Positions 1-64,000 of a stretch of DNA of 64,000 nt are shown here, in pieces. The stretch is from a virus. Its lineage: Duplodnaviria; Caudoviricetes. The stretch is from IMG/VR virus record IMGVR_UViG_3300017569_000030, positions 1 to 64,000 of that record, one strand, 5' to 3'. Each line of letters opens with the position of its first letter. Positions within the stretch are counted from its first letter, which is position 1. Below the pieces are notes generated by a model. It saw only the letters and a program-made list of their open reading frames with translations, did not search any database and was not told where the DNA came from. The translations under genes were made by a program, and so were the position numbers.

Positions 1-111
1 TGTTTCATCTCTGTAAAAATATCAGAACACAGATTCAATAACACCTCAAACTATTAATAATATAACAAGGGTTTGCTGTATGTGTTCTTATGGTTATAGA
101 ATTTGAACGAA

Positions 112-303
112 TTACCTGATATTATTCCAGATTGCAATTCCTAATACTGCTCCAAATATTAATAATACAATTAAGACTACTGCTAATGGAATCCAGAATG
201 GGCTTAATACCCATATCCAAGACCATGTAATTATATTACATAGTTTTAGTATTATAAATGCAATTCCTAATAAAGTTAGTAATCCTGCACATTTATCCTC
301 CAT
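112..303 (-). CDS. Small membrane protein (63 aa)
   Basis: Two hydrophobic stretches with WSWIWVLSPFW; TAA stop. Confidence 0.75.
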   Translation of the reverse strand: MEDKCAGLLTLLGIAFIILKLCNIITWSWIWVLSPFWIPLAVVLIVLLIFGAVLGIAIWNNIR

Positions 304-305
304 AA

Positions 306-770
306 TTAGAAATAAATAGTTCCTATTTGATATAAATACGCTTGATGTGTGCAGACTTGTCTTAATTCTTCTGGTGCACTTTGAGGTATTGTTGATGTAT
401 AACCACGAGCATCATTCCAAGACATACCATCCCAATATCCACAAACAACGAGTTGATTTTGAATAATTCCTACTTTTATTTTAATTCCACTAATGGCGTT
501 ATTTTTTAAATAGATACCCGTTGTTATTTGTATGTTCTGTGGTTGCTGAGCTTGATGCCAACGCTCTACGTCTATAACATGCATTTGAGCAGGAGCATCT
601 AAAATAGGATCTGTCCTCTTTACAGTATTTGGAAAAGGAATGGTATACTTCTGAGATGATACACTCTGAGATGGCACACTAGGAGACGTGTAAGTAGTGA
701 AGAAATCACTATACTGTGCAGATGCTGTTAAATTTACTGTTAAAAGTAATAATATAAGTAAATGTTTCAT
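306..770 (-). CDS. Hypothetical exported protein
   Basis: N-terminal signal peptide MKHLLILLLLTVNLTASAQ; TAA stop. Confidence 0.75.
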   Translation of the reverse strand: MKHLLILLLLTVNLTASAQYSDFFTTYTSPSVPSQSVSSQKYTIPFPNTVKRTDPILDAPAQMHVIDVERWHQAQQPQNIQITTGIYLKNNAISGIKIKVGIIQNQLVVCGYWDGMSWNDARGYTSTIPQSAPEELRQVCTHQAYLYQIGTIYF

Positions 771-822
771 AATAGTTTTCTTTTTAAAAGAGACTGGGTT
801 ATTAGCCCAATCTCTTTGGTTT

Positions 823-2460
823 TTATGTGATCTTAACCAAGTTCAGCAGCTCTTGATTCATAGCTGCTAAAAAGAGTTCTTTTTCCGTCTTAGGAGCAGA
901 ATATTCTTTTCCTAAGATAAACGAGATTACACTTCCATCATATCCAGAAAGCTGAAAGAGATTTGGACAATCTGCAAAACTTTCAAACTTAACTTCTTTA
1001 TTTCCATAGAATTGATTTGGAATATCCCATAGAATGATTTTGAAGTTGTCAACAAAAGACGAAGAGAAATTTGCCTCTCTTAATCTTTTAATTGCTACTT
1101 TGAAGTTTGTTTGATTACTTCCATCTTGCACTGAATCATGGTGGGCTGCTTGCTGAAACTCGCCGTCACTAATGCAAAGTATTCCAGAAGGAAAATCTGA
1201 TTCTGGAACTCCTTTATCTTTTAGCTCGATGAATAAATCAATGACAGATTGAAAGTTTGTATTTCCTATATAACTACATTTATCATTGAGATATTTATCT
1301 ACTGGAGTTTCACCAATCCATTGATGTAATTTACACCTTTTATTAAATTCCCCAAAAGTATTTGCAAATGCACCTTTTAAGAAATAAGAAAAGTATAATG
1401 CTAATGCTTTAGCAATATTACCTGATGACATATTACATCCAATGACTTGTCCTCCCATTGATCCAGAAGTATCTCTAACAACAAGTAAAGAAGATTGAGT
1501 TGATTCTTCAAGTAATTGTTGAAATTGTCTATTAACAGTTTCTTTAACCCAGGGTTTTATGTCATAATCTACTGATTTAAATAGTTCATGAACATAACCT
1601 GTAAATTTTACTGTTGGCTGGGATAAAACCCAATCAGAGTATTTATTTGCAAGTTTATGATTTTCTAGGAATTTAGAATTAACTAATAAAGACAAAGCTC
1701 TTCCTGCAATAGTATTGAAGTTAATTTCATCATAAAGCTGTTTAGAAATGAGTTGTTGCCATTGATGAGCAGTTCCATGACTTTTTAGTTCTCTATACTT
1801 TTTGAAAGAGATTTCTTTCGGATAATTTGGGAAGAATTTCCGCGCAAGGTATCTACCTATTAAGGTATCAGCCTGACTTTCGAGAGTTGTACACTTTTTA
1901 TTGGTCTTAATAGTTGGAAGATATTTTCTAACAAGATCATTAGATAATCCTGCAGAAATTACTTGAGAGAGAAAATTCCAATCTAATTTTCGACCTTTGA
2001 AACCGTGATATTGAAGATCGAAAGACATCATTTGTATGACATCTTTCCAAGATCCTGCGGCGATGAAAAGCGGAAGATTTAATTTAAATGTATTTGGATG
2101 ATGAACTGCTACCCATAACATTCTCATTATACCTTCATGTTTCAAACCCTGTCCTTTTTGTTTACTTAACGTATTGTTATCTAATACTGTTTTACGAGTA
2201 ACAAGACGAACGTATAACAAAAGTTTCATAGTTAAAAGAGGATCAACCGACCACAGCGTGTACATATCTTGTGCAACTTCTTGATAACTACGTGGTTTTT
2301 TATAGCGAGAAATCGCAGCAAAGTCATCTACAAACAGATCACCAGTTGTTGAGTACTTTTTTCCACCTTCTGAAGATGTTGTTTCAGAAGATACTTCTGA
2401 CCCTGTTTTTACAAATGTATTATTGCCAAACAGGGATTGTAACTTTTTTTCAAATTCCAT
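823..2460 (-). CDS. DUF2828-like vWA-domain protein (TROVE/Ro60-like architecture)
   Basis: Motifs STTGDLFVDDF, DPLLTMKLL..R, GQG.K, KYLP; vWA MIDAS-like VVRDTSGSM and ISDGEF; no internal TAG. Confidence 0.75.
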   Translation of the reverse strand: MEFEKKLQSLFGNNTFVKTGSEVSSETTSSEGGKKYSTTGDLFVDDFAAISRYKKPRSYQEVAQDMYTLWSVDPLLTMKLLLYVRLVTRKTVLDNNTLSKQKGQGLKHEGIMRMLWVAVHHPNTFKLNLPLFIAAGSWKDVIQMMSFDLQYHGFKGRKLDWNFLSQVISAGLSNDLVRKYLPTIKTNKKCTTLESQADTLIGRYLARKFFPNYPKEISFKKYRELKSHGTAHQWQQLISKQLYDEINFNTIAGRALSLLVNSKFLENHKLANKYSDWVLSQPTVKFTGYVHELFKSVDYDIKPWVKETVNRQFQQLLEESTQSSLLVVRDTSGSMGGQVIGCNMSSGNIAKALALYFSYFLKGAFANTFGEFNKRCKLHQWIGETPVDKYLNDKCSYIGNTNFQSVIDLFIELKDKGVPESDFPSGILCISDGEFQQAAHHDSVQDGSNQTNFKVAIKRLREANFSSSFVDNFKIILWDIPNQFYGNKEVKFESFADCPNLFQLSGYDGSVISFILGKEYSAPKTEKELFLAAMNQELLNLVKIT

Positions 2461-2485
2461 ATCTTTTTATTTTTTAAAGGTTTAG

Positions 2486-2558
2486 TTGCGGAGGCAGGAT
2501 TCGAACCTGCGACCTCTAGGTTATGAGCCTAGTAAGCTACCAACTGCTCTACTCCACG
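2486..2558 (-). tRNA. tRNA-Met(CAU), initiator-like
   Basis: Cloverleaf CGTGGAG..TAGAGCAGTTGGTAGC..CTAGG-CTCATAA-CCTAG..GGTTCGAATCC..CTCCGCA-A; C1:A72 mismatch; CCA not encoded. Confidence 0.93.
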
Positions 2559-2565
2559 ATAATAG

Positions 2566-2631
2566 TTCTCCTTGAAGGTAATGCTCCTTCTTCCCAGACT
2601 AGTCTGTGCTTCACTTTAAAGCTTAAGGAGG
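2566..2631 (-). ncRNA. tRNA-like RNA with collapsed anticodon loop
   Basis: Acceptor (C)CTCCTT/AAGGAG(A), D arm GCTT-TAAAGTG-AAGC, arm CAGAC-TA-GTCTG, T arm GAAGG-AGCATTA-CCTTC; 66 nt; ends 7 nt upstream of tRNA-fMet. Confidence 0.6.
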
Positions 2632-2659
2632 CCTACCCTATTAAATAGAGTAGGAGATA

Positions 2660-2990
2660 AAGAGTGTAAGGAACTTAATAGCTTAACCTCAAACTATTAA
2701 ATATTTCCTTACACGTTGCCTAAGCCTGCCAATGTTTTTAGAGTATTGGTCAACTCCCAGCATCTTCATGTTGAAGACCAACAAAAGTCACTAGTTTATA
2801 GATGACTAGAAACTGAGGTAAAAGGATTCTAAGACCCACGTCGGGCAGAACTCATCCTTAAATAGTTCTTTGTAAAAGTAGTAGTCTCTCTTTTCTTGCG
2901 CATTGGATTCTATAGAGAACTCATCGGATAGCCTACCTAGGACTGTTTCAGACTATCAGGACGTAATTTATGTCCAGCTCCATCTGGAAT
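2660..2990 (-). ncRNA. Structured non-coding region (hairpin array) upstream of the tRNAs
   Basis: Long hairpin gtgtaaggaa..ttccttacac (2664-2714); repeated minus-strand motif GATGAG-TTCT..AGAA-TCC (about 2824-2857 and 2905-2926); no credible ORF. Confidence 0.45.
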
Positions 2991-3187
2991 CAATTAACTA
3001 CTCGCACCTTAGCAATAGAAGTATCAAGTGCTTCATTCACTTCTACTGCTGCTTTCATAGCATCTCCAATATTTGGAAATTTAGAAGCTCTTTCAAGATC
3101 AGAAGTGATCACTAATTCGTCTTTATTAAAACGAACTAATGCTTTAGGACTTATTTGAATAATATACATTTTAAAGTTGATCATCAA
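2990..3187 (-). CDS. Hypothetical protein
   Basis: Co-directional with neighbours and tightly packed. Confidence 0.6.
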   Translation of the reverse strand: MMINFKMYIIQISPKALVRFNKDELVITSDLERASKFPNIGDAMKAAVEVNEALDTSIAKVRVVN

Positions 3188-3401
3188 ACTTAAAAAGTTT
3201 ACAATACAAATTCCATCCAGTATATCGCTTATAATCTTCTTCTGTTAAAAGTATTGTACAGTTGAATGCTAGTATAGCACAAGCAACTATAAATATTCCT
3301 AACAGAATGGGATTAGCTTCAATCAGAGATTCTGCTCCTAGTATAGTTACTAAACAGATAAAAACCGTAATATAGAAAAATATTGCTTTCATTATTTCCA
3401 A
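3171..3401 (-). CDS. Small membrane protein
   Basis: Two hydrophobic segments; overlaps the next gene. Confidence 0.65.
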   Translation of the reverse strand: MEIMKAIFFYITVFICLVTILGAESLIEANPILLGIFIVACAILAFNCTILLTEEDYKRYTGWNLYCKLFKFDDQL

Positions 3402-3888
3402 AGTTTTTGTTTTTCTTTACGAATTTTTGCACACCTGGCTACTGCACGTTGATTCATGTAGAGCCGCACTTTTCCATTGTTGTTTTCACATCTTGCTATT
3501 AACATAATATTTTAAATTTAGTTTATCTACAACAGAAATAGAAAATTAACAATGGAACAATAATGTATGGTAAATAGGTGATGAACGCTATCCATACCCA
3601 ATCGTAATTCTCATCCATATTAATTTTATTAAAATGCCGTCTTTCCGTGCTGTCAAAGCAGTTTTACATCTTTACTTAGGATAACAATATGACACAGTTC
3701 CTTGTGATAGTATCGCTCTATTTCAATCTCTTCGATTCACAAGGAGGTAATTGTAGAGATTGTAATATCCTTGCCAGGATTTCTCTACAAGAAAGTAACC
3801 GAATCCATAAAGGTGGTAGTCTTTATCAAGATAACACATTGTATTATCATAATAAATCCTATCACCTTGTATGTTTCCCAAAAGAGTC

Positions 3889-4275
3889 TTAAGCAACATT
3901 ATAAGGCTCGAAAACAAGATAGCAGTTCTTGCCCTCACGAGAAGTCGATTCGAGAACGAAACGATCCTTCACCTTCAAAATAATGTCCTTTGTCTCGTTG
4001 GCTTCAATGAGTTCCTTCATTCTTACACCTTCTGCATTACCGCTAGTATAATTAATACCATTACCACGGCGTGCGAGCTGCTTAAATGAAATACGATAAC
4101 CCTCTTTAGAGGTAAAGCTACCCCAAGGTGAACCACCATTGATACCATCTTCCTTCTTAGGTTCCATTTCGCCCATTGGGAATGTCAAAACAGTTCCCTT
4201 AGCAATAGGAAGAGATTGTGCTTCACGATTGTTTGCTAACTCTTCTACCAATGAAAATTTCTCATCTTTTGTCAT
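3889..4275 (-). CDS. Hypothetical protein
   Basis: 128-aa ORF, ATG after a typical A-rich leader, TAA stop. Confidence 0.75.
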   Translation of the reverse strand: MTKDEKFSLVEELANNREAQSLPIAKGTVLTFPMGEMEPKKEDGINGGSPWGSFTSKEGYRISFKQLARRGNGINYTSGNAEGVRMKELIEANETKDIILKVKDRFVLESTSREGKNCYLVFEPYNVA

Positions 4276-5036
4276 TTGTTTTTAACTTTCACTTAAAACT
4301 CTTCTTAAAAGAGATCCTCTTAGAAAGTACTGGATTTTGGTTAAAATTTAATTAGTGGAACATTCTCTTTTAAAGTGAGAGAATATGACAACACTGGTAT
4401 ATCTGATTATAATTAATTTCGTCTTAATTTTCAAAGACTCGTCAGAGGTACTTTTCAGTGTTAAATATTTAGATTTAGTTAATTATTGGTTTAAGATTTG
4501 TTTGATGAGAAATCGGATTTCAATCTGGAAATGGGAGTTTTGGAGGCATTGGGGCGTTGGGGTGCATTTACTCACCTTCCAGCTCATCTTCAACCCAAAA
4601 ATTTTAACTTTATCTGCCAACGTCAATTTGCAGATCTACTCAATTTTTTCAAAAACAGTTTGGCGAATTTCACAATCCACCAAACCACAATCCAATGAAC
4701 GTTCGAAATGTTTCCGAAATCAAAACAAAAAATAAAGTCTTTTTTCACAACCAATACGTCAGCACGGATTTCCGATAGGAAAGCCGCGCAATGCCTATTA
4801 TACTGTACTCATACTGTATATTATCCTATACTTACCTTTAAAAGTATTGTATTAATCCAGTATATAATCTAGTATATTATACTATATATTATATATTATA
4901 TACTAAATCCCTCATTGCTAGCAATTGTAAAATTGCAGGAAAGTTTTGACTCTGCCAAATAAAATTGATTGCAATTTTGTTACATTTTAATTACAACCAA
5001 TTTTACTTAGCTTTTAAGCCCCTTAACTCCATAATT

Positions 5037-5333
5037 TTATTTTTGTGTAGCTTCAAATAGTTCTGAGATCATTGTCAATAACTGACTCATAAGTTTATTA
5101 AACAATGGCTCATTCTCAGTTTTACGTACAACTTTTATGCAATGACATAACTGCAATAAACTAAACTCCTTATCTGAATTAAGTCTATGTATAGTAGTAA
5201 CTGTTACATCATAACCAACGCTATCGTAAAAACCTCCGTTTTTAGAGTTACTGCAATAGTCTTTTAATTTATTCATAAGAACTTGCATAAGTTCTATTCG
5301 CTCATACTCAGTAAAAAATGTTTTTTGTATCAT
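5037..5333 (-). CDS. Hypothetical protein
   Basis: 98-aa ORF co-directional with the cluster. Confidence 0.7.
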   Translation of the reverse strand: MIQKTFFTEYERIELMQVLMNKLKDYCSNSKNGGFYDSVGYDVTVTTIHRLNSDKEFSLLQLCHCIKVVRKTENEPLFNKLMSQLLTMISELFEATQK

Positions 5334-5474
5334 ATTATTTTAATTTAAAGTGTTATTGTCAGACTATTTACATAGTTTCGTCTAAGTCTCATCAGTGATA
5401 ATTTTAACGACTCCTTAGCTGTCGAATATGACTTACATAAAAAGTTAGGTGTGGGATTTCTCCCACACAACTAA

Positions 5475-5807
5475 CTAAACGATTTGCCATTTATAAAGGG
5501 CTTTGCGCCTGCCTTCCATTGAAGTAGCAATAAAGGTTTTAGCAATGCATTTAATTTGCCCTCCGTTACTGATTAAATCGGATAGATTGTCAACAGTTAA
5601 ACCTGTGTTGCGTCCTACAAGTGAAGGTAATGCAATACGTGTGCCATCTGTAAACAGAATAGGAACCCATGTTGCAGTACTATTTGAAACCAGTTTCTTT
5701 TTTGGCTCTTGTGCTTTTAAAAGGGTTAACACTTCACCCACTTGAATAGGTGTGCCATACTCACTATTTAATGTAGTAAGTAAGTCTTTCAATTCTTCTT
5801 TTGTCAT
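5475..5807 (-). CDS. Hypothetical protein ending in TAG (probably a true stop)
   Basis: 110-aa ORF; TAG is followed at once by the hairpin gtgtggga-tttc-tcccacac (about 5447-5467). Confidence 0.7.
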   Translation of the reverse strand: MTKEELKDLLTTLNSEYGTPIQVGEVLTLLKAQEPKKKLVSNSTATWVPILFTDGTRIALPSLVGRNTGLTVDNLSDLISNGGQIKCIAKTFIATSMEGRRKALYKWQIV

Positions 5808-5996
5808 ATTGTTTTTGTTTTTAATTCAAGTATGAGGGCGGGACTTAGGGGGAAGTGTACTCTCCCCCTTACAACTCTACTAAAATTTTTAACTCAGAGT
5901 AGGGAGAGGGGGGGGATTAAAAAATCTATACCTAAAATAATATTTATGTGTATAATTTACACAATCAGCTTAACTGTTTTTAAAATTTTAACCGCG

Positions 5997-6122
5997 AAGC
6001 GTTTAAGTATAGTTACGATTAAGTTTAGTATTAAGTTTAGTTAGGTATCAAATTTGCAAGTGATTGTATTAAATATGAAATTGGATGTATTAATTTTGAA
6101 AGTGATTGTATTAACTATGAAA
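5997..6122 (+). repeat. 48-bp conserved block plus 21-bp-period direct repeats (iteron-like array 1)
   Basis: GTGATTGTATTAAATATGAAA (6060), TTGGATGTATTAATTTTGAAA (6081), GTGATTGTATTAACTATGAAA (6102); block 5997-6044 recurs at 6965-7012 with 2 mismatches. Confidence 0.8.
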
Positions 6123-6135
6123 TTAACAAATTTTA

Positions 6136-6167
6136 TTTGGAATAATGATATTAAATTGCTATATTTG
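6136..6167 (+). promoter_or_regulatory. Bacteroidota sigma-A-type promoter
   Basis: TTTG-N20-TATATTTG, matching the -33/-7 consensus TTTG/TAnnTTTG. Confidence 0.7.
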
Positions 6168-6187
6168 TAATATAATAAATTTGAAGT

Positions 6188-6910
6188 ATGGAAAAAGAAA
6201 CATTAAAACAACACGTACAGCTTCCAAATAAAATGGGAGAAAATGATCTATCCCCAAAGGATCAATTAATTTATTTAAGTATTAGAAGATTTATGAATAG
6301 TCAAACTAAGATTGCCTATCCCTCATTATCAAAAATTAGTGAAATTTCTGGAGCTAGTATTAATACCATTAGATCAAGTATTAAAACTTTAGAGTTAAAA
6401 GATTATTTTAAGGTAATAAAAGAGGGTCGTTCTCAGAAATATCTTTTTAATGAACTTAAAAAATTTGAGCCATTTTCTTATGACTTTTTAGATAAACCAG
6501 ATCTTACTTTTACTGAAAAATCTTATATAGTAGCATCACAACAATATATGTACACAGATGTAGAAGGGGTAGGTAAAATATCTTATTCTAATAAAGAATT
6601 ATCTGAAAAAATTAATATGTCGGAAGCAACCATTTCTAGAACTAACAACTCTTTAGTAAGAAAAAATTATCTTACTTTAATTAAGAATGAATCTAGAAAT
6701 ATAGAATCTGGATGTAAAACAGATACCAAGTTGTTTAATCTTAATGAACTTGGTCAAGCCGTTATTTGGGTTCTTAAAAATCATGAGGACAGAATTACTG
6801 ATAACGAAGATCGTATAACTAAGTTAGAACAAACTGTCGAATCTCAGAATAAACTTATTCAGTCCCTTTTAAAAGAAAGAGAGACATCCAAAATTGAATA
6901 TATTGTGTAA
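6188..6910 (+). CDS. Winged-HTH replication-initiator-like protein, paralog 1
   Basis: KDQLIYL..AYPSLSKISEISGASINTIRSSIKTL (HTH_36-like), second HTH, C-terminal coiled coil. Confidence 0.75.
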   Translation: MEKETLKQHVQLPNKMGENDLSPKDQLIYLSIRRFMNSQTKIAYPSLSKISEISGASINTIRSSIKTLELKDYFKVIKEGRSQKYLFNELKKFEPFSYDFLDKPDLTFTEKSYIVASQQYMYTDVEGVGKISYSNKELSEKINMSEATISRTNNSLVRKNYLTLIKNESRNIESGCKTDTKLFNLNELGQAVIWVLKNHEDRITDNEDRITKLEQTVESQNKLIQSLLKERETSKIEYIV

Positions 6911-6964
6911 ATAACAAATCTTTAACTATTATTAGTTAAGCTGAAGACTTTAATTTATAGCTAC

Positions 6965-7090
6965 AAGCGTTTAAGTATAGTTACGATTAAGTATAGTATT
7001 AAGTATAGTTAGTTGAAAAAATGTGCGCAGATTGTGAAAGTATGTGCGCACATAGTGAAAATCTGTGCGCACCCTGCGCACATTTTTTCA
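6965..7090 (+). repeat. 48-bp block plus 21-bp-period TGTGCGCA repeats and a 17-bp inverted repeat (iteron-like array 2)
   Basis: TGTGCGCA at 7022, 7043, 7064; 7014-7030 is the exact reverse complement of 7074-7090. Confidence 0.85.
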
Positions 7091-7114
7091 TAATGAAAGT
7101 AATTGTAAAAATAA

Positions 7115-7146
7115 TTTGGCACGAACAATTATTATGTTTATATTTA
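7115..7146 (+). promoter_or_regulatory. Bacteroidota-type promoter
   Basis: TTTG-N20-TATATTTA. Confidence 0.6.
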
Positions 7147-7169
7147 CTTTATTAAAAAGTAAATAAAGT

Positions 7170-7925
7170 ATGGATAACAAAATTAAAGAACAACACTTTC
7201 AAGTTCCAAATAAAATGAATGAACATGACTTAGAGCCAAAGGATCAATTGATATATTTGGTTTTAAAGTCACATTACAATGGAAAAACAGGAAAATGTTT
7301 TCCCTCACTTCAAACAATAGCAACAGAAGCAGGAACTTCTATTCCTACTGTTAGAGAAAGCATTAAGAATTTACAAAAATCAGATTATATAGACATAAAG
7401 AAGATAGGAAGGCAAAATTATTATACTTTTAAAAAATATATTAATTTTGAATGTTTTACTCCAGAGTTTTTACAACACATGGATCTTACCTTTAGAACTA
7501 AGGCATACCTAGTTGCTTGTCAACAATTTATGTATAAAGATTCTTCAGGAATAGGTAAGATTTCTTTTTCAAATAGAACTCTTGCTGAAAAGATTAATTT
7601 ACCTGAATCTTCTCTTAGAAAATGTAATATGGAGCTTATTAGAAAGTCATATCTAGACATAGTTAAAAATGATAATAAAGATTTAGAAACAGGATGTCAA
7701 ACTGACACTAAAATCTTTAAATTAAATAAATTAGGACAGGCTGTTATTTGTGCAGTATTAGATCATGAAGACCGTTTACAAGAATTAGAAGAAAATACAA
7801 TTAGTAAAAATGAGTTTGAAATGTTCAAGCAGCAAATAAAGAAAGAATTAGAAGAAAAAGATAAAACTATCAATAAACTTTTAAAAGAAAGAGAAAAACC
7901 ACAAATTGAGTTTGTCGCTCAATAA
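7170..7925 (+). CDS. Winged-HTH replication-initiator-like protein, paralog 2
   Basis: Colinear with 6188-6910 (PNKM..DL.PKDQLIYL..PSL; GKISFSN; ETGCQTDTKIF). Confidence 0.75.
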   Translation: MDNKIKEQHFQVPNKMNEHDLEPKDQLIYLVLKSHYNGKTGKCFPSLQTIATEAGTSIPTVRESIKNLQKSDYIDIKKIGRQNYYTFKKYINFECFTPEFLQHMDLTFRTKAYLVACQQFMYKDSSGIGKISFSNRTLAEKINLPESSLRKCNMELIRKSYLDIVKNDNKDLETGCQTDTKIFKLNKLGQAVICAVLDHEDRLQELEENTISKNEFEMFKQQIKKELEEKDKTINKLLKEREKPQIEFVAQ

Positions 7926-7930
7926 AAAAT

Positions 7931-7969
7931 AAACCCCAGCTCAGAATTACATCCGAGTTGGGGTTTTTA
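7931..7969. terminator. Bidirectional intrinsic terminator
   Basis: aaaccccagctc..gagttggggttttt between convergent genes. Confidence 0.75.
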
Positions 7970-7975
7970 ATAAGT

Positions 7976-8302
7976 TTAATATCGAACAGAAATACTGTTT
8001 AACCTATCACTTACATTTAAAACAAACTGTTCATGCTTATAAGGTTCTAACTGATCCCATAAGCTATCTATATCATCAACCATTTGTTCTGCTTTAATTC
8101 TCAGATAATCTTTAGAAGATTCTTTTTCTTCGTTAGCTAAATCATAATCTTTTATAATTTGCTCAAGATCATCTATCCAATCTTTAACAAAACCTTCATT
8201 ATTCATATCTGCTAAAGTTATTTCTTTAGCTAATTGTTTTAACATTAAAATAGATTGTTTAGTTAAATTCCAAAGTCTATTTTTTTCATTATTATATATC
8301 AT
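7976..8302 (-). CDS. Hypothetical protein
   Basis: Likely start MIYNNEKN at 8302, overlapping the HNH stop. Confidence 0.6.
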   Translation of the reverse strand: MIYNNEKNRLWNLTKQSILMLKQLAKEITLADMNNEGFVKDWIDDLEQIIKDYDLANEEKESSKDYLRIKAEQMVDDIDSLWDQLEPYKHEQFVLNVSDRLNSISVRY

Positions 8303-9116
8303 CAGATGTATTATATATTTTGAAATAACTATTATTCCATAATTTATCTGCATTTCTAAGTAATGTAGTTCTACAAGTTTTTATTAATTTAGTTTTTACT
8401 AAGTTATTATCCATAAGATATTGACAGCACTCCGCTATTGTTCCAAATCGATTTAATTCATTCATATTTTCATCATATTGAATAACATACTTTTGGTTTA
8501 CCTTTCCAAGATGTTCTGAATTTATGATTTGTTTAACAATAGGCAGTTTTATATTTAATTCTTTAGATACCTTTTTTTGATTTTTTAATATTAGATATTT
8601 AGAAATAACAGAATTTTTAAGTTCTTCAGTGATTTCATATTTATTGCCCAAATACTTGTGATTTTTAAATCCATAAGTATCAGTTTGAGAATGACAATTT
8701 GGACAAAGAAATCTTAAATTTTCTAATCGATTGTCGTTATTTATGCCATTAATATGATCTAATGATAAAGTCTTACCCTTCCATTCTGTAATCCCACAAA
8801 TAGCACATTTATAAGGAATTAAATTTTCCCTAATTATAGCGTTTCTTAAAATATTTCTAGGATGCTTTGAATCCTTACAGAACAATTCTTCAGAATTTAT
8901 TTTAGTTGAACGACCATATTCAATAAATGCACTTTTTCCTTTAAAATCTGTTTCTTTTAGATCACATTCTTTTATTCTTTGTTTTACTTTAGAATATCCC
9001 CAAGAGTTTCCTTTTGTTGAATATCCAAGTTTAAATAAAACTTCTGAGATATTAAGACTTGACTTAACTAAGTCTATAAATTCTTCCCTCGTAAGTTTAT
9101 CAATTTTGTTCTCCAT
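8292..9116 (-). CDS. Free-standing HNH endonuclease with C-terminal NUMOD1-like domain
   Basis: CAICG..LDHINGINNDNRLENLRFLCPNCH; starts 22 nt downstream of the suppressor tRNA. Confidence 0.9.
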   Translation of the reverse strand: MENKIDKLTREEFIDLVKSSLNISEVLFKLGYSTKGNSWGYSKVKQRIKECDLKETDFKGKSAFIEYGRSTKINSEELFCKDSKHPRNILRNAIIRENLIPYKCAICGITEWKGKTLSLDHINGINNDNRLENLRFLCPNCHSQTDTYGFKNHKYLGNKYEITEELKNSVISKYLILKNQKKVSKELNIKLPIVKQIINSEHLGKVNQKYVIQYDENMNELNRFGTIAECCQYLMDNNLVKTKLIKTCRTTLLRNADKLWNNSYFKIYNTSDDI

Positions 9117-9138
9117 AAATTACATAAGTTAATATTTG

Positions 9139-9227
9139 TAGCCCATGTAGGAATCGAACCCACCCCGCCGTCCTCAGAAGACAATACAGATTTAGAGTCT
9201 GTCCGTGCAACCATACACCAATGGGCT
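9139..9227 (-). tRNA. Amber suppressor tRNA (anticodon CUA) with long variable arm
   Basis: AGCCCAT/ATGGGCT acceptor, GTGT-ATGGTT-GCAC D arm, ACAGA-CTCTAAA-TCTGT anticodon arm, variable stem TTGTCTT-CTG-AGGACGG, GTGGG-TTCGATT-CCTAC T arm, A73; 89 nt. Confidence 0.92.
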
Positions 9228-9296
9228 ATTTGGCAGCTTTTAAAGCTGCCTAGTACTAAAACAACTGGTTAGTACTCTGAATACTTATAAGTATTA

Positions 9297-9731
9297 TTAG
9301 AATCTTTCGTAAAGTTCTACCAACTTTTGAATTTCATGTTGTATAGTCTGGCAAGCTACTTCACCCGCTACATCCAACATATCTTTTACTTCTTTTACTT
9401 GTTCTTCATTAAAAGTTTCAAGTTCTAAAAGATCATTGAAATGATTAAGGTTAATTTTAGTTCCCAATTCTTCAGACATCTTAACAAATAAATTATCATC
9501 AAAATCTTCAATAATTTCTTTGTAATTTTTTATTTGTTCTTTTATTTCCGAATCATCAAAATTAGAAGTTTCTAAATTAATCTTAACTGTTCCGTCTTTC
9601 TTTTCAAACTTAAGTTTAACTCCATCCTTCTCAAATTCTTTCATAGTATTATCTGGAATACTATCACCTAATATACCCATCAACCACTGATTAAGTATAT
9701 CCAATTCGCTGTTAATTAATGTGTTCAACAT
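9297..9731 (-). CDS. Acidic hypothetical protein
   Basis: 144-aa ORF with no TAG, upstream of the suppressor tRNA. Confidence 0.75.
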   Translation of the reverse strand: MLNTLINSELDILNQWLMGILGDSIPDNTMKEFEKDGVKLKFEKKDGTVKINLETSNFDDSEIKEQIKNYKEIIEDFDDNLFVKMSEELGTKINLNHFNDLLELETFNEEQVKEVKDMLDVAGEVACQTIQHEIQKLVELYERF

Positions 9732-9812
9732 AGTTATTATATTTTATAAGTTTTATATAATGCAATATTAATAATTCTATTGTTAATTAAAAATCAATTA
9801 TTGTTAAATAAA

Positions 9813-10733
9813 TTAAAAATTAAGTACTCCTCCAAATTTCAATTTAAAACCCTATTCTAACCATTCTGGAATAGTCTAATAATTAAAATCAATAATCCTG
9901 GGCTAACCTCTCCAATTTAATCCAACATTATCTGGACTAATATCATCAATTACTACTCGATTATTTCTATAAGCCCTATATTGTATTTTTGGATCAGTAA
10001 CTATTCTAAATCCTTTACTTGTCATCATCTAATCAAGTCTTTTAAGTACTTGAGGCCAAATATCGTTAGTAATTGTCTTTAATTTTTTCTACGCATAAAC
10101 AGGAAAATTCTATCCTTCAGAAAGAATATTCCCAATATACTTTACTTTTTCTATATTAGGAATACGATTTTTAGCAAACTAATAACCACTATAAATAACC
10201 TTTGCAACTTTATTAGGAGTATTATCTAATACTGTAGCTTCAGCCCCTTCTCCTATTTTATGTTTTAAATATTTAGAAAGTTCTCCAAAATTTTTAGTTC
10301 CTTTAGGTAAAATAGGATTAGCCATTTTATAAGACCATTTTATACCTTTTATAATACCATTTCCAAAAATATTAGAAGGATTAGTTGGACTAAAAGTAGA
10401 AATAAAAGTAAGATCCTTGGCTAATTTATCAGATTCTTTATCAGGTTTCTAAACCCATTTACCGTTTTCCTATTTCCAACCACTAGCAGCTGCTACAGCA
10501 GCATTTTCATTTATAGCAGCACCCAAAGTAATATTAGTTAACCATTGTAGGAATGAATTAGGTTTATTACCAACTATTTCAACTTCTGGTAATTGTAAAG
10601 TTCCTTCAGTTTCATTTCCTTCATTATCAATAAACCTACTATTTCCATTAGGTTTCCATCCTGCTAATTTCTTCCTTTCACCAGTAGTCATTTGAATATC
10701 TTTACCTATTTGAAACTTAGGTATAATTTTCAT
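9813..10733 (-). CDS. Protein-kinase-like protein (code 15, 306 aa)
   Basis: Continuous when TAG=Gln; IGEGAEATV, VAK, DDISPDNV and IIDF motifs. Confidence 0.6.
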
Positions 10734-10902
10734 ATTTCCTAGTTTATTTATTTCTAGTCAACATAATTTATTATCACATCTGGAAATGAATATCACTCTA
10801 TATCATTGGTGTATGATCAAAGTTCATTTCTTCTCTTCTGGTGAATTTGGTAAATTAGTTCTAAATTCTCCAGTCTTAATGTTTAGATAACCATACTCAC
10901 CG

Positions 10903-11151
10903 TTAATTCCTCGACTTCTTATCCATTCTCCCATCTTTCTTCCAGATTCCAGTAATTGAATCAATTCCAAGTAAAGCACATACAGCATATATAAAAGTTT
11001 CTGTAATAATAGGAGCTTCTATACCCATTAAAGTACAATATATAAGTATTCCTATTATTATCACAAATCCCAATACACCACATACTCTTTTACTACTAAA
11101 CCCAGAATGAGCAGTTACCATTAATTTAAAGTATTCTATTATCTTTTTCAT
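10903..11151 (-). CDS. Holin-like membrane protein
   Basis: 82 aa, two transmembrane segments, charged C-terminus. Confidence 0.55.
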   Translation of the reverse strand: MKKIIEYFKLMVTAHSGFSSKRVCGVLGFVIIIGILIYCTLMGIEAPIITETFIYAVCALLGIDSITGIWKKDGRMDKKSRN

Positions 11152-11423
11152 ATTTTAACTCGTCTTTTATATAATTGTTTATTTTTTATATCCAAGCTTC
11201 CTCCATGTAATTTACGATGACAGTTGGCACATAATAAACAAGTTTTATTCATCTCTTTAATAATGTCTTCTTCAGATATTCCGCGTCTAAGACGATGAGA
11301 TAAAGAAAATAATTTATCATTAGGAAATATGTGATGAAATTCCAAACAACAAGGATCGGATTCACCACATATTACACACTAATGAGTTTGTTTATACTGT
11401 TTTAATAATTTTGTTGGATTCAT
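11148..11423 (-). CDS. Small HNH endonuclease (code 15)
   Basis: Q(TAG)CVICGESDPCCLEFHH..CLLCANCHRKLH. Confidence 0.8.
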
Positions 11424-11740
11424 AAGCATTTAAGCCAAGAATACTTTTTTCTTGATTGAATATAATCCAAATTATTTTCATTGTCATAAGCTTCTACTTC
11501 AAAACTTATATTCTTATAAGCTTGAGTAAAATTAAAACAATATATCCATCTTATTAAAAATTCTAGTATATACCAGATTAAAAAGAATATAACAAGCATT
11601 TCTTTTTCTTGCTACCAATGTATAGCTTCATGATTAATATCAACATCATTTAGTTTTGCATTTGGTCTAGCAAAGATAAACGGACCAATAGTCATAGCTT
11701 TATATCCTTGTAATAACCAATTAGTTCTAATTATTTTCAT
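11420..11740 (-). CDS. Small HExxH-motif protein (code 15)
   Basis: AMTIGPFIF..INHEAIHWQQ..ISFEVEAY. Confidence 0.65.
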
Positions 11741-11955
11741 ACTATTAATAGAATAATTATTATTTGTATTATTTGACCTACTAATCCTCCTAATATGGTT
11801 GCTATAAAATCTAACCAATCCCATTTATTGCCATATTGTTTATCTTTAAATTCCAACCCTCCTGCAACTCCTATCACACACAATATAGTAAGAATTAATC
11901 CAATAGGAATTGCATATAGAAAATGTTTCATTCGATTACTTTCGGTTAACCACAT
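11737..11955 (-). CDS. Small membrane protein
   Basis: KHFLYAI..EFKDK..WDWLDFIAT..GG; hydrophobic. Confidence 0.7.
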   Translation of the reverse strand: MWLTESNRMKHFLYAIPIGLILTILCVIGVAGGLEFKDKQYGNKWDWLDFIATILGGLVGQIIQIIIILLIV

Positions 11956-11986
11956 TTAATTTCATTAAATTATATATAAAACCATT

Positions 11987-12616
11987 CTATATCTTTGCAC
12001 CTTTCTTTGCTTTTAGAGCATATTTAATTCTACGTGGTAAGTTAGCATAATCTTTATGTGGTCTTTCAAACTTATCCATGAATACTTTAGTAGCTTCTTC
12101 TACAGAAGTAGTTTCTTTTAATGCAGATAAAGCTCTACTATATGTATTATTCAACTCCCACCACAGATAATCTAATTGATCTTGTTTACTTGGATTAGTT
12201 CCATACATCTAAAATAATTTAGTTTTTCTTTCTCCAGTCCACTATGCTAAACCGTATGAATTATGACCATCTTTTGATTTAGCATTAATATTTCCTCCAC
12301 TTTCCTACATTAAATTTCCATAAATACCTTTAGCTTGATTTAAAGTTAATCCTTTATTTACAAAGTAATTAACTATATCATTATTAGAAGTTATATCATT
12401 TTCAGAAATATTTCCCTCAGCCCTAGGTTTAGAATAAGTTCCGAATTGCACTTCCTATTCAAATATAGGAGTTTTCATATCACTAATCAAAGAAGATAGA
12501 TTAGAAACATCATATAATTTGTCATCTTCAGTTTGTTTAATACTTGGAACATAATCATTAGGAATAATATCTGGAGTATCTGTCATGTCGTATGTTGTAA
12601 AAAATTCTTTATACAT
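11987..12616 (-). CDS. Phage tail-lysozyme-type muramidase (code 15, 209 aa)
   Basis: GIYGNLMQ(TAG)ESG, YGLAQ(TAG)WTGER, QLDYL..EL, KFERP. Confidence 0.85.
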
Positions 12617-12890
12617 GATTAAAATGTCTAGCGTTATCAGCAAACACAGCTCTCTTTCTTACAGCTGGGTCACTACTATTTTTTCCTTTCTAAATACATT
12701 CTTGAGTTACTTTTCCTCCACAGTAGTCAGTAAACTTACCTTTATTTTTCTTTTTAATCTTGATTTTATACCCTTTCTTATAGTAATCTACTAAGTTATC
12801 TGAAGAATGACTTAATACAGATAAAATAGAATCCTAATTATTCTAAATTGTTTTAATTAGGTTAGAAATTTGTAATTGAGTAAATTTCAT
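12609..12890 (-). CDS. Small basic protein (code 15)
   Basis: IKKKNKGKFTDYCGGKVTQECIQKG..RKRAVFADNARHF. Confidence 0.7.
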
Positions 12891-12920
12891 ATATATTCAA
12901 ATTTAAAATAAATAATTTAC

Positions 12921-12961
12921 TTTGATTATTCAAAAATAATAATTATATTTGTAATATCGAA
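12921..12961. promoter_or_regulatory. Overlapping divergent Bacteroidota-type promoters at the strand switch
   Basis: Plus strand TTTG(12921)-N19-TATATTTG(12944); minus strand -7 box TATTTTTG at 12931-12938. Confidence 0.6.
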
Positions 12962-13055
12962 ATTAAAAATTTTGAAGAAGAGATTTATAGATTAATTATT
13001 AGTTTTTATTTAATTAACAATATTACTGAAATATGTAGTATTATCATTTTTATCA

Positions 13056-13289
13056 ATGGATTATCAAAAAAGTTTAAATCGCAGGTTGTGGATCTCAGTA
13101 TTCTTAACAATAGTAGGAAGTGGCTTGTTAATTGCTGGATTTATTGTTCCTCCTTTAGGAATTATTGATAGTTCAGTATTAGTAGCGTTTGGTGAAACAA
13201 GTACCTTTGTTGCAGCCCTACTAGGAATAGATTATAATTATAAATATTAGATGTATAAACATGGGATGCCTTTTAATCCAAAGAAATAA
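13056..13289 (+). CDS. Holin-like membrane protein (code 15)
   Basis: Two transmembrane segments; TAG read-through to TAA at 13287. Confidence 0.55.
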
Positions 13290-13327
13290 TGATAATAAAT
13301 TTATGAATTAATAATAAAATAAAAATA

Positions 13328-14248
13328 ATGAACTTGATGAATGGCATGAAGGTGGATAAACAAAATGGGAACGTTTGTTTTAATGATGAATTTCATACTT
13401 ATTGGGATAAAAATAACAATAACAAATATATCTCAGTAACTACTTTAATTAATAAGTATGGTCAAGACTTTGATTCTAATTTTTGGAGTGCATATAAAGC
13501 ATTAGAGAAACTATTGCCTGCTGAAAGTTGGAAGATAGAAAAGAAATCACTTTTAAATAGTAAAAAATTTAAACCTGAGATTCTTGATACTTACAATATA
13601 AGTGAATTAGAATTTAACAAAGCTCAACAAGGAATACTTGATGAGTGGCAAAAAACTAATCAAGAGGCTTGCGCTAAAGGAACAAAAATACACGCAGAGT
13701 TAGAAAATTCTTTTTATGCTGCAGGTAAGAATTGTAACTTACAAAAATTTGGAATTGGTGGAAAGTTTGAATGTAAAAAGGATTATTCTGAGTTAGATTT
13801 AGAATATGGAGTATATCCAGAATATCTTATTTATAGAGAATCTAACGATGGGGTGTTACGTATTGCTGGACAAGTTGATTTAATCGTTAAACAAGGTAAC
13901 GAAATAACTATATGTGATTGGAAGACAAACGCAAAAATTGATATGAAAGGTGGGTTTGATTCATCTACTAGATCAACAACTAAAATGAAATATCCATTAA
14001 ATAATTTAGAGGAGTGTAACTTCTCACATTATACTCTTCAACTTTCTACTTATGCGTGGATGTTACAAAAATTACATCCAGAGTTTATTATTAAGGATTT
14101 AATTTTAGTTCATTTTAATCATAATGATAAAATGACTTTATATCATTGTGACTATTTAAAACATGATGTAGAGAAGATGTTATATGATTATAAAAAGCAT
14201 CTTATATTAGAAGAAAGAAGAAGTAAACGTCAAAGAATAGAATATTAA
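13328..14248 (+). CDS. PD-(D/E)XK exonuclease-like protein
   Basis: YISVTTLI, KGTKIH, PEY, IAGQVDLI..ICDWKT, HYTLQLSTY. Confidence 0.85.
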   Translation: MNLMNGMKVDKQNGNVCFNDEFHTYWDKNNNNKYISVTTLINKYGQDFDSNFWSAYKALEKLLPAESWKIEKKSLLNSKKFKPEILDTYNISELEFNKAQQGILDEWQKTNQEACAKGTKIHAELENSFYAAGKNCNLQKFGIGGKFECKKDYSELDLEYGVYPEYLIYRESNDGVLRIAGQVDLIVKQGNEITICDWKTNAKIDMKGGFDSSTRSTTKMKYPLNNLEECNFSHYTLQLSTYAWMLQKLHPEFIIKDLILVHFNHNDKMTLYHCDYLKHDVEKMLYDYKKHLILEERRSKRQRIEY

Positions 14249-14250
14249 TT

Positions 14251-14517
14251 ATGAATGCTTTTGATATTATTAAAGGTCATACAAAAGAAATACTTAATAT
14301 TAATAAAGATATAAGTGAGAAACGAATGAAGATATGTTATTCTTGTCCTATATTCTCTAATAAACTTGGAGGTATTTGTAATAGTAAATTATATTTAAAT
14401 CCAAATACTGGAGATGTGAGTACTACCCAAAAACCTGGATATATTCGAGGTTGTGGATGTAGATGTCTCGCAAAGACAAGATTGGCTACAGCAAAATGTG
14501 TAGCAGGTAAATGGTAA
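14251..14517 (+). CDS. Cys-rich small protein
   Basis: CYSC, C, GCGC, C pattern. Confidence 0.7.
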   Translation: MNAFDIIKGHTKEILNINKDISEKRMKICYSCPIFSNKLGGICNSKLYLNPNTGDVSTTQKPGYIRGCGCRCLAKTRLATAKCVAGKW

Positions 14518-14533
14518 TGTAATAAAATGATTT

Positions 14534-15115
14534 ATGAGTAAAGAAGTAAGACTTAATTTAACTAATGATGAAAAATTAGGACTTCAACAAGGATTGAACG
14601 TTCAAAGTTTTAAAGGAGATTCAATAGAAGGTATGATATAGAAAGAAAATTCACGAAAATACAATGATGAATTAGAGAAGCTACAAGAGAAAATGGAGCA
14701 AGGTAATAAAGAGGTCGAGCAATCTCAAGCTGCTTTAGAATATGATATTAATAAAGCAGAAATTAAACCAATGTTTACAAGAATTTTAGTTAAGCCTTTT
14801 AAACAAAATCCATTTCAGAAAATAGAGATTAAGAATGGTATAATTGTTGATACTGGAGGATATAATCCACATACACAGTTTAATCAACAAACTGGCAGGT
14901 ATGAGGAACAAGATCAATTTATTATGACTGGTTGTGTGATTGAAGTAGGTCCAGAAACTAAATACTTGAAAGAAGGTGATGTAGTTTACTACAGACGTGA
15001 TACTTCAATACCAGTACCTTTCTTCAAACAAGATCTGATAAGTTTAGCAGAATCACAAATTATTGCTGTGGTTAATGAGGGACTAGAAGATCGTTTTAAT
15101 AATATTAATGATTAA
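14534..15115 (+). CDS. GroES-like co-chaperonin (code 15)
   Basis: IKPMFTRILVKP..GII..TGCVIEVGPETKYLKEGDVVYY. Confidence 0.7.
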
Positions 15116-15351
15116 TGGAAGAAAATGTATTTTTTAACCCAGGAGATATTGTAACTCTAAAGAAATCTATACCAAATGCTCCTAAGATGTTAGTTATTAA
15201 AAAGGAAACTTCTTTATTCAAACACGACACAAAACGATTATAGGATAAAAGACCTATTTTAATTGGTATTCGTTGTAGATGGTTTACTAATACTGGTGAA
15301 TTACAAGAAGCTGTTTTTAATACTAAAGATTTAATATTAATTGAAAAATAA
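15115..15351 (+). CDS. Small DUF2158-like protein (code 15)
   Basis: FNPGDIVTLK..P.M..RCRWF..LQEAVFNTKDL. Confidence 0.6.
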
Positions 15352-16493
15352 TGAATTTTACCGAAGCTTTTAATCAAGCGCGTAATTCTGGAAAAGGAAT
15401 ATTTACTTGGAACGGTAAGACTTATAATACTATGAAAGAGGGAGAAGATATAAATACTTTTCGTTCTCAACATGATGATTTTAATACTTATATGACTTAG
15501 ACAGGGGCTGCATTAGGAAATACTGTTGGAGATAATCAACCTTCAACAGGTTCTGAATGGAACCCTACTCTTCAGCAACGTCAGAATATTAATCAGCAGA
15601 ATTTATAGTATTATGGAGTAACTCCTTTAAATGAAATTCAATTATCTAATTAGGTACAAGTAAATACTGAAATACCTACAGTAGTTCCTACTAAAAAATA
15701 TAGTAGAAAAGATATTAGAAATTTAATGCGTAAAGCGGGAGTAAACCCATATAGTTATTCTGGAAGTTTTCGCAGAAAATTAAGAAATCAAATGAATAAT
15801 TCAGAAATTTCTAATACTTTTAAAACTATAGTTCCAGATTATGCTTCTGCATTTAAAAATTTTTCACAAAATTTACTCTCACAATATCAATAGGGAGGAC
15901 AAATTAATATGAATGAACAAGAATTACAACAAGCCTTTTTACAGTTTTTAGCACAAAAAACTGGTGCTTAGAATCAACAAGAATTAGAGCAAATAATACA
16001 GCAATTAGGAGAAGATGGAATTAAACAAGCTTACACTGAATTTATGCAATTGTTACAGCAGCAACAAGTTCAATCTGCTAAAAATGGAGCTAAGTTAAAT
16101 TATATTAAATACCTTAGAGGACAATGCCCAGATGGATATGATCTTCAATATTATAAATCTGGTGGTCAACTTTGCAAGAAATGTATAAAGAAAGCTCAAG
16201 AAGGTATAAATACAGTTGATCCTGTTGAACAATTTAAAAGCGGACATAAATTAAGAAAGAAAGCTTGTAGTAAGATGAAATTCTAGAATGGTAATAAGAT
16301 TAATGAAAATGATACTGTCCATATTGGTAGGAAAATTTACAATTTAAGCGATAAAAAACTTCCTTATAAGAGAATATCCAAAGAGGAATATCAAAAATTA
16401 AATCTTAAAGATAAAATTCGAGTCGATGAAAAAGACTTAGACAGAGGACGTTCTATAAATACCCCAACAAAATGGACACCTAAGAAGAAGTAA
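15351..16493 (+). CDS. Gln-rich hypothetical protein, possibly virion cargo (code 15, 380 aa)
   Basis: Continuous with TAG=Gln; FNQAR..FTWNGKTYNT; AKNGAKL. Confidence 0.7.
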
Positions 16494-16524
16494 TTTCTTC
16501 TTATGATTATATGGTGATGAATTA

Positions 16525-17115
16525 ATGGTATAGGATATATTTGTTTATAATAATCAACTTAACAGAGTTGAAATAAATACTCCAGAAATATTACTTATTA
16601 AAGAGTTTGCCGATCTTATTACACCTATTAGAAATAAATGTAAAGAAGATAAAACTGGAGTAATGTGTTTACGTGCTTTTAGAGAATTTACTTATATTTG
16701 GTTAGCACTTTCATGGAAATCTATCTATTCTGATTATTCTGAACAAGAAAGACATGAAGCAGCATTAAAAGATGCTTCTTTAACGGAAGAGGAATTTAAT
16801 GACCCTACTTTTAGAGCCGCTTGTAGAAAATTTCGAGAAATATAGGAATCTAATAAATCTATAAAGTTACTTAATGCTGCTAAAGAAATGGTTGATAAAT
16901 TCATTGACTATTTTCAAACAGCTGATCCGCTTGAACGTGATGAAGTAACTGGTAAACCTATTTATAAAGTTAAGGATATTCAAGCCGAATTAAAAAACCT
17001 AATAGATGTACATGAAACTATGGTTACTTTAGAAGCACAAGTTAAGAAATAGTTAGAAACTAAATCTTCTCTTCGTGGTGGTGTTTCTGAAGATTTTGAT
17101 CCTGGAGAATTTTAA
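16525..17115 (+). CDS. Conserved protein upstream of TerL (candidate small terminase; code 15)
   Basis: Open frame with TAG=Gln; position immediately before terL. Confidence 0.55.
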
Positions 17116-17117
17116 TT

Positions 17118-19436
17118 ATGACCGAAGTTATTAAGAAAAAGCGTGGTCGTCCAAAGAAAGTTAAACTTCCAGAAGAAATTAAAACTCTTGTTGATGAAAC
17201 TACTAAGTTATCTAACCTTCCTTTGGAAGAAAAAATAGAAGAGATTAAGGAAGAAAAAAAGAAAGGTGATTGGGATATTGCTATTGATGATGAAATTCAA
17301 TTCTTTGATAAAGATTTATCTTATGAATTAACTGGTTATCGCCCTATTAATCAATATAAAGGATTAGATTTTAATCCAGATTGGTTTACAGAAACAAGAG
17401 ACACTTTTATCAGAACAGGTAAATATTGTTCTTATCTATCTGGAAGTAAGGCTTCTAGAGACTTTTGGATTGAGTAGTATAAACGCTGCAAATATGGCAT
17501 GACAGTTAACGGATATACTATTACTGGTGATCATTATTATTTCTTAAATTTTTATCAATTAAAAGACTTAGTTAATGTATCAGAAGGTGGCGCAGGACGT
17601 AATACTATATTTCCTAATTTTCTTGAAGGACAATATGAGTGGTTTCATTATCTATAGATGGCTAAAAAATTACGTTTAAATGCATGTATGATGAAAGCCA
17701 GAGCTGCTGGTTACTCAGAAATCGAAGCAGCCATTCTTGCTAAAAGTTATACTGTAATTCGAGAATCTGTAAATGTAGCTTGTGCCTTTGCTTCTACACA
17801 GTTAGATAAACTGCTTGAAAAAGTTTATGCTAATATAGCGTTTTTAGACGATAATGCTCCAGGATTTCGACATGGTAGAATAATCGATTCTTAGTATTTA
17901 AAAAAATCAGGACAATATAAAATGCTTAATGGGGTTAAAACTCCTACAGGTTGGTTATCCTAGATTCAAGGAATTGTAGTAGATAAACCTGGTAAACTAA
18001 GAGGTGATCGTACTGATATACTAATGTATGAAGAGTGTGGATTATGGCCTGGTTTTACTAAAGCTTATACTCAATCTGATGCTCTTGTAGGATAGATTGG
18101 ATATTAGTGGGGAATCCGCCTCGCTGGTGGCACTGGGGGTGAATCTGGTGCAGCTATGGAAGGATTACGTAATATGTATTATAATCCTACCATATTTGGA
18201 GTTTTACCATTTAGACATAATTACACTTAGACTGGAGAAACTGCTATTACATCTTTCTTCCTACCTGCTTTTAAAACAATAAAAGAAACTAAACTACTTG
18301 ATCACAGAGGATTTATATCTGAAGAAGAAGGGCGTAAATACTTTGATAGAACCAGAGCGTTAAAAGCTTCTAACCCTCAAGAATTAGTAGTTTATTGTGC
18401 TGAATTTTGCTATAATGGTGAAGAAGCTTTTTCTCTCGAAGGTGATAACAAATTTAATAAAGTAAATATAGCAGAATAGCTTACAAGAATAAGAGCTTTA
18501 AAACAATGCCCCCCAATTGAAATAGGATATTTAGAGTATCTTTATAAAGATGGCAAACATACTCAAGAGAATATATCTGGATTTAAATGGCTTCCTAATT
18601 AGAATGGTAAAATTAAAATTCTTGAACATCCTATTTGGACTCTATCATCTAAAAAGGATGAGGATGGAAAAGTAATATGGAATCCTCCTTCTGAAAAAAT
18701 TAGAAACTTATATGTAATTGGAATTGACGGAATTGATATTGGAAAATCTCAGACTTCTGAATACACTAAAGATCCTTCTGATTTTTGCTTAGTTGTTTAT
18801 AAAAGAGCCTACGGAATGGAAGAACCTTAGTTTGTAGCCATTTATAAGGACAGACCTAACGATGTAAGAGAGTGTTATAAAATTGCTATTAAACTAGCTC
18901 AATATTATAACGCTATGATTAATATAGAAGCAACTAGATAGAACTTAATTTCCTATGCTCGTGGATTAAAGCTGCTCAATCTTTTTATGAGAAGACCTCG
19001 AGCTACTTTATCTACTGAAGCAAGAAATACTAATAAACAATATGGAACTCCTGCAACATCAGCTATTATTGACCATCAAACAGATTTAATAGCAGACTAT
19101 GTAAACGACTATTGTCACCTTATATGGTTTGATGAAATGCTTGATGAACTCAATCGCTATACGGATGAGAATAAACGAAAGTTTGATATTATCGCAGCTA
19201 CAGCTATGGCACTTTTAGCTGATGAGGAATTACAAGGACAAGTTCCAAGATTAGTAGAAGAAAGAAAAGACACTTGGTAGGATATAGGATATTATAGAGA
19301 TTATCAAGGAAATATAAGATATGGAGTTATTCCTAAATAGAATAACTAGATATTAAGTAATAATAATTTTGGATAGTTATATGACAACTACGGAACTCGA
19401 TCAAGTGATCCACGAGTATATTCGGGATATTTATAA
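17118..19436 (+). CDS. terL: Terminase large subunit (code 15, 772 aa)
   Basis: More than ten in-frame TAG and no TAA/TGA; KARAAGYSE Walker A region, RGDRTDILMYEECG Walker B, YVIGIDGID nuclease motif. Confidence 0.92.
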
Positions 19437-19689
19437 TAAAGAATATATCGGTAAACTCTTGATTGAAAAATTAAATCCTATTGGTTATTGTATTAGATTT
19501 GGATTAAATACTCCAGAAAAGCCGATGGTTATTTATGCTGAATTAGAAGATAAACCATTTCTTAAATTCTTAAGACAGGAATTAAAAGATAGAAGATTTA
19601 ATTTAATATATTATGGAGAATTAAAATTAATTTATCCGTAGGATTGTAATCCAATAAATACTGCTTGTGGATGTCAAAAGAAGAATTAA
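19381..19689 (+). CDS. Hypothetical protein between terL and portal (code 15)
   Basis: Open frame overlapping both neighbours. Confidence 0.7.
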
Positions 19690-22123
19690 TTGAAAAAACG
19701 GATAAAGCCATCAATGAACTAGTCTATGCAAAATATGATTTGCAGAAAGCATATAACTATTATAATGGTATAAGAGATGCAGACTAGTTCAGATACCTTG
19801 AAGAGGTGTATGGTGCAAATACTCCTACCACTCTTCACTTTACTCCTTTAATTAAAAAACATATTGACGCTTTAATTGGAGAATATCTTGGAACTCCAAT
19901 TATTCCAAAGATATTCTGCAAGGACAGTGAAACAATAAATAATATAGATAGAGAGAAGCAACTTAAAATCGCTTCTGAGTTACATACTTATTTAAAAGGT
20001 CATTTAAAAAATTCTATTCTCAATTTTCTTGATGGTAAAAATATAAATGATGGATTGGTTGAATAGCAACTTTCAAGAATAGTTTAGGATATTAATAACA
20101 CTTTTGAATCTGAGTATGAAATTGCTGCACAAAATGTTGTAGAATATATTATGCAGTCAAGAGATACTGATATAATGAATGTATTACGTGATTTATTATT
20201 AGACTTGTTAATTACTGGTTATGCTTTTTATCGAGTGAAACCAACAGTTGAGAATGATAATATTAAAATTCAAGCTCTTAATCCATTAAATACATTCATA
20301 GATCGAAACTTTGATTCTCCTTATGTTAAAAATTCATATCGCGCAGTAGTTCGTAATTGGATGACTAAAAATCAAATTTTAAATGAATACGGTAAGGAGA
20401 TGAACAGAGATGATAGAAAGCTACTTGATGAAAAATGGGATTCTGTATATGAAAATGCCATGTATTATGTTAGACTTGGTGAAACTAATGGTGTCCCTGT
20501 TACTGATGGATTACAAGGAGGCATTGAAGTAACTCCAGGTTATCCAGATAGTAAATCTGGTTTATTGCATGAATTAATACCTGTTTATGAGGTTGAATGG
20601 CTTGAAACAGATAAAGATTTTATCATGTAGCGATATAAAACAATACGAATTGGCGAAGAAATATATCTATTAAGAGGTAAAGATGAGAAAGTAATGCGTA
20701 GTAAATCAAATCCATCTTATTGTGGTTTATCTATTAATGGCATTTACTTTCTTAATCGAGGTGTTAAACCATATTCAATGGTTTTAGCTTGTGCACACCT
20801 CCAGGATTGATTATACTAGTTCTGGTTAAATTTCGAGAATTGCTGGAAACCCCTGAGAGTCTTGAATACTTTAAGTAATAATTTCAAGAATTGGGAAATC
20901 AGCAGCTGAGCTTCTAAAAGAAGAGAGTTCAACGACTAAATGTAGGATCAAGTGATCTGAAGTACGAAAATATTAATTTAATATATGATATAGTCTCAAC
21001 ATCTGATGAAAATCAGAGCAGCAGCGAATCGCAAGATTCTAATGCGGACGTAAAATAACGAATTACGTCGAAGAAAATGTAGTATGACCTCTTAAATTTC
21101 TATCGTGATAATTTAATTGCTAACAGCGGAACAATAGGTGATTGGATTGATTACACTCTTATACCTGCTGAATTAGGTGTTAATTTACCAGAGAGATTAG
21201 TTAAATGGTAGGCTTTAAAGAAGCAAGGAATTGGTGTTTTGGATTCTTCTCAAGAGGGAAGATTAGCTTCTGGACAAGCCCCTCTTAATACTATCTTTAA
21301 TGGTTTCGATAACACCGTTAAAACACAGGCAGTACAAGCAATTCAATTAGCTATTGACGCGATAGAACAAACTTGTTCTTCTATTACTGGTGTATTTAGA
21401 GAAAGATTAAATGGAATAGAACAAAGAGATGCAGTAACAAACATTAAGATTGGATAGAATAATTCATTTATTATTACTAAACAATATTATCACTAGATGG
21501 ATTTAATAGTCAATGAAATGTTACTTGATTGTCTTAATTTAGCGAAAGTTGTTTACAAAAATGGATTGACTGGAACTATTATTTTAGGTGATAAATATTA
21601 GAAAGTATTTACTGCACTACCAGAATATTTCACTTTAACCGATCATGATATACGAATTTTAACTAGTACAGATGTCGTAAAGGATCTAGAACAGTTAAAA
21701 ACAATTATTCCTGAATTTGTTAAATCTGGAGGATTACCGCCAGATATTATTATAGAAGCTATAACTAGTAAGAGTATCCCAGATCTTAAATATAAGGTTA
21801 AAAAAGCTATGCAAGTTTAGAAAGATGAAGCAAACCAAGTTCAACAATTAACTCAATAGAATTAGGAGCTTCAAAGTTAGCTTAAATAGTTAAATACTGA
21901 ACTACAGAAAGCATAGAAGAAAATAGAAACTCTTAACTAGAACAAATTAGAATTAGAACAACAAGAAATGTAGACTAAATACCAAATTGAATGGTATAAA
22001 GCACAAACAGATAGAACATATAAAGAAGCTACTAATGAGGAATAGAAAAGAAGAACTCAAGTTGAACTTATGTAGCTTTCAGATGGAAATCCTTATAATG
22101 ATAAAATAAGATAGATTGACTAA
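19671..22123 (+). CDS. Portal protein, exons 19671-20807 and 21080-22123 (code 15, 726 aa)
   Basis: YNYYNG..DQFRYLEE, LHFTPLIKKHIDALIGE; spliced junction HLQD|QYDLLNFYRDNLIANSGT; follows terL. Confidence 0.88.
20808..21079 (+). mobile_element. Group I intron in portal (272 nt, no ORF)
   Basis: P1 CCAGGAU/GUUCUGG with U-G splice pair; P10 ATACTA/TAGTAT; AATTGCTGGAA, AATCAGCAG, TTCAACGACTA, ATATAGTCT; terminal G. Confidence 0.9.
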
Positions 22124-22869
22124 TGGAGCTTAAAATAAATATTACTACTTGTACTGCCTGTGATGATTGCAAAGTTACAGTAAAAGATTTAAGCGAGTAT
22201 TTATCAGAAGAATCAACAGGGACAGTTAAAGGTAAATTTAAATTTTCTGAGACTGGATCTATTGATGTATTACAATTAAATAAAACTTCAGAAACTCTTT
22301 ACTTAAATCCTACATATACTGACCATTCAGAAGTACAAGATTCTACTTTACAGATTTCCTAGGATGGATATTATAGTTTAGTCCATTTAGTACTTCCTAC
22401 AGTAGAGTGGTTTAATAATGAATTAGCAAAAACTTCTGGCTCGGCTCTTGGTTTATATTCTATTGTATATTATATAGACGAAGATAAAGTTTATAAGTAT
22501 ATAAATGGAACAAGTACAGAAGTTACTATTTCAGAAATAATAGAAGTTAATCCTTCTGATACAACAATATCAAGTACATCTAAAGACTTTGTTTCTATCT
22601 GTAAATTGAGAAAGTGTTATATAAATCTGTGTCAATAGATTTTAAATAACAGAGGATTTTCTTCTTGTTGGAATAAGAGTAATGTAGATTCAGAACTCAT
22701 TTATAAGCGAGATCTAGTTTGGACGGCGATTAATGTAATTAAATACCTTACTGAATGTGATCAATTAACAGAAGTTCAGCGTATTATTGAAAACATTAAT
22801 GGCTGTAATGGATTATGTAATAGTACTTCTAATAATTCTTCTAGCAATGGCTGTGGCTGCTCTAACTAA
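22123..22869 (+). CDS. Cys-rich structural protein (code 15)
   Basis: Open frame to TAA at 22867. Confidence 0.7.
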
Positions 22870-23065
22870 GTTAAAATTAAAAGTAGCCGATGAATTTTAG
22901 AAGCTACTATGTCAAATAAAAAAAGGATATAGACCTAATTATGAATTTATATTAGAAGAAATTTCCTTTATAGAATTAATAGAGAAAAAAGAGATAGATG
23001 ATAAATTATCTTTAACTGCTTTGCAGTATTACTTAAATAATCAATGGCAGATACTACAATCTTAA
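22847..23065 (+). CDS. Small hypothetical protein (code 15)
   Basis: Fills the gap between larger genes; one TAG. Confidence 0.5.
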
Positions 23066-24855
23066 CTCCTGGATGTGATAATGAAGAGGTAACCCCTATG
23101 ACTGTTGATGATACTATAGAGTATTTACAACATGATAACTTCTTATCAGAGTTTGATACTGAAGATGAAAAATCCGTATCTAGAGAAAACTTAGGAGTTT
23201 ATCCTAAAACAGCTGTTTATACTAAAGACGAAACAGATTCAAATATCTCAAAATCTGTTTCAACTGTATTAAACGAACATTTAGCAGTTGAGGATCCTCA
23301 TGGAACTCTTAGTGCTGCAAAAGAGTTAATGGATGGTATGGTAAAGGATGATGGTACAACTCCATTTAAAGCACCTCAAGCAGGTGTAGATCCTACTACT
23401 GATAATCATTTAACTACTAAGAAGTTTGTAGAAAAACTAATTGAAAAACATACAAAATTAGTTGGAGAAGACGATCCTCACTAGATATTACCAGAAGTAC
23501 TTTCTATGTTAGAGAAATATGTTAAATCTTCTGACATATATTCTAAAACTCAATTATATACACAGAAAGAAATAGATAATTTACTTAAGGCGTTTGTTAA
23601 GAAAGATGGTAGTACTCCATTTACAATAGCATAGATTGGATCTGATCCAACTGTTGATAGCCACTTAGCTACTAAACGGTATGTAGATAAGACTCTTTAT
23701 GCTCACTTAGTAGATGTTGACCCTCACGGATTTTTAACTATCTTAAATCAACGTTTAGCATCTTATGCTAAAATTACAAGTGTTTATGATAAGACTCAAA
23801 CATATAGTAGAACTCAAATAGATTCATTAATTAATAAATGGGTAAACGAAGCTATTGATTTAGCTATTCAATCTTACCAAGAAGAAATTGATGATAGATT
23901 TGAGGATATTAAAAATGAGAAATATGTAAAGCAAGATGGGTCTGTTCCATTTAAAAATCCACAATCTGGAGTTGATGCAGTAGAAGAGGATTAGTTAGTT
24001 ACTTTACGTCAATTAACTACTCAATCTGATGATTTAACTAAACAGATTGAAGATAAGGAATGTACATGGAAAACATCTGGTCCTGTTGAAGCAACTGTTG
24101 GATTTGTAGAGGAAGATACTCAATTACAAGAGTATTTAACTTTACAAGAAGTGTGTGATGCTATTTTCTATGGAAAACGTGTTGAATTAACTGTTCCAGA
24201 ATGGGTTATGATTAATGAGACAGGAGAAATTACTGTTTGTATTCATGGTTCAACAGGGGAAATTGTATTAGTTCAACTTTACTAGGATGATAAAGTGATA
24301 TATACTTGGGAAGGTGATTCTATTAAAGAAACTTTTGCAACTGGATGTACTACTGTAGATAGTGATGCAATTACTTCTGATGCCACCATTAAAGTAGTAG
24401 TAACTTACACTAATGGTACAACACATGAAGATACTAAAATAATAAAATGTTCTATGCCTGTATTTGTTGGATTACTTCCTAAATGGAAAACTGCTAATAC
24501 CATTACTATGGATTATCTTAAAGAGCTTCAAACTCAAGATACTGAAGGCACACAAAATAGATTTATTGAGTGTGGTCCAGATGTTACTTCAATTAATTTC
24601 AAGTATGTGTTTGAAGATGTAGATTTAAGACATCCGTTTGTAGTACTTCCACAATCTTATCCAGATTTGGAATCTTTAGTTACTAAATCACAAAGATTTG
24701 GTGTTGAAGCATTTGATGTTATTGATGGTATTCCATTACAAATATGGAATGCATCCACTGAATCTGAAGACAGTGTTATATTTAAGATATATGTTTATAA
24801 ATAGGCACTTGCTAGTATGAACTAGGAAGTTACCTTTAATTTTGTAAGTGAATGA
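23044..24855 (+). CDS. Tail/structural protein with internal repeats (code 15, 603 aa)
   Basis: Repeats DG(T/S)xPF..QxGxD..HLxTKxxV..H..DPH; TGA at 24853. Confidence 0.75.
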
Positions 24856-27152
24856 GTCAATATAGTGAAACAATAGGTAGCTTCAGCAGAACTGGTAATT
24901 ACCCCCTTGAAGCGAATTATATATTCTCCACTGAATCTGAACTAAAAGCCTTCTATGAAGAGCCTTTAAATAAAGTAACTTTACATAAAGGCTTATTAAA
25001 AGTAGTTGAGCAGGATGAAGATGGAAATCAAGCGTTATATTGGGTTACTGAAAATGAAGGTAACTTAAGTTTTCAGAAGCTAATAACACTCATAGATATT
25101 GAAACTATCAATGAATAGATTGATGATTTGATTGAAGCTCTCAATCAAGAAATTGAGGAGAGAAAAGCTAAAGACGAAGAATTACTTGGAACAGATGATC
25201 TAACTACAATTCCTGGTAATTATGATAGTATTTATGATTTAGCAGAAGCTCTTGTTGAGTTACAACAGAATGTCGATACCTTAGAAGAAGAACTTAAAGC
25301 AGCTGATGCATTATTAAAGAAAGAACTACAAGCTACAGTAGGAACAGAAGAGGATGATATTGTTGAGTATTTAAAAACATTAGATTATCCAAGTCTCACT
25401 AAAGTATCTGAGGACTTACATAAATTCCTTAATACAATAGATGATACAGATACATCTATTAATACTCTTCCAGAACTTCAGAAGTTCTTAGAAGGGTATG
25501 AATATACTCATCCACTTTCAGAAGTATTTACTGATTTTTGGAATAAAATCGCAGGTGATCCACTGCCTACTACATAGTTTAGCACTTTAAGAGGAATACA
25601 AGATTTTGTAGAAACTCTTGCATCTGTTACTACTAATAGAGACAATAATTTACAGACAGAAATAAATCAAACACAAGTAGGTGTTGGATTAAATAGTGAT
25701 GGTTCTTATAGTGCAGACAAAGAAACTCATTATTTACAAGATGCTACTTCTGTTATGAATGCTTTAAAAACATTAGACGCTCTAATTTATACAGCAATTC
25801 AAGAATATGTATTAGAAGCATCTAATAAAGATATAGTTCCTCTTGAAGTAGTAAAAACATCTAATGGCTATACTATTGGTGCTAAATTATCTTTATCCAA
25901 TACTACAGGTAATCAACTTTTAAAGAAAGATGATGGTTTATATTATTCTACCACATTAGATTACTCGAAAGGTGTAATCACTTTAAAAGTTAATGACAAT
26001 ATAATAGCTCAATATGATTTAAATATATCTTCAATAGTCAAGGATGCTTATTATAGTTCAGATACAGAAGAATTAGTATTAGTATTTAATACTGCAGATG
26101 GAACTGGACAAACAATCCGAATCCCAGTTGCTGCTCTGATAACAGAATGGGAAGTTGATAATTCCGGTCCAAGTAAAGTAGTTGAATTAACTAAGACTAG
26201 ATCTGTTAGTGGTAGTGATACATTATCTGGAGATGTTAGAATTTCAACTAACACAGATAATATATTAGAAAAAGATGGGAATACTTTATTAGTAAAGGGT
26301 ACTTCTGATAATTTAACCCACAACGGACAATCTCTTGAAACATATTTAACTAATTTAGAAAGTACTGCTAACACTCTTTCTACTAACTTAAATGCAGAAA
26401 TTAATAGAGCTACTACTAAAGAAACTGAACTTGAAAATAAAATTTCTTTAGAAGAAGTTAGGGCTGCTAAAGCAGAAGAGAATATTCAAAGTTAGTTAGA
26501 TTCAGCGGTTGAACGTATAAGTGCTACTGAAACAGCAATTACTAATGAAGTAGATAGAGCTAAAGAATCTGAATAGAGTATCAAAGATTCAGTAACTAAG
26601 GTTTCCAATGATTTAACTACAGAAGTTAATCGTGCAACAGAAAAGGAAACTTCACTAGAAAAAGAAATTAATGATACTAATACTGCTCTCAATACTTTAT
26701 CTAATACTGTTACCAATATCTCTAATAGCGTTAGTGAAGCTGGATCAGAAATAAAAGACTTACAAGATGCGTTATCTGAAGAGATAACTCGAGCAAAAAC
26801 AGCGGAAGAAAAGAATGCAACTGATATAGCTACTAAAGCTCCAATTGATTCTCCTACCTTTACTGGAATGCCGCAAGTATAGACTTCTCCAGATATAGAT
26901 GATGCATCACAAAGAATACCTTCTACAAATTGGGTAACTGAAAAAATTAATAGTATTGTTGCAACCCCTATAGAGGATTTATCAAATCACATTAAGGATT
27001 ACAACAATCCTCATAAAGTAACTGCAGAATAGCTTAGTGTTTACACTAAATCTGAAGTAGATGATAAGTTAGATGATAAAGCTGATTTAGTTGACGGAAA
27101 AGTACTTTCTAGTCAATTACCAGACAGTTTAGTAAATTGGATTGACGTATAA
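24852..27152 (+). CDS. Tail-fibre-like coiled-coil protein (code 15, 766 aa)
   Basis: Track fragments all in one frame; E(I/V)xRAxxxE heptads; KAPIDSPTFTG; H..DYNNPH.VT. Confidence 0.75.
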
Positions 27153-27153
27153 T

Positions 27154-29622
27154 ATGGCAGCTGTAAATTTTTATAGAGGTTTAAAAACAAAATATAGTGA
27201 GTTAGTATATACTGATGGTATATTTTTCGCAACTGACACACAAGAAATTATAATGAACGGTAAGAGTTTTGGAGGTGGTTCTATTAAAAGTGCTTCATTC
27301 TCAAACGGAGTTTTAACTCTCACTTTTTTATCTGGAGAAACCATTGATATTGCTCTTTCCAATGCCACAACGACAGAAGCAGGTCTTATGTCTGCTTCTG
27401 ATAAAACAAGCCTAGATTTACTTGCAAGTGGAGCAGTTTGTGGTGTAACTTATAATGCAGATTCACGTAAGCTATTGCTTACAGACAAAGATGGAACACA
27501 AATAGGTGAAGTTCTGTTAGTATATGCTACCGATTCTAGAGCAGGTCTTATGTCTGCTTCTGATAAAATTCATCTAGACGCAGCACAAGAAAACGTAATT
27601 GAAGAAGTACAAGTAGATGGTAATGCTTTAACTGTAACAGATAAAGCTGTTAATGTTGATTTATCTGGTAAGCAAGACAAGCTAACCGCAGGTGATAATA
27701 TTACTATTGATGGTACTACAATCAGTGCAAAAGATACTACTTATAGTAATGCAAGTGCTGATACTGCTGGACTTATGAGTGCAGAGGATAAAGCGAAGTT
27801 AGATACAATATCAGAAGGATCTACAAAAGTTGTTGTAGATACGGAATTGAGTAGTACTTCGACCAATCCTGTATAGAATAAAGTTATTAATAGTGCTTTA
27901 TCTAATAAGGTAGATAAAGAAACTGGCAAGGGTCTTTCAACTAATGATTATACTACAGTAGAAAAGACCAAGTTAGCAGCTATTGAAGAAGGTGCTAATA
28001 AAACAATTATTGATACAGAATTAAGTGCAACTTCAACTAATCCAGTTGCAAATAATGTTCTTAATAATATTATAACCGGATTAAATACTTCTATTACAGA
28101 AACATCAGAATCATTAGAGTCATTACAAAGTGAATATACAACAGAAATACAGGATATTAGTACTTCATTAGATTCTAAAGCTGACTTAGGCAGTGATGGA
28201 AAAATAATAACTAGTCAACTTCCTTCATACGTTGATGATGTGCTAGAATACGCTACTCTTACTTTATTCCCAACAACTGGTGAAACAGGTAAGATTTATG
28301 TTGCTCTAGATACTAATTTAACTTATAGATGGTCTGGTACTACTTATGTAGAGATAAGCCCTTCTTTAGCTTTAGGTGAAACATCATCTACAGCTTATGC
28401 AGGTGATAAAGGTGCAGCTAACAAAGCGGCTCTTGACAGTTTACCTTCAGAAATTGTTACTAGTGTAGTAAAAGCAGGCTCTTCTACTACATATAATTCA
28501 ATAGGTGTTGGTTATTCTCAAAAAGATTCTAATAATCAATATCCACTTGGACAATCACGTACAATATAGTTCGGTTCAGCTACCGCAACTGTAGCAGGAT
28601 TGATGTCCGCAGCAGATAAAGATAAATTAGACAATATAGAAGCTGAAGCTAATGTAAATAAGATTGAATCTATTAAGCTAAATAGTTCAACATTAGATAT
28701 TGCTGATGATAAATCTGTAAATATTGATCTCTCTAATTATCCTACTACATCGGATATGAAGGATGCAATAATTTCTACAGCTAGCCAAATGCAAACAAAA
28801 TTAGTTGCGGGAGATAATATTACTATTAGTGGTAATACTATTAGCGCAACTGATACTACTTATAATGTTGCAACAGTAAGTGCTGATGGATTAATGTCTG
28901 CAAATGATAAGATTGCTGTTAATGGTATGTTTGATGAAATAGTTCCATTCTATGGAATTAAATCTATAGAAAGTGCCTCTATTAGTGATGACACCTTTAG
29001 TTTAGATGGAACTCGTGATCCAGATGATCCAGAATCAACATCTTTATCAAGTGGAACTAGTTATGTAATATATAATGATACTACTAGTTAGTTTTTAATG
29101 TATTGGACTAATAGAAGAACAGGTTCTAGTGCACAACCTTCCACTATATATGTTAAATACTTTGCAAAATGGACTAGTTCAAAGTATTATGGAACTTATA
29201 GTAACTATTATAAAACAGGGTATGGACAAACAGGCAAAGGAATACTTTCTGATGTTATATTTGTTGATCAAACTACAGGTAAACATTATCAATACGATGA
29301 TGGTTTAGTAGAAATTGCTTGTTCTCCTATAGCTACTGAAAGTTCTCTGGGTGTAGTAAAAGTTGGAGAGGGTCTTACTATTGATTCTGCAGGAACACTT
29401 AGTTTCGATCAAGAAATGCTCGTTGGTGTTGAGGATGGATTAACTGATGAAGAAACTGCTAGGCAAACCGCTGATACTACTCTTCAAACTAACATAGATA
29501 CGGAAGTAACTAGAGCAAAGGAAGCAGAGACCACATTAACAAATACTATTGCTACTCTTCAAACTACTATAGATGAATTAACTGCTAGAGTTGCAGCTCT
29601 TGAAAATGTTGTAAGTTGGTAA
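27154..29622 (+). CDS. Tail fibre protein (code 15, 822 aa)
   Basis: Repeated (A/D)GLMSAxDK, KQDKLTAGDNITI, GLSTNDYT, SQLPSYVDDV. Confidence 0.8.
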
Positions 29623-29623
29623 T

Positions 29624-31558
29624 ATGATTGATACGAAAATAAGACAATAGGGCTTAAAAGCCGATTATGCACCTGATACAACACACAAGGATGTTATTTA
29701 TCTAACTACAGATACAGGTGAAATTTATTTTAATGGAGAAACTTTAGGAATATAGATAGAAGGAGAAGGTGCAGAAAACCAAATCTTAGTTTACAATGGC
29801 GGAACAAGAAAAGGTAAATGGGTTGATGCAGGAGATATATTGGAATTAAAAGATTATGTTTCTTATGGTGTTCTAGTAGATGAGTCGATCTCTGATCCTC
29901 ATCTAACTAGAACTGGAAACTTGTCTTTACACAGATCTTTACCAGTTCAATCACAATATAAGGGTTGTGTTGTTAAAGACAATAAAGTAGTATATTACTT
30001 AGATGAAGATGACTGGACATATAAAGAAAATGGTAATCCTAGCAAGGGATATACAGAACAACTTTCAGTTTTAGATGGAACTGATGGGGATGTCTGTGTT
30101 GAAATACCTTAGTTTTATGGATATTGTTATGACTTAGGTGATGGCAAATGGGATGTTCGTATTTCTTTAACTAAAGTTTCAGATGATTGGTTTGAAATAC
30201 CCCACATGTATTGGGGCGCATACAAAGGATGTATTGATAGAACCAGTACTTATAAAGCTAGAAGTGTACATAATACTACTGCTAACTTTAGAGGTGGATC
30301 AAATAGTCCTACTTATGATTATTTACTAGAGACTAATCCATTCTTCTCTCATTTAGGTAAAGCATCGACTGGTTTTACTCGCCCTCAATGGCGAACTTAT
30401 TGTATTAATAATGGTGCACAACCTACCAATTATGAATATTATAAATGGGTAGTATATTGGGCATTTGTAATTGAATATGCTAACTTTAATTCTCAAGAAG
30501 CGGTAAATTCAGAATTAACTGATGAAGGCTATCATCAAGGTGGATTAGGTTATGGTTTAAGTGATTCAAATTCTGTTAGTAGTACAGGAACTTATGCAAC
30601 AATACCTTGTGGATATACTAACAGTTTAGGAAATCACTCTGGAGAGGTTAAAATTGTTACTGATTCTTGTGATCTGAAATATGGTGTAGATTCTAGTATT
30701 TATAAATGGTATAGTTATAATGGATGTGTTTAGCAATAGACAACTGTTGAGACAACATGGGATGGAGGTAGTTGTGAGAGTAAAAATCTTCATATAACAT
30801 ACTTAAATAATACTACTAATATGTAGTTATATAGTGACAACAATGATGCAGGAACTAGATATTACAGTTTTACAAGTGTTCCTACTGATTGTACTATTAC
30901 TTTTAGAATAGATGGAAGCACATTAGCAGATCAAACAGAATATAATAAAGAAGAAAATGGTGATACTTATAATGTAACATATCTAGTGGAATGGGGTGTA
31001 AATAATTCTAGAAAAACAATACATTTTGAAGGATATAAAGGAGATACGGATATATACTTCTATTATCCAGGTAATTATTCAACAAATGATCCTGTAGTTG
31101 CTACTACATTAGCAGCTGTTACTGGAGCATGCCCTAGATATAGAGGAATTGAAAGTCCCTTTGCTGAAATCTGGGAATTTCTAGATGGTTGTATAGTAAC
31201 TTATGATACAGATTCAAAGCAAAATAAATTATATACAAGTCTAGAATGTCCATATTCTGATACTATTAGTGATTCTGATTATAGAGGAGATGTTTCTAAT
31301 AGCGGCGGCTTTGGTAAAAAGCTTTTAATGGGTTCTAGGGCTGATTTTTTCCCTGTTACTACTGGTGGAAGTTCTAGTACTTATACTTGTGATAGTTTAT
31401 GGGTAAATACTAGTGCCGAATTGCGCCTCTTGGTCTCTGGTGGGCGCGCGGTCTACGGTTCTTCTTGCGGTCTCGGCTGCTTGGATGCGTACCGCGGGTT
31501 GTCGTACTCGCATGCCGTTATCGGCGGTCGGCTCTTTTTCCTTTCGGTCGGGGCTTGA
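29624..31558 (+). CDS. DGR target 1, receptor-binding/tail-fibre protein with C-terminal CLec-type VR (code 15, 644 aa)
   Basis: DPHLTRTGN, W..VIEYANFNSQ, PRYRGIESPFA, VR1 at the C-terminus. Confidence 0.88.
31426..31556 (+). repeat. DGR variable region VR1
   Basis: 131-bp copy of TR1 with about 24 mismatches at TR adenines and one at a non-A position. Confidence 0.95.
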
Positions 31559-31609
31559 CTACCTTGAGACATACACTTAAATATTTCTAGTTAATTTTAA
31601 AAATAAAAA

Positions 31610-31740
31610 CCTCTTGAGCTCTGGTGGGAACGCGAACAACAGTTCTTCTTGCAGTCTCAGCTACTTGAATGCGAACAACAGGTTGTCGAACTCGAATGCC
31701 AATATCAGCAGTCAGCTCTTTTTCCTTTCAGTCAGGGCTT
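31610..31740 (+). repeat. DGR template region TR1
   Basis: AAC/AAT-rich counterpart of VR1, upstream of the RT. Confidence 0.95.
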
Positions 31741-31860
31741 TTATGGTTATTATGAAATTCTTTTTATTAATGAAATTAACTATGCCACTAGGCAAAAAAT
31801 TACGTATCTAACGGCACATTAGTAAACTATATTGAAAGTGTGCTACAACAAAAGAATATC

Positions 31861-32976
31861 ATGAAAAGAATTGATAATTTATATGATAAAATTTGTGATT
31901 TATCAAATATTATAGATGCCGCAGCAAATGCTGCCGAAAACAAAAGTAAATAGTATGGAGTACGAATGTTTCTGAAAAACTCCTTTTAGAATTGTATTAA
32001 TTTATCTGAGTTATTAAAAAAGGAGCAATATAAAACTTCTCCATATAAATTATTTACAATATATGAACCAAAAGAACGTCTATTATATAAATTGCCATTT
32101 TATCCAGATAGAATTGTTCATCACGCAATAATAAATATACTTGAACCAATTTGGATGAAATTGTTTACACGAGATACTTATTCCTGTGTTAAGGGAAGAG
32201 GTATTCACGGATTAGTAAAAAAGCTAACCAAAGATTTACGATATAATGTTGATGAGACAAAGTATTGTTTAAAATTAGACATTAAAAAGTTTTATCCAAG
32301 TATTGATCACGATATATTAAAACAGATAATACGTAGGAAGATCAAAGATAAAAAAGTATTAAAATTATTAGATGAAATTATTGATTCTGCTGAAGGTGTA
32401 CCAATTGGTAACTATTTATCGTAGTATTTTGCCAATCTATATTTAACTTATTTTGATCATATAATCAAAGAATAGAAAAGAGTAAAATATTATTATAGAT
32501 ATGCAGATGATATAGTAATATTATCCTCTAATAAACAAGAATTACATGAGTTACTGACTTTTATTAAAGAATATCTTTGGAATGAATTGAAATTAAAAGT
32601 TAAAGAAAACTATTAGATTTTTCCAGTTGATAAAAGAGGGATTGATTATGTGGGATATGTATTTTATCATACTCATGTTTTATTAAGGAAAAGAATTAAA
32701 CAAAATATCTTAAAAGCTGCGAGAAATAAGAATATCAAATCTCTTAAAACATATAAAGGTTGGCTTAAATATTGTGATTCTAAACATTTAATGCAAAAAA
32801 TATATAAATTATCTGGATTAAATTTAGATAATTGGAATGGCAGACAAGTTAATAGAATTGAATTAGATGGAGGAATAATTAAACATATACATAAAATGAA
32901 AAATTATTATAATATAGATTTCGTTAAGAATAACAAATCATATTATACAAAAGTTAAGAAATTATGGTTAAAATAA
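31861..32976 (+). CDS. DGR reverse transcriptase (code 15, 371 aa)
   Basis: EPKER..PDRIVHHA, YCLKLDIKKFYPSI, GVPIGNYLSQ(TAG)YFANLYL, YRYADD, NYQ(TAG)IFP, GIDYVGY. Confidence 0.95.
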
Positions 32977-34742
32977 GACAAAAAGGTTTAAAGGCTGATT
33001 ATAAACCAACTTCTACACATAAAGATGTAATTTATATTACAACTGACACTAATGAAATTCTATTAAATAATTAGCCTTATATTTTAGATATTGATGATCC
33101 TACTGAAATATTATCAAATTAGCATTTAGTTTTAGCTAACACTGGAAAAGGAGTTACAAAAGGTAAATGGGAGAATATTTCAGAAATTGATCCAAAGCTA
33201 TAGTAGCAATTATTAGATGAATACGCTTATGGTGTTGAATGGAATTTTGAAACATCTTCTGACCCGCATTTAACTAGAGTAGGTAATCTTACAATGCATA
33301 AGACACTTCCTATTTAGTCTAAATTAAAAGGATGTGTTGCACAAGCAGATCAAATTATGTATTGGCTAAATGAAGAAGATTGGAGATTCAAGAAAGCTCC
33401 CACGACTCTTGCTGATCAAACTCTTTCAGTAGCCGATGGAGTTTATACTATTGTTAATGATGTTTTCTCCACACTTCAATATGAAAACCAGTATATAAAA
33501 GTTAATGATATAGCTTGTAAAGTTACAGCCATAGATACAACAACTTCAACTGCAACTCTTTCTCCAGAAGAAGATATTGAAGCAGGTACTTATGATGTAG
33601 AACTTGGTGCTGTTCTTAACGGATATGATGGGACAGTACGAGTATATATCCCTGCCTTCTATATTAAATCAGTATCTGAAGATACTGTTAGACAGGTATG
33701 GTTATCAACAGTTAAAATAGATGATACTTGGACATACTAGCCTTCAATTCTAGTTGATGCATATAGATGTACAGTACTTAATACCGTTCCTACAGACTTT
33801 GGTTATCTCTCTACACTTCCAGTAAATAGTGCTATTTCTGTAGTGAATGTGAAAGATTACTGCCGTGGAGGCAATAATCGAAGTACATATGACACTTACC
33901 TTACAGACGATCCAAATAGAACTGATTTAGGCAAACCTCGTACTAATATAGGTAGATCTTCTATGAGGACTTATGCACAGAATGTAGGGAACTATATGAT
34001 GTCTTATGATGAGTATAAGAATATATTTTACTGGTTATATGTAGTTGAATATGCAAACTTTAATAGCCAAGAGGCGTATAATGCAGTTCTAACAGATGAT
34101 GGATATAAACAAGGTGGATTAGGAAATGGAGTAACAACCTGGGGTTATACATAGTGGCAGTATTATAACAATGCATGTCCTCTTACTCCTTGTGGATATG
34201 GTAACAAACTTGGAAATGGCACAGGTGTTATTGGTTTAGTAACACCAGAATTTATAAGTGGAACAAGTACAGTTGCTACTCATACCTTTTCAATGCCTCG
34301 TTGGAGAGGATTTGATAATCCATTCGGAGATATTTGGACAAATCTAGATGGCATTATAGTTGACAATGATGTAGATAATCACGCAAATAATATGTGCTAT
34401 GTATATACTTGCTCTGATCATACTAAGTGTGCAGATACTATTACTTCTGATTATATTAAAACAGGTGAACAACTATATTCATGTGGATATATTAAAACAT
34501 TTGATTTAGGAGATGCTGCACATATTATTCCTAATGCTGTAGGTGGCAATACTACATAGTATATTTGTGATTATAATTGGGTAAGTAATAAGAATACTAC
34601 TTTGAAGACGGTGATTGTGGGCGGCGGCGCGTATAGCGGTGCTATTGCTGGTCTCGGCGACTTCAATTCGGTTAATGCGGTCTCGGCTGCTTGGGCGATT
34701 GTTGGCTTTCGGTCGGTCTCTTCCTTTATGTCTGTTGTCTAA
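32964..34742 (+). CDS. DGR target 2, paralog of target 1 (code 15, 592 aa)
   Basis: Same N-terminus (KIRQKGLKADY..KDVIY.TTDT), DPHLTRVGN, YVVEYANFNSQ, PRWRGFDNPFGD, VR2 at the C-terminus. Confidence 0.88.
34611..34740 (+). repeat. DGR variable region VR2
   Basis: 130-bp copy of TR2 with 15 mismatches, all at TR adenines. Confidence 0.95.
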
Positions 34743-34842
34743 TGGATGGTGTAAAAAGGATAGTGTAAAAAGAGTAAAATAATATTTAAGGAAAATAAAA
34801 TAGTATAAATAATATAGGAAAATAGGTGTTTTCCAATAAAAC

Positions 34843-34888
34843 CGAAGAAAGCGGATAGGAGTACCCAATCTCCTATCTACGCCCTTCG
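34843..34888 (+). other. Hairpin between VR2 and TR2
   Basis: cgaag..gcg-gataggag-tacccaat-ctcctatc-..cgc..cttcg. Confidence 0.55.
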
Positions 34889-34963
34889 TAGGAATATATC
34901 TACGACATAAGACAGCTGGAGTGATAAAAAAGTTGTTTTATTGTTGCACAAAACACAATCAAA

Positions 34964-35093
34964 GTGATTGTAGGCAGCAACGCGAATAACAGTGCTAATG
35001 CTGGTCTCAGCAACTTCAATTCGAATAATGCAGTCTCGGCTGCTTAGGCGATTGTTGGCTTTCGGTCAGTCTCTTCCTTTATGTCTGTTGTCT
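34964..35093 (+). repeat. DGR template region TR2
   Basis: A-rich counterpart of VR2, followed by the same TGCCACTWGGCAAAA spacer motif as TR1. Confidence 0.93.
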
Positions 35094-35260
35094 TTTTGAA
35101 AAATGTGTTTTATATTTTTAAATTTTTGTAAGATATATTTCCTTGCCACTTGGCAAAAGATGACATAAAGACCTCAATTTTGAGGATGAATCTGTGTTAG
35201 TAACGTAAGTGAATACTCGGTATTACACTCTTTTCAGTAAAAAATAATTTAAATAGATAT

Positions 35261-35884
35261 ATGAAGAGGATAAACAATTTATATTCTCAAATATACAAAA
35301 CTAAAAATATTTTCCTAGCTGATAAATGTGCTAGAAAAGCTAAGAGAAATAGTTATGGAGTAAAAGATATAACTTTTAAATATGAAATTCCAATTAATGG
35401 CTCTGCAACAGGTGAAATTCCAAATGATGTAACAGCATCAGTTCCAAGATGGAGAGGTTTTGATAATTTCTTTGGGGATTTAGAGACTAAATTTAATTAT
35501 TTATGGGCAACTAATAAAACAGAAGATGGCAAAACTCGTATTACTGATATTTAGGGTAATTATTATACAGTAGATTCTGGTTATGGTCCTGTTAATTCTT
35601 TTTATTTAGGTAAAACAGCAGAAATTATTCCTAAAGCATGTGAAGATGAGGTAAGCAGTAATACTTATACTTGTTTATGTGTAAATTTTTCGGACGGCGA
35701 TCTTAGCATTTATTCTAATATTGAAGCTTCAGTATTTCTCTTTCCAACATCTTCCCATTACCTCGGTATAGTCTTTTATTAGAATAAATATGAGGCTTGT
35801 ACTCGTAATGAATATGCAATCGGAGAACATATTTATGATACTTGTCCAGTTTTTACTTCTTATATTGAGTACGTAGAGCCATAA
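35261..35884 (+). CDS. Chimeric ORF: N-terminal 35 codons of a DGR RT fused to a target-like domain (code 15, 207 aa)
   Basis: MKRINNLYSQIY..SYGVK resembles the RT start MKRIDNLYDKIC..QYGVR; then VPRWRGFDNFFGD and SSNTYTC as in the targets. Confidence 0.75.
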
Positions 35885-35905
35885 TGTAGCATAACTTTTA
35901 TAAAT

Positions 35906-36619
35906 ATGTACACAGCAATAAAAATAAATTCAATAACTAAACCAGATACTTTTATTAATTTAAATAATGGAATTTGGTATTATAACTTTAATATTACAGA
36001 AGAAACTGTAACAGTATATAATGAAACAGGAGAAGATAAGCAAACTAGATATACTTGGGTTCAAGTAAGAATTAAAGGTACTCCAACTCTTGAAAAATGT
36101 TAGGAAGCTATACTTAAAGCATTTAAAAATGAAGATGGAAATACTCTTTATTCTCTTCTAACTATTGATCGTACCTCTACTGATCAAATAGAGGATATTA
36201 TATATAATATTAAAGTAGATTTTGGTCAAGAAGTAGCTTTATCTGAAGTTGATCAAGCTAAAAAAGATATTACAAGGAAAATAAGTGAGTATGATACTTC
36301 AACAAATGTTAATTCTTTCTTTCTAAATGGAATACAAGTTTGGTTAGATAAAAGTACTAGAGTAGGGTTAATGAACTCACTTACTATAGAAAAAGAAGCA
36401 GGTAAAACTGAATCTACTTTGTGGTTTAATAATATTAGTTTAACAATTAATATAGAAGCTGCCATGTAGATGTTGAGTTCTTTGGAAATATATGCATTAG
36501 AATGTTATAATCAAACTGCTACACATAAAGCTGCAGTTGAAGCTCTTACCACTGCAGAAGAAATAAATAATTATGATTATACAACTGGTTATCCAGAAAA
36601 ATTAACATTCTCAATCTAA
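35906..36619 (+). CDS. DUF4376-like tail-fibre-associated protein (code 15)
   Basis: YDTSTNVNSF..WLDKSTRVGL..LEIYALECYNQT..H..YDYTTGYPEKL. Confidence 0.75.
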
Positions 36620-37086
36620 TGTTTTCAACTATATGCTTAATTTTATCCTTTTTAATCTGGGTAAGTTATATCATATATGTATATGTTAAATATAAACCAG
36701 ATAGTATTTCTAAAAGTTATTATTTAACAAAAAATAGAAATACATTTACTTGTTGGATTATATTAATTTCTATTTTAATATTTCCAATATGGGTAGAAAT
36801 AAGCCCTGTAAACTTTTAGTTTTTACCATTTTTATCTATTATTTCTTTAATAATAGTTGGTGTATGTCCGCGTTATTTAGAATCTGATAGAACAATTCAT
36901 ACTGTTGCTGCAATAGTAACTTGTGTATTGTCTATTATATGGAATATATTAATTGAACTCTATTTTATTCCAATAATTTTATTAGTAATTATAGGAGTAT
37001 TATATTTATTATCTGTTTCAGATACATTTTTTTGGATTGAATGTAGTGCATTTTTAAATATCTACCTTTCAATTATACTTTACTAA
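36619..37086 (+). CDS. Multi-pass membrane protein (code 15)
   Basis: Several hydrophobic segments; PDSISKSYY. Confidence 0.7.
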
Positions 37087-37115
37087 TCCGATCTATTTTT
37101 AGGTCGGATTTTTTG
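37086..37115 (+). terminator. Intrinsic terminator
   Basis: atccgatcta-tttt-taggtcggat-tttt. Confidence 0.75.
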
Positions 37116-37282
37116 TTTTTAACAGTTATTAACATAATCTGTCTTGGTTTTGTAAAATTAATGTAATATATTTACGTCATACAATTTTGTTACAAAATTG
37201 TTACACTATGCATAGTAGATATATAAGATTAAATTTTTAGTATCAGAGATAAGTTATGTTTTAATAATTCATAATTAAATTT

Positions 37283-38173
37283 ATGACAGACAGTAAAGTT
37301 TATATGTTTCCCGAGTCGGGAAATAATAATGGTAGTCTTATAGGTATGTTAGCTCCATTACTTTAGTAGAAAGGTATAGATCCTAATATACTTTTAGCCA
37401 TGCGAAATAATAATGGGTTTGAAGGTAGTTGGTTTATATGGATTATCCTATTATTCATTATTATGGGATATGGAGGGTTTGGAAATCGAGGTACTGGAGA
37501 ACTTGCTAATTAGATTAATAATGATTATGGAAGAGATCTTTTACTTTAGGCTATTAATGGAAATGGTACTGCTATTTCTTAGTTAGCTACTACTCTTAAT
37601 TGTGATGTTAATTCTTTGCAAACAGCAATCAATGCTCTTAGTTCAGGATTATCTCAGGTAGGAAATCAAGTAGGGCTTACAGGACAACAAGTAGTAAATT
37701 CCATTCAGAACGGTAATCAACAGTTGGCTGCACAAATAGCTCAATGTTGCTGTGATAATAAATTGTTAATAACAAATCAAGGATATGAAACCAGGATTGC
37801 TACATTAGAACAAACTAATCAATTAGGATCTAAAGTAGATGGAGGTACAAGTTCTATCACTAATGCAATAATTAATCAAACAGCATTGATTAATGACAAG
37901 TTTTGTGCTCTTGAAATGCGTGATATGTAGGCAAAAATTAATCAATTACAAGAGGAAAAGAGTACATTACAAAGTCATATTAGTAACGCAAACCAAACAT
38001 CACAAATTCAGTCTTATATAGCAAGTGTAGTTAATCCAATTGCTTAGGAAGTTAACGCTATTAAATCTGCACAACCTGCAACTGTTACATTGCCATATTC
38101 TTGTGCTACTGCTGTCCCAACTGCTTGGGCTGCACAATATGGGTTGGGTACTACATACGGCTATTGGGGATAA
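37283..38173 (+). CDS. Conserved Bacteroidota-phage protein with a membrane segment and Gln/Asn-rich coiled coil (code 15, 296 aa)
   Basis: WFIWIILLF..GGFG; QLAAQIAQCCCDNK; DKFCALEMR. Confidence 0.8.
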
Positions 38174-38187
38174 GAAAGGAGGTAAGT

Positions 38188-38517
38188 ATGGCTTTACTAA
38201 ATCCTTTTATATGGTCTAATAAAGGTGGAATACCAAGACTTGAAGCTACAAGTGTTTCAGTAGGAACATCTAATGTAACATTCAGTTTTCAACCACATAA
38301 CTTTTTAAGTGTTCCTTATTCAGGGTTAATACTGTTCAAGCTACCTTCTTATACAGCTCCAACTACTGCTGTTCCCGTAGTGTTTAATACAAATGGTAAG
38401 ACACAGGCTGTAACAACAATAAATGGAGAAGAGGTAACTTCTGCGGAGCTTAATGGTTCGGGAATATATTTAGCCTATTATGAAAATGGAACATTGTAGA
38501 TATTAACAGGTATTTAA
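38188..38517 (+). CDS. Hypothetical beta-rich protein (code 15)
   Basis: SNKGGIPRLEAT; open frame. Confidence 0.7.
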
Positions 38518-38519
38518 TT

Positions 38520-38984
38520 ATGTTTTCAGCTTTACGATAGGGAAGTACAATATATATACTAGAAAAAGGTGAAACTCCTATATTAAAAATCGGTCAAGTA
38601 ATAGGTGTAACACATCCATCTTATAATAGTTTTCTAACAGTAGATATTACTGTAAAAGCTAATGAATAGTAGTTAGACTTTAAAAATGTTCCTAGCTCAC
38701 AATCTACTACAGTCTATAATAATGTTATTATTACTGAAACTAAAGAGCTAATGATAACCGAAATTGAAAATATGATGTAGGCAAGTAGAAATATTATAGA
38801 TAGTGTGCATTACCATACTAATATTGTATCTTCATGTGAGAATATTTTAAGGGAATTAAATCCCAGATTTGCTAAAGAAAAAGAACGAGATGAAGATATA
38901 AATAATTTAAAAATAAAGATAGGAGGTATTGAATCTAAAATGGATGAAATTATTGACTTACTATCTAAAGATAATTTAAATTAA
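38520..38984 (+). CDS. Hypothetical protein (code 15)
   Basis: MFSALRQGSTIYILEKG..LNPRFAKEKERDE. Confidence 0.7.
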
Positions 38985-38985
38985 T

Positions 38986-39162
38986 ATGAACGGATATATT
39001 GAAATAAAAGAGGATTCCTACGAGGACACAATTGAACATCTTACAAGAATTAAGAAGTTAGCTTGTAAGTTAATTAAAATGTTAGCAGAACATTCAGAAG
39101 TATATGATGAAGATACAGAAGAAACTACTAGTCGCCGCAGAAGTGGTAGATATAGTTATTAA
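38986..39162 (+). CDS. Small hypothetical protein
   Basis: 58 aa; followed by the hairpin aggcggaa..ttccgcctttttt. Confidence 0.6.
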   Translation: MNGYIEIKEDSYEDTIEHLTRIKKLACKLIKMLAEHSEVYDEDTEETTSRRRSGRYSY

Positions 39163-39202
39163 TTCTATTTAGGCGGAACATTAAGATTCCGCCTTTTTTA
39201 TT

Positions 39203-39571
39203 ATGAAAGAGGATTTTACTAAATATGATATAAAACCAGAAGCTTTTCTTAATTATTTGAGATATTACGGAGAACATTTTAATAATAAATTATGTGAGTT
39301 TGCTTGTGGTATGAAGGATTATAATAAAGAAAAACTAAATATACTATTATAGGCGAATAAAATTGAACTACCAGATGCTAAATTAAATGATGCAGTTTAT
39401 TTAGCTAATTGGTGTAAATCAGTTTTATTTGGATCTAGTATATAGGATGAAAAACATTTAGTTCTATTTTTAAAAGATATATTTGAAAAGGAAGGGGATC
39501 TTATTTTTAATAGATGGTATGCTGATATGGCAAAGAAAGGAATACCTATTGAATGGGAAGAAATGATTTAA
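39203..39571 (+). CDS. Conserved hypothetical protein (code 15)
   Basis: YLRYYGEHFNNKLCEFA..DAVYLAN..FNRWYADM..GIPIEWEEMI. Confidence 0.75.
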
Positions 39572-39595
39572 TTTAATGCCTAATGTTCAATTTAA

Positions 39596-39627
39596 TTTGG
39601 ATATTAGGCATTTTTTATTTATATTTA
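39596..39627 (+). promoter_or_regulatory. Bacteroidota-type promoter
   Basis: TTTG-N20-TATATTTA. Confidence 0.6.
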
Positions 39628-39703
39628 CAGTATGGATAAATGTGTAAAAATCATTAAAGAATAAAAGATGTTAATTTATAAAAAGTTATAAAAATAGAGG
39701 AAT

Positions 39704-40153
39704 ATGAAATTATTACTGAAAAGAATTGCAAAAAAGAGTAAATATACAATTGGACGTTTATATATAGATAATGAGTATTTCTGTGATACTATTGAAGATA
39801 CAGATAGAGGTCTTACTTAGTCTATGTCCTTATCAGAAATATAGAAAATTAAAGTGAAGAATGAGACAGCTATCCCTACTGGAACTTATACTGTTACTAT
39901 GAATGTAGTTAGTCCTAAATTCAAAAATAAAACATGGGCTAAGCCTTATGGTGGTAAGGTTCCGAGACTTTTAAATGTTCCTGGCTATGAGGGAATCCTT
40001 TTGCATCCTGGCTCAGACCAAGACAGTAGCAGCGGGTGTCTTATCGTGGGATAGAATAAAGTTGTTGGTAAAGTGGTTAACTCTCAAGCAACTTTTCATA
40101 AATTAATGTCTCGATTAAAGGGGATTAAAACAGCAATAATTACAATTCAATAA
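39704..40153 (+). CDS. DUF5675-family protein (candidate peptidoglycan enzyme/endolysin; code 15)
   Basis: LLKR..YTIGRLYID..FCDTIED..TAIPTGTY..GILLHPG..GCLIVG. Confidence 0.8.
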
Positions 40154-40155
40154 TT

Positions 40156-43047
40156 ATGTCCGATCAAATAAATTTATTTGGATAGAATCATAATCAAGTT
40201 GGAACTACTAAAGCAGGATTAATACTTAGAACATCTGGAAGTGTAAAAATATAGTGGGGAAATAAATTTATTGATTTGTTAAAGAACGGTAAATTAAATG
40301 TTGATTCTACTTGTATTTTTAAAGCAGATTCAGTTGGAACAAAGGACGGCATATATGTTATTGAAGGTGAAGATGGTTCTGATGTTATTCTTTCAATAAA
40401 AGGCGAACAAATTCCTTTATTAACTGAATCTACGAATACTTATGTTTCATTTTTAACTGCTTAGGAAACTACTGCTGATTAGAAATATTAGGCATTAACT
40501 AATATAGGTTTTCTTTATAAAGATTTATCTAGTTTAACTGAAAGTAGTTTACAAAATGGTATAGTTTATATTGAATCTGAACAAAGATTATATATTATTA
40601 AAGATGGGGCTGCTTCACAATATGTATTAGATATTCCAAATCCATATACTAAATAGTTTGTAATTGCTAAGATAGAAGACAATATTGGCTCTTTAGTTAT
40701 TCAAGGACAAGGTATAAATAATTCCATAGCTTTTGATCATTTTTATATATATGATACTGGTGATGGATGTGCTATACAAATGAATAGTACAGACGTAGTA
40801 AATATTACTCAAGATACAACCCAATTTAGTAATACAGTTGTTACTAATAAAATACAATCAGATGGTGCTACTGCTGGTGTTGGATATAGGTTGTATTTAT
40901 TAGGTTCAGAATCTACATTAGAAGTTGATAATTTAATTGTAAGAAATGGTTTCTCATCAAATAATTCAGAAGTAATTTATCCAACATATTGGTATTATTC
41001 TACTAATATTATTAATTCTGCTGAACTGACTGATGAAGGTTTAATATTAAATCTTAAATATACTAATAATTACTAGGCTGAAGATCTTTTATATGTATTT
41101 TATGAAAAAGAAATAGAAGAAACAATAAAAGAGGAAACAGATGATGGATCAGAAGATGGAGAAATTGTAACATCAACAGAACTTATATAGCTTTAGTTAG
41201 AAGTCGTTGAATTAGGTGATAATGCTATTATAGTTAAAACAGATGAAGATACTCCAGAAGTTAATGCATTAACAGGAAAAACTGTATTTCTAATTAAAGG
41301 TGAAGGAATATTACGCAGAAATTCTAGTAATTTAGATATTATATCTGCTACAACTTTTGAGGAAGAACAAGATGTTGTAAATATTAATTCTAGAATAGGA
41401 AATTTAACAGAACTGTCTTTATAGGGGATTGATAATGAATCTTCAGTAGATATATCTGGATATGGTATTTATTCTAAAAACTTAGTAGCAGAAGCAGCTT
41501 AGTATCAATCAACTTATAATCTTCCAGATGACGATAATTCTTCTAAATTTGCATCTACTGAATGGGTTAAAAAAGTTGTAAATTCTGAGATTCAAAGTGA
41601 AACTGTTGCATAGGATTTTACTACAGATGTTGTTGATTTTAATATTGTAGATTATTTATCTCAACAGTTTATAATGGATATTGTGAATGCACAAGCAGTT
41701 AATACTTCTACCGCTTACAAAGGGTATCACGGATATGTAACGGTAACTAATGCTAATGAGAGCGTTACTATATCTGGATTAATTAGATCTAAATTAAAAG
41801 ATGGTACTTACTCTTATCGTACTATTACAGGAATTTGGGATGGTACAAAATGGATTGGAACTGCTAGTTACTTAATTAAAGATCAATTTAATCCTGGGTA
41901 TTACTGGAGTTCAGAAAAAACTGATGATAACACTCCCATCTTTCCTACTTATATTGGTACTACCATACAGAATTATACTATTTCTGAACAAATTCCTTAT
42001 ATTTGGTACACTAATGATGGGAATACTTGGACTTTACTTTATTATTATATTAATCCTGAATCAGCAAAACTTTATATAGCATCAACATTAATGGCACCTC
42101 ATTTAAATTCTGATGGGACTACTACAAATTGGATGGGTGGATTTATAGCCTATTGTAAAGCTAATGGAGATAGTTATACAGTAGCTGAAAATGATTATAT
42201 AGTAGGCAATTTTATTCCAGCTATAAACGAATTATCAGAAATTGATTTATCCAAATTGCCTAGATTAACTGCTGATGCAATTCCTGGTTATATTCCAAAT
42301 ATTATAGGATATAAATATATATGGAGTATTAAAGGAGATGCAACAGATTCTGAAAAAACAGATATTAATAATTGGACTTTAGAATCCAGTTTTGGAACTA
42401 TATCTGGTTTAAATCACATGAATATTGGAGAAAATTCTGGAACTGTTAATGCTTGTGTTATATCTAATCATAGATGGGTTAAATATGATCCTAATACAAA
42501 AATAGTAACAGAATGGTTATATCCTACTAGTACAGGTGTAGAATATTGGAGTGATATACAAGGAACTCCTGATAATTGGCAAAATTCTACATGGAGAAAA
42601 TATTTTTTAATGAATATTTTAAGAAGGTGGTTAGATTTAAATATTCAATTTTATGATACTAAATGGGGATTTACTTTTAACTGGTCTGGAGAATCCAGCT
42701 GTTTTAATATATCTGGATATACAAATATTGCTACTGGAGAAATAACTACTCCAAGTTCTGACGCGGATGATAATGATAGTTTTATTCCCACTTCTAAGTT
42801 ATGGTTGCTTACTGGAGAAGTTTGTGATTATGGATATAAAGCAAATTTCTATTTTAAAAATCTAGAACTTGGAAAGATAATGGAAAATGTAGGTTTAGCA
42901 AATCAAAATAGTGAAATAGAAAAAGGAACAATTGTTGAAACTACTGCTTATGATATTAAAGAAGCTGATGATTATGCTATTATAGTAACTGATATGAAAA
43001 CTGGAAAGCAATACTTTATAAGTAGTAACGGAACAGTCACAAAATAA
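40156..43047 (+). CDS. Large structural protein (code 15, 963 aa)
   Basis: Track fragments all in one frame, joined by TAG only. Confidence 0.7.
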
Positions 43048-43072
43048 TAATTTTTAAAATTCACTATATTAA

Positions 43073-43104
43073 TTTGGAATTTGTGTTTAAAAAGATTATA
43101 TTTA
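43073..43104 (+). promoter_or_regulatory. Bacteroidota-type promoter of the capsid operon
   Basis: TTTG-N20-TATATTTA. Confidence 0.65.
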
Positions 43105-43128
43105 CCTAACTAATAAAAATTATGAATT

Positions 43129-44160
43129 ATGGAAGAAGGAATTAATGATTTAGACTTTTTAGATGAAGTCGATGATTTTGACACAGGTGAAGACACCAAT
43201 TCACAAAATAATTTAGAATAGGAAAATTCTGGTGAAGAAAGTAATCCTATTTTTAATCCAGATGAAGTAACGAGCGATGAATCTCTTATTTCTTCATTGT
43301 TACAATTGAAAGGAATAGATGATAGATCCAAAATTAAGTTTGAAAATGAAGAAGGATCTATAGAAGAAGTAGATTGGAACACATTAAGCAATGAAGATAA
43401 AGTTAATATTTTGAAATCGGATGATCAAAATAATGACTTAGATGATTCTGAAATTCAGTTAATCAATTCTATTCGTAATAGTGGTATGTCTCCTGCAGAA
43501 TACTTACAATATGTCACTAATGATGGAATTAACCATTATATACAAAATAACCAATCAAATGGTTATCAGTTTACGGTTGACCAATACAGTGATGAAGATC
43601 TGTTTAAAGCAGATTTTATAAGTAGAATGGGAGATGTTACTGAAGAAGAAGCTCAAGAGGCTCTTGAAAAAGCACAATCTAATGAAACTTTATTTAAGAA
43701 ATAGATTGATGCTATTAGAAAAGAGTATAAAACGATTGAGGAAGAGAATCTTAGATAGGAGCAAATAAGTCAAGAACAAATAGCTCAAGAACAATATGAT
43801 CAATTTGCTAATCAAATTGGAGATGAAATAAGTAATTTTACAGAATTTTCTGGGTATGATTTAAATTTAGAAAATGATGATATGCAAATGCTGTATGATT
43901 TCATAACAGGAACAGATGCAGCAGGTAATAATTATTTTGCTAAAGCATTATCAGATCCGAAAACTCTTGTACAAGCAGCTTGGTTCACTTTGAATGGTCA
44001 GCAAATGATAAATGATATAACAGAGTATTTTCAAAAAGAAATTACCAAAGTAAGAAAAGAAAGTTATGAAAAGGGTAAATTAGATGCAAATAAACCTACT
44101 AATACTGTCTATCGCAATAAAGGACATTAGTAGGAAGATTATAATTTAGACGATTTTTAA
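43129..44160 (+). CDS. Acidic protein upstream of MCP (candidate scaffold; code 15, 343 aa)
   Basis: Very acidic; LKGIDDRSKIKFE; ALSDPKTLVQAAWFTLNG. Confidence 0.7.
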
Positions 44161-44171
44161 TTAGAAATAAT

Positions 44172-47100
44172 ATGTTAGTTGCAAATTTTACAAGTAGAAT
44201 ACCTACTATGGGTCTGCTGTAAGTTTGGCCCCTGTTAATAGTGATATTAATATGCAAACTCTGTGAATTGCTGGGATTCCTTCAAATATTTGGAAAATCA
44301 GCAGTTTTATCTTTGTGAAAAGGTAAAATTCAACGACTAATGTATAACACGAGCACAGAGGTTCTAATTTAGTTAGAATATGATATAGTCTGAGCTTACA
44401 TGATGATAAAATGTAAGAATTGTTAGATAAAGAGCTAACAAGGTAACAAAATTTGCAAACTAAAACATACGAGGATTGGTCAAAGTACCTGGGCAGTAAG
44501 CCCCACCGTCTTGGTGTAGTAGCTCGTATGTACACTGATAATACTTTGAACTTTATTACAGATGGTCTTAGGAACGTCTATTACAAGGATGAGAAAGCAG
44601 ATCAATTCTAGCTTTCTAGTTCTTTATTGTTTGAGTGGAATGTAGAAACAAATAATATCAAACACATAGAGTTCGCTGAAGTACCAGCTGAAACTGGAGA
44701 AAACGGAAATGAAATAACGATGGCGTTCAAAGAGAACTATTATCAGAAGTATGACATCTTTAGAATTGATAAGACGAAGCAACAGTGTCAAGTTGTTAGC
44801 CGTCCAATTCGCAAGCGTGATGATTACTGGGAAGTACAAGTTCGTTTGATTGATAATAACTTTGATACGATCCTTGATACAGATGGATGCCAGATTGGTG
44901 ATACTACAACGTTCCAATCTGTTGCAGTACCCGAATTGAACGAGGAAGGTTTAAATTTAAGATAGCTTTCCTCCGTTAAGTTAGTTGCTTAATGAAAAAT
45001 TAAATAAATATTTCTAATTGCTGGAATGCTAAGTTCTTATTGAATATGCCAATCAGCAGCAAAGCCTTAGAAAATATAAGCTCAAAGAGAAATACTAAGG
45101 AATGTTCAACGACTAGTCTAGATAGACGTAGGGGAAATCAACCCCGAAATGGAATAAATCTAAAATTTAAATACAATGAAATATATAGTATATCAAACGA
45201 CCAATAAGGTCAATGGAAAAATTTATATTGGAGTACATAAAACCGAGACTCCGGATGATTTCGATGGATATTTAGGAAATGGAATCTATATTTATCGACC
45301 TTCTAGTTATATGCATCCAAAAACGTATTTTCAGTATGCTGTAAAGAAATATGGTATTAAAAACTTTATTCGTACTACAATTAAGGTTTTTGATATAGAA
45401 GCAGATGCTTATAAAATGGAAGCAGACTTGGTAAATGATGAATTTATACAAAGAGATGATACTTATAACTTAATTTTGGGAGGCAAAGATGTATCTCAAT
45501 TTATGGTTAAAGTTTATATGTATGATCTTAATGGAAATTATGAAATGGAGTTTGAAAGCTTAATTGCTGCAGCAAAATATTTGAATCCTAACGCAAAAGG
45601 AGGAGGACATTTACCTAGAGCAATAAAGCATAGGCATCAATTTCTTGGGCATCAATTTTCGTATGAAAAGGTTGATAATATAGGACCTATAAAAGCCATG
45701 AAAAATCGAACTCATGTTGAAAAACCTTATACAGGAGGGAAAGTAGGAAGATTCGATAAAGAAGGAAACCTATTAGAAACGTTTGAAACAATGACTGACT
45801 GCGTTAAAGCAGGATATAAAAATGCAAAGTTAGTTGCATTAGGAAAAAGAAATATATGTAAAGGATTTGTATTTAAATATTTAGATTAAGATATAGTCTG
45901 AACAGTATAGAAACATACTGATTAACAATAATTGTATTCAAAATTCCAATCTCAGATGGAGTTGCATTAGATATTAATTACGGTGCAACTTCGAGTTCGC
46001 TCAAAATAAACTCCTTTAATTGCTGGGATCTCTCTATGAGACAATCAGCAGCGAAGATTCTACAATAGAATAACGTTCAACGACTATCGAAAGTATAGGT
46101 TAAATACCGAATAAACGAGTAGAGTACACTTATCATAAGTGGAAACAGGGAGCACCTTTATAAGGTGAAGATATAGTCTAAACTTATATGTGAATATAAG
46201 AATAATTACGTAATTTCATGACAACATTCCGTTGCGATGCTAGTTGGTCTAGCTTATATGCAATTCAAGAGAATGTATTTATGAGTATCTGTGATGATAA
46301 GGATAAAACAAAGACCGAAGGCGTATATAAAATGCTCAAGAAGGAAAAAGAATTACTCGATACCTTCATGTACGCCATGAATACAGGGTGGAAGTAAGCT
46401 AGCCCTGATTAAATTCTTCTAATTGCTGGAAACCTCAAAAGGCAATCAGCAGCAAAGATTTAAAAACTAGTGACAAACAGTTTTAAATAATGTTCAACGA
46501 CTATCCGTGATAGGATAAGTAAAATTTTACTGAAATGGAGAATAATTTTAAATATATAGTATATCAAACAATAAATATTAATAATAATAAGATTTATGTG
46601 GGGGTGCATAAAACAAAAGATCCTTCTATATTCGATGGATATATAGGAAATGGTGTAAATATCTATCATCCAAGTACTTATGTAAAGCCAAAATATCCTT
46701 TTCAATATGCTGTAAAAAAGTATGGGACATCAAGTTTCAGAAGATCGGTGTTATATATTTTTGATAATGATAAAATGGCATATAACAAGGAGGCAGAAAT
46801 AGTAAACGAAGAGTTTATTAAACGCTCTGATACATATAATGTAATTTTAAGTGGAAAAATACATCCTACTTATTATATTCGATCTTGTATATATCAATTT
46901 GATTTACAAGGTAATTTAGTAAAAAAATGGAATGATATTTATGATGTTTCTGAATTTTTATGTACTTGGAAAGAATCAGTATATTCAGCAATTAGACACA
47001 AATCTCGATTGTATAATTTTTATTGGAGTTATTCTGATAGTATTAATCTTTCTGAATACTCTAGTCCAAATGAATCTAGGAAAGTTTATCAATATAATAA

Positions 47101-50100
47101 GGATGGAAAGTGTATAGCAATTTATAATACTATTGGAGAAGCTGCTAGATATAATAATGTTCAACCAGGACATATAATAACTTATATTAAAGCAGGAACC
47201 TTTTCTAAAGGAGAATATTTCTATTCTTATGAACTATATGATGAGTATGTTTCAAAACCTAGATTAGATTTAAAAGGAAAGACATTATATTTATATGATT
47301 TGGATGGAAATTTTATTAAATCGGAATTTATAGTAGATTTTAAACGAGAATTTGATATTCATACATATAAAGAAATTTCTAATATAATTCTAAATAAATC
47401 TAGCTTAAAAGGATTTCAAATTAGATTAGAATATACTGAAACAATAGAGAAATATTCTCCAAAAAATAAGAAACGTGCCGTAGAAGTTTATACTATTGAC
47501 GGTTCTTTAGTTGGTGAATTTGAAAGTGTTACTCTTGCTTGCAAAACTCTTAAACTTGATTCATCTACTGTATCTAAAATATTAAGAGGAGTAGCAAAAA
47601 CAACCAAAGGATATACTATAAAATATAAAAATTAAAGATATAGTCTAAACAATATAGAAATATATTGATTAATATATATTGTATGCTTTAACAAAGGCAA
47701 TATAGATGTGAATTAACTTACGGTTCACAATAAACTCCTTTAATTGCTGGGACCTCTTACAGTGTAAGACAATCAGCAGCGAAGATTCTACAATAGAATA
47801 ACGTTCAACGACTATCGAAAACATAGCATTTATTGCAAAGAAGTGAGTAGAGTACATTAAAAATAATGGAAACAGGGAGCATCTCTAAATAAGAGATGAT
47901 GATATAGTCTAAACTATATAGTAATATATAGCTAATATATTGGGTAAACCAACAATCACAGATCCTAAACTCCTGTGTTGGGATCTTGCAGCGTGAGCTG
48001 TATAACAAATAACTCCTTGAATTGCATGAAACTCCTAAATTGTTAGGACAACCTGCAGCTAAGCCTTTTATAGGAAAGTTCAACGACTATCGAAAGCGTA
48101 GGTATAAATACTGAGTAAGTGAGTAGAGTAGAGAGTAAAATCTCGAAGTGGGGAGCGTCTCTAAACAAGAGATGATGATATAGTCTAACCTATATAGTAA
48201 TATATAGTTAATATATGGACACAGGTCGCGGTATTTATATAGGTGAGGGTAGAGTATCTGCCCCTTAGTATCGTAAGATACTTCGATCAGCTGCTTAATT
48301 CGGTGAACCCTGAGATGGGAATACCGAGCCAAGTAAGATAATAAAATTATCTGGGCGTGTGTAACGACTATGATATATTATAAATTAAAATTTTCATCAA
48401 TAATTAATAATTATTAGTATGCAAAAAAGAAAAAAATCACTGTTAATTAGCTTAGTATTAGGTGATGGACATATTGCTAAATCTGGAAAGGGTAATTGCT
48501 TGCAAATTACTCATAGTATTAAACAAAAAGAATATTTTGAATGGAAACGCCAATTAATTGCAGATCTTTTAGATTGTAATTTACCTGGAGTTTATCATAG
48601 AGAGGATTCAAGACATAACGAATTTTCTCTTAATAAAAGTCATAGATATTTTCGTATCATTAGAAAATGGTTATATAAAAATGGTATTAAGCGATTTAAT
48701 AAAAAAATATTAGATTATATTACCGCAGAGGGATTGGCTATCTGGTTTATGGATGATGGTAGTCATTGTGTAAATCGCAGAAAATCTACAGGAAAGGTAA
48801 TGAGTCATACTTTTAAATTATATACATTTACTAATGAGGAAGACACAGATAATATTATTCAAATGTTTAAAGAAAAATTTGGCATTAATGTTTATAAATT
48901 AAAATATATAAAAAAGGACGGTTCTCTTAGTTATTATTTACAATGGAAAACAAGAGAAGGTAGAAAGTTTTGTAATTTAATTCGTCCTTATGTTATCCCG
49001 TCAATGCAATATAAATTATTGCAACCAGGAGAATAATATATCTTTAACAGCAGCCAACCAGAAATGGTTGAAGATATAGTCTAAACAAATACAAATTAAA
49101 GTATTTGATTAACAAAATTGTTGATACCTCAAATAGAAGCCGCATGTAACAAATATTGTTACAATAATAAACCAACATTACCTCTGTTTAACCAGATTAT
49201 GAACGATATGGCTGACAAAGCCCAGTCTGATACTGGTGGGCACTGGGTGTTTATAGTAAACCGCAAATTATGGAATGATGTGAACACAGTTCTTGGTGAG
49301 TATCTCGCTAATTATAGAACTGATGGTACTTATATGTATTCCAAGTCTGCAAACAAAGGTATGGGTGGTTATGTCAAGGTCGGAGCAACCTTCGACACAT
49401 ATATTTACGCCGGTGAATTGATTGCCGCATAAATTAAAAATAATTTATGAAAATTTATTTAATTGCTGGAACATCTTGAAGTTTAATAAGCTATAAAGGA
49501 ATTAGTAATAATAAACTTGAAAGCTCAAAAATTATTAAATATAAGACAATCAGCAGCGAAGCTTCTAAACTACTAAAGCATGAAGAACGTTCAACGATCA
49601 TCCCTTTGGGAGTAGATTAATATATTAATCGAAATAATAAACATCTTATGGAATTAAAAAATATAGTTTATATAACAGTTAACTTATGTAATAGTAAATT
49701 TTACTTTGGGGTTCACAGAACTAATCCAGAAGTTTTTGACGGATATATTGGTGCAGGAATCTACAGACAATCAAATGCCACATTAGATACTGCCTTTCAT
49801 AAAGCTGTGCGAAAATATGGTTATGATAATTTTAAAAGAACTATAATTGCTATTTTTCCAGATACAGAAGAAGGAAGAGAGTAGGCTTTTAATTTAGAAG
49901 CAAGTATAGTAACTAAAACTTTGATTAAAAGTAAAAATTGTTATAATTCTGCTTTAGGAGGGCAGGGAAGTACAAATATAGATACAAAACGTGTTTATAT
50001 GTTTAATTTGAAAGGAAATTTTTTAAGAAGTTTTTCTAGTATTAGAGAAGCAGCAAACTTTATTGATTCTACAAATGAATATAATGTTTTAAAAGCTATT

Positions 50101-52240
50101 AGAAATAATTGTTTGGGAAAAAATAGTAACAGCAGTTATGGTTATTTTTGGAGTTATAAGAAAAAATTTGAAAATAATAATCATTGTAATAGAAAAGTAG
50201 CACAATACACAATTTCTGGAAAATTTCTTAGATATTATGATAGTATGACTGAAGCAGAACAAGAGCTTCAAATAAGTACAATATATCAAGCTATTATTAA
50301 AAAATTTACTTCTGGAGGATTTCAATGGAGATATTATGATGGTGATACATCTGATATATCGACTTTGATTTCTAGGAAAAATAAAAATTTAGTATTACCT
50401 ATTAAAATGTTTTCTAAAGATGGAACATTTATAAAAGAGTATAACTGTGTAAACGATTGTGTAAAAGAAAATCCAAATTTATCTGCCAGTTAGATAAATA
50501 GAGTTTTAACCAAAATAATTAAATCTCATAAAGGTTTTACTTTTACATACAAAGATGAAGATATGATCTAGTCTATTTAGAAATAAATAGTATATCGAAT
50601 GAAATTTCGTTTGTGGTAGATAGAGCATTAACTCGTGAATATCCAGATAAGGGTTATGGAGTATGCATCGATCTTACCGCAGATAAAACATCTGGAACTC
50701 CTGCTGTTGCAAAATTCAGTATCACTGGAAAAGATTTCATGACCAACAAACTTATAGGCGTAGGCGGGTATGATGGAAAAAGTTCTGGTGAAGTTGCAAG
50801 CAATGTAGCAGGTTCTAAGCTAATAATGATGGGCTTAAAAATATTTATTTGACAGCGTAGGTCCATCAATAAAAAATTCTTTTAAGTGCTGGAAAGTAGC
50901 ATAACTGATATTAACTTGTTAAGTTTTAATAATAATATTAGTGCTATAATCAGCAGCCAAGATGTATTTGTAATTCCTTTAGGAATTAATACACAAGGTT
51001 CAACGACTAGGCGCAAGCCATAGATTAATTTATTAAAATTAAATCGAAATGGAGAATAATCAAATCAAATATATTGTATATTGTACTACCTGTACAATTA
51101 ATAAATTCATTTATATTGGTTATCATAAAACCAAAAATCCAGATATTTTTGATGGATATATAGGAAATGGAATTTATATAAATAATCCAAGTACCTATAA
51201 TAATCCTAAACAAAAATTTCAATATGCTGTAAAGAAATATGGTCCTTCTAATTTTATAAGAAGTACAATTGCCGTATTTAATACCGAAGAAGAAGCGTTA
51301 GATTTAGAAGCGGAAATAGTAAATGAAGAATTTCTTAAACGGTCTGATGTATATAACGTGGCATTAGGAGGTTTAGGAGGGAATTGGATAATAACAGCAC
51401 ATAAAACTTATCAATATGATTCTGAAGGAAACTTTTTAAATGAATATGTATCTATTAAAGATGCTTCTATGAAAATTAACCGATCTTTCAGAAGTTTATG
51501 GAGGGCTATTAATGATAAATGTAAGTGTGGAGGATTTTTTTGGACAGAAACGAAATTTGATAAATTAGATTTATCAAAAATGAAATTATATGAAGGATTA
51601 CACACGATACCTACTTTTCAATATGATAATTTGGGAAATTATGAATGTTGTTATGATTCAATTTCTGATGCTGGAAGAATATTAAATATTCATTCAGCAA
51701 ATATTTCTAGAGCAATTAAATTAGGAGAAATATGTAAAAATAAGTATTTTACAAATATCTATGCTCCTAACTATAGCATTTCAAAAGATAGACAAATTAA
51801 ATCCTTTGAAATACACCAATATGATTTAGCAGGTAAATATATTACCTCATATAAAAATATGCAAGAAGCTAAAAATAAATTAAAAATTAAGGCAAATATT
51901 TATACTGCTATTAAATTGGGGCAAACGTGTGGAGGTTATCAATGGAATTTTGAAAAGTTGCCTCAAATGCCTCCTGTTAAATCTAAATCTGGAAAAGCTC
52001 GAAGAGTTGGTAAATTTGATAAAAATAATAATCTTGTGGAAGAATATAAGTCCTTAGCAGAGTGCAAAAGAATTAATGGAGCTTCAGTAGAACACGTTAT
52101 TAGGGGTAGAAATGAATTTTCTAAGGGGTACAAATATAAATATTTAGATGATTAAAGATATAGTCTGAAATTTAGTCAATTTTGACGCTGGTGTAGCGGC
52201 TTTCACTCCTTATAGGTCAGTAATTGTCCGTGAGGCTTAA
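44172..52240 (+). CDS. Major capsid protein, 10 exons: 44172-44213, 44456-44950, 45935-45967, 46209-46389, 47682-47713, 47943-47966, 48218-48250, 49121-49414, 50598-50835, 52185-52240 (475 aa)
   Basis: Spliced product is one frame: MLVANF..PTMG|QTKTYED..PELNEEG|YSKFQSQMELH|RNFM..NTG|LCFNKGNIDVN|GKPTITDP|DTGRGIYIGEG|LIPQIE..YAG|NEISF..MMG|YAGVAAFTPYRSVIVREA*; one TAG at 44609. Confidence 0.9.
44214..44455 (+). mobile_element. MCP group I intron 1 (242 nt, no ORF)
   Basis: P1 GGGU/GCCC; P10 AGTTTG/CAAACT; AATCAGCAG, CAACGACTA, ATATAGTCT; terminal G. Confidence 0.9.
44951..45934 (+). mobile_element. MCP group I intron 2 (with HEG)
   Basis: P1 GAGGAAGGU/GCUUUCCUC; core motifs; terminal G. Confidence 0.9.
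45176..45889 (+). CDS. Intron-encoded GIY-YIG endonuclease with NUMOD1-like repeats
   Basis: YIVYQTTNKVNGKIYIGVH..YLGNG; stop overlaps the P7 3' strand. Confidence 0.9.
   Translation: MKYIVYQTTNKVNGKIYIGVHKTETPDDFDGYLGNGIYIYRPSSYMHPKTYFQYAVKKYGIKNFIRTTIKVFDIEADAYKMEADLVNDEFIQRDDTYNLILGGKDVSQFMVKVYMYDLNGNYEMEFESLIAAAKYLNPNAKGGGHLPRAIKHRHQFLGHQFSYEKVDNIGPIKAMKNRTHVEKPYTGGKVGRFDKEGNLLETFETMTDCVKAGYKNAKLVALGKRNICKGFVFKYLD
45968..46208 (+). mobile_element. MCP group I intron 3 (241 nt, no ORF; apparent terminal A)
   Basis: P1 AGUUGCAU/GUGCAACU; P10 AATTACG/CGTAATT; frame and P10 put the 3' end at A46208. Confidence 0.8.
46390..47681 (+). mobile_element. MCP group I intron 4 (with HEG)
   Basis: P1 CAGGGU/GCCCUG; core motifs; terminal G. 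Confidence 0.9.
46535..47635 (+). CDS. Intron-encoded GIY-YIG endonuclease
   Basis: YIVYQTININNNKIYVGVH..YIGNG; NUMOD1-like repeats. Confidence 0.9.
   Translation: MENNFKYIVYQTININNNKIYVGVHKTKDPSIFDGYIGNGVNIYHPSTYVKPKYPFQYAVKKYGTSSFRRSVLYIFDNDKMAYNKEAEIVNEEFIKRSDTYNVILSGKIHPTYYIRSCIYQFDLQGNLVKKWNDIYDVSEFLCTWKESVYSAIRHKSRLYNFYWSYSDSINLSEYSSPNESRKVYQYNKDGKCIAIYNTIGEAARYNNVQPGHIITYIKAGTFSKGEYFYSYELYDEYVSKPRLDLKGKTLYLYDLDGNFIKSEFIVDFKREFDIHTYKEISNIILNKSSLKGFQIRLEYTETIEKYSPKNKKRAVEVYTIDGSLVGEFESVTLACKTLKLDSSTVSKILRGVAKTTKGYTIKYKN
47714..47942 (+). mobile_element. MCP group I intron 5 (229 nt, no ORF)
   Basis: P1 GUGAAU/GUUCAC; core motifs; terminal G. Confidence 0.9.
47967..48217 (+). mobile_element. 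MCP group I intron 6 (251 nt, no ORF)
   Basis: P1 GAUCCU/GGGAUC; P10 GTGTT/GACAC; terminal G. Confidence 0.9.
48251..49120 (+). mobile_element. MCP group I intron 7 (different core, with LAGLIDADG HEG)
   Basis: P1 GGGU/GCCC; AATTCGGTGAA..AATACCGAG..TGTAACGACTA; terminal G. Confidence 0.88.
48419..49036 (+). CDS. Intron-encoded LAGLIDADG endonuclease
   Basis: LISLVLGDGHI and LAIWFMDDGS. Confidence 0.9.
   Translation: MQKRKKSLLISLVLGDGHIAKSGKGNCLQITHSIKQKEYFEWKRQLIADLLDCNLPGVYHREDSRHNEFSLNKSHRYFRIIRKWLYKNGIKRFNKKILDYITAEGLAIWFMDDGSHCVNRRKSTGKVMSHTFKLYTFTNEEDTDNIIQMFKEKFGINVYKLKYIKKDGSLSYYLQWKTREGRKFCNLIRPYVIPSMQYKLLQPGE
49415..50597 (+). mobile_element. MCP group I intron 8 (with HEG)
   Basis: P1 CGGU/GCCG; core motifs; terminal G before AAT GAA ATT. 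Confidence 0.88.
49648..50586 (+). CDS. Intron-encoded GIY-YIG endonuclease, itself TAG-recoded
   Basis: IVYITVNLCNSKFYFGVH..YIGAG; in-frame TAG at 49882 and 50491. Confidence 0.85.
50836..52184 (+). mobile_element. MCP group I intron 9 (with HEG)
   Basis: P1 AUGGGCU/GGUCCAU; P10 CAGCGT/ACGCTG; terminal G. Confidence 0.9.
51049..52155 (+). CDS. Intron-encoded GIY-YIG endonuclease
   Basis: YIVYCTTCTINKFIYIGYH..YIGNG; NUMOD1-like repeats. Confidence 0.9.
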   Translation: MENNQIKYIVYCTTCTINKFIYIGYHKTKNPDIFDGYIGNGIYINNPSTYNNPKQKFQYAVKKYGPSNFIRSTIAVFNTEEEALDLEAEIVNEEFLKRSDVYNVALGGLGGNWIITAHKTYQYDSEGNFLNEYVSIKDASMKINRSFRSLWRAINDKCKCGGFFWTETKFDKLDLSKMKLYEGLHTIPTFQYDNLGNYECCYDSISDAGRILNIHSANISRAIKLGEICKNKYFTNIYAPNYSISKDRQIKSFEIHQYDLAGKYITSYKNMQEAKNKLKIKANIYTAIKLGQTCGGYQWNFEKLPQMPPVKSKSGKARRVGKFDKNNNLVEEYKSLAECKRINGASVEHVIRGRNEFSKGYKYKYLDD

Positions 52241-52293
52241 TTGTGAAAGCAAGAATTTAAAAATAAAATAAAAAATAGAAATATAGATTAGTA

Positions 52294-52320
52294 AGGGAGA
52301 GCCTTAATACCCTCTCCCTT
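52294..52320 (+). terminator. Hairpin after MCP
   Basis: agggagag..ctctccct. Confidence 0.55.
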
Positions 52321-52348
52321 ACATTATTTAAATGTTAAATGAATTAAT

Positions 52349-53212
52349 ATGGCAAACAAGACAGTTACTAAAACTGATATTGTATTTGATGGAAAAATTA
52401 TCACATTAAGAAGTGTGTATGATAAGGCAGGAATTAAATATTTTATTCAGCCTTGTAAAAATAAATTAGGTCAATATCCTCCATGCATCAAACGTGTGGA
52501 TTCTACTGGGAATATGATTATGAGTGAAAAAGAAAGAGACGCTTGGTCTGAAGGCAAAGCTGTTTTCTTTCCAGAAAATCACATGTTTGAAATAACAAGC
52601 GGAAAGACCTATAACTTAGATGATCCTCGCGAAAAAGCAGAGTGGGATGCTATATGTAATTGCCCTCTTATTGCTCCTAGCAGGGATGCAAGAGATGCAA
52701 ATGGAAATCTTATTATAGATGGACCGCAATATTCTACCTTAAAGAAACCTGCTCGTATGGGTGTAGCAGAGCTTTATGTTGATAGACCTGGATTAGATAC
52801 TCAACGCAGAGTTTCACATAAGAAACTTGTTCATACTGCTGAATCATATATTTATGATGATGAGCGTGGAACAGATGGTCGTTTGAATATGGCTAGACTA
52901 CTTGGTAAGAATATGAAGAATCAACCAGATGCAGATGTTACAGACTTCTTAATCCGCATTGCCGAGAAAGAACCTCAGAAGATTATCAATCTTTATACAG
53001 GTGGAGAAACATCTCTTCGTCTATTGTTTATAGAAGCTCGTGAAAAGAAAGTTATCTATATTAAGAATAAGTTATACTTATATGGAGATAATATTGTTTT
53101 AGGAGCAACAGACGATGCGGTTATCGCTTGGATGAAAGATCCAAAGAATCAAAAGGTTCTGGAATTAATTAAAAAAGACACTTATCCAGATTATTATCCT
53201 AGTGCTGAATAA
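52349..53212 (+). CDS. Conserved crAss-like virion protein downstream of MCP
   Basis: 287-aa ORF with no TAG; capsid-operon position. Confidence 0.8.
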   Translation: MANKTVTKTDIVFDGKIITLRSVYDKAGIKYFIQPCKNKLGQYPPCIKRVDSTGNMIMSEKERDAWSEGKAVFFPENHMFEITSGKTYNLDDPREKAEWDAICNCPLIAPSRDARDANGNLIIDGPQYSTLKKPARMGVAELYVDRPGLDTQRRVSHKKLVHTAESYIYDDERGTDGRLNMARLLGKNMKNQPDADVTDFLIRIAEKEPQKIINLYTGGETSLRLLFIEAREKKVIYIKNKLYLYGDNIVLGATDDAVIAWMKDPKNQKVLELIKKDTYPDYYPSAE

Positions 53213-53244
53213 GATATGAATTTGTAGCTGAAAAACTTATTTAA

Positions 53245-54234
53245 ATGACAGCTAGACAAGTATGGGAAGGCATGTTAACAGAATTAAGTAAAGTTAATGC
53301 ACCTAGTATGCTATTATAGGACTTTAATTATTTCTTTAACAAAGCCATTCGTCAATATATAAATAAACGCTATAACATCTATGATGTTAATTAGCAGACA
53401 ACTGACGATCTTAGAGTTTTAAAAGCTACTACAATACTTGATGTTAATAAGTCAACATAGTTTGAACCTTATAATGGAATTTCAGACTTGGGTGCGGGAA
53501 TATCTAAAATATTTGGAGCAACTTATGAAGTATAGCTTCCTCCCGATTATATGCATTTACTAAACTGTATTTGTATATATAAAGTTAACAAACGATTTAA
53601 GTGCTATAATGAAGGAGATGATGTTTAGTTTGCTGCTAAACGTCTTACAGCAGATGCTTGGTCAGTAATAATAAATGATTATTATAATAGACCTCTCCCA
53701 GAGAGACCTTATTATTATTTACATCAAGTAAATACTAATGAATGGATTCCTACTAATCCACTTACGAATAGTGAAACCTTATCTGCTAATACTAGGGGTA
53801 CAGACCCAACAAAGGAAATTTCTTCAAGTACACTTAGTGGAGAAGGGTTAGCACCTAGAAAAGTATCTGTTTCTGGATTTACTGGTGATATGGTAGAAAG
53901 AGAAGCAGGTATGAGGTATGGAAATAGTAGTAATGTAAGACTCGAAATTCGTTATGGTCATGATGACACTGTTTTTAAGTTAGAAAAAGTGTTTATTGAC
54001 TATATAAAAACACCACAAGAAATAAGATTAACATAGGAACAAGTTAATTTAACAGAAGACACATCACAAATCATGGAATTTCCAGATTACGTGTGTCAAG
54101 AGATAATAAATGAGCTGACAAATTTGGTCATGGAGAACACAGCTGATCCAAGACTTTAGACACATCCAGTTATAACTTAGTCTATTGCTAATCCAGCTCA
54201 AGCATAGACACCACAAGCTACTCGTGAGTAGTAA
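53245..54234 (+). CDS. Head-tail joining/ring-type protein (code 15, 329 aa)
   Basis: MTARQVWEGMLTELSKVNAP..NKA..TTDDLRVL; EFPDYVCQEIINEL. Confidence 0.7.
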
Positions 54235-54251
54235 AATTAAAAATTTAAATT

Positions 54252-55214
54252 ATGTTTACATTTACAACTACTAATGTAATTAATTCTAACAAAGACCTTA
54301 CTACTGGTAAGCCTCTTTGGAGCGCACAAGTTGCAACAGCAGATAAAGGAGCAAGTTTTAATGTAAAGCGTGTTAATAACTTTAAAGCAGAGAATGTTGA
54401 AGCTATTTATAAAGCAGAAGCTAGTGATCCAGAACTTGCTGCAGTTGCTATAGATCTTTCTCAACTTAATGCAACAGAAGGTGAGCAATATCGCCTTGCA
54501 TTATATATTGGTCTTACACAAGCTTCTCAGAACTCACGTTATTCCAATGATTTAATATTCAAAGGTAAACCTTTTACTGTTGAATTTGTTTGGAAAGCAG
54601 ATGCTGTTACTACTGTTGAAAATCTTGTTAAGACAATAAAGAAATATGAACTTCTTGTTTATGGTGAGAAGTTATTGAATATTTCTTATAGTGGAAATTT
54701 CATTCTTCTTGAAGCTACTACTGAATATCAAAGATTCCGTAAAGTAAACCTTGAAAAATTTGATGCAAGTGCTCATTTTGGAATGGGTGATTATACAGTA
54801 GTTCGTTCTCTTGAAGATATGACTGAAATGGATTCTAACTCTGCAGTAACTGATGCATTTAAGAGTGGTTCTACAACAACGCCTACAGAAGGTTATTTTG
54901 TTGGAAAAGAAGGTTTTGGAACTTATTCTTATCTGCTCCACAATCTTCGTTTGCCTACTTCTGCTCGTACAGATGCATTTGCTATTAATCAAGACGAAAC
55001 TCCTATTGTGGGGGCTAAATATGATCAATATACAATTCGTTATTGTGTTAATCGTGGTCCTCTTGGTACAAATGCAGTAGGTGATTAGGTTAAATCGGTT
55101 ACAACTCATGTATTTTATGTGAAGAGTGATTTATCTGATGATTTTAAGACAAATCTTGAGACAATCGCAGGAACTGCTGGTATTATAACAGTACCAAAAG
55201 TAGTAACTCCTTAA
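54252..55214 (+). CDS. Virion structural protein (code 15, 320 aa)
   Basis: MFTFTTTNVINSN..LHNLRLPT; single TAG; terminator follows. Confidence 0.75.
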
Positions 55215-55228
55215 TATTGTTATTTCAT

Positions 55229-55262
55229 AGGCGAGGGCGCAATTTCGCCTTCGCCTTTTTTC
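55229..55262 (+). terminator. Intrinsic terminator
   Basis: aggcgagggcg-caattt-cgccttcgcctttttt. Confidence 0.8.
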
Positions 55263-55270
55263 TTTTTATT

Positions 55271-55969
55271 ATGTACACAAAAGTATCAAAATTAGCTTCA
55301 CAAGTTTATAATAATATAAACTCTGGGCTACAAGGATTCAGAACAAATGATTCTATGTCTCTTGAATTACTTGCTGATTCAGTTGTACAAGAACGATTAC
55401 AAGTAATTAAAGAGTACTCATTAAAAGGAATATTACCTGTAAAGGATTTATATATATCAGTTAACTGTATTCCAGTTGATTGCAAAGATATTGAAAGATG
55501 TAGGTGTAATATGGGAAGTAGTGATGATTGTGAAAATACTGCCACAGCACATTTTGAAATACCCCAAATTGTAAATGATTATGGAGCTATGTCAATAGAC
55601 TATATAGGTTCAGCAGATCATCAATATCCATTTCTTTATTCAACATCTTCAACCATATTTAGATAGAGGAAATATCGTAAAAGAGGAAAGAAAAAACCTT
55701 TTGTTTGGATAGATACTACTCCAAATGAAAATGGAATGTATGATTGCTTTGTGTTTAATGCTCCTCTTTTAAGTACAGTATCTATATCTGCGATATTTAA
55801 GGATTTAAGACAATTAGAAGGGTATGGGTGTTGTGAAAGTAATTCTGATGATAATCTGAGCTTTATTGATAATGAAGTTGTAAGGCGTTTAACTCAAAAG
55901 ATGATTAACTGGTATCGTGCTTATGCATAGATTCCAGGACCTAACACACAAGCATACGATCAAGGATAA
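55271..55969 (+). CDS. Neck/ring-type structural protein (code 15)
   Basis: KLASQVYN..ERLQVIKEYSLKGILP; YRKRGKKKPFVWID. Confidence 0.65.
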
Positions 55970-56658
55970 TGAATAACTTCCATTACGCGCTAAGTTTAAT
56001 GAATACCTTATATGGTATTGAAATGCAAGAAGACGATTTTGAAGAAGCAGCATTGATTGCTTGGGGTCTTATTGGTAATAAAAGAACAAGATTATATAGA
56101 TATAGTACTTGTGTAGAGGATTGTTCTGAAGGAATTTAGCTTCCATGTAACTGTGAACAATTAGAAGCGGTTACAACTGATTTTGAAGAGTGGGATTATT
56201 CAACAAACGATACACCAAATGGTAATGATTATTCTGCGTTTGTTGAATCATATATAGAACACCGAAAAGCATTTAGAAATCCTTTATATTTGTCAGGTAA
56301 ACTTATAAGATATGAACGAGTAGGAGATATGCTTTATTTTGATAGGCCTCACGGACGCATTAATATACTTTATAAAGGAGTAATATTAGATGATGAAGAT
56401 CTTCCAGAAATTACTGACAAAGAAGCAACTGCTATTGCTGCTTATTGTGCCTATGTTGTTAAATTTAAAGAAGGAATGATGACTAATAATGCTGGCATAA
56501 TTCAATTAGCTAATGTATTAAAGTCAGATTGGAACATTAAATGTGATTAGGCTAGAGCAGATCACTATATGTCTCAGAATGAATGGGATGAGGTACTTGA
56601 CGCGAAGACCAGTTGGAATAGAAAGCAATATAATAAATCTTTAAAACTATATCACTAA
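55969..56658 (+). CDS. Tail tubular/ring-type protein (code 15)
   Basis: IQLPCNCEQLEAVT; SGKLIRYE; LDAKTSWNRKQY. Confidence 0.65.
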
Positions 56659-56659
56659 T

Positions 56660-57688
56660 ATGCCAAGACTTGCATTAGGTTGTGCTTTTAATTTGACCGA
56701 TATGTTTATGAATATGCCTCTTAAGAAATTGAAAATGAACTGTTACCAATGCAAAGATCTAATAGGAACTTGTCATCGAGATAAGTTAGCATCAAAAATA
56801 TTTACTAGTTGTTTAAAGTTAGTTATAGAGGATATAGTACAAAACAATGTTACTTTCTGGTTTCCTATGAATGGAATTAGAAAGTGTAATATGCATATAA
56901 AGAAAGTTGATGGGGATGAATTTAAGATTTGTCGTAGAAAAGGAAAATGGTTAGATGTTGATTTTTTAGCATCTGATTTTTCTGGATATGAAATCAGATT
57001 ATTTATGTCTGGAAATCGTACCCCTCGCGAAAAGATAGTTTATGTTACTTCTAAATATAAAAATATAATCACAGAAAAGACCAATCAAGGTTTTGCTTAC
57101 GGAGATGGTAAAAATGATAAATATTTAAAGGATTATCTCGATTAGGTATATGTTTTATATCCAAAAGTATTAAAATCTGATATAAAAAAAATTTTAAATT
57201 TTGGATGGAAGTCATTATATTTACATAATAGTTATGGTGGAGACACTTTAATAACTAATAATAAAGATGTTTGGGTTTATATTGGAAGATTAAAGAAAAA
57301 ACCTTTAGATCATTTCTATTATTATATAAGACGATTAACTGTTAAATTAAGAGTCATATATAAAAGAAAGAAATTTAAATGGGATGGTTATTATTATTTT
57401 GCATTATCTAATTCAAGATATGAATATTATTTATCTCAATTTAACAAAAGAGGACGCAAAAGAAGAACTTTTGATTTTGGATCTGTATTCTTATATGAAA
57501 TTCTTGATGAATGTAGAATAAACGAACATTATAAAAAATATATCTTCCGAGTTCCTTATATATCTTATGTTAAAATAAAATTTTTTGCTAGAGATCTAAA
57601 AACAGATAAAGCCGAATTAATTGAAATACGCGAGCCTATGAAATTTAAAGATATATCAGTTTGGGAAAATAAATATTCCGTTTTATGA
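56660..57688 (+). CDS. Basic protein, possibly IHF/HU-like DNA-binding (code 15, 342 aa)
   Basis: K/R-rich open frame; family assignment tentative. Confidence 0.55.
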
Positions 57689-60600
57689 AGAAACAAGAAG
57701 CCATTAATACGTTTACTGGTGGAATGATCAGTGATTTTAACCCAATTATCACCCCAGATAATGTATTAGTTAATGCATTAAACGCCACCTTAATTACTAT
57801 GAATGGTAATGAGAATGCATTATAGAATGATATGGGTAATGGAAGAGTAGAAACAGCCTATTTACCAGAAGGATATATTCCAGTAGGTACTTGTGAATAT
57901 GGCGATATAATTTACATTGTTTCTTTTAACCCTCTAAATAATAAATGTCAAATTGGATGCTTTCCAAGCCCAGAACGTAACATTGACAGTGATGAAATAT
58001 CTGATTGGGGAGTTGTATTATAGAATGAAGATTTTCAAAAATTTAATGGAACAGAGCCTACTGGAGAATTAATAACTAATTCTGTAAAGAAAATTATTTA
58101 TCAAAAATCCATGAATCCTGGAGATAAATATTTAATTTATGGAGATCAAATTTCGACTGGAGCAAATACTTTATCCGATTATGGGAATGTACAACATACT
58201 CATAATAGCTATCCAAAATTTATTAAAGCACATGTTGTAAGTATAGAAGATTCTGGTAAAATCACATATCTAGATTCTACAACTCAATGGTATAAAAATA
58301 GTAATAAGGATAGTAATAAGGATAATGACTATTATATTAAAAACGGACAGGTAACGAACCAAGAGGATATTGATGATTATAGAAGTAAATTGTAGTCTAA
58401 CTATTCTGTATTTCATTCTAAAATTTCTGGTAAGTTAGCTTTACTATTTGAATTAGAAAAAATCACTGGGTTTAGCTGCTCTTGGTTTTATTCTGAAGTA
58501 AAATCAACTGAAGAAAGTACTAATACTGAAGAAAATACTAATAAAGAATATAAAATTGGATTTGCTATTAATTGGACTACTGATAATAATAATATTAATC
58601 CTAAATATATTGTATTGACTAAATCTGAATGGAGTAGTAATCAAATACTTGTAAAAAAAGAAGAAACAGATGACAAAGGTATTACTAAATATATTTGGGA
58701 ACCTACTACTTATTCTGATGAAATTCCCAAAGCGTTTTTCAAAAAAGATGACACAGGTGAATATAAAGTAAATTCAGAATATTGCCATTCTGAAATAAGT
58801 AGAATTTTTTATCCAGAAAATGATAGTTGTGATTATAAAAAATTTATAACTCCTATACAAGGAGAGATTACTTCAATAGAGCATAGTAAATCTTATGATA
58901 TACAAATTAATTCAATATTATATGCTTTAAAAAAACAGGGCATAAGTAATCAAGCTGTTGAAAGTGAGATAGAATATAATTATGATAATCCTATTACTAA
59001 AATAATATATAATAGTGATAAAACAGGTATATATATAAATCCTATTTATTATAAGAAAGGCGACAATGGGAATGAATATTATACTCTACAAAATAGTGAA
59101 TATTTTAAATTAAACGAATTAAAAACTTCGGATAAATTTGTATCTGATGATATTATTAATAATACTTTAAATTATTCAGTTGTAAAAAATGATTTGCTTG
59201 ATACAACTTTTAAAGTTGATAAATCAAATGATTTAACAGGATTAATTTATCATTATTAGATTTGTCCTGCAATGCCGTATGGTATATTACAAGAATATGC
59301 TGTTGATGGATATATTGATTTTAGTAAGATTGGAACTACTAATATAGAATTAAATCAATGGCGGTATTATAACTCTGGAGAAACTTCTACTTTAACTTGG
59401 GGATTAACTGCATATACTGAACAAGACCAATCTATAAAAGATGTTACTTTTGAATTTATAGATTCAGGTGGTGTAGCAGCTTATTTTCACGCAATAAATA
59501 AAGTTTCATATAATGGAAGTTTTACTGAATATTTAATATTAAATACAAATACTAATACTTATTTAAATAATCGTAATTCTGATAGTAATTAGACATATCA
59601 CAAAGGTATTGAAGTAATATATACAGACGATAATGCATCAGATTTTGATACTACTAAATATATTTATTTAGATGGAGAGGGACAACCAGTTACAAAATTT
59701 AATCCAAATACCACCTATTATTATGATGATTGTGGTGTATTATATCCTAACTGGTTGTATTTGGTTCGTATTACTGTACGTTATGGAGTACAAGATGCAT
59801 TAGGAAATTATATTGATACTACTTCAAAAATATTTTATAGATGGCTTTGGACTAATAGTATGTTTAATGAATATTATTATACTGTTAGTGATTTTAATAA
59901 TTTATAGCCAGAATTAAATTTGAACGCTCTTGTAAATTATAAGCAAAAGGATAATTTTAAAGTAATGCAAGCTGAGTATAAATCTATAAATTCTGAAGTA
60001 GATAAATAGAATTATGAAAACTTATCTGCCACAGTTTAGGCTATTAACCAAGTAAAAACACCTGAGGCAAACTTAGGAATGAATATTACTTCGGGATTAT
60101 CTGAGAATTATGGAATGTTTTCATTACTTGATAATGATGATACTAAAGCTATTGATGTAAATATTTATTTAGCTCAAAAATACATTGAAAATTCAGTAGA
60201 ACCTACAGTTCTTAGTACAAGTTCTTCCAATTCAGTTGTATTTGCAGGAGTTAATGAAACTAGCGACGCTTCAGTTAATGATACAGTATTAAATTAGGAG
60301 GTTGGTACTGATTTACTAGCAGCACTTGGTTTAGACTAGACTAGTAATTATGAAGAAATATATGATAGTGCTACTGCTTATGAAAATTACAAAAATTCAT
60401 TTAATTTAAGAATTAAGGGTGATGCAGAACTAAACAATGAAAATTTAGGAGTTTATATATCATATAATCAAGAAGAAGTAAGTTTAGATTCAGAAACACC
60501 AGTGGGTAATGGAAAAGATGGCAAATATACTAAATATTCTTGTAAATTATAGAATATTGACAGTTATTATACTTCTGATTTTCTTGATTTAACTCTTTCC

Positions 60601-62061
60601 CTTATTCATTATAGTAAATTTTATAATACTTTAAAACAAAAATCTAAAACATTACAATTTATTAAACCATTAATTTATAATATAGAGGATTTATAGTATT
60701 ATAATTTAGATTTGAACAGTAATGATATGTGTTTTAGTAAGATAGCAACTGTATGTATAGGAGATGATGGTGATGGTGGTGATCGAACACGTCTTGGTGT
60801 TGGTTATCCTACGACACTTGACGGTAATTATATACATAAGGACGGAAATAATGATGTATTTGACCAGGTAAGGTTTCCATGGAGAGTATCTGGTAAAAAT
60901 GCTTTAAATTGGTTCAATGAAAAATACCAAATATCTGATGATGGTGAAAATTTATATAATTATATGCCTGGCATTTGTTTAGTGCTTCTTATACATCACA
61001 AGAATTATGGTAATAGGTATCAATTTGTTGATGGATATATGGAATCCAAACATAATGCAATTACAGCTAATTCTTCTTATGCATTTACTAAAATGCCGTT
61101 TGATGAATTTAAAGGACTCAATTAGAATTTCAATAATGTTTCTACGGATAATTGTGTATGTTTTTTAACTTGTATGGATGAGAATAATAATGTACATATA
61201 TTAAACAACGCTTTTAATCTTTATAAGTCGTATAGTTCAAGCAGTGGATTAGGTCTATTTGCTACTACGAACATTAATGGAACAACACAAAAGTTTCCTA
61301 TATCTAATTTAGTAGCATCTCTGTTAAGTTCTATATATTACGGATCTTCAGAATCAGTTAATCAATCAGTTGTTGTGGTTGATTCTAATATTTATTTAAG
61401 TGAACATCTTGTAAATTTTATTAATGATATTGTAATAGACATAAAACCTAAGTCATAGAATTTATCTATCTTTGAACAAAATGTAGATACTTATAATTAG
61501 TATGTTGCAATGCATACACTATCATTTAATAGTTATTTAGGGGAAATACAAAAGCAATTAATAGAAAATGATAAATAGGAAGATATTAACACTTCTAATG
61601 TCAATTTTATTCTTAATAATACAAGACTTAATGCTCCTCTAGTTATTGCATTGGAATATATACAACCAGAATCTAACTCAGAGAACTATAATTCTGTAAT
61701 TTACACTTTAGATAGTGATATTCCAATTTTATCAAATTAGACCGTTACTTCTAATATGTTATATTATTTATCTGATACAAATGAATTAATAAAATTATCT
61801 AGTAAATTTCCGTTTAAAGTATATGAGACCTTTAAAGAAAACAACGGAGTAATTCAAAGAAGTGATCCAAAAATAGTATTAAATAGTGATTTAAATTCAA
61901 GTTTTAAGTTATATAATGGAGTTTTAAAATGTACAACATCACATATTGGTGATCGAGGTCCATACGTTTATGGAATATCTGGTAAAGAAGAGACATGGTC
62001 CGAAATAACTCCTATCATAAAGAAAGAGTCATTAATATATGAAGCAAGATTAGCACAATGA
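57685..62061 (+). CDS. Large tail (stabilization/hub-type) protein (code 15, 1458 aa)
   Basis: NTFTGGMISDFNPIITPDNVLVNALNATLIT.NGNE..LQNDMGN; all fragments in one frame; TGA at 62059. Confidence 0.8.
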
Positions 62062-64000
62062 GTATTATATGGAATAAAGTAGTTGGTGATAAGTCAATTA
62101 AATTTGGAGTTTTGAGTAAAGTGACTCCGACTAAAGGTAATTTAGTGTATGAATACAATCCTTTTAGAAATTATAGACTTACTAACTATAAATTTGAGTA
62201 CAACAATTAGCTTTACTCATTAAAAGAATTATATAATGATTTTAATATATATCCTATTATAAATACAGGAACTTTTTGGAAAGTAAATGGAACTAAGTAT
62301 TATGATTTTAAGAATACAAATAAAGTTTTAGTAATAGAATAGAGTAATAATGCTATTGTGCTTGAAAATAAATCATTACTTTCTGACCAATCTTCTATTC
62401 CAACGGAAAATTATTATATATACGATAATTAGATATATCAAAAAGTTGCAACATATAAATTGAATGATACAGATTATCAAAAGACTTCTGGAAATAAAAT
62501 AACATTAAACTATTATAAGTATAGTTATAGTGATTCAGAAACTTTCTCTGGAACACAATTAACTTTTTTAATTAAAAAGAAAAACTTTGAATATATTTTC
62601 TGGCAATGGAGTAAAGCTCCTACACAAGAAACAGAGTTATTAGAATTATATACTAAGTATTCTGATGAAATCTATAATGCTTTAAAACAACTTGATTCAA
62701 TTACTTGGAATGAAAATGCATCTATTAGTATGTATTATCCAGGTGAATTAGTTGATTTTGAAACCGATTAGTTCTCTTTTTCTATTAATAATCCTGTAAA
62801 TATAGTTGCTTAGCCTAGTTATGATGGATCTGTTAATTTAATTTTAAATGATGGACTTAATTAGCCGAGATTAATTAATAGTAGGTTTAGTTCTACTGGA
62901 AGAAATACTTATGAGGTTATAGATAGAAAAGGAAATAACGATACTAATATATATGATTAGGGAGATCAATTTGATATTGATACTTCTTTATTTAAAAGAG
63001 TTACTAAAATTCCGAAAATTACTTTTAATGGAGTATCTGCAGGAGGTAATTTGAAAGTAGGAAATTATCATTTCTATTTTAAATTTGCTGATGCAGATGG
63101 AAATGAAACTGATTTTATTGGAGAATCTGGTTTAGTAAGCCTTTTTATTGGTTTTGATAATTATGCTTCAGTACAAACTGGAGAGCGAGATGAGAATAGT
63201 TTTAAAACTGTAACATTTACTATTAAGAATATTGATTCAGCTTATCAATATGTTCATGTATATTATTCTCGAAGTACTGCAGAAATTAATCAAAACGATA
63301 TTACTCAGTATGTAAAAATTGATAAAAACTTCTTAGTTAATAACGTTGCAGTTTGTACTTGTAATATTACTGGTTTTGAAAATATTATTGAAGTAACAGC
63401 AGAAGATATAAATCCTTTTTATAATATTGTAGATAGTGCTGTAGCACAAACTACATGTTAGAATATGTTATTCTTAGGTAATGTACATAAACCAGATATA
63501 AATTATAAAGAATTAAGTGATTTATCTTTAAGGTTTTTACCGTATTTGCAAGAAGAATTGTATAATTCAGATATAGATTAGAATTATGATATTTCCACCT
63601 CTAATAAAGGTTATATTGATCCAAATTTTATTTATAATAAAGTTGGATATTGGCCTAACGAAATATACAGACTTGGAGTAGTATATTTACTACCAAATGG
63701 AGAATTATCTCCAGTATTTAATATTAGGGGAATACATCAAATTACAGCATACGATGAAAATTTATATACTGATTATCCAGTATATAAAGATGGAGAACGA
63801 AATTACATACAATATAATGAAGAAACATATTATTTAATAGAATCTACATCAAATAAAAGCTATGAAAATGTTAAAGGTGTTTTAACTTTAGAGCAAGGAT
63901 CTGACACTAATACAATATATTCTATTAATATTAAAGTAGATGCAGAAGTAATTTCTGAATTAAAAAAATATGTTAAAGGTTATTTCTTTGTAAGACAAAA
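62058..64000 (+). CDS. Large tail protein, N-terminal part (runs off the window; code 15)
   Basis: KGNLVYEYNPFRNYRL; PSYDGSVNLILNDG; GNYHFYFKFADADGNETDF; QNMLFLGNV. Confidence 0.8.

Follow-up and report, generated by a model that had tools for sequence, protein, structure and literature searches.

An Avd-less crAss-like phage DGR with two template-spacer modules and a single intact reverse transcriptase

To our knowledge, the mechanism of DGRs is known almost entirely from the Avd-dependent, one-template Bordetella system. Avd is a four-helix bundle that occurs in about three quarters of DGRs and is required in BPP-1. The BPP-1 DGR has the order mtd-avd-TR-brt (TR, template repeat) and its cDNA synthesis is primed from the spacer (PMC6182149, PMC5703328). 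The 'lineage 3' DGRs of crAss-like phages have the order target(VR)-TR-RT (VR, variable repeat; RT, reverse transcriptase) without avd, and are described in crAssphage LMMB (PMC7290462) and in most zeta and epsilon crAss-like phages (PMC12386605, PMC11054128); Avd is not a defining feature of this lineage (PMC7290462). In two Avd-encoding zeta crAss-like phages, Lera and ct1yV3, one RT is combined with three TR-VR pairs, of which only TR1-VR1 is purely A-specific, the others having 3 and 10 non-A changes and being possibly extinct according to the authors (PMC12386605). A DGR with two TRs is also known from Stenotrophomonas sp. SKA14 (PMC6642488). The locus studied here was first described in an earlier note, made by reading the sequence, which held that multi-target DGRs normally reuse one TR and presented the absence of avd as unusual. 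The first statement is too strong, since DGRs with more than one TR are on record (PMC12386605, PMC6642488), and the second describes what is the known norm for crAss-like, lineage-3 DGRs (PMC7290462, PMC12386605).

Two cassettes and one intact RT

The window (64,000 nucleotides, the whole stretch of DNA analysed) belongs to a record of 81 kb that is linear and about 49% complete. The phage is an amber-recoded (TAG = Gln), gut-type, zeta-crAss-like one. Reading TAG as sense raises the coding fraction from 63% to 99%, and the ORFs of the locus exist solely under this recoding. ARAGORN locates an amber suppressor tRNA with anticodon CUA at 9138..9227 (− strand), and in alignments of RT homologues TAG stands opposite an invariant Gln. 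The suppressor tRNA is needed for translating RT1 and both targets.

All elements of the locus lie on the + strand in the order target 1 (VR1)-TR1-spacer RNA-intact RT1-target 2 (VR2)-TR2-spacer RNA-207-residue ORF, which is the tandem DGR, with the gene order and repeat positions, that the earlier note had described. Target gene 1 (29624..31558) encodes a tail-fibre-type protein of 644 residues (TAG = Q) with VR1 at its 3′ end; beyond this locus it is most like 'tail protein' genes of crAss-like phages (47% identity in L078, 44% in cr7_1). Target gene 2 (32964..34742, 592 residues) is orthologous to the only DGR target that the closest complete relatives have (identity 61% for L080 and 56% for L003), and a metagenome scan with it returned just relatives at 60-62%. 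No Pfam family was found for the targets, and a PDB profile search by sequence gave no match. The AF2 model of the C-terminal 268 residues of target 2 has a pLDDT of 95.4 and matches TaqVP best in the PDB (5VF4, probability 1.00), followed by Mtd and FGE; on this model, the C-terminus is predicted to adopt the DGR variable-protein (C-type lectin/FGE-like) fold.

VR1 (31426..31556) and TR1 (31610..31740), separated by 53 bp, differ at 25 positions, 24 of them at TR adenines (24 A-to-N changes and one G/T), and VR2 (34611..34740) and TR2 (34964..35093) differ at 15 positions, all 15 at adenines (hypergeometric P = 1e-19 and 5e-13, respectively, for the adenine bias). The gap and both counts agree with those first reported. 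Both TRs have an AAY/AGY codon design; TR1 contains 30 adenines and is rich in AAC/AAT/AGC/AGT codons, and TR2 contains 26 adenines and an in-frame TAG. Both VRs end at the stop codon of their target genes. The two TRs share 76% identity over just 50 nt, which bears out the claim that they are clearly different and that each target has a private template. No further A-biased repeat pair was found in the 81-kb record.

RT1 (31861..32976, 371 residues; RVT_1 at 2e-20) gives the single RVT_1 match in the whole record, confirming that only one RT is intact. It has the DGR-type motif 4 GxxxSQ (IGNYLSQ) and the catalytic YxDD (YADD), and its gene contains five in-frame TAG codons, including that for the Q of the SQ motif, which aligns to Q in 78 of 82 homologues. 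It is 50-56% identical (tblastn) to the RTs of cr52_1, cr7_1 and LMMB and groups with crAss-type RTs (SH-aLRT 95). With target(VR), TR and a crAss-related RT in this order on a single strand, the locus has the lineage-3 core architecture. Within this clade RT1 branches outside the subclade of L080, L085, L003 and L060, to which cassette 2 belongs. RT1 is thus an intact RT of the same clade that branches deeply and is, from its placement, not the cognate partner of cassette 2.

Cassette 2 ends in a chimeric ORF of 207 codons (35261-35884). From the start codon on, only 35 RT codons are left (35261..35365); their identity is 46% with the N-terminus of RT1 and 55-65% with the same region of the relatives' RTs (60% in L080). 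Fused to them in frame are about 172 codons (35366..35884) that resemble a target C-terminal domain, a lectin-like fragment of a third target paralogue that is 37% identical to the L078 target C-terminus. The 'RT remnant' that had been noted after the spacer is therefore real for the first 35 codons, and the rest is target-like. The chimera has neither the VGG..AGLG..GFRS VR scaffold nor a TR; its frame is open in all strains. The 207-residue query found no match in a large protein database; a table-11 fragment did. We suggest that the resident RT gene (RT2) has been destroyed and its leftover fused to a lectin-like gene fragment. An RT2 split by an intron was ruled out because no second RVT_1 segment is found in any frame of the record.

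In relatives, orf237 (tail-fibre-like, DUF4376; phrog_1807 tail fiber) and orf155 lie directly 3′ of the RT, and we used them (35906..37086, + strand) as synteny anchors. L080 and L085 have the order target-TR-Sp-RT-orf237-orf155 at 55-57% identity. Judged from this synteny, module 2 (target 2 with VR2, the leader, TR2 and the spacer RNA Sp2) is the resident cassette and has lost its RT. Module 1 (target 1 with VR1, TR1, Sp1 and RT1) is an extra one that the closest complete relatives lack. A simple tandem duplication was ruled out because the targets are just 35-47% identical (in three blocks), RT1 lies outside the subclade of the relatives syntenic with cassette 2, and synteny points to cassette 2 as the resident.

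Searches with PF05635 and TIGR02436 found no Avd in the 81-kb record or in the five related genomes (three complete) used for comparison, in agreement with the earlier note, which saw no avd and proposed a genome-wide HMM search. Neither cassette has an ORF between VR and TR. In 27 related loci an ORF of about 125 residues lies there; it was considered as a divergent Avd and ruled out for this phage, as it has no PF05635 match, its consensus as read is unlike a four-helix bundle, and on visual inspection it looks like the small target protein of the L009 and L011 DGRs. The phage record contains no homologue of it.

Spacer RNAs and the TR2 leader

Sp1 (31776..31847, + strand), between TR1 and RT1, is a structured spacer RNA with a P1 hairpin (GCC..GGC), an A-rich strand, and P2/P3 around UUAGUA..GAA. 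Sp2 (35137..35224, + strand) is of the same family, with an extra hairpin of 16 nt inserted. A covariance model, R1, built from 55 spacers of other loci with the window sequences excluded, scored Sp1 at 46.3 bits (E 5e-9) and Sp2 at 44.2 bits (E 1e-8), the sole significant matches (E<0.01) in the window and in the whole record; genuine spacers outside the training set mostly score 40-69 bits (range 23-73). In an alignment of 68 spacers, nine of the ten pairs show compensatory changes. Sp2 retains the invariant nucleotides of the family, and its P2 sequence is unlike that of Sp1. Just two copies of the motif TGCCACTWGGCAAAA are present, at 31783 and 35144 (0 expected); together with the R1 matches, this substantiates the common spacer motif reported after both TRs. 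A weak R1 match at 37057-37129 on the − strand (15 bits, E 0.08) was taken as chance rather than as a third spacer.

The Rfam motifs RT-17 (RF03020) and RT-18 (RF03021), found upstream of RT genes, are like these spacers in being placed immediately 5′ of the RT and in overall hairpin layout. Sp1 scores 33.3 bits against RT-17 (gathering threshold 40.4) and 37.5 bits against RT-18 (41.3), and Sp2 25.4 bits against RT-17/RT-18. Both spacers fall below both thresholds and are not members, and the clade-specific R1 fits them much better.

The leader between VR2 and TR2 (34741..34963, + strand; fold z-score −3.8) has a strong hairpin (34854-34877) followed by a motif, TAGGAATATATCTACGA (34889-34905), that is common to relatives. 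L080, L003, L060 and L085 share a conserved block, TAGGAATACATCCAACGAAA, preceded by a hairpin of differing sequence. The leader likely acts as a terminator plus either a promoter or a 5′ element of the TR2 RNA.

Variation of both repeats among natural strains

The strains compared with the window's own sequence (WIN) are assembled contigs from other metagenome samples, found through a fragment of orf237. An exact-match scan of viral_contigs with TR1 and TR2 36-mers found none, and an RT1 query in the same set gave no match. The truncated RT2 chimera is present in every orf237-found contig that reaches that far upstream, and intact RT2 was not seen among them. The earlier note had raised the possibility that VR2 is invariant in populations, a fossil; we find four VR2 alleles in six contigs, differing almost solely at TR2-adenine sites. 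WIN and L092/L095 have no differences in 1,014 nt of flank and 13 in the 130 nt of VR2, 13/13 at TR2 adenines. L086 and L087 have no differences over 1,527 nt downstream and identical TR2, and differ at 15 VR2 positions, 13/15 at adenines. Where TR2 itself has non-A differences between strain lineages (positions 18, 63 and 89), these are mirrored in each lineage's own VR2. For cassette 1 there are six VR1 alleles among the other-sample contigs, mainly differing at TR1-A sites; eight other contigs have the same TR1 as WIN apart from position 9, at which the G of WIN is derived. Sp1 shows no differences in eight strains, Sp2 shows 0-1, and RT1 is nearly invariant. RT1 is intact in six of the seven other contigs covering it, the L086 contig having a nonsense codon. 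In both cassettes, as judged from assembled contigs, the VR is hypervariable at TR-A sites while the TR is almost invariant.

Ordinary diversifying selection and recombination of receptor-binding genes, rather than retrohoming, could also make VRs differ between strains, and target 2 does have clustered patches of variation outside VR2 (33863-33899, 34100-34179 and 34482-34521), as does the L090 chimera (13 nonsynonymous and one synonymous change, clustered in codons 140-191). Those patches in target 2 do not follow the TR-adenine rule, however, whereas the VR differences fall at TR-adenine sites in 13/13, 13/15 and 16/17 cases and non-A changes in the TR are mirrored in the VR. We consider this explanation very improbable.

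The variation of VR2 at TR adenines in strains that all have a truncated RT2 argues that cassette 2 is active without its own RT, and the comparison of natural strains, all of them lacking RT2, shows both fibre tips to be still undergoing diversification. The strains are mosaic, with divergence of 0% in the chimera, 0.1% in RT1 and up to 7-11% in target 2 and orf237, and therefore recombination could have moved VR2 alleles or the truncated RT2 allele between lineages. This leads to a second explanation, in which cassette 2 is a freshly orphaned fossil: its VR2 alleles date from a time when RT2 was still whole, either in this lineage or in relatives circulating alongside it, the truncated allele then spread by recombination, and VR2 is now static. 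Across all strains the chimera and Sp2 are nearly identical, with 0-5 differences over some 790 nt, whereas the adjoining target 2 and orf237 differ by 7-11%; such a pattern fits a recent sweep by recombination, and the 35-codon remnant is still close to the family consensus. However, some pairs of strains match at every base of a 1.0-1.5 kb stretch that takes in TR2, Sp2 and the chimera and still have 13-15 differences in VR2, which dates the diversification to after the truncated allele became common to them, barring repeated import of that allele. The chimera is also in every contig that reaches the site, with no intact RT2 seen, and TR2 and VR2 have no non-A mismatches, in contrast to the 10 in the truly decayed TR/VR pair of L085, a relative whose RT is frameshifted. 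We therefore regard a static cassette 2 as unlikely.

A probable single enzyme for two templates

Since both VRs are still diversifying and there is a single working RT, one enzyme very probably serves both templates. We suggest that the locus is probably an Avd-less crAss-type DGR that has become two-module, in which RT1 serves both templates in trans. The proposal of the earlier note that one RT serves two template RNAs, diversifying two receptor-binding proteins independently, was supported by every test run; that RT1 copies the TR2 RNA we infer from the single RT and the diversification of VR2 in strains without RT2. Each TR would share a transcript with its own structured spacer RNA. RT1, translated solely when the amber suppressor is present, would bind either TR-Sp RNA and copy the TR into cDNA with misincorporation at adenines, and each cDNA would replace its cognate VR through homology. 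The ligand-binding tips of two tail-fibre proteins would thereby be diversified independently. We infer the roles of the spacer and leader in this mechanism.

Another RT, encoded by the bacterial host or within the half or so of the phage genome that the record lacks, might instead copy TR2, leaving RT1 to serve TR1 only. The incomplete state of the linear record leaves room for one, and RT1 is by phylogeny not the cognate partner of cassette 2. Neither a second RT nor an avd, which the earlier note had also envisaged as accounting for TR2, is present in the record, and the five related genomes, including the three complete ones, each carry a single RT and a single spacer RNA, both adjoining the target. 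Sp2 moreover belongs to the RNA family of Sp1 and has kept its invariant nucleotides, and TR-Sp modules without an RT of their own recur beside a single RT in L009 and L011. Taken together, a separate enzyme for TR2 seems improbable.

TR-plus-spacer RNAs may be portable modules usable by any RT of the clade; a foreign, deep-branching RT1 would have come with its own cassette and taken over TR2-Sp2 after the cognate RT2 was lost. We judge the case for this history to be evenly balanced. If true, this is a natural case of a multiplexed DGR that works without Avd and diversifies two tail fibres side by side, with cross-compatibility set by a few invariant spacer nucleotides and the shape of the spacer. 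With its natural strain series, the locus is a minimal system, free of Avd, whose one RT appears to act on two different template-spacer RNAs, including a non-cognate one. It makes directly testable which spacer features are recognised by the RT, whether TR-spacer units are interchangeable between RTs, and how phages raise the number of independently diversified receptor-binding proteins, and is relevant to engineered, multiplexed DGR mutagenesis. A TR without an adjoining RT should not be dismissed as a fossil.

As in BPP-1, sequence passes from TR to VR with mutagenesis at adenines, the VR encodes the C-terminus of a receptor-binding protein with a lectin fold, and a structured spacer RNA lies between TR and RT. 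BPP-1, however, has one TR and one VR, whereas here there are two templates, no Avd, a spacer RNA of a different family and TAG recoding. The crAss-like lineage-3 DGRs have the same gene order, lack Avd, target a tail fibre with a C-terminal lectin-fold VR and have amber-recoded RT genes; in contrast to them, the present locus has two full VR-TR-spacer modules in tandem with one RT, a chimeric ORF in place of the resident RT, and population evidence for the activity of both modules. Lera and ct1yV3 are likewise zeta crAss-like phages with several private templates and a single RT, but they have an Avd gene and an RT from another lineage, whereas both pairs of the present locus are clean and vary from strain to strain. 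Multi-TR DGRs were known before, and the locus, although well documented, is only moderately surprising. One RT with two different TRs is also found in SKA14 and in L009 and L011. The latter two, from the same RT clade as RT1, each have a second, RT-less VR-TR-Sp module with its own spacer RNA; between them, the TR of this module differs at 1 of 94 sites and the VR at 10 sites, 9/10 at adenines. Unlike the phage described here, L009 and L011 use the standard code at about 47% GC, their second target has 139 residues, and they carry no RT remnant.

Two template and variable repeat pairs in a TAG-recoded phage

The window makes up the initial 64 kb of a linear virus record that is 81,471 bp long and judged about 49% complete, with a GC content of 30%. 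Read with table 11, the region yields only short, shredded ORFs; once TAG is read as sense, long ORFs result and coding density rises from 63% to 99%. Recoding is supported by an amber suppressor tRNA (9138-9227, minus strand), by the alignment of TAG codons in the reverse transcriptase RT1 with glutamines invariant among about 80 homologues, and by the nearest relatives in the database, which are crAss-like phages. Among larger genomes, the nearest relatives are TAG-recoded and 170-176 kb long, in keeping with the zeta crAss-like group of PMC12386605. RT1 (31861-32976, 371 aa) is an intact enzyme of the type found in diversity-generating retroelements (DGRs) and, as the earlier note held, the only RT in sight. 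Its TAG codons 188 (32422-32424) and 252 (32614-32616) encode two of the invariant glutamines, one of them the Q in the GxxxSQ hallmark of DGRs. RT1 would thus be made only while the suppressor tRNA is active, which would tie hypermutation to the recoded, probably late, phase of infection.

All the features described in the earlier note are present. In cassette 1, the variable repeat VR1 (31426-31556) differs from its template repeat TR1 (31610-31740) at 25 positions, 24 of them TR adenines (P = 1e-19), and in cassette 2 the 15 mismatches between VR2 (34611-34740) and TR2 (34964-35093) all fall at adenines (P = 5e-13), in agreement with the A-specific change noted before. Sequence comparison confirms that TR1 and TR2 are clearly different templates, and the motif said to be shared by their spacers is found exactly, over 15 nt, at 31783 and 35144. 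The record contains no further A-biased repeat pair. The codons of both TRs are of the typical AAY/AGY kind, in which adenines occupy positions 1 and 2. Where a TR adenine of the window is followed by a 3' G, the VR has G in every case (17/17). Across the whole RT clade (the window TRs and 121 TR/VR pairs from loci L003-L083), 94% of 355 such sites are G in the VR, compared with 17-38% for other 3' neighbours. Misincorporation biased by sequence context could explain this excess, as could strong selection for glycine (AGY to GGY).

Ancestry of the two cassettes

L080, whose genome is complete at 175 kb, and L085 are the closest relatives, and in both the gene order is target-TR-spacer-RT-orf237-orf155. 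Identity to these relatives is 60-61% for target 2 and 55-57% for orf237 and orf155; the RT2 remnant shares 60% with the N-terminus of the L080 RT. This synteny and these identities argue that cassette 2 is the resident, orthologous cassette, whose own RT has been destroyed. Cassette 1 is the extra one, given that the nearest matches of target 1 are other crAss-like targets (44-47%) and that, in a quick tree, RT1 is sister to all nine other crAss-type RTs (SH-aLRT 95), outside the subclade of L080, L085, L003 and L060. The N-terminal ~35 residues of targets 1 and 2 are 74% identical, and the alignment of target 2 with its L080 orthologue begins only at residue 62, which together suggest that both fibres dock at one common virion site. 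The C-terminal 268 aa of target 2 have a predicted fold of pLDDT 95.4 (52-row alignment), which in the PDB is most similar to the DGR variable protein TaqVP, with Mtd and formylglycine-generating enzymes next. The domain belongs to a large family of 2,098 representatives and is C-terminal in nearly all of the top 150 matches.

The 207-aa ORF at 35261-35884 had been read as an RT remnant. This reading stands for 35 codons, which are RT-like, but the rest is target-like: beginning at the PRWRGFDN motif, it can be aligned to the C-terminal domain of the targets, but it is without the VR scaffold. The ORF is a chimera, an in-frame join of the RT2 N-terminus with a fragment of a third target paralogue. 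Because all strains keep the ORF open, it may encode a protein that is expressed and under diversifying selection. Between strain L090 and the window, the chimera shows 14 differences, 13 nonsynonymous, all within 35679-35832 (codons 140-191, 154 nt). This stretch occupies the position equivalent to the VR in the lectin fold, and the record holds no template matching it.

Spacer RNAs and use of both templates

We fetched 80 loci with related RTs and aligned their TR-to-RT spacers. The common elements are a P1 hairpin (GCC-loop-GGC), an A-rich strand, and a P2 helix enclosing UUGGUA, a P3 hairpin and GAA; nine of ten predicted pairs show compensatory changes. Rfam RT-18 and RT-17 match the spacers only below threshold. 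A covariance model trained on 55 spacers, none from the window, finds exactly two strong matches, whether run on the window or on the entire record, the spacers Sp1 (46.3 bits) and Sp2 (44.2 bits) that follow TR1 and TR2; genuine spacers outside the training set mostly score 40-69 bits (range 23-73). Other loci generally have one spacer RNA, adjoining the RT, and two spacer RNAs with one RT occur in 3 of 85 clade loci. A weak match on the opposite strand just past orf155 (37057-37129, minus strand; 15 bits, E 0.08) is probably due to chance. Sp2 keeps every invariant nucleotide, with a 16-nt hairpin insertion, and upstream of TR2 lie a hairpin and motif common to zeta-type relatives, from which the cis elements of the RT-less cassette 2 appear to be intact.

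Metagenome contigs of the same locus (94-100% identity) were reached through the table-11 fragment of the chimera. This phage is present in the JGI samples 3300029965, -66, -67, -68 and -76 and 3300017492, -499, -520 and -585. The chimera is present in every contig that reaches the site, and the truncation of RT2 is thus common to them. The earlier note would have regarded a VR2 invariant in populations as a fossil; VR2 in fact varies, mainly at TR2 adenines. Cassette 2 of the window strain is identical to that of L096. Between the window strain and L092/L095, the leader, Sp2 and chimera (1,014 nt) show no differences, and VR2 differs at 13 sites, all at TR2 adenines. Downstream of VR2, L086 and L087 show no difference over 1,527 nt, TR2 included, and their VR2 sequences differ at 15 sites, of which 13 are adenines. 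At the non-A positions 18, 63 and 89, TR2 varies from lineage to lineage, and each VR2 carries the base of its own TR2 there, which points to homing later than the divergence of TR2. L092 and L095, short contigs from different samples, both start 12 nt before VR2 (at the equivalent of window 34599), which is where heterogeneity of VR2 within a sample would be expected to break the assembly. Target 2 also has clustered strain differences outside the VR (33863-33899, 34100-34179 and 34482-34521) that follow no adenine rule and look like mosaic recombination or ordinary diversifying selection alongside the DGR.

In cassette 1, eight contigs carry six VR1 alleles; across strains TR1 is invariant save one change, Sp1 shows no differences and RT1 0-1. 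That TR1 change is at position 9 (window 31618), where all other strains have A and the window strain alone has G; the G is thus a derived change in the template and explains the one non-A mismatch of the window. TR2 of L092/L095 has two A-to-G changes relative to the window (positions 83 and 105; window 35046 and 35068), both at A-before-G sites, one turning the in-frame TAG of TR2 into TGG, and TR2 of L086/L087 has four extra adenines. The templates themselves thus evolve at adenine sites between strains, such that TR adenine content, and hence the variable codon set, is being tuned. The sole RT1 difference in L086/L097 (contig Ga0315757_1000070; 1/1116 nt) is CGA to TGA at the equivalent of window 32239, a premature stop at codon 127 that should switch off the only RT. 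The relative L085 has a decaying DGR (L085 7257-8963) that serves as a negative control and natural example of an inactive cassette: its RT is frameshifted after about 259 codons, and its TR and VR differ at 26 A and 10 non-A positions.

These comparisons indicate that both private templates are in current use, although exchange between the mosaic strains by recombination could blur the timing, and RT1 is the only RT in sight in a genome that is incomplete; on these two grounds we consider it likely that RT1 serves both, as the earlier note had proposed.

Avd and other DGRs with several templates

The absence of a visible avd, claimed previously, holds: PF05635 and TIGR02436 match nothing in any frame of the record, nor in the genomes of five relatives, of which three are complete, and no ORF fits in the VR-TR interval. 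It is, however, already known for crAss-like and lineage-3 DGRs (PMC7290462), and among zeta phages only Lera and ct1yV3 have avd (PMC12386605). A ~125-aa ORF (phrog_11581/phrog_19665) occupies the expected site of Avd, between VR and TR, in 27 of 72 loci with a TR (L008, L015, L020-L024, L036 and L037 included). It has no Pfam Avd match and by eye resembles a small 139-aa protein of the phages L009 and L011 that is a DGR target and has a TR and a spacer to itself.

Since RT and TR act in trans in experimental DGR systems, and both the Avd-less architecture and DGRs with several TRs are already described, the novelty of the arrangement is only modest; what is notable here is the non-cognate RT, the RT-lectin chimera and the unusually clean natural evidence of activity. 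More than one TR has been published for Lera and ct1yV3 (PMC12386605) and for Stenotrophomonas SKA14 (PMC6642488). L009 and L011 use the standard code and are about 90% identical; each has a second VR-TR-spacer module without an RT, in which the TR differs between them at 1 of 94 sites and the VR at 10, nine of these at adenines. They are a precedent from within the RT clade to which RT1 belongs.

Follow-up and report, generated by a model that had tools for sequence, protein, structure and literature searches.

The major-capsid gene at positions 44172-52240 of the window (the whole 64,000-nt stretch of DNA analysed here) is divided among ten exons, and we read it with high confidence as the sole capsid gene of a crAss-like gut phage with amber recoding, in which nine group I introns have accumulated by selfish spread. 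Each intron's guide would pair with the last bases of the 5' exon, with a U.G pair at the cleavage site, and in most introns also with the start of the 3' exon (P10). The introns would leave by the standard guanosine-initiated two-step transesterification, and the ligated mRNA would give a 475-aa capsid protein with UAG read as sense. Homing driven by the endonucleases would co-convert adjoining ORF-less introns together with the micro-exons between them, ribozymes would duplicate into other positions within the gene (introns 3, 5 and 6), and any effect on capsid timing or yield would be a by-product. We infer from the sequence both that the introns splice in vivo without a protein helper and how efficiently they would do so.

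Spliced reading frame and amber codon

Uninterrupted homologues were used to derive the exon map afresh, and the result agreed with the initial annotation, which had described ten exons, nine group I introns and 1,428 coding nt spread over 8,069 nt. All of these exons and introns, and the endonuclease ORFs, lie on the plus strand. The introns make up 6,641 nt, or 82.3% of the span. The joined exons had also been said to form one 475-aa frame, and a comparison with intron-less major capsid proteins (MCPs) had been suggested as a check; the product aligned over 475/475 positions without a gap to eight uninterrupted orthologues, with 88.6% identity to the closest (the uninterrupted 475-aa capsid proteins of L007, L008 and L016).

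The longer exons were located by tblastn. Exon 2 (44456-44950, 495 nt, aa 15-179) matches the uninterrupted MCP of L001 with an E value of 2.5e-68, and hits were also obtained for exon 4 (46209-46389, 181 nt, aa 191 to the first base of aa 251; E 2.6e-10; 56/60 aa shared with L007), exon 8 (49121-49414, 294 nt; E 6e-22; 80/98 aa) and exon 9 (50598-50835, 238 nt; E 1.8e-21; 71/79 aa). Exon 10 (52185-52240, 56 nt) encodes the last 17 aa, all 17 shared with L007, and the TAA stop. The claim of exons of only 32, 24 and 33 nt between introns 4 and 7 was borne out, and the 42-nt exon 1 and 33-nt exon 3 are equally real. Exon 1 (44172-44213, aa 1-14) starts with ATG, agrees with L007 at 14/14 aa and at 95% of its nucleotides, and ends in GGU, which faces the guide G. 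Exon 3 (45935-45967, aa 180-190) shares 10/11 aa with L007, and in uninterrupted orthologues it adjoins the neighbouring exons directly. The micro-exons 5 (47682-47713, 32 nt; 8/10 aa shared with L007), 6 (47943-47966, 24 nt, encoding GKPTITDP) and 7 (48218-48250, 33 nt; 9/11 aa) can be followed in L087, which lacks introns 5-7 and in which exon 5 is contiguous with exons 6-8; exon 6 is contiguous in L007 as well.

That the split gene encodes the major capsid protein of a crAss-like phage (Crass_capsid family) is supported by profile matches. The match to Pfam PF23898 Crass_capsid (52.3 bits, cut-off 27) belongs to the L007 orthologue, which is 88.6% identical to the spliced window protein without gaps, and not to the spliced protein itself. 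The L007 orthologue also matches phrog_11589 'major head protein' (E 5e-10), and exon 2 of the window alone matches the same family (E 3.6e-4). The initial annotation had held that its reading would fail if the capsid were made from another intact MCP copy; no such copy was found in the 81-kb record or in the 100%-complete relatives, including L085 with its approximately seven introns.

Exon 2 contains an in-frame TAG at 44609-44611 (codon 66), and the frame is therefore open only if TAG is a sense codon. This TAG faces Q, R or E in relatives, and conversely the first codon of exon 2, CAA, faces TAG in L007. The portal ORFs contain 4 and 16 in-frame TAGs. A tRNA with the amber-suppressing anticodon CUA was identified by ARAGORN at 9138-9227 on the minus strand (Rfam tRNA-Sec-like match, 44.5 bits); reading through the TAGs of exon 2 and of the intron 8 endonuclease ORF would require it. 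This suggests that UAG is decoded as sense, most likely as Gln, by the phage's own CUA tRNA.

Ribozyme cores and splice-site guides

The class assignment of the introns was examined with Rfam Intron_gpI (RF00028; cut-off 50 bits); group I models had been named as a check in the initial annotation. The four ORF-less introns scored above the cut-off: intron 1 (44214-44455, 242 nt, ending in G; 56.4 bits), intron 3 (45968-46208, 241 nt, ending in A; 85.4 bits), intron 5 (47714-47942, 229 nt; 81.2 bits) and intron 6 (47967-48217, 251 nt; 98.2 bits). Intron 2 (44951-45934, 984 nt; 45.5 bits for its 5' part and 24.8 for its 3' part), intron 4 (46390-47681, 1,292 nt; 46.5 and 24.4 bits), intron 8 (49415-50597, 1,183 nt; 22.6 bits for P4-P6) and intron 9 (50836-52184, 1,349 nt; 33.7-35.9 bits for P3-P7) each carry a GIY-YIG homing endonuclease gene (HEG), and their matches are split or partial (22.6-46.5 bits) because an ORF interrupts each of them. 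The claim of nine group I introns thus stood, as far as the core is concerned, for eight of them, whereas support from the core was weak for the divergent intron 7 (48251-49120, 870 nt, with a LAGLIDADG HEG and ending in G), for which Rfam gave 15.1 and 17.7 bits.

However, the P7 and P7' strands could be read directly in all nine introns, intron 7 among them. The J8/7-P7' motif GATATAGTCT, with at most one mismatch, occurs once per intron in 9/9, 27-73 nt upstream of the 3' splice site; in intron 8 it reads GATCTAGTCT at 50565, and in intron 9 it lies at 52157. In intron 7 the P7 strands are ACGACUA (48363-48369) and UAGUC, with the P7' motif at 49073. The four bare ribozymes measure 229-251 nt and the five HEG-bearing ones have a similar core size. 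Identity among the cores of introns 3, 5 and 6 is 76-81% (81% between introns 5 and 3), and the three are, as judged from these cores, paralogues. A statement based on whole-window Rfam scans, that all group I matches fall in the capsid gene, proved wrong, as a motif search and a local Rfam scan found one further (tenth) group I intron in the portal gene.

A P1 U-G pair had been claimed at every junction. The 5' exon does end in U in 9/9 cases, with a P1 of 4-9 bp, and a guide G opposite this U lies within the first 10-25 nt of every intron except intron 8, whose guide, at about 4+3 bp, is short and ambiguous. A candidate intron 8 guide returned by a contiguous-pairing script was rejected as the segment belongs to P4. 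The predicted P1 and P10 helices are 4 and 6 bp in intron 1 (P10 AGUUUG/CAAACU), 9 and 4 bp in intron 2, and 7 and 8 bp in intron 6; P1 alone is 6 bp in intron 4, 7 bp in intron 5 (GUGAAU side), 4 bp with U.G in intron 7, and 9 bp in intron 9. When all guides were scored against all junctions (9x9), the introns' own junction scored highest for introns 1, 2, 3, 4, 6 and 9. Covariation between guide and exon was seen at one shared site, that of intron 2 (aa179/180), where two compensatory pairs maintain a 9-bp P1 in four haplotypes from different phages. In three of these haplotypes an 8-bp P10 is likewise maintained, by three compensatory pairs; the P10 of the window is 4 bp. These compensatory changes reflect selection for splicing.

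Intron 3 is the one intron that lacks omega-G. The terminal G of group I introns is near-universal, and established ribozyme work has found that changing omega-G to A strongly impairs exon ligation, but intron 3 ends in A46208, and another contig, L087, has the same terminal A. Both splice sites are fixed because its P1 (9 bp) and P10 (7 bp) adjoin without a break on the guide; the P7 strands of this intron appear normal. Alternative sites were considered and rejected: a 3' site at G46200 runs into TGA after six codons, a 3' site at G46210 gives CAU/UAA, and a 5' site at A45966 or A45969 gives up the U.G pair and loses or changes a conserved Arg. The 3' junction of intron 3 had one match among viral contigs, L087, and a scan of metagenomes for this junction with N at the last base returned 0 matches. 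Natural group I introns without the terminal G were also looked for in the literature, and nothing usable was found.

The terminal A, together with the stop or frameshift produced by the nearby canonical G sites, would be expected if the gene were decaying, so that the capsid is not correctly expressed and the genome is either dead or maintained only by a co-infecting helper. We regard this as extremely unlikely. None of the ten exons is disrupted, and purifying selection on them is strong (dN 0.09 with saturated dS against L007; dN/dS 0.13 against L020). The five HEG ORFs are all open when read with the phage's code. At 16 contiguous bp, the guide of intron 3 is longer than that of any other intron of the gene. 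Additionally, the block containing the omega-A intron occurs in two samples on diverged backgrounds, and it must therefore have spread after acquiring the A.

Homing endonucleases and intron traffic among relatives

Five HEGs of two families, four GIY-YIG and one LAGLIDADG, had been reported in the gene, and both the count and the families held up, the four being I-TevI-like. The LAGLIDADG protein of intron 7 (48419-49036, 205 aa; phrog_11023) is clear from Pfam PF03161 LAGLIDADG_2 (95.2 bits, cut-off 25). The GIY-YIG proteins match phrog_314 and are encoded in intron 2 (45176-45889, 237 aa, GIY-YIG plus NUMOD1; E 3e-28), intron 4 (46535-47635, 366 aa, with NUMOD1 and I-HmuI NUMOD-like domains), intron 8 (49648-50586, 312 aa if TAG is sense; E 9e-24) and intron 9 (51049-52155, 368 aa; E 4e-28). 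The HEG of intron 8 is open only through three TAGs (49882, 50491 and 50569), and across them its frame and C-terminal motifs stay aligned with its three paralogues.

Sequence profiles for the GIY-YIG domain itself stayed below threshold. PF01541 gave 13.6-18.5 bits (13.6 for intron 2, 18.5 for intron 9) under a curated cut-off of 22.6, and TIGR01453 gave E values of 3e-6 to 6e-9 (9e-8 for intron 2, 6e-9 for intron 4), under its cut-off. Pfam searches with the full-length GIY-YIG proteins returned NUMOD domains only, and a PDB sequence search with the intron 9 HEG returned nothing relevant. However, the motifs IVY...IY(I/V/F)G and the invariant R, E and N are present. In an AlphaFold model of the N-terminal part of the intron 9 HEG (pLDDT 85), the top three PDB matches were all the I-TevI catalytic domain (probability 0.97-0.99, TM up to 0.70), the best being 1mk0 (probability 0.99, TM 0.61/0.70). 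The predicted fold and the motifs therefore place these proteins in the GIY-YIG family of I-TevI type, even with sub-threshold sequence profiles.

Intron content is highly variable among related phages. About 25 of 82 related loci carry one to seven introns each, at about 15 insertion sites, and the others carry none; among about 87 loci, none reaches the nine of the window. The closest relatives (L007, L008, L011, L012 and L016) encode the same protein in an uninterrupted gene, while L084, L085 and L086 have about seven introns each in the capsid gene and L087 has at least five in a partial one. The L084-L087 set shares the insertion sites at aa 14, 179, 251, 378 and 458 with the window, and it includes orthologues of introns 2, 4, 8 and 9 and none of introns 5, 6 and 7; it also has introns near aa 137 and aa 320 that are absent from the window. 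Orthologues of intron 2 occupy the same site in L009, L010, L017, L018, L081, L082 and L087, those of intron 4 are found in L085 and L086 (about 70% identical), those of intron 8 in L085 and L014, and that of intron 9 in L086. Insertion sites showed no significant tendency to lie in more conserved parts of the protein (mean local conservation 0.779, compared with 0.751 for random sites, P = 0.15).

Between the window and L087, the segment made up of intron 2, exon 3, intron 3 and 31 nt of exon 4 differs at 5/1,299 nt, whereas the remainder of exon 4 differs at 21/150 nt. This indicates that the intron 2-exon 3-intron 3 block moved recently between diverged genomes. The recent transfer, the uninterrupted gene in close relatives and the intron polymorphism from contig to contig argue that these introns are selfish mobile elements.

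One caveat is that the record is a linear contig from a metagenome, estimated to be 49% complete, so that nine introns on one molecule describes the gene as assembled. Strains with different intron sets could have been merged across the long exons (exon 2, 495 nt; exon 8, 294 nt; exon 9, 238 nt; exon 4, 181 nt), and the polymorphism of related contigs would allow for a case in which no molecule has all nine introns. However, introns 4-7 are joined by exons of 24-33 nt and introns 2-3 by one of 33 nt, and these blocks are physically real because the linking exons are shorter than any read. The 2-3 block was found again in L087, and the approximately seven introns in each of L084, L085 and L086, of which L085 is 100% complete, come from three independent contigs. 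We therefore consider an inflated count very unlikely.

A regulatory role, as put forward in the initial annotation, is a different way to explain the retention of nine ribozymes, with serial folding and splicing gating the timing or amount of capsid, and with exon skipping or mis-pairing giving variants. The lengths of exons 1 (42 nt), 3, 6 and 7 are multiples of three, so skipping of exon 3, 6 or 7 would keep the frame, and the similarity of the cores of introns 3, 5 and 6 might favour mis-pairing. However, each of these three introns has a guide specific for its own junction, and this speaks against mis-pairing being easy. Every intron also has a TAA or TGA in the frame of the upstream exon 0-15 codons past the 5' splice site, so ribosomes would release before reaching the ribozyme core, but such early stops are expected by chance at 26-37% G+C. 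Since the closest relatives make the same protein without introns and near relatives such as L087 differ in intron content, we find a regulatory function very improbable, and selfish accumulation fits the data better than a timing gate.

A broader proposal can be made tentatively, and it is rather doubtful that all of its parts hold together. Intron 3 may naturally ligate after a terminal A, with the 16-bp P1-P10 guide compensating, and the gene may act as a nursery in which ORF-less ribozymes copy to new sites and then move as intron, micro-exon and intron cassettes by means of a neighbour's endonuclease, serving as weapons against co-infecting intron-less relatives.

Comparison with other intron-rich genes

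Group I introns in essential phage genes are known from td, nrdB and sunY of T4 and from orf142 of Staphylococcus phage Twort, the latter having three introns in one gene. Like the window, these systems have I-TevI-type GIY-YIG endonucleases, ORFs looped out of the ribozyme and stops soon after the 5' splice site, but they have one to three introns per gene, lack exons as short as 24-33 nt and do not use an alternative code. Many group I introns are also found in the cox1 gene of fungal mitochondria. That gene resembles the window in intron density, micro-exons, high expression and a mixture of LAGLIDADG and GIY-YIG endonucleases; however, it is organellar, its splicing often depends on maturases and nuclear factors, and its translation is not tied to a lytic time course.

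The initial annotation had stated that introns in crAss-like capsid genes were already reported, and the literature confirms this (PMC7886860). In the Zeta-group crAss-like cMAG OLRF01000054 the capsid gene lies in five fragments with four insertions (Yutin et al. 2021, PMC7886860, Fig. 7a). Compared by its published description, that gene is likewise a capsid gene of a crAss-like phage, divided by several group I introns that have endonuclease ORFs, but it has four introns, located via their endonuclease domains, whereas the window has nine, four of them ORF-less. The window gene also has micro-exons as short as 24 nt, a TAG within its frame and one intron lacking the terminal G. The Zeta group has genomes of 145-192 kb with as many as 14 introns each, and it shows recoded stop codons and suppressor tRNAs (PMC7886860). 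The relatives of the window have genomes of 155-190 kb, and this size, the suppressor tRNA, the TAG recoding and the intron load are indirect signs that the phage is probably a Zeta-type crAss-like phage.

Jug jumbo gut phages, which have Bacteroides-type hosts, carry about 18.5 group I introns per genome, and splicing of 37/76 of their introns was confirmed by metatranscriptome reads (PMC12880540). Their genes are in two to three fragments, while the capsid gene of the window is in ten. The intron-encoded HEG gp210 of PhiPA3 acts as a weapon against co-infecting relatives (PMC11620839), and by analogy this role may be a possible benefit of the introns in the window phage.

The capsid intron phenomenon is thus already published for this phage group, and the window is the most extreme case seen here. 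It takes the number of introns documented in one phage gene to nine, from four in the crAss-like case already published, and exons down to 24 nt must still be recognised by two ribozymes at once. Detection by endonuclease domains or default Rfam filters under-counts introns: four of the nine have no ORF, and the whole-window scan missed the portal intron. The locus also offers test material in the form of natural compensatory alleles of guide and exon, a fresh two-intron cassette and an intron without a terminal G. If the capsid is efficiently made, this gene would be a strong natural case for cooperative folding of many ribozymes on one recoded bacterial mRNA.

Exon map, product and copy number of the capsid gene

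Stop-to-stop translation and ORF listing of 44100-52400 found capsid-like fragments in all three forward frames, with five endonuclease-like ORFs interspersed among them. When exon 2 was searched against phage records with tblastn, it matched two contigs of human-gut phages, MT835470.1 and MT835492.1, whose capsid genes are uninterrupted (473 and 474 aa, respectively), and mapping of these two proteins onto the window placed every larger exon and three micro-exons. A scan of IMG/VR provided 80 related loci, some of which carry uninterrupted 475-aa orthologues, such as L007. Junctions read base by base across the capsid locus (44172-52240, + strand) gave ten exons of 42, 495, 33, 181, 32, 24, 33, 294, 238 and 56 nt (E1 to E10) and nine introns of 242, 984, 241, 1292, 229, 251, 870, 1183 and 1349 nt. 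The summed exons amount to 1,428 nt, which equals the L007 gene in length, and the predicted spliced product aligned with eight uninterrupted orthologues over 475 of 475 residues with no gap (nearest, 88.6% identity). The exon and intron numbers of the initial annotation were therefore correct. Orthologues were submitted to profile and fold tools in place of the spliced window protein, and that of L007 scored 52.3 bits against Pfam Crass_capsid (cut-off 27) and also matched PHROG 11589, 'major head protein'. Strong purifying selection acts on the exons (dN 0.09 with saturated synonymous sites against L007; dN/dS 0.13 against the related locus L020).

Another possibility is that the capsid is made from a spare intact copy of the gene elsewhere. 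The window lies in an IMG/VR record of 81,471 nt, estimated to be 49% complete, and no second capsid copy was found in that record, where the only capsid matches were these fragments. The capsid gene is single-copy in relatives judged 95-100% complete, including L085 (100% complete), whose own capsid gene has about seven introns. This suggests that a spare intact copy is unlikely. All nine introns are joined across the four long exons in a single metagenomic assembly, on which their probable linkage depends.

Reading of the gene depends on TAG as a sense codon. Exon 2 has an in-frame TAG (44609-44611) where relatives have Q, R or E, and codon 15 is CAA in the window and TAG at the aligned position of L007. 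A 90-nt tRNA with anticodon CUA and a long variable arm, an amber suppressor, was found at 9138-9227 (- strand), and in-frame TAGs also occur in the portal ORFs (4 and 16). The tRNA was called Pyl by ARAGORN and its best Rfam model was tRNA-Sec (44.5 bits); despite these calls, Gln, Glu and Asp are the residues most often aligned with TAG in capsid orthologues.

Ribozyme cores, guides and endonucleases

Four insertions exceeded the Rfam curated score for group I introns (44206-44412, 45966-46200, 47678-47931 and 47956-48207, all + strand), and a permissive Rfam scan added partial matches in the ORF-bearing intervals. The J8/7-P7' motif GATATAGTCT, with at most one mismatch, was found once in each of the nine introns, 27-73 nt upstream of the 3' splice site, and only three times elsewhere on the same strand in 64 kb, one of these being in another intron. 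The claim that the insertions are group I introns is upheld by these data. Seven introns have an exact J6/7-P7 motif TTCAACGACTA; in its place intron 7 has GTAACGACTA and intron 8 has GUUCAACGA. U is the last base of all nine 5' exons, and G that of eight introns. Rfam scores are lowest for intron 7 (15-18 bits), where the P1, P2, P4-P6, P7, P8 and P9 elements were nevertheless all found in order. When every guide was scored against every junction (9x9), the cognate junction scored highest for introns 1, 2, 3, 4, 6 and 9. P1 pairings are 4-9 bp and P10 pairings up to 8 bp; by eye, P10 of introns 5 and 7 is offset by one or two bases, and intron 8 has a short, ambiguous guide. At five of the nine 5' exons (44213, 44950, 46389, 48250 and 49414) the last bases are GGU, extended to GGGU with the guide GCCC at three of them (introns 1, 4 and 7), and a sixth ends in GGCU. 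The shared ends may reflect target preference as ribozymes move to new sites.

The intron 2 site (aa179/180) is also occupied in other phages with different exon sequence. Four haplotypes were compared: the window, L009+L010+L018, L081+L082, and L017. A 9-bp P1 is kept in all four through two compensatory base-pair changes, and an 8-bp P10 is kept in the three non-window haplotypes through three compensatory changes; in the window, P10 spans only 4 bp. This covariation is the strongest sequence-only argument for splicing function obtained here.

Intron 3 (45968-46208) is unusual at its 3' end. Its P1, GAGUUGCAU paired with GUGCAACUU, sets the 5' cut after U45967, and the guide runs straight into a 7-bp P10 (AAUUACG with CGUAAUU), giving a continuous guide of 16 bp that fixes both splice sites. 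The 3' exon thus starts at C46209, as is also demanded by the conserved His-Arg junction, so the last intron base is A46208 and not the near-universal G. A 3' site at G46200 or G46210 was rejected, as a stop or frameshift results. Its P7 strands do not differ from those of the other introns. Changing the terminal G to A is known to cripple exon ligation; either the long guide compensates for the A, or the gene may have a weak point in this intron.

The intron 7 ORF is a LAGLIDADG_2 protein (95 bits). The other four endonuclease ORFs (introns 2, 4, 8 and 9) are paralogues that share 36-43% identity and carry NUMOD DNA-binding modules. Their N-terminal domains gave only below-threshold Pfam GIY-YIG matches, but matched TIGR01453, 'group I intron endonuclease' (E 3e-6 to 6e-9), and the top three PDB matches of an N-terminal model (pLDDT 85) were the I-TevI catalytic domain. 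The proposed division into four GIY-YIG and one LAGLIDADG endonucleases therefore holds. The intron 8 ORF (49648-50586) has three in-frame TAGs (49882, 50491 and 50569), stays aligned with its paralogues across them, and ends at TAA 50584; the other four intron ORFs have zero in-frame TAGs. Even this selfish ORF has thus adopted the phage's altered code. In intron 4, the endonuclease start codon (46535) is inside the strand aligned by Rfam as P3', so ribozyme folding and endonuclease translation may be mutually exclusive.

A tenth group I intron, without an ORF, splits the portal gene (20775-21018, + strand, 66.5 bits) between ORFs 19665-20810 and 21077-22123, both of which match the phrog_6547 portal protein. 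Neither whole-window Rfam scan picked up this intron; only core motifs and a local scan revealed it. The window also contains a RAGATH-1 hammerhead ribozyme (5357-5425, - strand, 67.4 bits, cut-off 56.3) and, inside the DGR locus, sub-threshold RT-18 and RT-17 RNA matches (31778-31861, + strand, 37.5 and 33.3 bits).

Intron distribution and transfer among related phages

At least one intron was found in the capsid gene of about 25 of 82 related loci, mostly one each, at about 15 distinct sites across the family. About seven each are present in L084, L085 and L086, and at least five in the partial gene of L087 (IMGVR_UViG_3300029966_000107); no locus in this set exceeds the nine of the window. 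Introns 2, 4, 8 and 9 have orthologues elsewhere, and introns 5, 6 and 7 were found only in the window among the related loci. Introns 3, 5 and 6 resemble one another (76-81% identity) more closely than any other intron, which suggests that they arose by copying within the gene.

L087 has no introns 5-8, and its exons 5 to 9 form one uninterrupted stretch except for an L087-specific intron inside exon 8, which independently confirms those junctions of the window. Base-by-base comparison showed that the tract from the last 9 nt of exon 2 through intron 2, exon 3, intron 3 and the first 31 nt of exon 4 (44942-46239) differs at 5 of 1,299 nt (99.6% identity), whereas the rest of exon 4 differs at 21 of 150 nt (14%) and intron 4 at about one third of positions. 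Such a sharp boundary marks a recent homing event accompanied by co-conversion, in which ORF-less intron 3 and the micro-exon were carried along with their endonuclease-bearing neighbor as one cassette. L087, a contig from another sample, has the same terminal A in intron 3, though because of this block transfer it is not evolutionarily independent on that point.

Selfish accumulation or regulation as possible explanations

The kind of phenomenon reported here is already known from published intron-split genes. Yutin et al. described up to 14 introns per genome, suppressor-tRNA recoding and an MCP gene in five fragments (PMC7886860), a point repeated for further Zeta genomes in 2025 (PMC12386605). 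In Jug phages the mean is 18.5 group I introns per genome, and metatranscriptomes confirmed splicing for about half of them (PMC12880540). Probable membership of the phage in the Zeta clade rests on the genome size of its relatives and on recoding, the DGR and intron load. What is new is the degree (nine introns, 82% intron, a 24-nt exon), along with a central cluster of mostly ORF-less introns, cassette transfer, guide covariation and the intron with a terminal A.

The initial annotation suggested that nine introns may act as a timing gate. In every intron, a TAA or TGA lies in frame with the upstream exon, 0-15 codons from the 5' splice site, but early in-frame stops are expected by chance in such A+T-rich RNA. 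The lengths of E3, E6 and E7 are divisible by three, so the frame would survive their skipping; the look-alike introns have guides specific to their own junctions. In close relatives the capsid gene has no intron at all. In one published case, an intron-encoded endonuclease helped a phage in competition with a relative infecting the same cell (PMC11620839). On these grounds, selfish accumulation, perhaps bringing a competitive benefit, is ranked far ahead of a dedicated regulatory role.

Follow-up and report, generated by a model that had tools for sequence, protein, structure and literature searches.

Group I introns supposedly all end in a guanosine, which in the second splicing step fills the same pocket as the guanosine cofactor. 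The subgroup IA introns of phages, such as those in td, nrdB and sunY of T4 and in orf142 of the Staphylococcus phage Twort, interrupt essential genes, and a GIY-YIG homing endonuclease often accompanies them; every one that has been described ends, to our knowledge, in G. In Tetrahymena, replacing the terminal G with A is said to leave hardly any exon ligation unless an A-U pair takes over in the pocket (reportedly the work of Price and Cech in 1988 and of Been and Perrotta in 1991), and the engineered combination of G414A with the pocket switch G264A:C311U is attributed to Michel and colleagues in 1989 and, again, to Been and Perrotta in 1991.

A natural exception occurs in hexacoral mitochondria. 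The ND5-717 intron of sea anemones has A at omega, its terminal position, and ligated mRNA is produced from it; its authors suggest that the A prevents hydrolysis at the 3' splice site and the formation of circles (PMC8146996). The first-pass annotation of the DNA studied here had named omega-A in some anthozoan mitochondrial introns as a precedent, and ND5-717 documents it (PMC8146996). Beyond hexacoral mitochondria, with their very large intron and likely host factors, we found no other published natural omega-A exception.

Capsid genes with several introns have been described in Zeta and Delta crAss-like phages, together with TAG-recoded late genes and a suppressor tRNA, in passages of Yutin et al. 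2021 (PMC7886860). According to those passages, the introns were found via their endonuclease domains and the ribozyme boundaries were not mapped, and a terminal A is not reported in the parts that deal with introns (PMC7886860). Here we describe the third intron (I3) of a phage capsid gene. On the reading that we favor, with a probability of roughly 0.75, it is a true phage IA-type group I intron that ends in A and is still removed exactly, its 3' splice site being set by pairing.

The DNA analyzed (the window) is a stretch of 64,000 nucleotides, positions 1 to 64,000 of the IMG/VR phage contig IMGVR_UViG_3300017569_000030, an incomplete metagenomic record of 81 kb that is about 49% complete. 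The relatives of this phage, the host of which is probably a member of the Bacteroidota, are gut phage contigs of 117–190 kb, and the capsid protein of one intronless relative (L003) matches the Pfam family Crass_capsid (PF23898) with an E value of 4e-14. TAG is read as an amino acid in the capsid gene. The in-frame TAG at 44609–44611 aligns to Gln in three relatives (L003, L009 and L013) and the TAGs of the relatives' capsid genes align to Gln in the window; from these alignments, TAG most likely stands for Gln in this phage. A tRNA with the anticodon CTA is encoded at 9138–9227 on the minus strand. The phage fits the intron-rich, stop-codon-recoded Zeta/Delta crAss-like phages as portrayed in the relevant passages of Yutin et al. 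2021, and the genome type portrayed there matches the window in its TAG-recoded late genes, its suppressor tRNA, and a capsid gene interrupted by several group I introns, although the example capsid gene is in five pieces and that of the window in ten (PMC7886860).

For the exon map, the L003 capsid protein (475 aa, about 90% identical), whose gene has no introns, was aligned to the window, and the junctions were read in the DNA. The single major capsid gene of the phage comprises ten exons (E1–E10) and nine introns (I1–I9), all on the plus strand: E1 (44172–44213), I1 (44214–44455), E2 (44456–44950), I2 (44951–45934; 984 nt), E3 (45935–45967), I3 (45968–46208), E4 (46209–46389), I4 (46390–47681), E5 (47682–47713), I5 (47714–47942), E6 (47943–47966), I6 (47967–48217), E7 (48218–48250), I7 (48251–49120), E8 (49121–49414), I8 (49415–50597), E9 (50598–50835), I9 (50836–52184), and E10 (52185–52240). 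The micro-exon arrangement I5-E6-I6 was missed by tblastn and was mapped by hand. When joined, the ten exons give one frame of 1428 nt and 475 codons with a single TAG. The Rfam group I model (RF00028) matched I1, I3, I5, and I6 above the gathering score, and I2 and I4 just below it. As an internal control, the remaining eight introns of the gene each follow an exon with U as its last base and have a terminal G themselves.

I3 is 241 nt long, without an ORF, and its last base is A46208. It matches RF00028 over 45966–46200, the full length of the model, with 85.4 bits (gathering score, 50; E = 2.5e-20), and this core match together with the fold identifies it as a group I intron. Its helices were taken from the minimum-energy fold, whereas P7, a pseudoknot and thus absent from the fold, was placed by homology to the R/S consensus. 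P1 pairs the exon strand 45958–45967 with the guide strand 45983–45992 over 10 bp and has a U45967-G45983 wobble at the cleavage site. The whole internal guide (45976–45992) is composed, without a gap, of the P10 strand (45976–45982; AATTACG) and this P1 strand. The minimum-energy fold further contained P2 (45993–45995 with 46000–46002), P3 (46011–46016 with 46147–46152), P4 (46021–46026 with 46045–46050), P5 (46029–46032 with 46038–46041), P6 and P6a, and P8 (46153–46158 with 46162–46167; 6 bp and a 3-nt loop).

The 5' strand of P7 (46080–46086) lies inside the R element GTTCAACGACTA and its 3' strand (46174–46179; TAGTCT) inside the S element GATATAGTCT. As placed by homology, 46082–46086 pair with 46174–46178, C46081 is bulged, and G46082, the G of the guanosine-binding site, pairs with C46178; we take Tetrahymena C262-A263-G264 to be the R/S consensus reference for positioning G46082 and C46081. 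Two hairpins (46087–46118 and 46127–46141), predicted by the fold, are in the P7.1/P7.2 position, and on this model I3 appears IA-like, with a putative P7.1/P7.2. With the phage IA introns it shares the P, Q, R, S core and the U-G pair of the 5' site; as in those introns, P9.0 and P10 would define its 3' site, and the putative P7.1/P7.2 would correspond to their P7.1/P7.2 extension. The core is that of a phage IA group I intron, and the one textbook feature that it lacks is the terminal G. Compared with I5, I3 is 81% identical, with an identical stretch across P5–P7.

Downstream of P7, J7/9 (46180–46182; AAA) is, on the IA-intron model, the likely P9.0 partner of U46206-U46207. It is followed by the P9 hairpin (46183–46200; 7 bp with a GTGA loop), in which G46200 is the last G before E4, and by the 3' tail AATAATTA (46201–46208), which includes an in-frame TAA (46202–46204), the P9.0 UU (46206–46207), and A46208 at omega. 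A UU precedes the last base in I3 as well as in seven of the eight sister introns (AU in I6), and the sisters with a recognized S element have an A-rich J7/9. By analogy, the UU and the AAA of I3 likely form the usual P9.0 arrangement. The tail of I3 resembles that of I2.

The second strand of P10 consists of the first seven bases of E4 (46209–46215; CGTAATT), all seven of which pair with AATTACG of the guide. P10 directly abuts P1 at 45982/45983, so that the contiguous helices bring U45967 beside C46209, and by our own estimate the chance of a perfect 7-bp P10 adjoining P1 in AT-rich sequence is about 1e-4. Together, P1 and P10 of I3 (10–11 and 7 bp) make up a longer guide pairing than that of any other intron of the gene, although the length of P10 alone does not set I3 apart: I6 has one of 8 bp and a normal terminal G.

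The capsid protein itself also constrains the 3' boundary. E3 is 33 nt long, ends in U45967, encodes YSKFQSQMELH, and aligns to residues 180–190 of the L003 capsid protein; the intronless relatives have exactly 33 nt between their equivalents of E2 and E4. Across the junction they read E-R/K/L-H-R-N-F-M/I-T-T-F-R or H-R-G-Y-I-T, with H/F-R-N/G at the I3 site. The residue of the first E4 codon (CGT in the window) is Arg in 76 of 77 loci, and the single exception is a misaligned locus. Within the window sequence, there is no G in 46201–46209, i.e., none between G46200 and G46210. Given the invariant Arg, the lack of a G in 46201–46209, and the in-frame TAA at 46202–46204, the last intron base can only be A46208. 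All three positional cues (P1, P10, and the UU before the last base) likewise put A46208 at omega, and the predicted junction of E3 and E4 is GAGTTGCAT joined to CGTAATTTC, i.e., CAT/CGT. The bases flanking the two splice sites differ, so no joint shift of both boundaries yields the same mRNA.

These results bear out the reading of the first-pass annotation that I3 ends in A in place of omega-G, as A46208 alone restores the invariant His-Arg junction. The elements from which it had derived this reading were recovered as well: a 5' site fixed by P1 after CAT (45967), at which we found the U-G wobble and the 10-bp P1; the perfect 7-bp P10 of AATTACG and CGTAATT, at 45976–45982 and 46209–46215; the frame H/RNFM, which appears as MELH/RNFM in the 475-codon gene when 45967 is joined to 46209; and a difference between the tails of I2 (AATAATTG, 45927–45934) and I3 (AATAATTA, 46201–46208).

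Alternatively, the ribozyme may use a different junction, at G46210 or G46200, yielding a capsid protein without the Arg, with H-Y-N-F, or with an insertion. Such a junction would keep the omega-G rule, G46210 is just 2 nt downstream, and model ribozymes with a mutated terminal G do use nearby cryptic G sites. The sequence speaks against each version. Use of G46200 leaves the TAA at 46202–46204 in the message and thus a stop in the capsid frame, and joining U45967 to U46211 (3' site G46210) creates CAT TAA, also a stop. An in-frame junction via G46210, which the first-pass annotation had named as one outcome that would overturn its reading, conflicts with the Arg found in 76 of 77 relatives: 45966 joined to 46211 deletes it and 45969 joined to 46211 replaces it, giving H-Y-N-F, and both need a 5' exon that ends in A (A45966 or A45969), without a U-G pair. 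Moreover, P10 and P1 abut at 45982/45983, matching a junction of 45967 with 46209. We therefore consider a different junction very improbable. Two further boundary pairs were rejected, i.e., 45966 joined to 46208, which gives L-Q-R-N-F, a terminal U, and no U-G pair, and 45968 joined to 46210, which gives H-C-N-F and a terminal C.

As a control, the capsid-gene introns of 83 related contigs were surveyed with a script that considered all boundary pairs keeping the reference length and scored the joined protein; the survey is rough, as the reference diverges from many of the loci. It found 41 junctions, among which the only genuine cases without a U/G solution among the top or nearly top scores were I3 in the window and I3 in one other contig (L083). 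A second apparent T/A case, in L076, was flagged because of a length difference to the reference and was rejected by hand, as it has a normal U/omega-G boundary (GGGGCT/...AACG/CAGAC). The other flag was the I5-E6-I6 micro-exon of the window.

The terminal A was detected in four assemblies from at least three samples, representing two different phages. An exact-protein look-up retrieved L114/L116 (sample 3300029968, a 53-kb contig), which is 100% identical to the window over 3–4 kb, and L115 (sample 3300029967), which is 99.7% identical, both with the A. A scan of IMG/VR for the tail-plus-exon pattern retrieved L083, a 6.5-kb contig from sample 3300029966 that has AATAATTA followed by CGTAATT; an ortholog of I3 at the same site, which the first-pass annotation had proposed to check, thus also ends in A. 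The consecutive JGI numbers of samples 3300029966–68 probably denote one study, giving limited independence, i.e., separate assemblies and not independent habitats.

L083 is, judging by its divergence and intron content, a different phage from that of the window. Downstream of the capsid gene, 2806 nt of its genes show 80.8% identity to the window, and the remainder of its E4 (46240–46389) has 21 differences in 150 nt (about 86% identity). Its intron set also differs, with none at the I5, I6, and I7 sites, one at a new site, and, at the I4 and I9 sites, short ones that lack an endonuclease. Apart from I3, each of its introns is preceded by U at −1 and ends in G. The L083 capsid gene, read from E3 to its stop, is an intact frame encoding a protein about 87% identical to that of the window.

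It could be argued that the A is an assembly or sequencing error, the latter being, besides splicing, rescue and a variant, one of the options left open by the first-pass annotation, or that the contigs come from defective phage genomes, and the window record is indeed an incomplete metagenomic contig. But the same A in four assemblies from at least three samples, one of them of a distinct phage, makes a sequencing error very unlikely, and the capsid genes of both the window and L083 are otherwise intact frames; an artefact or a dead genome is exceedingly improbable.

In further searches, no copy ending in G was found at the His/Arg site, the intron being carried by two lineages only. Within IMG/VR, a scan for the exact ligated junction had no matches, i.e., no intronless allele with the same flanks; a scan for the P9 and J7/9 pattern returned L083 only; and a protein search with E4 returned 19 loci, none of which except L083 has an intron at the His/Arg site. 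Among GenBank phages, blastn matched only intron cores in jumbo phages (Pseudomonas, Vibrio, Bacillus, and others), with no ortholog at the I3 site, and the 3' tail-plus-exon pattern in metagenome contigs gave four unrelated chance matches. Public sequencing runs (n = 24) each had 4% of the sampled words. Four runs were mapped, including two metatranscriptomes, and the coverage represented only the conserved cores of other phages' introns, with a read depth of zero over 45947–45988 and from 46220 on.

The similarity between L083 and the window is unevenly distributed. A block spanning 44942–46239 (the end of E2, I2, E3, I3, and the first 31 nt of E4) has 7 differences in 1298 nt (99.5% identity), only 2 of which fall in I3. 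This unevenness bears the signature of homing or co-conversion in the recent past. I2 has a homing-endonuclease ORF (45176–45889, plus strand), of the GIY-YIG type according to the first-pass annotation and with NUMOD1 as the sole domain matched here, and it ends in AATAATTG with omega-G. I3 is 33 nt from I2 and was found only together with it, whereas orthologs of I2 occupy the same site without I3 in L007, L008, L010, L014, and L109. Given this one-sided association, I3, which has no endonuclease of its own, most likely spreads as a passenger of I2 homing.

The main rival to our reading takes its starting point here, and differs from it in degree only. It holds that the terminal A is damaging, greatly lowering exon ligation and capsid yield, and that I3 is kept by I2-driven co-conversion while a trickle of correct mRNA sustains the phage. 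In its favor are the unchanged guanosine-binding pair, the movement of I2-E3-I3 as a unit (99.5% identity, as opposed to about 86% for the exon sequence next to it), the occurrence of I3 only with I2, and its rarity (2 of about 100 related contigs). However, the phage requires capsid protein in very large quantity, and selection would quickly favor the one-base reversion if the A were costly. A single A-to-G change would restore omega-G without changing the protein, yet both lineages keep the A after accumulating 7 differences in the block since their split. We regard a damaging A as quite unlikely, and prefer an I3 that splices sufficiently well with its terminal A.

The first-pass annotation had noted that the P7 strands look the same as in the other introns, and indeed the R (GTTCAACGACTA) and S (GATATAGTCT) elements of I3 are identical to those of I1, I2, I4, I5, I6, and I9. 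A compensating A-U pocket was sought in these two elements of I3 and is absent, the binding pair still being G-C. The engineered Tetrahymena G414A ribozyme is like I3 in having A at omega, but its ligation is said to need an A-U pocket, whereas I3 has G46082-C46178; the engineered A-U route to splicing with adenosine therefore does not apply. The uncompensated pocket counts against our reading, as do the Tetrahymena results noted above. The terminal A would most simply have arisen by one transition, from G to A.

We infer from sequence that I3 is removed exactly from the capsid RNA, because the capsid gene is single and essential, because two lineages keep the A despite a one-base route to G, and because mis-splicing at either neighboring G leads to a stop. 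The first step would be ordinary, with a free guanosine, bound at the unchanged G46082-C46178 pair, attacking after U45967. Pairing, and not recognition of the last base, would set the 3' splice site in the second step. P9.0 (U46206-U46207 with J7/9) and the 7-bp P10 stacked on P1 would hold the bond between A46208 and C46209 in the active site, so that both the binding energy and the register for the terminal A would come mainly from P9.0 and from P10 stacked on the 10-bp P1. Model ribozymes bind the guanosine of the 3' splice site much more tightly with P9.0 and P10 in place (PMC2588497). E3 would thereby be joined to E4 as CAT/CGT, giving the conserved His-Arg. As the pocket is still built for G, I3 probably takes longer over the second step than its sisters do, or receives help from a protein, while splicing sufficiently for a viable phage. 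The splicing rate and the parts assigned to P9.0 and P10 are put forward as the likely workings of this intron.

ND5-717 of hexacorals (sea anemone and mushroom coral) is the closest natural counterpart. Both are natural group I introns that interrupt an essential protein gene and have A as the final base; descriptions of ND5-717 mention no switch of the guanosine pocket (PMC8146996; PMC6545197), and the pocket of I3 is unswitched. Unlike I3, ND5-717 is obligatory and vertically inherited, holds whole genes in P8, and resides in an organelle with likely host factors (PMC8146996; PMC6545197). I3, for its part, is compact (241 nt), lies in a recently transferred mobile block, and has its splicing deduced from its sequence. 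The lineage features of ND5-717-type introns are lacking in I3, with its 6-bp P8 and 3-nt loop, its absence from nearly all relatives, and its transferred block; I3 is an analogue of ND5-717 and not a member of its lineage.

Multi-intron capsid genes of crAss-like phages are already known from the passages of Yutin et al. 2021 cited above (PMC7886860). The omega-A exception occurs here in a small, ORF-less intron of a single essential phage capsid gene, with the G pocket unchanged, and the G-ending sister introns in the same transcript are built-in controls. I3 is thus valuable as a compact model for exon ligation without omega-G, and makes testable what share of 3' splice-site choice and exon ligation is carried by P9.0 and P10 alone. 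For annotation, any rule that insists on G as the last intron base would join the exons of this gene wrongly. The locus would also illustrate how an endonuclease-free intron spreads by co-conversion with its neighbor.

A more far-reaching possibility, which we consider unlikely, is that a terminal A is tolerated or even selected in such compact phage introns, the identity of the last base being no strict requirement where P9.0 and a long P10 continuing P1 determine the 3' site. If this is true, the 241-nt I3 and the G-ending sisters in the same gene would be a natural model of omega-independent exon ligation. The terminal A may then block hydrolysis at the 3' site and the formation of full-length circles, as proposed for ND5-717 (PMC8146996), might prevent exon skipping by the neighboring I2 ribozyme, or might tie the maturation of the capsid mRNA to a phage or host factor, and could in such ways be an advantage where nine introns and several micro-exons follow one another in a single gene.

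Between window positions 44942 and 46239, a stretch that takes in intron 2, exon 3 and intron 3 of the capsid gene together with the initial 31 nt of its exon 4, the sequence was 99.5% identical to the reverse strand of L083, a contig from a distinct phage with the same intron 3. Past 46239 the identity fell sharply, to ~86% over the remaining part of exon 4 and 81% over the downstream genes. This identity profile indicates that 44942-46239 is a co-conversion tract, with its end just past the P10 of intron 3.

The 3' splice site of intron 3 lies one base off the centre of a 12-nt palindrome (AATTAC/GTAATT, 46204-46215), and the intron tail plus the following CG therefore constitutes a second copy of the P10 guide strand, AATTACG. 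An additional pairing, of TAATTA in the tail with the P1 loop at 45975-45980, could form and is a possible competing structure. Outside the capsid gene, the intron 3 core had a weak blastn match at 20897-20938 (80% identity over ~40 nt), which may be a further group I intron, inserted in a different gene. A match to the RAGATH-1 hammerhead ribozyme (RF03152), likewise outside the capsid gene, was found on the minus strand at 5357-5425 and scored 67.4 bits (gathering score, 56.3).

Alignment of exon 2 of the capsid gene placed an in-frame TAG (44609-44611) opposite Gln in close relatives, and the TAG codons of relatives likewise aligned to Gln in the window. ARAGORN predicted a 90-nt tRNA with a CTA anticodon (labeled "tRNA-Pyl") on the minus strand at 9138-9227. 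The Rfam tRNA model did not report this tRNA at the gathering score, and it is thus either divergent or extended by an intron or a long arm.

Introns 4-7 of the capsid gene are set apart by micro-exons of 32, 24 and 33 nt (within 47682-48250). The 24-nt exon 6 (47943-47966), which encodes GKPTITDP and is flanked on both sides by ORF-less introns, was missed by tblastn. In the related contig L112 (IMGVR_UViG_3300035501_000083), the capsid gene frame was lost directly after the His-Arg codons; its exon 3/exon 4 region looks rearranged or deleted. The set of capsid-gene introns varied between phages (L083, L010, L014, L077 and L022-L073), with a total of ~20 insertion sites across the phages compared. 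One of these, near residue 415, was found in 13 contigs, where the insertion occurred in forms of 940 nt and ~1380 nt.
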